Source: a virus
Taxonomy: Duplodnaviria > Heunggongvirae > Uroviricota > Caudoviricetes
Length of the DNA: 12,475 nucleotides
Direction: 5' to 3' (one strand)
IMG/VR virus record: IMGVR_UViG_2923286960_000002
Numbering within the stretch: the first letter of the stretch is position 1; each line of letters starts with the position of its first letter. The notes beneath the pieces are model-generated. The model was not told where the DNA came from. It was given only the letters and a program-made list of their open reading frames with translations, and did no database searches. The position numbers were made by a program, and so were the translations under genes. Positions 1-12,475 of the stretch are shown here, in pieces.

Positions 1-1230
1 ATGAGCAGAGCACTTAACAAACTGAGCGATACACAGCTGAGGAAAATCAACGGCACACCCGCCCAAAAAACAGCCTTTCTTAATGACGGTGGAAACCTGA
101 GCGTCAGGCATTCAACCAGCGGCCTTTTAACCTGGTATTTCACCTACAGGGCCGGAACGGGAAGGGGAGCACGACCGGAACGGATTAAGCTGGGAAATTA
201 TCCTGATCTGAGTCTGAAAGCTGCCAGGGAAAAAGCGGCACAGTGTCGCGCTTGGCTTGCTGAGGGGAAAAATCCACGTCATGAGATGAATTACACCGTA
301 CAGAAAGCGTTAAAGCCCGTAACGGTTGGCGATGCGCTTACCTACTGGCTTGAGTCTTACGTAAAGGAAAACCGCGTGGATTATGCCGCCCTGAAAAAGC
401 GCCTTAATAATCACGTAATACAGCACATTGGTGCTATGCCGCTGGATAAATGCGAGCTACGGCACTGGCTGGCCTGTTTTGACCAGGTGGCAAAGCGAAC
501 GCCTGTTACTGCCGGATTCTTGCTACAGACGTGCAAACAGGCGCTTAAGTTCTGCCGGAGGCGGCGCTATGCAATCAGCAACGTTCTTGATGATATGAGT
601 GTGGCAGACGTTGGGAAAAAACCGGATATAAGCGAGCGTGTCTTAAGCACCAAAGAACTTGGCGAATTATTGCAGGCACTGGACAAAAAAATATTTTCCC
701 CTTACTACGTCGCACTAATCCGCCTCCTGATTGTTTTCGGATGCCGGACGGTAGAACTGAGGTTATCGGAGATCAGCGAGTGGGATTTTACCGAAATGCT
801 CTGGACCGTGCCGAAAGAACACAGCAAAACGAAGGTGGCAATATTCCGGCCCATACCGGAAGCAATACTGCCGTTCGTCACGCAGCTGGTGGAGCAGAAC
901 AGGCACACGGGCTTATTGCTGGGGGAAGTGAAACAGGAAACAAGCGTGTCGCAGTACGGTAGATTAGCGCACAGGAGGCTAAAACACCCTCACTGGTCAC
1001 TGCATGACATCCGGCGCACCTTTACAACGATGCTGAACGATTTAGGCGTGGATCCTCACGTCGTGGAGCAGCTTACAGGTCATCAGATGCCAGGGATGCA
1101 ACGAGTCTATAACCATTCCCGTTATCTGGATGCGAAACGTGACGCGCTGGATATGTGGACGGAGCGGTTAGGGATACTGGCGGGAACACATGAAAACGTA
1201 ACCACATTGCCAATAGCCAGAGAAATATAA
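1..1230 (+). CDS. int: Tyrosine recombinase/integrase, P4 (CP4-57 IntA-like) family
   Basis: 409 aa ORF; C-terminal catalytic region HDIRRTFTTML...LTGHQ...RVYNHSRY matches the R/H-x-x-R/H/Y pattern of P4-type integrases; N-terminal arm-binding-like region. Window starts at its ATG. Confidence 0.93.
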   Translation: MSRALNKLSDTQLRKINGTPAQKTAFLNDGGNLSVRHSTSGLLTWYFTYRAGTGRGARPERIKLGNYPDLSLKAAREKAAQCRAWLAEGKNPRHEMNYTVQKALKPVTVGDALTYWLESYVKENRVDYAALKKRLNNHVIQHIGAMPLDKCELRHWLACFDQVAKRTPVTAGFLLQTCKQALKFCRRRRYAISNVLDDMSVADVGKKPDISERVLSTKELGELLQALDKKIFSPYYVALIRLLIVFGCRTVELRLSEISEWDFTEMLWTVPKEHSKTKVAIFRPIPEAILPFVTQLVEQNRHTGLLLGEVKQETSVSQYGRLAHRRLKHPHWSLHDIRRTFTTMLNDLGVDPHVVEQLTGHQMPGMQRVYNHSRYLDAKRDALDMWTERLGILAGTHENVTTLPIAREI

Positions 1231-1253
1231 TTTTTTTTGCGATTTTTCAGGAT

Positions 1254-1313
1254 GCGGACAACGTGAAACAACGAGACACAACGACGAACAACAAGGAACA
1301 AAATGGAACAACG
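1254..1313. repeat. Six tandem 10-bp units with ACAAC(G) core, one helical turn apart
   Basis: ggacaACG tgaaACAACG agacACAACG acgaACAACA aggaACAAAA tggaACAACG, directly after the int stop codon. Confidence 0.6.
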
Positions 1314-1595
1314 GGTTAAAAATCAGCCATCGTAATAACCATTTGATTTTTATAGGTGTACTGTTTTTTTATACACTGGCGAATCACTCTTAAAAATATG
1401 TAAAAAAGGCGTAAAAGTAAAATTTTATGCCTTTGCATCATAATGAATTAAAAGAGTTTTTATTCTCATTCCCCCTGCTTCTGTAAAACGACCGCCGCCA
1501 GTGTTTGCCATTCCACAAACACCCTGACACAATCCGACACAACCCAACCCAATAATCCACCCAATGACTCTTTAAGAAACAACAAAGGGGGAATT

Positions 1596-1784
1596 GTGTT
1601 AAGCACAGATCGCTTTATACGTGAAAAAGAATGTCAGCAACTTACAGGCCTGAGCCGCTCATGTCGGTACCGCCTGGAAAAAGCCGGACAATTCCCATCA
1701 CGGCGTAAGCTGGGCGGTCGTTCCGTTGGCTGGTCTTTATCCGAAGTTCTGGCATGGAAGGACAGCTGCGAGGCAGTTCACTAA
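1596..1784 (+). CDS. alpA: AlpA-family (excisionase-like) HTH regulator
   Basis: 62 aa, GTG start preceded by AAAGGGGG SD; motif LTGLSRSCRYRLEKAGQFP...KLGGRSVGW typical of the prophage AlpA/Xis-like family; sits just downstream of int as in CP4-57/PICI layouts. Confidence 0.85.
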   Translation: MLSTDRFIREKECQQLTGLSRSCRYRLEKAGQFPSRRKLGGRSVGWSLSEVLAWKDSCEAVH

Positions 1785-1836
1785 TCAGGCTGGCGGCACA
1801 CAGCCGCCACCCATCCACTAATACAGAGATCTAACC

Positions 1837-3129
1837 ATGAATACTGGATATTCTCCCGAACAAGGGCGGGGCTTCGTTCGTCCTGAAAAACAGAATCTGC
1901 AAAATTTTGCCGAAAGTATTCCGGTTATTTCCGGCCTTACTGGCGGGAGTGAAACCAATATTGTTAACGCCAGAGCGTTGCAGATGTTTGATGATAAAAA
2001 GGGAGTAAATTTAACTTACACCCCTGACGGCAATCAGAATATGAGCATTATCTCTGAGTCAGGTTTCTACAAACTAATAAAAACAAAAAGCGCCCCGTTG
2101 CCGGAGCGCCTTTGTGAACAATTAACCTACTGCGCAAAAAATGAATCTGAGCAGTGGGATTATATCAACCATGTGGAGAAGCGCCACAATTGCCGAATAA
2201 CGGGCAAAACAAAGGCCACCCGCTACGGTGGCCCCTCGACACAAGCTACACGTTATCCCCAACGCATGAGCATTGCCAACAATGCCACATTTGCGGCTGG
2301 TGGGCAATGCAATCAGTCTGGTTCAGTTCGTTGCCATACCTGCAATGAGCGCTTTTCCCTGTACTCTTTAAGGAATTGCTCAAGGGCAAAAGCACATGGC
2401 GCGAATCTTTCTGATTCATGCTCTATCTTTCTGCGCCGTCTTTTCCGTGCCGGTGATAATGTTTTGGTCAATTCTTTATCGGTCATTGTGTTGTCCTGCA
2501 TAGCAATGCGCCGTAATACCTTACACCACGGCGCTGATGGTGATTACTCTGGTTCTTTGGCCTTGCGGCGCTGGCGATATTCAACTTCTCGTTTTAATGC
2601 CGCAGTAACAAATTGCCCCGTACTTTCGCCAGGCATTTTTACCGCCTCAACATTGTTCATAACTTCATGCGGAACCCTTGCCGCAACGGTTTGTGATTTT
2701 GCGTTTACTGCTTTTGTCGCCATGTGGTGTACCCCTCATAAAAAACAAATGCAGTATGCAGGAAAAAAAATAAGTGTTCAACACTTGACGTGTTTAACAC
2801 CTGGGTTTAAATTGGTGTTCAACACCTTGTTGGCGCAAGGTGCAGAAACGACGAAACCCGGCAGTGCGCTAACACTAACCGGGCTTCTAACCACCAACGA
2901 TAGCGAAAGTATCGAGGTAGCTATGCGAAATCATACCACACACCCGCAAGGGCGGGACTCGCACAACCTGAATAAATACATCTGGCGTTTTATCGCCCTG
3001 AGCACGGCACAACCGCGCGTGATTACCATTGAGGCCACCAGCGAACAGGAAGCACGCCAGCAATCTCCGGCTGGCTGCGTGATGGTATTCGCTGCCCGTA
3101 TTCGTCAGGAGGTGTGCCATGTGCAATAA
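1837..3129 (+). CDS. Bro-N-like domain ORF (antirepressor-like N-terminus); 3' two-thirds of the frame doubtful, possibly degraded
   Basis: N-terminal ~110 aa resemble the Bro-N domain (NLQNF..., DDKKGV..TPDGNQNMSIISESGFYKLIKTKSAP). From about aa 120 the frame is Cys/Ser/Thr/Arg-rich and poor in Asp/Glu/Lys, and it is antisense to a well-supported RHH gene. No clear SD before the ATG. Confidence 0.4.
   Translation: MNTGYSPEQGRGFVRPEKQNLQNFAESIPVISGLTGGSETNIVNARALQMFDDKKGVNLTYTPDGNQNMSIISESGFYKLIKTKSAPLPERLCEQLTYCAKNESEQWDYINHVEKRHNCRITGKTKATRYGGPSTQATRYPQRMSIANNATFAAGGQCNQSGSVRCHTCNERFSLYSLRNCSRAKAHGANLSDSCSIFLRRLFRAGDNVLVNSLSVIVLSCIAMRRNTLHHGADGDYSGSLALRRWRYSTSRFNAAVTNCPVLSPGIFTASTLFITSCGTLAATVCDFAFTAFVAMWCTPHKKQMQYAGKKISVQHLTCLTPGFKLVFNTLLAQGAETTKPGSALTLTGLLTTNDSESIEVAMRNHTTHPQGRDSHNLNKYIWRFIALSTAQPRVITIEATSEQEARQQSPAGCVMVFAARIRQEVCHVQ
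2313..2501 (-). CDS. Hypothetical small basic protein, second gene of the leftward RHH operon
   Basis: 62 aa, highly charged (KRRRRK), 42 nt downstream of the RHH gene on the same strand; no recognisable fold by eye. Confidence 0.3.
   Translation of the reverse strand: MQDNTMTDKELTKTLSPARKRRRRKIEHESERFAPCAFALEQFLKEYREKRSLQVWQRTEPD
2544..2723 (-). CDS. Ribbon-helix-helix (Arc/CopG/MetJ-like) DNA-binding protein, putative island repressor
   Basis: 59 aa ORF below the track's length cutoff: MATKAVNAKSQTVAARVPHEVMNNVEAVKMPGESTGQFVTAALKREVEYRQRRKAKEPE. Beta-strand/helix/G-x-S-T helix pattern of RHH proteins; GAGGGG SD ~9 nt upstream of ATG; three palindromic operators immediately upstream. Confidence 0.55.
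   Translation of the reverse strand: MATKAVNAKSQTVAARVPHEVMNNVEAVKMPGESTGQFVTAALKREVEYRQRRKAKEPE
2753..2826. promoter_or_regulatory. Divergent promoter/operator switch with three GTGTT-N-AACAC palindromes
   Basis: O1 2774-2784 gtgttcaacac, O2 2790-2800 gtgtttaacac, O3 2815-2825 gtgttcaacac. Rightward promoter TTGACG (2785-2790), 17 nt spacer, TAAATT (2808-2813). Leftward promoter TTGAAC (complement of 2776-2781), 17 nt, CATACT (complement of 2753-2758). O1 overlaps the leftward -35, O2 lies in the rightward spacer, O3 just after the rightward -10. Confidence 0.55.
2923..3129 (+). CDS. Hypothetical 68 aa protein; alternative first gene of the rightward operon (same frame as the 3' end of the 1837 ORF)
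   Basis: ATG at 2923 preceded by GAGGT; lies ~100 nt downstream of the rightward promoter; its stop overlaps the next start (ATGTGCAATAA). Confidence 0.3.
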   Translation: MRNHTTHPQGRDSHNLNKYIWRFIALSTAQPRVITIEATSEQEARQQSPAGCVMVFAARIRQEVCHVQ

Positions 3130-3358
3130 CATCCGTCCGGACGCAGCCGCCGAAGCCATCATAACGCTAATGCACGCGCTGATTGATATTTCTGTTATCG
3201 CAGACATGGCGCATAAGCACGCCACCAGTGAAACAGAATATGCCGGGGCTTTCGTTCCTCATTCGCTGGCGGTTATGCAACTTAGTGCGGATATGGCGCT
3301 GAATGAGGCCAAAGCCATCCTGATTGCTGATTGTGAAAATGGGGGGGGTTATGCGTGA
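3119..3358 (+). CDS. Hypothetical protein (79 aa)
   Basis: ORF translationally coupled to its neighbours; acidic, helical-looking composition; no recognisable family by eye. Confidence 0.5.
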   Translation: MCNNIRPDAAAEAIITLMHALIDISVIADMAHKHATSETEYAGAFVPHSLAVMQLSADMALNEAKAILIADCENGGGYA

Positions 3359-3584
3359 TGATCGTTTTAATTCCCTGAAACAGGAATTTTCCGGCGTTCC
3401 TGATGATGCGGCTGATGCGCTTTCGTCAATGCCAGAACTTATTAGAGCGGCTTTTTTCTTACTTTCCACGAGAGAATATAAATCAACGGGGCTTGATGTA
3501 CTGAATATCGCCGCCGATTATGCGGAATATGTGGCAGAGGCGCGTTACAGAAGAAAATTTCCTGAGGATGTAAGCCATGCGTGA
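3351..3584 (+). CDS. Hypothetical protein (77 aa; start chosen at the ATG behind a G-rich SD)
   Basis: Track ORF begins at 3324, but GGGGGGG at 3341-3347 precedes the ATG at 3351; start overlaps the upstream stop (ATGcgTGA). Confidence 0.5.
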   Translation: MRDDRFNSLKQEFSGVPDDAADALSSMPELIRAAFFLLSTREYKSTGLDVLNIAADYAEYVAEARYRRKFPEDVSHA

Positions 3585-3810
3585 TATTTACCACGAAACA
3601 ATAGACCGCGCATTTCTTGCACTTTCTCACAGTGAAAACATGCTGGAAATATTGCGCATATGGCTTGAAACACTTGGCGACAATGAACGCGACAAACAAA
3701 AATCAAGAATTGCCACGGCATTAATAACGCTTCTTGAGCCTGTAATAATGGAACTGCAAGAAATAGATCTATTGCACGACAGATATAAAGAACAGCACAC
3801 CGGAGAATAA
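3577..3810 (+). CDS. Hypothetical protein (77 aa)
   Basis: Start overlaps the stop of the upstream gene (ATGcgTGA at 3577-3584); protein-like composition. Confidence 0.5.
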   Translation: MRDIYHETIDRAFLALSHSENMLEILRIWLETLGDNERDKQKSRIATALITLLEPVIMELQEIDLLHDRYKEQHTGE

Positions 3811-3815
3811 AAATA

Positions 3816-4115
3816 ATGAAACTTAAATATTCTGGCTTAACTGCCAGTGGCAACACTCACCCTAAATTTACGCGCGGTGATATTTACCGCGACCAGTACG
3901 GCGGCACGGTAATGATTAAGGGCGTGGAAGAACGGCGTGTAACCTACCGCCGTGAAGGTTACGAATATGATTGCGTGATGCCTGTTTATCAGTTCCGGCG
4001 TGATTTTTCTCTGGTACAGACCGCGCCGCATAACGTGCCCACCAGCAACGCCAGGGCACGGGCAAACATCCAGAAGCTGAAAACCATGATTAACGGATTC
4101 AGGGGTAAAAAATGA
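3816..4115 (+). CDS. Hypothetical protein (99 aa), possibly a conserved enterobacterial prophage small protein
   Basis: Motif GDIYRDQYGGTVMIKGVEERRVTYRREGYEYDC; stop overlaps the start of the replication gene (ATGA at 4112-4115). Confidence 0.5.
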   Translation: MKLKYSGLTASGNTHPKFTRGDIYRDQYGGTVMIKGVEERRVTYRREGYEYDCVMPVYQFRRDFSLVQTAPHNVPTSNARARANIQKLKTMINGFRGKK

Positions 4116-5866
4116 AACTGGCACCGAACGTAAAACAGCAGTCACGCGGCATAAAACACAAAGGAACAGAAGTCATTATTTTTGCGGGTAGTGATGCCTG
4201 GGCACACGCGAAACAATGGCAGGAACATGATGCGCGTATGGCCGGAGATAATGAGCCTCCTGTGTGGCTTGGGGAGCAGCAGTTATCAGAACTGGATAAG
4301 CTGCAAATTGTGCCGGAAGGCAGAAAATCCGTGCGCATATTCAGGGCCGGATATCTTGCGCCAGTAATGATAAAGGCGATTGGCCAGAAGCTGGCGGCGG
4401 CAGGCGTACAGGATGCAAATTTTTACCCTGATGGTATGCACGGTCAGAAGGTGGAGAACTGGCGCGAATATCTGGCCCGTGAGCGCCAGAATCTTTCTGA
4501 TGGTCTGGTCATTGAGCTTCCGGTAAAGCAAAAGGCGCAACTTTCGCAGATGGCGGACAGTGAGCGCGCGCAGCTGCTTGCCGATCGCTTTGATGGCGTT
4601 TGCGTACATCCTGAAAGTGAAATCGTTCACGTATGGCGCGGCGGGGTATGGTGTCCGGTCAGCACAATGGAGCTTAGCCGCGAAATGGTGGCGATCTATT
4701 CAGAGCACAGGGCCACTTTCAGCAAGCGCGTAATCAATAACGCCGTGGAAGCGTTAAAAGTTATTGCCGAACCAATGGGCGAGCCGTCCGGCGATTTGCT
4801 GCCGTTCGCCAATGGTGCGCTTGACCTGAAAACGGGGGAATTTTCCCCGCACACGCCGGAGAACTGGATCACCACGCACAACGGCATTGAGTACACGCCA
4901 CCAGCACCCGGGGAGAACATCCGCGATAACGCGCCAAACTTTCATAAATGGCTTGAGCACGCAGCCGGAAAAGACCCGCGCAAGATGATGCGTATATGTG
5001 CCGCGCTGTACATGATTATGGCGAACCGGTACGACTGGCAGATGTTTATTGAGGCCACCGGAGACGGCGGGAGCGGTAAAAGTACATTCACACACATAGC
5101 CAGCCTTCTGGCAGGGAAACAGAACACGGTAAGCGCTGAAATGACATCGCTTGATGATGCTGGTGGACGTGCGCAGGTTGTCGGGAGTCGTCTTATCGTC
5201 CTGGCTGACCAGCCGAAATATACAGGCGAAGGAACGGGCATCAAGAAAATCACAGGCGGCGACCCCGTGGAAGTTAACCCGAAATATGAAAAGCGTTTCA
5301 CGGCGGTAATCAGGGCGGTGGTGCTGGCGACCAACAACAACCCGATGATATTCACCGAACGGGCCGGAGGTGTGGCACGTCGTCGCGTGATTTTCCGTTT
5401 CGACAATATCGTCAGTGAGGCCGACAAAGACAGGGAGCTACCGGAAAAGATTGCGGCTGAAATCCCTGTGATTATCCGCCGATTACTGGCGAACTTTTCC
5501 GCCCCTGAAAAGGCACGGGCTTTACTCATTGAACAGCGTGACGGTGATGAAGCACTGGCGATAAAGCAGCAAACGGATCCGGTTATTGAGTTTTGCCAGT
5601 TCCTGAATTTTCTGGAGGAAGCGCGCGGCCTGATGATGGGGGGCGGTGGCGATTCAGTGAAGTACACGACCAGGAACAGCCTTTACCGCGTCTATCTGGC
5701 GTTTATGGCATACGCAGGCAGGAGCAAACCGCTAAACGTAAATGACTTTGGCAAGGCTATGAAGCCAGCCGCGAAAGTTTACGGACATGAATATATTACG
5801 CGGAAAGTTAAGGGAGTAACGCAGACTAACGCAATAACAACAGACGATTGCGACGCGTTTTTATAA
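4112..5866 (+). CDS. Replication initiator/helicase, P4 alpha C-terminal-like (D5_N + SF3 helicase); PICI Pri-Rep-like
   Basis: 584 aa; Walker A GDGGSGKST near aa 315 followed by a hydrophobic strand ending LIVLAD; overall resemblance to the phage/plasmid primase P4-family C-terminal domain. No TOPRIM or AEP primase motif recognised by eye in the N-terminal 300 aa. Confidence 0.88.
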   Translation: MKLAPNVKQQSRGIKHKGTEVIIFAGSDAWAHAKQWQEHDARMAGDNEPPVWLGEQQLSELDKLQIVPEGRKSVRIFRAGYLAPVMIKAIGQKLAAAGVQDANFYPDGMHGQKVENWREYLARERQNLSDGLVIELPVKQKAQLSQMADSERAQLLADRFDGVCVHPESEIVHVWRGGVWCPVSTMELSREMVAIYSEHRATFSKRVINNAVEALKVIAEPMGEPSGDLLPFANGALDLKTGEFSPHTPENWITTHNGIEYTPPAPGENIRDNAPNFHKWLEHAAGKDPRKMMRICAALYMIMANRYDWQMFIEATGDGGSGKSTFTHIASLLAGKQNTVSAEMTSLDDAGGRAQVVGSRLIVLADQPKYTGEGTGIKKITGGDPVEVNPKYEKRFTAVIRAVVLATNNNPMIFTERAGGVARRRVIFRFDNIVSEADKDRELPEKIAAEIPVIIRRLLANFSAPEKARALLIEQRDGDEALAIKQQTDPVIEFCQFLNFLEEARGLMMGGGGDSVKYTTRNSLYRVYLAFMAYAGRSKPLNVNDFGKAMKPAAKVYGHEYITRKVKGVTQTNAITTDDCDAFL

Positions 5867-5880
5867 TTTTTTGCAATGGC

Positions 5881-6104
5881 TGTCTACCCTGTCTACCTGA
5901 GTAAAGAAAAATACATTTAATTCAGTATATTAACTTAGGTAGACAGCCTTTTTTCACTGTCTACCTACTATCTACCCTCTCTACCTGATTTTACCTGAAT
6001 CAGACAGGGAGGTAGATACGGGGTAGATAGTGGATAAAAGCACTCTACCCCGCTGAAAGCCGCGCCATTACTGGCATGAGAGCCAGTAAGGTAGATAAGG
6101 TAGA
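5881..6104. repeat. Replication origin: about 11 iterons with TCTACC core in both orientations flanking an AT-rich spacer
   Basis: tgTCTACCc (5883), tgTCTACCt (5893), GGTAGAca (5939), TCTACC (5960, 5971, 5980), GGTAGA (6011, 6022), TCTACC (6044), GGTAGA (6090, 6099); AT-rich 5905-5935. Directly downstream of the replication gene, as in SaPI/PICI origins. Confidence 0.75.
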
Positions 6105-6154
6105 CAAGGGGAGGCACAACTCAAAACTTTTTAAACGAGGGGGTAAAAATAAAA

Positions 6155-6412
6155 ATGCGCACATCAGGAAAACTTAATAATCAGAAGAAGCAGCATAACC
6201 GCGCCATTGACCTTACAGAGCACTGGCTGAGAGTGGCGATAAAAATCATCGACCGCAACACGGGGGAAGGATACGCGAAAGCACATCCCGACCTGATAAG
6301 CGCATTCATGACCACGGCGGCGGCAAACTTTGCCACGCTGACAGAACGGGAGATTGCCGAAGCGGAACAGGTAACAACCATCAACGTTAAAACCGGAGAG
6401 GTGGAATCATGA
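6155..6412 (+). CDS. Hypothetical protein (85 aa)
   Basis: Strong SD GAGGGGG upstream; stop overlaps the SSB-like start (ATGA at 6409-6412). Confidence 0.5.
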   Translation: MRTSGKLNNQKKQHNRAIDLTEHWLRVAIKIIDRNTGEGYAKAHPDLISAFMTTAAANFATLTEREIAEAEQVTTINVKTGEVES

Positions 6413-6831
6413 CAGCACAGATAGCAGCTTACGGGCGGCTGGTGGACGACCCGCAGGTAAAACAGACCAGCAAGGGCACACCAATGACGCTGGCACGTAT
6501 GGCGGTCCCCCTTCCGTGCAGCCAGGCAGATGACGGAACGGCGACGATGTGGTTATCCGTCCTGGCATTTGGCAGACAGGCCGAAGCACTGGAAAGGCAC
6601 CGCAAGGGTGAACTCCTGAGCGTGGCGGGTAACATGCAGATCAGCCAGTGGACTGGGCAGAACTGAGAAACGCGGCAGGGCTGGCAGGTTATCGCAGACA
6701 GTGTAATCAGTGCGCGAACGGCGCGACTGGGCGGCAAAAAAGGTCAACAGGGCCAGGCTACTGACGCGCTGAACAGGGCAAAACAACAGGCGGGGAATGA
6801 TGATCCGTACGGGGATAACATACCGTTTTAA
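6409..6831 (+). pseudogene. ssb: SSB-like OB-fold protein interrupted by a single in-frame TGA (6664-6666); nonsense mutation, readthrough or sequencing error
   Basis: N-terminal 85 aa align to the SSB OB fold (YGRLVDDPQVKQTSKG...WLSVLAFGRQAEALERHRKGELLSVAGNMQISQWTGQN). The same frame continues after the TGA for 54 codons and ends in the SSB acidic tip ...DDPYGDNIPF. The TGA sits where SSB has a conserved Gly codon. Confidence 0.7.
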
Positions 6832-6846
6832 GCGACGAGTGACAGA

Positions 6847-6869
6847 AGCCGGAGCAATCCGGCTTTTTT
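6847..6869 (+). terminator. Rho-independent terminator
   Basis: Stem agccgga/tccggct, loop gcaa, followed by a T run. Confidence 0.6.
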
Positions 6870-6917
6870 ACGGGTCCTCCTGGCGGGGTGGGCCTGAACA
6901 CGGGGCGGGAGGCGCGG
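6869..6917 (+). other. Degenerate cos-like sequence, paralogous to the cos at 9311-9360
   Basis: tacgggtcctcctgg...acggggcgggaggcgcgg parallels tacgggtcctttccgg...acggggcggcgacctcgcgg, but the cohesive-end core is altered. Confidence 0.45.
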
Positions 6918-7044
6918 AAAAAAGCGCATTTTTGTGATTTTATCGTCATCATCATCATGAGCGTAATTTATTGTTTTTAATTGTTTTGATGCAAAAAAGA
7001 TGATGGTTATGGTTAATTTTTGTTCGACATCTTTGCAGGCAGAT

Positions 7045-7085
7045 AAAAAAGCCCGATAAGGTCAGAGGTGGCTTATCGGGCTTTT
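7045..7085. terminator. Bidirectional hairpin terminator
   Basis: Perfect 10-bp stem gcccgataag/cttatcgggc with 11-nt loop, A run upstream and T run downstream. Confidence 0.5.
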
Positions 7086-7161
7086 GCATATGAGGCTTTT
7101 TGGTGCACTGACACACATGATCGGGATAATCATTTCATAATTTGCAACACAACTCAATATC

Positions 7162-7211
7162 ATTGCACAAAATGCAATCATGATTATAATCAGAGCTGGA
7201 TGAACATCCAG
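7162..7211 (+). promoter_or_regulatory. Head-operon promoter with overlapping palindromes
   Basis: -35 TTGCAC (7163-7168), 16 nt spacer, perfect -10 TATAAT (7185-7190); palindrome ATTGCAcaaaaTGCAAT (7162-7178) over the -35 and perfect 16-bp palindrome CTGGATGAACATCCAG (7196-7211) near +1. Confidence 0.5.
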
Positions 7212-7246
7212 TTATGATTTTTTAAGTCGAAGAGGAATTTCTTACT

Positions 7247-7453
7247 ATGGCTGAAGAGAAAAAAGGCGGTGTTTCGGTGTACATAAGCCCCGAAATCGTG
7301 GAGGTGCTCAAGCAGCGCCACAAAAAAAACTATGAGGCTGGCGTGGCGGCTGGACTGGATCCGCTGATGACGCCGGAGCCGTCGATAGGTTCACTTGTAC
7401 GCTCTTATTTACTTGCGGCGCTTGGGATGCATAAAAATTATGGGGGTGAATAA
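7247..7453 (+). CDS. Hypothetical protein (68 aa), first gene of the head operon
   Basis: SD GAGGA upstream; stop overlaps the capsid gene start (TAATG); no recognisable family by eye. Confidence 0.5.
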   Translation: MAEEKKGGVSVYISPEIVEVLKQRHKKNYEAGVAAGLDPLMTPEPSIGSLVRSYLLAALGMHKNYGGE

Positions 7454-8508
7454 TGGCAGGAAAAGCAACGGCACTTAACACTAACCAGCTTTTCATGTAC
7501 CTGAATCGCGGGGATATTGCGGATTTTAAATTCAGCCCTCTGTTTACCACGCTGTTTTTCCCGAACGTGGCGACATTCAGCACGCAAAACATCATGCTGG
7601 ATACCCTGGACATTGAAGAAGTCACCATGTCGGCGTTTTGTTCGCCTATGGTGGGTAGCCAGGTTCAGCGCGATAAAGGGTACGAAACCAGCACGATTAA
7701 ACCTGGCTACATGAAGCCAAAGCACGAAATCGATCCAACGAAAACCATCATGCGCATGGCTGGAGAAGATCCGGCACAGCTTAACGACCCTACCTATCGC
7801 CGTATGCGCCTGATTACTGGCAATATGCGCCGCCAGATAAACGCCATAAAAGCGCGCGTGGAATGGCTGGCGGTAAATGCGGTAACGACCGGAAAAAACA
7901 TCATTGAGGGCGAAGGCATAGAGCGCTATGAAATCGACTGGAAGATCCCAAGTAAAAATATCGCCAGACAGGGACATGGCAAAAAGTGGTCAGAGGCAGA
8001 TAAGGAAACACACGATCCAATCTATGACATTGAGCTATACGCAGATCAGGCAGGTTGCCCCGCAAACGTCATGATTATGGGCGTTGATGTATGGCGCATG
8101 TTACGCAGCTTTAAAAAATTCCGTGAACTGTACGATCTCTCCCGTGGTTCAGAATCCGCCGCAGAGCTGGCATGTAAAAACCTGGGCGAAGTGGTGAGCT
8201 TTAAAGGCTATCTTGGTGATCTGGCCCTTATCGTCTATTCCGGCAAATACACTGACAGCGACGGCACAGAAAAATATTTCCTTGAGCCTGATTTGCTTGT
8301 CCTGGGCAACACCAACAATAAAGGGCTGGTGGCCTATGGTGCGATTATGGATCAGGACGCAGTAAGAACGGGGGCAACGCAAAACATGTACTACCCGAAA
8401 AACTGGATTGAGGACGGAGATCCGGCGATTGAGTACGTGCAGACGCACAGCGCACCGCAGCCGGTTCCGGCAGATATTCGCAAATTTGTTACTGTCAAAA
8501 TTGCTTAA
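7453..8508 (+). CDS. Major capsid protein, lambda gpE family
   Basis: 351 aa; conserved blocks shared with lambda gpE as recalled: FKFSPLF..LFF, PGYMKPKHE, EDPAQLNDPTYRR, WSEADKETHDP, VSFKGYLGD.A.IVYSG.Y, LVLGNT, YPKNW...GDPA, SAP. Confidence 0.92.
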   Translation: MAGKATALNTNQLFMYLNRGDIADFKFSPLFTTLFFPNVATFSTQNIMLDTLDIEEVTMSAFCSPMVGSQVQRDKGYETSTIKPGYMKPKHEIDPTKTIMRMAGEDPAQLNDPTYRRMRLITGNMRRQINAIKARVEWLAVNAVTTGKNIIEGEGIERYEIDWKIPSKNIARQGHGKKWSEADKETHDPIYDIELYADQAGCPANVMIMGVDVWRMLRSFKKFRELYDLSRGSESAAELACKNLGEVVSFKGYLGDLALIVYSGKYTDSDGTEKYFLEPDLLVLGNTNNKGLVAYGAIMDQDAVRTGATQNMYYPKNWIEDGDPAIEYVQTHSAPQPVPADIRKFVTVKIA

Positions 8509-8519
8509 CGGGGGATTCT

Positions 8520-8855
8520 ATGGACACTCCATACATTGAGTTATTTGCAGGCAGTCAGCAGGTCGCCACGACGCTGGTACATTTTGCCGCTGATGCTGGC
8601 GTTATTCAGGAATTTACCCCGCTGATGCTGGCGGACAATGGCGAGTTTAAGCCGTGGGATGGTCAGGAATCTGGCAAGGCTGTTTATCTGACTTCGTATC
8701 CTGTGGACACGTCAAAGCAGAAATCAGCACAGTGTTACAAGACGGGGATATTCAATATTGCCGCCGTTAACTGGCCTGAGAGCGTCGACACCGATGCGAA
8801 AAAATGCGCCGCCTTTGCGGGTTCCGGCGTATCCGTTCAGCCGCTGGCCCGATAA
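8520..8855 (+). CDS. Head decoration protein, lambda gpD-like
   Basis: 111 aa; TPLMLADNGEFKPWDG..., YKTGIFNIAAVNWPESVDTDAKKCAAFAGSGVSV parallels lambda gpD TPLMLDTSSRKLVAWDG..., YKSGTF.YEDVLWPEA..DETKKRTAFAGTAISIV. Confidence 0.85.
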   Translation: MDTPYIELFAGSQQVATTLVHFAADAGVIQEFTPLMLADNGEFKPWDGQESGKAVYLTSYPVDTSKQKSAQCYKTGIFNIAAVNWPESVDTDAKKCAAFAGSGVSVQPLAR

Positions 8856-8867
8856 GCAGGGGGAACG

Positions 8868-9281
8868 ATGGCAACGAATGAAAGCATCATGACGCTACCG
8901 CTGGCGAGTAAATTTAAAGCCGAAGCGCGGGCAATGGCTGACAGAGGTTTATCAACCTATGAGGCCGTATATCAACTAAACAAACTGGAAGAGCAGGACA
9001 AGCCGCGCGCTGATGCGATTATGGCGCTTCATGAGCATAAAGACTATCAGCCGCTGTTACGTGCAATGGCAAACGTGCCATGTATTAGCGTCGATAATGC
9101 TCGTGAAATCCTGAACATGACCATAGAGCAGGAGCGCCCAAAGGTTGCACCAGAGCTTACCGCAGCCTTTGAAAACTTTATGGACATGCACAGCCCGCAA
9201 GCCGTATCAGCTGGCATGGCATACGATGGCAGAAACCAGGGCGATGACGGCGACATCGATCGCATACTGAAAACCATCTGA
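8868..9281 (+). CDS. Hypothetical protein (137 aa), last gene of the head operon
   Basis: Good SD and protein-like composition; position analogous to lambda FI but no similarity recognised by eye. Confidence 0.5.
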   Translation: MATNESIMTLPLASKFKAEARAMADRGLSTYEAVYQLNKLEEQDKPRADAIMALHEHKDYQPLLRAMANVPCISVDNAREILNMTIEQERPKVAPELTAAFENFMDMHSPQAVSAGMAYDGRNQGDDGDIDRILKTI

Positions 9282-9286
9282 GACAA

Positions 9287-9311
9287 GGCCGGAGAAATCC
9301 GGCTTTTTTTT
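9287..9311 (+). terminator. Rho-independent terminator
   Basis: Stem gccgga/tccggc with gaaa loop followed by T8; near-identical to the hairpin at 6847-6869. Confidence 0.6.
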
Positions 9312-9392
9312 ACGGGTCCTTTCCGGCATATGGACCCGTTACGGGGCGGCGACCTCGCGGGTTTTCGCTATTTATGACGTTTTTCCGTGAAG
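9311..9392 (+). other. Lambda-type cos site (cos1): cosQ/cosN plus a short cosB-like segment
   Basis: tacgggtcctttccgg...ccgttacg | GGGCGGCGACCT (9344-9355) CGCGGGTTTTCGCTATTTATGA matches the lambda right-end/left-end junction as recalled, with the 12-nt cohesive end identical; followed by an R3-like cgtttttccgtg. Lies ~90 bp upstream of the Nu1-like gene. Confidence 0.85.
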
Positions 9393-9444
9393 GTGACACC
9401 ACCACCACTTGATTAATATTTAACCATGCAGTTAAGGTAACATT

Positions 9445-9885
9445 ATGATTGATAAAGCTTGTTTTGTAAGTCAGCAGGAAATAGCTGAACATTTCAAGGT
9501 TAACAGAACCACTATTCGCGCATGGACCAAACAGGGGATGCCGTATCTTAATGCGGATCGCGGAAAGTCTGGCGGTTATCACATCGGGCATACATTGCTT
9601 TGGTCTTCAGGTAAAAGCCGTCTTGAGGCCATCAGATATCACGTAGAAACCAGTGTGCTGGAAAAAATTATGTTTGCCAGGCTGCTTTCATCTGAGCGTG
9701 ACGAGTACTCCAGTGAAGAAACAGAACATAGATTTGATGAAGGTTTACAGATTTACGGCTACTCACCGGAAGAAGTGAGCAAAGCGCGAAATAAAATGGC
9801 CGGCTTTCTGGCTGGGTGGCGTCATGCCGTAAGCGTTCGCCGTGCCAGCATGGAACAATCAGTCGTTACAGAACAGCAAAGTTAA
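9445..9885 (+). CDS. Nu1-like HTH protein: small terminase subunit or TerS-mimicking packaging redirector (Rpp-like)
   Basis: 146 aa; N-terminus FVSQQEIAEHFKVNRTTIRAWTKQGMPYL..GKSGGYHIGHTLLW resembles the lambda Nu1 winged-HTH DNA-binding domain (QLADIFGASIRTIQNWQEQGMPVL...); SD AAGGT upstream. Confidence 0.75.
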   Translation: MIDKACFVSQQEIAEHFKVNRTTIRAWTKQGMPYLNADRGKSGGYHIGHTLLWSSGKSRLEAIRYHVETSVLEKIMFARLLSSERDEYSSEETEHRFDEGLQIYGYSPEEVSKARNKMAGFLAGWRHAVSVRRASMEQSVVTEQQS

Positions 9886-9914
9886 AAATCACTTTCTGTT
9901 ACGCCATCAAATAC

Positions 9915-10011
9915 GCAATACAACAACCACGTATTTTTTTAAAACTATTTGATTCAATTAGCATTTTTTTATTTTTAGCATCAAAAAAACACTATCAGGT
10001 TGTTGTATTGC
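9915..10011. repeat. 14-bp perfect inverted repeat flanking a 69-bp AT-rich segment (candidate cosB with TerS R-sites and a bend site)
   Basis: GCAATACAACAACC at 9915-9928 and GGTTGTTGTATTGC at 9998-10011; the intervening sequence is AT-rich with an IHF-like aATCAAatagTTt on the bottom strand. Confidence 0.5.
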
Positions 10012-10079
10012 TCTTTATTTTTACTTAGTTATCAAATGGATATGACAAACAATTAAACAACAACCTCCCTCTAAAAAAG

Positions 10080-10150
10080 CTCATAAATAGCGAAAAACCG
10101 CGAGGTCGCCGCCCCGTAACGGGCCATAATTCCAGGAAGGACCCGACGAC
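10080..10150 (-). other. Second lambda-type cos site (cos2), inverted relative to cos1
   Basis: Reverse complement reads cgggtccttcctgg...ggcccgttacg GGGCGGCGACCT CGCGGTTTTTCGCTATTTATGAG (12-mer at complement of 10103-10114), near-identical to cos1 over ~45 bp. Confidence 0.8.
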
Positions 10151-10178
10151 ACCAGACTATCAGAACGATGGGGGCACA

Positions 10179-10460
10179 ATGACAGAAGCCGAAATACTGC
10201 GATTAATCCGCCGCGTTGCCGGAATCAGCCAGCAGGCCGACGAACAGACCACGCAGCCGGACAGCGTGACCGCCGAAAATTATGTTCGTGTGGTTGCTGA
10301 GATGATTCGCCGTAATGGTATCCAGCTTAATGATGTGGATATGCGCAACATACGGATCCGCGTTCTTGAAATGCTGGCCTACAATCGCCGCGTGGCACTG
10401 TATCGGGAAACGGAGAAAATTACGTACCACTGGAAGAAGCCGGAGCGGTTGCGGCGGTAA
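10179..10460 (+). CDS. Hypothetical protein (93 aa)
   Basis: ATG preceded by GGGGG SD; charged, helical-looking composition; no family recognised by eye. Confidence 0.45.
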   Translation: MTEAEILRLIRRVAGISQQADEQTTQPDSVTAENYVRVVAEMIRRNGIQLNDVDMRNIRIRVLEMLAYNRRVALYRETEKITYHWKKPERLRR

Positions 10461-10628
10461 CTGGTTGATATTTTCGAAATTCGCCAGCGGCGAACATCGG
10501 GGAAACCAGCCTAACCCGTTGATATTTTCGGGAACCTCAAATTGAGGAGGTCGGAAACATAACCCGTCATATTCTGGATGCTGATAATTACCACGCAGCC
10601 CATTAAGGCCTAACCCGTTGATTCTTCC
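10458..10628. repeat. Four direct repeats with TAACCCGTTGAT-like core at ~50-bp spacing
   Basis: taactggttgatattttcg (10458), taacccgttgatattttcg (10512), taacccgtcatattctgg (10560), taacccgttgattcttcc (10611). Confidence 0.55.
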
Positions 10629-10633
10629 ACAAT

Positions 10634-10798
10634 CCCCCATTGGGGGAGGCTGGGCGGCCTGCTGTGGGCTTTTCCACCATTGGTGGAAAGGCGCACATCT
10701 GGATCATCATTACGGTGATCAAGGGTATGTAAAACCCACCAGCCTGATTGACATTTAACCGGAAAAAAGCCAGGTAGCCCCATTATGGGGATCCCCAT
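10634..10798. repeat. Cluster of short GC-rich palindromes
   Basis: CCCCCATTGGGGG (10634-10646), TTCCACCATTGGTGGAA (10672-10688), CCCCATTATGGGG (10778-10790), ATGGGGATCCCCAT (10785-10798). Confidence 0.4.
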
Positions 10799-11014
10799 AT
10801 CGACATTAACGCCCCTCATGAATTGGCGCGCTTCCCCCTGGAAAGATGACCCGCCTGTATATTTCTTGTGTCTATTTGTTCCACGTTGTTTCATACAGTG
10901 CAACGATCGGTGTAGTTAATGGTGTAGTCAATTTGCGATTTTTAGCACTTTTTGCAGTGCGAATCATTTAATTAAATCAATGGCTTGCCTTGATGTAGTG
11001 ATAAAAGGGCATAT

Positions 11015-12475
11015 TTATTCATCTTTCGGCGCAGAATGCTGGCGACCAAAAATCACCTCCATCCGCGCACCGCCCAGCATGCTCTCTCCGGCGACGATTT
11101 TACCCTCATATTGCTCGGTGATTTCGCGGGCTACCGCCAGCCCTACACCTTGCCCAGGGCGTAAAGTATCAACCCGTTGACCACGGTCGAAAATGACCTC
11201 TCGCTTGCTTAATGGAATACCGGGGCCATCATCCTCGACCACAATATAGAGATGCTCGTCGGTTTGCCTTGCAGAAATTTCGACAAACTCGAGGCAATAT
11301 TTACAGGCATTATCCAGCACGTTGCCCATCACCTCGACAAAATCGTTCTGCTCACCGACAAAGCTGATCTCTGGCGAAATATCGAGAGAGATATTGACCC
11401 CTTTGCGTTGATACACTTTGTTCAGCGCTGAGGTGAGATTGTCCAGCAGTGGGGCGACCGGATGCAGCTCGCGGCTGAGCAATGTCCCGCCGCGCATACT
11501 GGCACGATGCAGGTAGTAGCCAATTTGCTGTGAAATGCGGCTGATTTGCTCCAGCATTACCGGCTCAGCATCACTGACGCTCATCTTTTCACTACGCAGA
11601 GAACGCAGCGTACTTTGCAGCACCGCCAGTGGCGTTTTCAGACTATGGGTCAGGTCGGTGAGCGTCGTACGGTATTTGTCGTAACGTTCGCGTTCACTTT
11701 TTAACAATCGGTTCAGGTTTCGTACCAGACTGGTCAGTTCTCGCGTTGTGGCTGGATTGAGCAATTCGCGGTTATGTTCTTCCAGTTCGCGGACTTCTTT
11801 TGCCAGGGCTTCGATGGGGCGTAAACTCCACCAGGCGGCGACCCACAGCAGCGGGATCACTAACAGCAGATTGGCTGAGAGCACATAGATAAACCAGCTC
11901 CAGACCATATAGGAACTTTTTAGCTCCACCGGAATGGTATCCACCACCACAATGGTTAATTTTGGCATCCGCGATGTTGCCGGGTAGACGTTTACTGCCA
12001 CCGAGTGGGTCATCTCCGCGTCGTCATCATCTTCCCGCACTTCCTGCAACTGTTGCTGTATCGAATGATCTCCACTCAGCAAGAGGCTGGTATCGTTAAC
12101 ATCCGCTTCAATTTCATGAAAACCATTCGATTTCAGCCAGTCAGGCTGGATCATCTTCATCAGCCAGGGCACGTCACGTTGCGCCCATAAAAGCTGCCCG
12201 TTCTCATCATAAATTAGCGTCATGGTGGGGCTTTGCTTGTCGATATTTTCGGGTAACTCGACATGCAACTTATTGTTTTCCCACTTCGCAAGGGTATAGA
12301 ACAGATTGCTCTCGCCACGTAACAGCCGAAACGTAGTTTTATCGAAACTGACGCTATAACCGATCAGCGCGACCATTCCGTAGGCAAGCGAAAGCACCAG
12401 TACTACCGCTGCCGTTGCCAACAGAAAACGTACCCGCAGCGAGAGCGGGAAAAAAAGACGCAGTAATTTTTTCAT
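11015..12475 (-). CDS. phoQ: Sensor histidine kinase PhoQ (chromosomal, Escherichia/Shigella-type)
   Basis: 486 aa full-length ORF; N-terminus [33 protein letters not shown], periplasmic acidic patch [12 protein letters not shown]-box [12 protein letters not shown], and G-box/ATP-lid motifs DDGPGIP and GQGVGLAV. Window ends at its ATG. Confidence 0.95.

Follow-up and report, generated by a model that had tools for sequence, protein, structure and literature searches.

A 146-aa protein encoded beside a cos site is very probably an RppA-type redirector of phage packaging in an EcCICFT073-like PICI

The locus studied here is an open reading frame (ORF) located directly downstream of a lambda-like cos site in a 12,475-nt stretch of viral DNA (IMG/VR record IMGVR_UViG_2923286960_000002; this whole stretch is referred to as the window), and it raises the question of what role a Nu1-like protein might have in packaging: does it act as a small terminase (TerS) of the island, or does it mimic TerS and redirect the packaging of a helper phage? 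We report that the predicted 146-aa product is identical to RppA of EcCICFT073 in 140 of 144 residues (97%; blastp). RppA is the product of c1503 (C_RS07025, WP_000565609.1, 144 aa), named by Fillol-Salom et al. (2019, Mol Cell, PMC6739421), and c1503 has the same position in the CFT073 island as the ORF has in the window. Our sequence comparisons make it highly probable that the product is a "redirecting phage packaging" protein of RppA type, belonging to an EcCICFT073-like phage-inducible chromosomal island (PICI) and acting as RppA does. The protein is as such already known and, since the mechanism and structure (as well as the genetics) were published in 2019 for a 97% identical protein, no new mechanism emerges from this window.

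The ORF is present as described in the first-pass annotation. It falls in a 90%-identity cluster with 229 members from E. coli and Shigella, among them the exact 146-aa protein, and the best match among the PDB entries is RppC (6hlk_A; 6HLK/6HN7) with E = 3.3e-31 over residues 2-125; the size of the cluster together with the match to a solved structure argues that the ORF is a genuine gene rather than a random open frame. The rpp gene was found in 99 of the 5426 complete E. coli genomes searched. An 801-bp query had given matches in 4188 genomes, as if the gene were very common, but the part in common is a segment of approximately 80 bp covering cosQ and cosN. RefSeq labels the gene "hypothetical protein", the records listed for the 99 carrier genomes all read either "hypothetical protein" or "helix-turn-helix domain-containing protein", and the searches of Pfam and NCBIfam returned no model that captures the 146-aa protein; thus, genome annotations miss a satellite function that is well characterised. 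It is safe to rename the gene rppA and to annotate the 145 bp that precede it as the island cos site. With respect to expression, a scan for sigma-70 promoters around rpp gave no match to the consensus better than 9/12, shuffled sequence yielding such matches at least as often, and candidate routes of rpp transcription include read-through and a helper- or AlpA-dependent promoter. The positions of the features discussed here are collected in Table 1.

Table 1. Features predicted in and around the rpp locus (positions refer to the window)
Feature	Position	Strand	Basis
Major capsid protein, gpE family	7453-8508	+	Pfam, E = 4.6e-50
gpD-like decoration protein	8520-8855	+	
137-aa protein, similar to the scaffold-like C-terminus of head maturation proteases	8868-9281	+	PHROG 53, E = 1.7e-10
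Terminator-like GC hairpin followed by a T-run, after the 137-aa gene and ahead of cosQ	9285..9306	+	Consensus scan; number found not above shuffle expectation
cosQ core GGGTCCT of cos1	9314..9320	+	Alignment with lambda cos; flanking TTTACGGGTCCTTTCCGG identical to lambda; assignment according to Fig. S1, PMC6739421
cosN of cos1, 12-nt cohesive end GGGCGGCGACCT identical to lambda	9344..9355	+	Exact match
cos1 right side up to the rpp start codon	9356..9444	+	Lambdoid likeness ends at ~9387-9390, then cosB-PICI
Proposed Rpp-binding R3-PICI AGGTGACACCACCACCAC, bp 48-65	9391..9408	+	Proposal of Murialdo & Feiss, PMC9026076
Putative Shine-Dalgarno TAAGGT, 6 nt 5' of the ATG	9433..9438	+	Read from sequence
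rppA allele (redirecting phage packaging protein), 146 aa	9445..9885	+	ORF, ATG start
cos2, inverted cos-like site	10060..10150	-	Alignment; cosN at 10103-10114 (-), exact GGGCGGCGACCT match; cosQ-like GGGTCCT upstream on that strand

The whole window represents an EcCICFT073-type island at roxA/phoQ, i.e. the same chromosomal site as in CFT073, and it is colinear with EcCICFT073, the matched blocks being 94-98% identical and the left-most block 86%. The genes comprise int, alpA, small ORFs, a D5-type primase gene, an SSB pseudogene, the genes for the major capsid protein, the decoration protein and a 137-aa protein, rpp, a 93-aa ORF and phoQ. As the first-pass annotation had stated, no large terminase is encoded among the genes from int to phoQ, and neither terL nor terS was detected in the 12,475 nt using the ORF list, Pfam and PHROG profiles and the RefSeq annotation. 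The genes for the capsid, decoration and 137-aa proteins make up a lambda-type head module (7453-9281, +). In EcCICFT073 the first two are c1499 and c1500, and the 137-aa protein gene probably corresponds to c1501. Deletions of c1499 and c1500, tested in 2018 for a role in interference, gave mutants that still transferred (PMC6092414), and EcCICFT073 is packaged in phage-sized capsids (PMC6092414, PMC6739421).

Some features of the window and its relatives are recorded separately. The SSB gene has an internal stop, leaving an 85-aa ORF (6409-6666), and in the identical strain B-2207 RefSeq gives a pseudogene at 6409-6831. The window lacks the gene for a PerC-family regulator that comes after SSB in CFT073, and approximately 307 bp (6738-7044) have no match to the CFT073 island. 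The 430-aa ORF at 1837-3129 (+) is probably no gene; all that RefSeq annotates there is a pseudogene for a truncated BRO-N domain (2041-2548) and, on the opposite strand, a YlcI/YnfO gene (2544-2723). CFT073 has a lambdoid prophage at the icd site, approximately 35 kb from the island, with genes for a Nu1-type small terminase and for a large terminase (L003, 44932-47380), which may be the resident helper "phage 4" of the 2018 paper (PMC6092414). In strain B-2207, whose DNA agrees letter for letter with window positions 9300-10100, the icd site carries no prophage.

Compared to RppA, the allele carries the changes A71V, D110E, A140V and D141V, and its C-terminal tail reads ...SVVTEQQS where RppA has ...SADTEQ, making it two residues longer. 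The window sequence agrees with the supplementary alignment and with the c1503 deletion-primer sequences of PMC6739421. RppB, from an E. coli PICI, is also 146 aa in length and has a tail, QQSVVTEQEN, that resembles the SVVTEQ.. of our allele (Fig. S1, PMC6739421); however, RppB is ~83% identical to RppA and differs from it at the N-terminus (MNNKDCF...) and in residues 51-60, where the protein studied here is RppA-like. The RppB-like ...SVVTEQQS tail is also present on other, slightly different RppA backgrounds within the 90% cluster. RppC (EcCIEC2733.1; 153 aa) is more distant, with 45% identity and a 2-residue insertion after position 78, but it shares the architecture of a winged-HTH domain followed by a helical dimerisation domain, and its structure has been solved both alone (6HLK) and in complex with residues 1-98 of lambda TerS (6HN7) (PMC6739421). 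A single-sequence AlphaFold2 model of our protein is of too low confidence to serve as evidence (mean pLDDT 51, pTM 0.38); it has two short helices, a hairpin and long helices, in the same order of elements as in RppC.

With domain limits transferred by alignment from the RppC structure (PMC6739421), residues 1-64 correspond to the winged-HTH DNA-binding domain (DBD) that mimics the DBD of TerS, and residues ~65-137 to the helical domain for dimerisation and TerS contact. In RppC, the N-terminal winged-HTH (1-64) superimposes on the Nu1 DBD while the C-terminal domain is helical and dimerising; in the complex, the RppC DBD sits where the second TerS DBD would be, giving a TerS-Rpp2-TerS assembly (PMC6739421). 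The residues probed by mutagenesis (R21, T22, L51 and F121) are all conserved in our allele: R21 and T22, together with T23, R25, W27, K29 and K41, are invariant in an alignment with RppA alleles and RppC, and L51 (TerS heterodimerisation), G120, F121 (homodimerisation, helix alpha6) and G124 are likewise kept. Specifically, the recognition-helix residues R21 and T22 are needed for cos1-directed packaging, RppA L51D has lost TerS binding, and F121R has lost both dimerisation and function (PMC6739421). Relative to RppC, G120 and G124 align with G122 and G126 of alpha6, the hydrophobic F121 aligns with I123, and differences are seen at wing/helix positions (Q30, R39 and G43 here versus R30, K39 and R43); lambda TerS is bound more strongly by RppC than by RppA (PMC6739421). 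When RppC is bound to TerS, helix alpha6 of Rpp packs with its C-terminal end on that part of TerS helix alpha3 to which the escape mutation E65K maps (PMC6739421). The variable extreme C-terminus could conceivably tune which helper TerS variants are captured, although we regard this as unlikely; if it does, the shuffling of tails would represent an adaptive response, in an arms race, to escape alleles of the helper TerS.

The relationship to Nu1 is limited to the N-terminal part of the protein, as the first-pass annotation had noted, and it is weak. Comparison with lambda Nu1 (translated from NC_001416) using blastp aligned residues 8-56 with 16/49 identities (33%), and no other part of the protein gave a credible match. 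The Pfam profile Phage_Nu1 (PF07471) matches residues 8-40 on profile positions 3-36 of 164 with E = 0.026 and 14.6 bits, below the gathering cut-off of 30 bits, and PHROG 57 ("terminase small subunit") matches residues 7-47 with E = 3.6e-8. When a small Rpp profile, of which RppC itself is a part, was searched against all PDB sequences, residues 8-72 matched lambda-type TerS DBDs (6hn7_B, 7lxs, 1j9i, 7lw0 and 7lwr) with E = 0.002-0.02, and at E <= 1 this search brought up no further HTH family. At 146 aa the protein is 35 aa shorter than Nu1 (181 aa), in which approximately the last 40 residues constitute the oligomerisation and TerL-binding region (PMC9026076). We found no counterpart of this region, the blastp and profile matches ending at ~56-72, and both the shorter length and the missing TerL-contact segment are thereby in keeping with the first description of the ORF. 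No large-terminase gene adjoins rpp, which is followed by an AT-rich spacer, the inverted cos2, the 93-aa ORF and phoQ. On the basis of the score below the Pfam threshold, the lack of a Nu1-type C-terminus and the lack of an adjacent terL, sequence comparison places the protein outside the Nu1 small-terminase family, its N-terminal domain being Nu1-like.

These data bear on the first of the two alternatives, namely that the protein is a self-sufficient island small terminase which binds the island cos, recruits the helper TerL directly and replaces the helper TerS, as does the TerS of pac-type SaPIs. A winged-HTH of TerS type at the N-terminus and the location of the gene directly downstream of cos, like nu1 in lambda, would both fit such a role. 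However, Nu1 likeness stays below the Pfam threshold and does not extend beyond residues ~58-72, and the 35 aa that are missing are close in size to the ~40-residue part with which Nu1 binds TerL (PMC9026076). Moreover, a terS deletion in the helper abolishes the transfer of EcCICFT073, the island with the 97% identical RppA (< 1 transductant per ml; PMC6092414), and TerS mutants unable to bind RppA transfer the island poorly (PMC6739421). We consequently consider replacement of the helper TerS very improbable. Thus, where the first-pass annotation had left the choice between an island small terminase and a TerS mimic forming a heterocomplex as reported for Rpp, the latter is borne out by the 97% identity to RppA and the shared cos1, while the former is contradicted by the terS deletion.

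A further possibility is that the protein is an ordinary MerR/BldC/Xre-like HTH regulator of island transcription, unrelated to packaging. It does give hits to generic HTH-regulator models (MerR_1, HTH_17, BldC and others), but these cover only ~20-30 HTH residues and none scores above its curated cut-off: 16.2 bits versus 21.6 for Pfam MerR_1, and 17.4 bits versus 77 for NCBIfam HTH_BldC. In contrast, homology over the full length is to the Rpp proteins, for which a role in packaging has been demonstrated, and a transcription regulator can in our view practically be dismissed. The first-pass annotation had named assignment to an unrelated HTH regulator family by profile search, together with a deletion that leaves island transfer unaffected, as a result that would refute its reading; no profile assigns the protein to such a family.

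The DNA upstream of the gene is informative with respect to the site on which the protein would act. Counted from the left cohesive end of cos1, the rpp ATG is at bp 102; identity to lambda amounts to 93% over bp 1-40 but drops to 26% over bp 41-110. The start codon of rppA in EcCICFT073 is likewise 102 bp from the cohesive end, and from bp -29 through the rpp start codon our cos1 is 100% identical to the EcCICFT073 cos1, which has been functionally tested; island type and chromosomal site are also shared. The cosQ-cosN segment (~9307-9390) was found at 7728 places in 4187 of the 5426 complete E. coli genomes with 80-90% identity, presumably in lambdoid prophages, while the full cos1 is present in only 82 of these genomes. 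This difference sets the start of the island-specific cosB at ~9391, which coincides with the start of the R3-PICI proposed in PMC9026076. The support for binding of Rpp-TerS to cosB-PICI is entirely genetic, and the precise site of binding has the status of a proposal (PMC9026076). The presence of the cosQ-cosN segment in 4187 of 5426 genomes also implies that lambda-type cos sites are nearly ubiquitous in E. coli, and with them prophages that are potential helpers or remnants of helpers.

The cos2 of EcCICFT073 is not the RppA-responsive site (PMC6739421), and the cos2 in the window is 65% identical to it over 155 aligned bp, with nearly all mismatches past bp ~35; cosQ and cosN are kept while the cosB side is unrelated to that of the CFT073 cos2. 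The AT-rich spacer that begins after the rpp stop codon (9886-10072) is also unrelated to the sequence between rppA and cos2 in EcCICFT073. That the cosB side of cos2 has diverged between the islands, whereas cos1 has remained identical, suggests that there is no selection on the cosB side of cos2.

Conservation of all key residues together with the identity of the target cos1 is the reason for predicting that the protein acts as RppA does, and in sequence, residues, gene position and island context alike it shows what characterises the Rpp family. We infer from the published orthologue that this allele would bind TerS, interfere with the helper and redirect packaging. Experimentally, cloned rppA, rppB or rppC block lambda and phi80 but not HK97, and phages that escape carry mutations in TerS (E65K, Y50N and others); both RppA and RppC homodimerise and bind TerS; deletion of rppA, or the use of TerS escape phages, lowers island transfer; and RppA increases the transfer of a cos1 plasmid while it decreases that of a plasmid with the phage cos (PMC6739421). 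TerS binding, helper block and island packaging have been shown for RppA, RppB, RppC and the P. gergoviae Rpp (PMC6739421).

By homology to RppA and RppC, two protomers of our protein would associate through the long C-terminal helix, and the N-terminal winged-HTH would take the place of one TerS DBD, so that each Rpp protomer would capture one monomer of helper Nu1 in a TerS-Rpp2-TerS complex. Packaging of the helper would be blocked because the hybrid DNA-binding unit would no longer recognise the phage cosB. The recognition helix, with R21 and T22, would instead be predicted to read the island cosB directly upstream of rpp, and the TerS moiety to bring in the helper TerL, which would cut the lambda-identical cosN and package island DNA into helper capsids.

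It could be argued that only the first half of this scheme applies and that the protein is purely a decoy, which sequesters helper TerS like the Ppi of SaPIs and takes no part in the recognition of the island cos. RppA R21A/T22A still blocks phage packaging while it has lost the promotion of cos1 packaging, showing that interference and DNA recognition are separable (PMC6739421), and a decoy would be compatible with the former property. Our allele, however, retains both R21 and T22, and the cos1 in the window does not differ from the site to which RppA responds; moreover, the lowered island transfer upon deletion of rppA and the raised transfer of the cos1 plasmid by RppA (PMC6739421) argue against a protein that acts on TerS only. 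A pure decoy is accordingly as improbable as an island small terminase, and an Rpp protein that both captures helper TerS and reads the island cosB is the reading we favour. In this way a satellite would reprogram the terminase of its helper through domain mimicry.

With lambda gpNu1 (PF07471; 1J9I) the protein shares the winged-HTH domain, and nu1 is likewise located directly downstream of cos; Rpp differs in that it recognises another cosB and requires Nu1 itself as a partner. The SaPIs reach a similar outcome with Ppi and TerS, i.e. helper packaging is blocked and island packaging is favoured (PMC6739421). There, two proteins share the tasks and the island TerS acts without the phage TerS, whereas in the Rpp system a single protein performs both through a heterocomplex.

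Follow-up and report, generated by a model that had tools for sequence, protein, structure and literature searches.

Tandem box-and-hairpin repeats behind the last gene of phage-inducible chromosomal islands: a putative IHF-bound, RIB-like element

Introduction

The L linker of BIME-1 elements carries an IHF site, and these elements stand at the 3′ ends of transcription units, as described in PMC3333891, which cites Boccard and Prentki 1993. The function of RIB elements is unsettled. The consensus bound by IHF reportedly reads WATCAANNNNTTR, or YAANNNNTTGATW on the opposite strand. A different repeat element, REP325, is transcribed by read-through from a promoter upstream of it and acts together with an HU/IHF-family protein (PMC4550694).

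Here we describe a repeat array in a stretch of viral DNA of 12,475 nucleotides, referred to below as the window, to which all positions refer unless stated otherwise. The window runs from the start codon of the gene for a P4-type tyrosine integrase on the left to the start codon of phoQ on the right. Islands found at the same locus in CFT073 and many other E. coli are 98.5 to 100% identical to it, and on the strength of this identity we assign the window to a phage-inducible chromosomal island (PICI) of the EcCICFT073 type (PMC6092414, PMC6739421), with the phoQ 3′ end as its insertion site. EcCICFT073 is the model Gram-negative PICI, and its int, alpA, pri-rep/ori, cos, and rpp have already been dissected. 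It carries the same array, with one base differing in the aligned stretch. In the passages searched of papers on its cos, rpp, and ori and on its capsid-forming relatives, the array and the gene in front of it (p93, for a 93-aa protein) are not mentioned, and full-text searches of the literature, by motif sequence or for PICI together with IHF, brought up nothing relevant.

Results

The genes and sites of the window are collected in Table 1. The two cosN sites match the published cos1 and cos2 of EcCICFT073, with cos2 directed away from the array, and the location of the iterons, 3′ of the primase gene, agrees with that in published PICI replication origins (PMC6092414). The copy of the island may be partly decayed, because RefSeq marks a BRO-N gene as truncated (4742–5249 of the full locus L001, window ~2041–2548) and reports an internal stop in an SSB gene (L001 9110–9532, window ~6409–6831). 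The window also holds nine Chi sites in 12.5 kb, against 0.32 expected from shuffles. One of them keeps its place next to the array in most related islands, and in some distant arrays Chi lies inside the unit tails, a pattern that suggests selection for protection from RecBCD. To the right of the array, the sequence CCCCATTATGGGGATCCCCATA (10778–10797) could form two mutually exclusive small hairpins and is conserved in related islands, among them the distant L044 and L045.

Table 1. Positions of genes, repeat units, and att-site elements in the window.
Feature	Position	Strand	Remarks
int, P4-type tyrosine integrase	1–1230		Arm-DNA-bind_3 and Phage_integrase domains
alpA	1596–1784		Between int and phoQ
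Primase gene, D5_N	4112–5866		Between int and phoQ
Lambda E-like and D-like head genes			Between int and phoQ
ori iterons, TGTCTACC/GGTAGA	5880–6108		Two opposed sets, 3′ of the primase gene
cosN, lambda-type, GGGCGGCGACCT	9344–9355; 10103–10114	+; −	Inverted pair flanking the rpp-like gene
Rpp-like HTH gene	9445–9885		Between int and phoQ
p93 gene, 93 aa, PHROG 1561	10179–10460	+	Stop codon TAA is the first three bases of box 1
Copy 1, TAACTGGTTGAT	10458–10469		
Box 1, TATCAACCAGTTA on the minus strand	10458–10470	−	Perfect match to the IHF consensus WATCAANNNNTTR
Hairpin 1	10471–10503	+	Outer stem, 2x2 internal loop, inner stem TTCGCC-AGC-GGCGAA
Copy 2, TAACCCGTTGAT	10512–10523		
Box 2, TATCAACGGGTTA on the minus strand	10512–10524	−	Perfect match to the IHF consensus
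Hairpin 2	10525–10557	+	Outer stem TTTTCGG/TCGGAAA, 3x3 internal loop, inner stem CCTCA-AAT-TGAGG
Copy 3, TAACCCGTCATA	10560–10571		
Degenerate unit, copy 3, TAACCCGTCATAT	10560–10610	+	Fails the IHF consensus; counterpart elsewhere is CACCCTTCAWATTCTGAATGGTCATAATGACCA
Copy 4, TAACCCGTTGAT	10611–10622		
Box 3 (copy 4), AATCAACGGGTTA on the minus strand	10611–10623	−	Perfect match to the IHF consensus
Hairpin 3	10626–10654	+	Outer stem TCCA/TGGG, 3x3 internal loop, inner stem TCCCCC-ATT-GGGGGA
Extra hairpin without box, CTTTTCCACC-ATT-GGTGGAAAGG	10668–10692	+	Kept in the O157 island with changed stem sequence
GTTGT-rich stretch, TTGTTCCACGTTGTTTCA	10877–10894	+	Reverse complement of the ACAAC(G) repeats at 1256–1315
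Tandem of GGTGTAGTTAAT, GGTGTAGTCAAT	10909–10932	+	75–98 bp left of the core
IHF consensus site, AATCAATGGCTTG	10975–10987	+	Between arm repeats and core; conserved in L003 and L006
att core, GGGCATATTT, 10 bp	11007–11016	.	Common to attL, attR, and the K-12 site without an island; overlaps with the stop codon of phoQ
Chi sites	885, 2296, 5159, 6438, 8325	+	
Chi sites	3035, 4039, 4898, 10736 (see next row)	−	
Chi, GCTGGTGG	10736–10743	−	Immediately right of the array, within a conserved segment; most related arrays have one in the corresponding position

A preliminary description of this DNA had reported four direct repeats at intervals of about 50 bp, and these proved to be real, their starts being 54, 48, and 51 bp apart. 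Three of the four are intact (copies 1, 2, and 4). The third begins at 10560 rather than 10561 and is degenerate: of its 12 bases, 8 match, an nhmmer search with the family profile does not pick it up, and it aligns with a separate, conserved type of degenerate unit found in related arrays. When up to two mismatches were allowed, the 12-mer was matched 8 times in the window, three of these matches being the same-strand copies of the array, against 1.01 expected, and none of 200 shuffles reached 8.

The conserved box is 13 bp long, reading YAANNNNYTGATW on the plus strand and WATCARNNNNTTR on the minus strand, and its three intact occurrences in the array all match the IHF consensus perfectly on one strand within 166 bp. 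Over the whole window, WATCAANNNNTTR is matched 6 times against 0.57 expected, a number reached by 0 of 200 shuffles, and WATCARNNNNTTR is matched 7 times against 0.92 expected. A scan of genome contigs with p93 gave one locus, and related loci were drawn from E. coli genomes, IMG/VR, and encoding contigs. A pattern scan of IMG/VR combined with a profile search yielded 122 units, with 2 to 6 standing head to tail in each array. Of these, 55 are distinct copies, which come from some 30 related islands. Among the distinct units, TAA at box positions 1 to 3 and TGA at positions 9 to 11 are invariant (55/55 each), positions 4 to 7 (N4) vary, position 8 is solely T or C (37/18), and position 13 is A or T in 50; the same number, 50 of 55, fit WATCARNNNNTTR. 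The box is thus conserved in the pattern of the IHF consensus at each position, down to the two degenerate ones: TAA and TGA are invariant, N4 is free, and the remaining two positions are held to Y and, in 50 of 55 units, to W. Loci from Citrobacter and metagenomes, where p93 is 42 to 59% identical, still keep TAA-N4-YTGATW, and the N4 variants of distant lineages include CCCG, CTCG, TCGA, GTTA, AACC, CTAG, and TCGC. N4 is not fully random, as its first position is C in 51 of the 55 distinct units, a bias that is expected of related copies and is also compatible with another binder. Directly beside the box lies an A/T-rich tract (GAAAAT, GGAAGA, or CCTTTTA) whose placement is unlike that at lambda H′ (5′ of WATCAR). 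Judged by their sequence, the boxes are probably IHF sites.

Each unit spans 48 to 54 bp and begins with the box, followed some 8 to 12 bp downstream by a two-step hairpin tail. In this tail, a small internal loop parts the outer stem from an inner stem of 5 to 6 bp, which is closed by a loop of 3 to 4 nt. The inner stems differ by unit type (CCTCA/TGAGG, CCCCC/GGGGG, TTCGCC/GGCGAA, GCGCAA/TTGCGC, CAGCC/GGCTG, and GGCTCAA/TTGAGCC). Pairing was evaluated on 34 distinct units with 500 shuffles and slid registers as controls. Paired cells made up 90.6% of the total compared with 78.5% in the shuffles, and the covariation score was 0.448 compared with 0.237; neither value was reached in any of the 500 shuffles, and in the slid registers at most 57% of cells were paired. 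Six pairs have changes on both sides, and both stems carry compensatory changes. No half-site sequence was found to be conserved across the hairpins, and selection therefore acts on pairing and not on a dimer-binding palindrome. On the plus strand, G.U outnumber A.C combinations by 60:6 (16:6 once the three outermost pairs are left out), and folding gives z-scores of −2.47 (plus strand) and −1.96 (minus strand), which lends modest support to a structure formed in the sense strand, most simply in a transcript. The spacing of units has modes at 54 and 48 bp, fixed helical phasing was not seen, and intrinsic terminators in the array are no more frequent than by chance.

The hairpins raise the question of whether the units work as RNA only, as tandem modules of the sense transcript. 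Each would have a linear box, a spacer, and a hairpin, in an arrangement like that of nut sites or processed small-RNA arrays, and the modules would serve in antitermination or processing or would decoy an RNA-binding protein. Their geometry recalls boxA-spacer-boxB, and this likeness, the covariation that maintains the hairpins while allowing G.U on the sense strand, and the co-orientation of every array with its operon all speak for such a reading. The gene content of distant array islands does so too: genes for proteins with a ProQ/FinO domain are present there, and in L047 the array is followed by a Q-antiterminator-like gene. However, the covariance models of Rfam 15 gave no match even at permissive thresholds, and no covarying pairing partner was seen for the box. 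Loops and stems differ from unit to unit, which does not fit a single sequence-specific reader of the hairpin, and an RNA-only function does not predict that the invariant and variable positions of the box coincide with those of the IHF consensus. We consider it quite unlikely.

Further explanations for the tandem units were tried and rejected. As RNA repeats of a type III toxin-antitoxin system, the units are too divergent, and a toxin ORF is missing downstream. A CRISPR-repeat mimic or RNA anti-CRISPR was dismissed because the hairpin sequences differ between units and match no single repeat type. Unit lengths are not consistently multiples of three, as coding read-through would have it, and RNA pairing with the nearly complementary AACAACGGGTTA (1307–1318) is unlikely because N4 differs between units. 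The iterons of the PICI ori are unrelated to the box, which is constant across primases of 28 to 100% identity. R elements of cosB, the sites for terminase or Rpp, would be expected in cos-type islands within about 150 bp of cosN on its cosB side; the nearest cosN (10103–10114) is inverted, the array is on its cosQ side at a distance of at least 344 bp, and arrays also occur in islands without a lambda-type cosN.

We next turn to the distribution of the array. The right-end region (10440–10900) is matched in 1156 of 5426 complete E. coli genomes, leaving ~79% without a match, and the module of p93 and array also occurs in Shigella, Citrobacter, and metagenomic contigs. In islands at phoQ, clpS, and yejO it occupies the right end, and the head modules of these islands are Rpp/cos, HNH-TerS-TerL, or others. 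Nearly all related loci have the array starting at the p93 stop codon, over a range of p93 identity from 42 to 100%; p93 is usually the last gene before attR in the rightward operon of the island, and all arrays are co-oriented with that operon. Whatever the integrase, the array is kept (24, 26, 40, 47, 77, and 100% identity to that of the window), as it is across the primases, and it is independent of the att site and of the packaging module, with many array islands lacking a lambda-type cosN. In L047 and L048, the Q-antiterminator-like gene (Phage_antitermQ) and two more genes follow the array within the locus, and in L004, L021, and L041 an array is present and a p93 homologue was not detected by tblastn. 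The repeats mark the end of the last gene of the island and not the attR junction.

p93 belongs to a narrow family, which at 50% identity comprises 38 clusters in a set of 1.8 billion representatives. The protein is small and arginine-rich, and it is all-helical in a low-confidence AlphaFold model (pLDDT 66). Its C-terminus WKKPERLRR is retained by nearly all homologues examined, including one that is 42% identical. Searches of Pfam, PHROG function, NCBIfam, PADLOC, PDB sequences, and Foldseek against PDB were uninformative as to its identity. At the nucleotide level, the last nine codons of p93 (10433–10457) are almost unchanged in L045 and L047. The more distant islands with p93 and an array, L044 to L048, encode PerC-like proteins in addition to those with a ProQ/FinO domain.

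The position of the array behind this gene suggests that p93 might itself be the binder. The boxes, or the box-plus-hairpin units, would then be p93 sites in the DNA or in its own mRNA, forming a self-contained module of a protein and its target, and their likeness to the IHF consensus would be a coincidence or a sign of co-binding. The adjacent 93-aa protein had also been named as a possible binder in the preliminary description, and the proposal holds up insofar as the array does begin at the p93 stop codon in nearly every locus; the small size, helical character, arginine content, and kept C-terminus of p93 point the same way. Against it, the motif is that of IHF, reproduced with its degeneracy position by position, and the box stays unchanged as p93 diverges down to 42% identity. 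Moreover, arrays remain in the three loci where p93 is absent or undetectable, and no domain or fold that binds DNA or RNA was recognised in p93. On balance, p93 is an unlikely reader of the boxes.

The tails of the units, GGCGCGG|TAAC, resemble the end of the p93 gene, TGCGGCGG|TAAC. This resemblance, together with the variation in copy number and spacing, would be expected if the array were a functionless leftover of tandem duplications of the p93 3′ end. Such a remnant would hardly show position-specific conservation across lineages whose p93 is 42% identical, nor compensatory changes in both stems, and we regard this origin as very improbable.

The position of the att core comes from an alignment of three sequences: attL, taken from the full locus L001; attR; and the K-12 site, which is empty. 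The preliminary description had placed the repeats near the right end of the island, just inside the presumed junction; the comparison with the empty site shows that the boxes do lie inside it, at a distance of 396 to 549 bp from the core. The tandem of two GGTGTAGTTAAT seen on the right of the island recurs in attL (L001 2656–2679, 126–149 bp right of the core). Repeats near the core vary by integrase type, with GGTGTAGTTAAT in phoQ and clpS islands and TGTTAAC repeats in the yejO island. From their sequence and placement, 75 to 150 bp from the core in both arms, the GGTGTAGTTAAT tandems are likely the best candidates for arm-type sites of the integrase. The IHF consensus site next to the core has the position expected of an attP IHF site. 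Just downstream of int, six ACAAC(G) repeats with 10-bp phasing (1256–1315) were found, and the inverted sequence is present in both att arms (10877–10894 and L001 2620–2640); these repeats are candidate AlpA/excisionase boxes common to the att arms and the int-alpA control region. Taken together, the core, the arm tandems, the GTTGT stretches, and the IHF site would make up a conventional attP of ~320 bp that does not require the reported repeats. Two further perfect IHF consensus sites are present in the window, one between int and alpA (1336–1348, minus strand) and one in phoQ (11167–11179, plus strand), the latter possibly a chance match. For this integrase family, the likely attP elements (core, arm repeats, and IHF site) are thereby relocated.

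These results bear on the proposal that the repeats are arm-type (P′ arm) sites of the island's tyrosine integrase, marking the region next to attR. The integrase does have an Arm-DNA-bind_3 N-terminal domain, and the repeats are direct and on the attR side. However, the box is missing from the other, int-proximal arm, where a search allowing up to two mismatches gave no match (L001 2531–2701), and its distance from the core exceeds the roughly 150 to 250 bp within which arm-type sites would be expected. The box is also identical in islands with integrases of 24 to 47% identity and other att sites, three genes follow the array within the locus in L047 and L048, and a different tandem, GGTGTAGTTAAT, which does vary with the integrase type, occupies both arms around the core. 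The proposal is contradicted by these comparative data and is extremely improbable.

Discussion

We favor, with a probability of roughly 0.55, the reading that the array is a hairpin-bearing, RIB/BIME-like element bound by host IHF at the 3′ end of the island operon. The sequence pattern of the units, their covariation, their linkage to p93, and their indifference to the integrase are what we observe; occupancy by IHF, transcription of the array, and a biological role are what we infer. IHF would occupy each box and bend the DNA sharply, and 150 to 400 bp at the operon end would be folded into a compact nucleoprotein array. The hairpins would form in the sense transcript, within the 3′ UTR of p93 and the late operon, and would serve as 3′-end structures. 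The array would thus be an island-borne analogue of the IHF-binding RIB/RIP (BIME-1) elements that delimits and insulates the end of the operon. If IHF does occupy the array, a host architectural protein would have a dedicated multi-site landing pad in these satellites, with possible consequences for the expression, stability, or transfer of the island.

The tight linkage to p93 counts against a purely host-factor model, which leaves this linkage unexplained. p93 and the array could instead be an autonomous nucleic-acid/protein module of enterobacterial PICIs, in which a small arginine-rich protein would act with the tandem box-plus-hairpin units behind its own gene. Such a module might be a nut-like device acting on transcription through attP into int and alpA in the excised circle, or an RNA/DNA decoy that soaks up a factor of the host or helper phage. 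We hold this to be decidedly improbable.

Compared with known systems, the array shares with integrase arm sites (lambda P1/P2/P′1-3 and the P4 type) the use of short direct repeats on the island side of att, but it lacks their defining features, and the two GGTGTAGTTAAT in both arms fit better. The IHF sites of lambda attP (H1, H2, and H′) and I1 of cosB follow the same 13-bp consensus as the boxes, and the site at 10975–10987 is where lambda attP would have one, between arm repeats and core. The array boxes differ from these sites in being multiple, evenly repeated, far from both core and cosN, and independent of integrase and terminase. Each unit resembles a lambda nut site in that a conserved linear box is separated by a spacer of ~10 nt from a short sense-strand hairpin. 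The units depart from nut in that their box bears no relation to boxA, both loop and stem of the hairpins are variable, and multiple copies stand at the end of the operon, not at its start. REP325/naRNA resembles the array in having tandem hairpin-forming units downstream of a gene, but its units are REP pairs, its partner is the non-specific HU, and there is no sequence relationship between the two. With RIB/RIP (BIME-1) elements (PMC3333891), the array has in common an IHF consensus beside imperfect palindromes, repeated at the 3′ end of a transcription unit. It differs from them in its lack of similarity to REP units and in being built of direct repeats with one hairpin each and differing sequences, where a RIB is built of inverted REP pairs; and it is confined to one satellite family, with matches in 1156/5426 genomes, and tied to one gene.

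Follow-up and report, generated by a model that had tools for sequence, protein, structure and literature searches.

The window analyzed here, a stretch of 12,475 nucleotides, runs from the ATG of a tyrosine integrase gene (int) through an island of about 9.4 kb to phoQ. Its sequence matches E. coli B-2207 at 100% identity, and at the right end it has 99.5% identity to CFT073. The island is located between roxA and phoQ and, judged by its sequence, is a close variant and near-identical relative of EcCICFT073, an experimentally studied cos-type PICI. EcCICFT073 is a model Gram-negative PICI and is under engineering as a delivery vehicle. Experimental work on this element has been published (PMC6092414, PMC6739421). 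The island encodes an AlpA-type regulator, an Icd-like protein, a P4-type primase, rppA, major-capsid-like and decoration-like proteins, and a last gene of 93 codons. The integrase has an Arm-DNA-bind_3 domain (PF13356, residues 8-95, E = 9.5e-19) and a Phage_integrase domain. The last gene (window 10179-10460, stop 10458-10460) matches PHROG 1561 (function unknown); Rpp-type and capsid-forming PICIs at several att sites alike end with this conserved gene. No relative of its 93-aa product was found in Pfam, NCBIfam or PDB, and its AlphaFold model, all-helical with a mean pLDDT of 67.6, is too weak for a fold search. A search of the genome contigs with this protein returned one locus. A 97-aa ORF on the minus strand (10610-10903) has no PHROG match and is unannotated in RefSeq.

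Other parts of the island also have features worth recording. In this strain the SSB gene (window 6409-6831; locus L001, 8010-8432) has an internal stop and carries a pseudogene annotation; the CFT073 copy is intact. A 430-aa ORF occupies window 1837-3129, where RefSeq has only a partial BRO-N pseudogene (approximately 2041-2548) and an opposite-strand gene of the ylcI/ynfO family. An Rfam match to the SymR antitoxin RNA, weak and below threshold (2850-2922, minus strand, 33.3 bits, E = 0.0038), falls in the BRO/Icd zone, and P4 CI-RNA/seqA-like immunity elements have been reported from such zones (PMC10111431). The replication-origin region (5880-6110), situated after the primase gene, contains numerous GGTAGA/TCTACC iterons, which run in both directions, together with a long imperfect inverted repeat; spurious mir-3927 Rfam matches came from this region.

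Between the last annotated island gene (stop 10458-10460) and the phoQ stop codon (11015-11017) there is a non-coding gap of about 554 bp, longer than the 380 bp or so given in the initial annotation. By BLAST, similarity to most of 5426 complete E. coli genomes begins only at about window position 11007-11010, and the region has no match in approximately 4200 of them. The entire 10400-11100 stretch is present in just 50, which agrees with its description as island DNA. Since most genomes match only from about 11007 and 50 of 5426 carry the whole stretch, the region is not the native phoQ-downstream sequence of island-free genomes, an identity that had been named as the result that would speak against the annotation. 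Alignment to island-free strains, proposed as the way to find the exact junction, did locate it. Comparison of the left junction (L001; attL at 1421), the right junction (window) and the empty site (L002) gave an att identity block, GGGCATATTT, whose attR copy at 11007-11016 overlaps the phoQ stop codon and coincides with the BLAST boundary in about 5400 genomes. On these sequence comparisons, 11007-11016 is the true chromosome junction. The interval 10634-10932, where palindromes and a tandem 12-mer had been noted, is island DNA throughout, and the att core lies outside it, about 75 bp to the right. The suggestion that these repeats are themselves the att core region is thus contradicted, while the attachment-site reading survives for the tandem 12-mer as part of an attP arm. 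A search of a phage database with 10461-11010 found as its sole match a chance-like segment of 41 bp in the ant gene of phage SSU5.

The non-coding gap is rich in palindromes. In 10461-11006 there are seven perfect palindromes whose arms have 6 nt or more, against a mean of 0.75 expected, and none of 500 dinucleotide shuffles reached seven. Other 546-nt tiles of the window have 0-2, and the tile overlapping the region has 6. The four palindromes described initially are all present where they had been placed. Palindrome 1, TCCCCCATTGGGGGA (10633-10647), is part of a larger repeated module treated below. Palindrome 2, TTTCCACCATTGGTGGAAA (10671-10689), is extendable to a 12-bp stem (10668-10694) and is held in a strong hairpin/palindrome module, GGCTTTTCCACCATTGGTGGAAAGGC (10664-10696), which folds as DNA with -13.5 kcal/mol (z = -6.6); variants of this module in relatives include GCTTTTACCCCATTGGGGGAAAGG and GCTTTTCCGCCATTGGTGGAAAAGG. 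Palindrome 3, CCCCATTATGGGG (10778-10790), is poorly conserved, being perfect in this strain only; most relatives have CCCCGTTATGGGG or lack it. Palindrome 4, TATGGGGATCCCCATA (10784-10799), is part of a conserved palindrome of about 22 bp with a GATC center (family consensus CGATATGGGGATCCCCATATCG). A compensated variant, written CCCGATATGGTGATCACCATATCGGG or GGTGATCACC, occurs in islands with a different integrase, which suggests that it is a candidate operator for an unknown dimeric protein. Three further palindromes lie beyond the span first noted (10480-10494, 10535-10547 and 10966-10977).

To place these elements, we compared 43 islands that have the 93-aa last gene, obtained from complete E. 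coli genomes and from a pattern scan of IMG/VR. They include Rpp-type and capsid-forming PICIs at phoQ, tqsA, clpS and other sites. The 500-860 bp past the 93-aa gene are a mosaic of short palindromic modules, variable in number and order. The best-defined module has about 54 nt and is composed of a box, (GCGG/GGCC)TAACnnGTTGATwyTTyCG, followed by a palindrome with a 5-7-bp stem of variable sequence (examples are CCTCAAATTGAGG, TTCGCCAGCGGCGAA, CCCCCATTGGGGG, TTTCCACAGACTGTGGAA and CCTGCAATGCAGG). Three copies, all on the plus strand, were detected in the window with a covariance model, and they are distinct from the module at 10664-10696. Module 1 (10454-10507, 54.7 bits) has the box TAACTGGTTGATA at 10458-10470, whose TAA is the stop codon of the 93-aa gene, and the palindrome TTCGCCAGCGGCGAA at 10480-10494. 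Module 2 (10508-10561, 66.5 bits) has the box TAACCCGTTGATA at 10512-10524 and the palindrome CCTCAAATTGAGG at 10535-10547. Module 3 (10607-10660, 56.8 bits) has the box TAACCCGTTGATT at 10611-10623 and contains palindrome 1. The array usually starts at the stop of the 93-aa gene, and three islands have a terminator there instead.

The box is in each of these copies a perfect match to the IHF consensus, for which we used WATCAANNNNTTR, equivalently YAANNNNTTGATW. This consensus occurs 6 times in the window, where 0.57 matches are expected (0 of 200 shuffles); the module boxes account for three of these and a site near the att core for one. Another, TATCAACCCGTTG, lies inside the phoQ coding sequence (11167-11179) in the reverse orientation to the module box, and is probably due to chance. 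When 27 distinct modules are aligned, with hardly any gaps, the columns that never change are precisely those fixed by the IHF consensus, and the four N positions vary. Among 64 distinct modules the consensus is perfect in 48 (75%) and has at most one mismatch in 62, although the 75% figure is inflated because part of this sample was gathered with a pattern that contained the IHF box; in the BLAST-derived loci alone, about half of 24 distinct modules match perfectly by hand count. The stems covary. Double-sided changes were found in 7 of 7 pairs, with a score of 0.381 against 0.130 in shuffled data (0 of 500); slid controls score lower and the 64 distinct rows give the same outcome. Strong hits of the covariance model (at least 30 bits) are restricted to the 3' ends of islands, where they follow the conserved last gene and, in every case that could be checked, share its orientation; none was found elsewhere in the islands or in the flanking chromosome. 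The islands with strong hits span at least five different arm and att types.

The number of modules varies from 0 to about 8 between otherwise similar islands, so the array is no essential, precisely spaced component of an intasome, and the island may be able to do without it. Where similarity between islands breaks off, the breakpoints are clustered at the edges of modules. The idea of a recombination hotspot, raised in the initial annotation, is therefore supported in a limited sense only, that of breakpoints between islands at the boundaries of repeated modules. Two islands show other rearrangements. In L062 (about 1210-1263, with a tail offset of about 50) an IS3-family-like element, whose first ORF resembles an IS3-type orfA, is apparently inserted just 3' of the module 1 hairpin, which recalls the preference of some insertion sequences for REP hairpins. 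In L065, an island at the phoQ site, the box of the third module is fused straight to the att block and phoQ (8514-8578); the remaining array and the entire P arm including the 12-mers are deleted, and with this loss the island is probably immobilized.

The array might have no function at all, being neutral debris of repeated recombination and of quasi-palindrome correction in a dispensable spacer. Its highly variable copy number and order, the islands without modules and the loss of most of it from L065 are in keeping with this. Neutral drift, however, does not readily explain why the specified IHF positions stay invariant as the N positions change, why stem complementarity is kept through many differing sequences, or why the strong hits are found only after the conserved last gene in islands of at least five arm and att types. 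We consider this explanation improbable.

Since the region follows immediately on the last co-oriented gene, the palindromes could also act as RNA, either as stem-loops in the 3' UTR of the packaging operon (stabilizers or terminators, REP-like) or as parts of a small RNA. Covariation of the stems is as expected for RNA, and related islands have true terminators, hairpin plus T-run, among their modules. In this island the plus strand of 10455-10830 also folds better than shuffled sequences (z = -2.77) and the minus strand does not (z = -1.29). This comparison of both strands, called for in the initial annotation, favors RNA here, but the bias is not consistent, since the plus strand is the more stable one in only 20 of 31 islands (p = 0.26). 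An Rfam scan of the whole window found no family in the region, and the promoter and terminator signals of this island do not exceed those expected by chance. No intrinsic terminator, that is a GC-rich hairpin with an immediate T-run, was found in 10461-11006; the lone match, at 10446-10463, is at chance level. Double changes from one Watson-Crick pair to another number 66 (counted as cells), against only 4 G-U intermediates, and most of the palindromes are symmetric through the center, where a hairpin loop cannot pair. An RNA function is for these reasons unlikely, and the structured small RNA proposed initially finds no support. A DNA-level role of the modules is favored by the same features: the missing Rfam, promoter and terminator signals, the lack of strand bias, the scarcity of G-U pairs and the symmetry of the centers.

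The remaining repeat of the region, the tandem 12-mer, was found as described, at 10909-10920 and 10921-10932, with one mismatch between the copies. This doublet, GGTGTAGTTAAT GGTGTAGTCAAT (10909-10932, plus strand), has a counterpart at the other end of the island, GGTGTAGTTAAT GGTGTAGTTAAT (L001, 1556-1579), which is co-oriented with it and lies upstream of int. The left doublet ends about 22 bp before the int start and is within a direct repeat of about 65 bp common to the island ends. In the 24.7 kb of L001 scanned, copies that are exact or have one mismatch occur only at both island ends. When attP is reconstructed, the doublet edges fall at -79 (upstream) and +131 (downstream) from the center of the identity block; in a tqsA island they are at about -76 and +133 by hand count. 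Helper-embedded PICIs (HE-PICIs) have a doubled motif, tgTGTATTGCantgTGTATTGCa, at -81 +/- 2 and +132 +/- 2 (PMC10111431), so the 12-mer geometry matches that published for a sister clade of PICI integrases. Two of our loci (L025 and L026) have the published TGTATTGC motif in the corresponding position, following this last gene as well.

The doublet also changes together with the integrase. On both arms it is of the GTTAAT/GTCAAT type in phoQ- and clpS-site islands and of the GTCACT/GTCATT type in two independent tqsA-site islands, while elsewhere the P arms of the two groups have about 90% identity. The phoQ and tqsA integrases diverge most in the first 100 residues, with 81% identity there and 95% in the catalytic part. 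The integrase thus has an arm-binding domain, and the repeat is present on both sides outside the core, at fixed position, and covaries with the integrase. Given this geometry and the concordant change on both arms with integrase and att, the arm-type site of this clade of integrases is most likely the 12-mer pair, and we infer that the integrase binds to it. At the right ends of islands with other integrases, ATGTTAAC occurs four times at the equivalent place (L072 and L080), and GCGGGTTAT and ATAACCCGC occur in three copies each (L029 and L078); these are likely the arm-type sites of those islands.

Instead of the integrase, AlpA could bind the 12-mers, in the role of excisionase or activator, or a different protein of the island could do so, for instance to regulate int. 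The left copy abuts the int start, and AlpA or an unknown protein was named as the alternative for the analogous motif (PMC10111431). However, AlpA is nearly identical in phoQ and tqsA islands and yet their 12-mers differ, the divergence being situated in the N-terminal domain of the integrase, and the four half-sites, which flank the crossover on either side at fixed distances, suit an integrase tetramer. A search for an int promoter overlapping the left 12-mers found no consensus promoter. Binding by AlpA or another protein seems to us quite unlikely, and the integrase is preferred as the ligand of the 12-mers.

Two other features of the P arm are consistent with an attachment site. A perfect IHF consensus, AATCAATGGCTTG (10975-10987, plus strand), is found 36 bp from the attP center and is conserved in most phoQ- and tqsA-type islands. 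Beside the 12-mer pair there are two repeats with a 10-bp phase, TTGTTCC/TTGTTTC (10876-10892, plus strand), and the same TTGTTYC arrangement adjoins the doublet upstream of int. These repeats may be candidate sites for AlpA as recombination directionality factor or activator. TTGTTYC is not enriched overall (14 matches against 8.9 expected), and only its clustering is notable. P4 crr-like replication iterons were considered for these repeats and rejected, as the iterons of the island origin (5880-6110) are of the GGTAGA type and dissimilar. In the spacer between int and alpA there are 5-6 GAACAA repeats, which are inverted TTGTTYC, with a phase of about 10 bp (window 1255-1312), and beside them a perfect IHF consensus, TAACCATTTGATT (1336-1348). 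The GAACAA repeats may be AlpA sites for autoactivation and excision.

A packaging function is extremely improbable for the region. The only hint of a cos-like site is GGGCGGCC at 10652-10663, which matches lambda cosN in 9 of 12 bases, but 13 such matches occur where 10 are expected by chance, and a lambda-type cos site, with cosN flanked by cosQ and cosB, is not present there. Exact copies of lambda cosN (GGGCGGCGACCT) with the published flanks are located elsewhere, cos1 at 9344-9355 on the plus strand, upstream of rppA, and cos2 at 10103-10114 on the minus strand. Deletion of both cos1 and cos2 abolishes EcCICFT073 transfer (PMC6092414, PMC6739421). A cos site at 10652 was accordingly rejected.

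Taken as a whole, the region is probably the non-coding right end of an EcCICFT073-type PICI, made up of the P arm of attP and a variable array of IHF boxes and palindromes. The P arm would comprise the core-proximal 280 bp or so (about 10729-11006). There the tyrosine integrase of the island, which is of the heterobivalent kind, would bind the doubled 12-mer through its N-terminal arm-binding domain. After excision, the P-arm copies and the co-oriented P'-arm copies would flank the crossover at fixed distances, so that an integrase tetramer could bridge arms and core, with the IHF site 36 bp from the core supplying the bend and the adjacent phased TTGTTYC repeats possibly binding AlpA. The distal part (10454-10700) would be a variable array of PICI-specific modules in which symmetry is kept and palindrome sequence varies, behaving as an island-private analogue of BIME-1/RIB.

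The function of the array we infer with less confidence. Our best guess is that IHF may bind the modules at the end of the packaging operon and so form a punctuation or insulator between this operon and attP/int; in an excised circle or concatemer all genes point towards int. Because they are repeated, the modules may also be substrates for homologous exchange, which would shuffle integration modules among satellites. The proposal that the private, co-oriented modules of E. coli PICIs, Rpp-type and capsid-forming alike, are both an IHF-bound array insulating the packaging operon and a recombination joint for swapping integration modules is tentative, and we regard it as possible but doubtful. 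The absence of a canonical terminator from the array of this island weakens the punctuation idea. A protein of the AlpA family is an antiterminator in Pseudomonas (PMC7969949, PMC9371919), which for the AlpA of PICIs is a lead only.

In the literature searched, which on IHF, palindromes or arm-type sites of PICIs gave only PMC10111431, we found no description of the attP architecture and 3' non-coding end of EcCICFT073, nor of the IHF-box/palindrome array. The array appears to be undescribed and island-specific. The 12-mer pair is an additional case of an attP motif of a kind already described, and the island and its att/cos biology were already known. The map of putative arm-type doublets indicates the DNA that has to be retained if integration and excision are to work, and it extends a motif geometry, so far from one integrase clade, to the phoQ, tqsA and clpS clades. 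Should the insulator and exchange proposal be true, satellites would have in this array their own equivalent of the chromosomal BIME elements, with a role in the satellite life cycle. If bound by IHF, the modules would be a rare case of a mobile element with its own BIME-like repeats and would help to explain the reassortment of packaging and integration modules among satellites. An inert array would leave nothing more than ordinary att-site anatomy.

Several known systems resemble parts of this region. In lambda attP the integrase has arm-type sites P1, P2 and P'1-3, and IHF has sites H1, H2 and H'. As in integrases of the heterobivalent lambda type, there is an N-terminal arm-binding domain, non-core repeats on both arms and an IHF consensus by the core. 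In contrast to lambda, there are here just two doublets of putative arm sites, both in direct orientation, and the island has no canonical excisionase gene, AlpA being the candidate. The closest likeness is with the doubled attP motif of HE-PICIs (tgTGTATTGCan, two tandem copies; PMC10111431), which has in common the tandem doublet with a 12-nt period, one copy ending about 80 bp upstream of the center of attP and the other, co-oriented, starting about 131 bp downstream, the gTGTA core, the type of element (PICI) and the integrase family. The sequence differs (GGTGTAGTYAAT), and here the doublet is found in phoQ-, tqsA- and clpS-site PICIs, where it tracks the integrase allele. Like the region described here, cos1 and cos2 of EcCICFT073 are functional non-coding elements in the right third of the island, but they lie at 9344 and 10103 and, as exact lambda cosN, are unrelated to it in sequence. 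As far as the summary in PMC3333891 (citing Boccard and Prentki 1993) goes, BIME-1/RIB (RIP) elements consist of REP palindromes together with a linker that binds IHF, and they are found at the 3' ends of transcription units. By that summary, the array is similar in having an IHF consensus and short GC-rich palindromes, clustered and variable in copy number, at the 3' end of an operon. The observation that the palindromes are unlike E. coli REP was correct, as they have no REP sequence similarity, and membership in REP/BIME-1/RIB was rejected. Compared with the elements so summarized, the modules lack the REP (Y/Z) consensus and are confined to PICI ends rather than dispersed genome-wide, all that can be checked are co-oriented instead of alternating around an IHF linker, and their stem sequence differs between copies.
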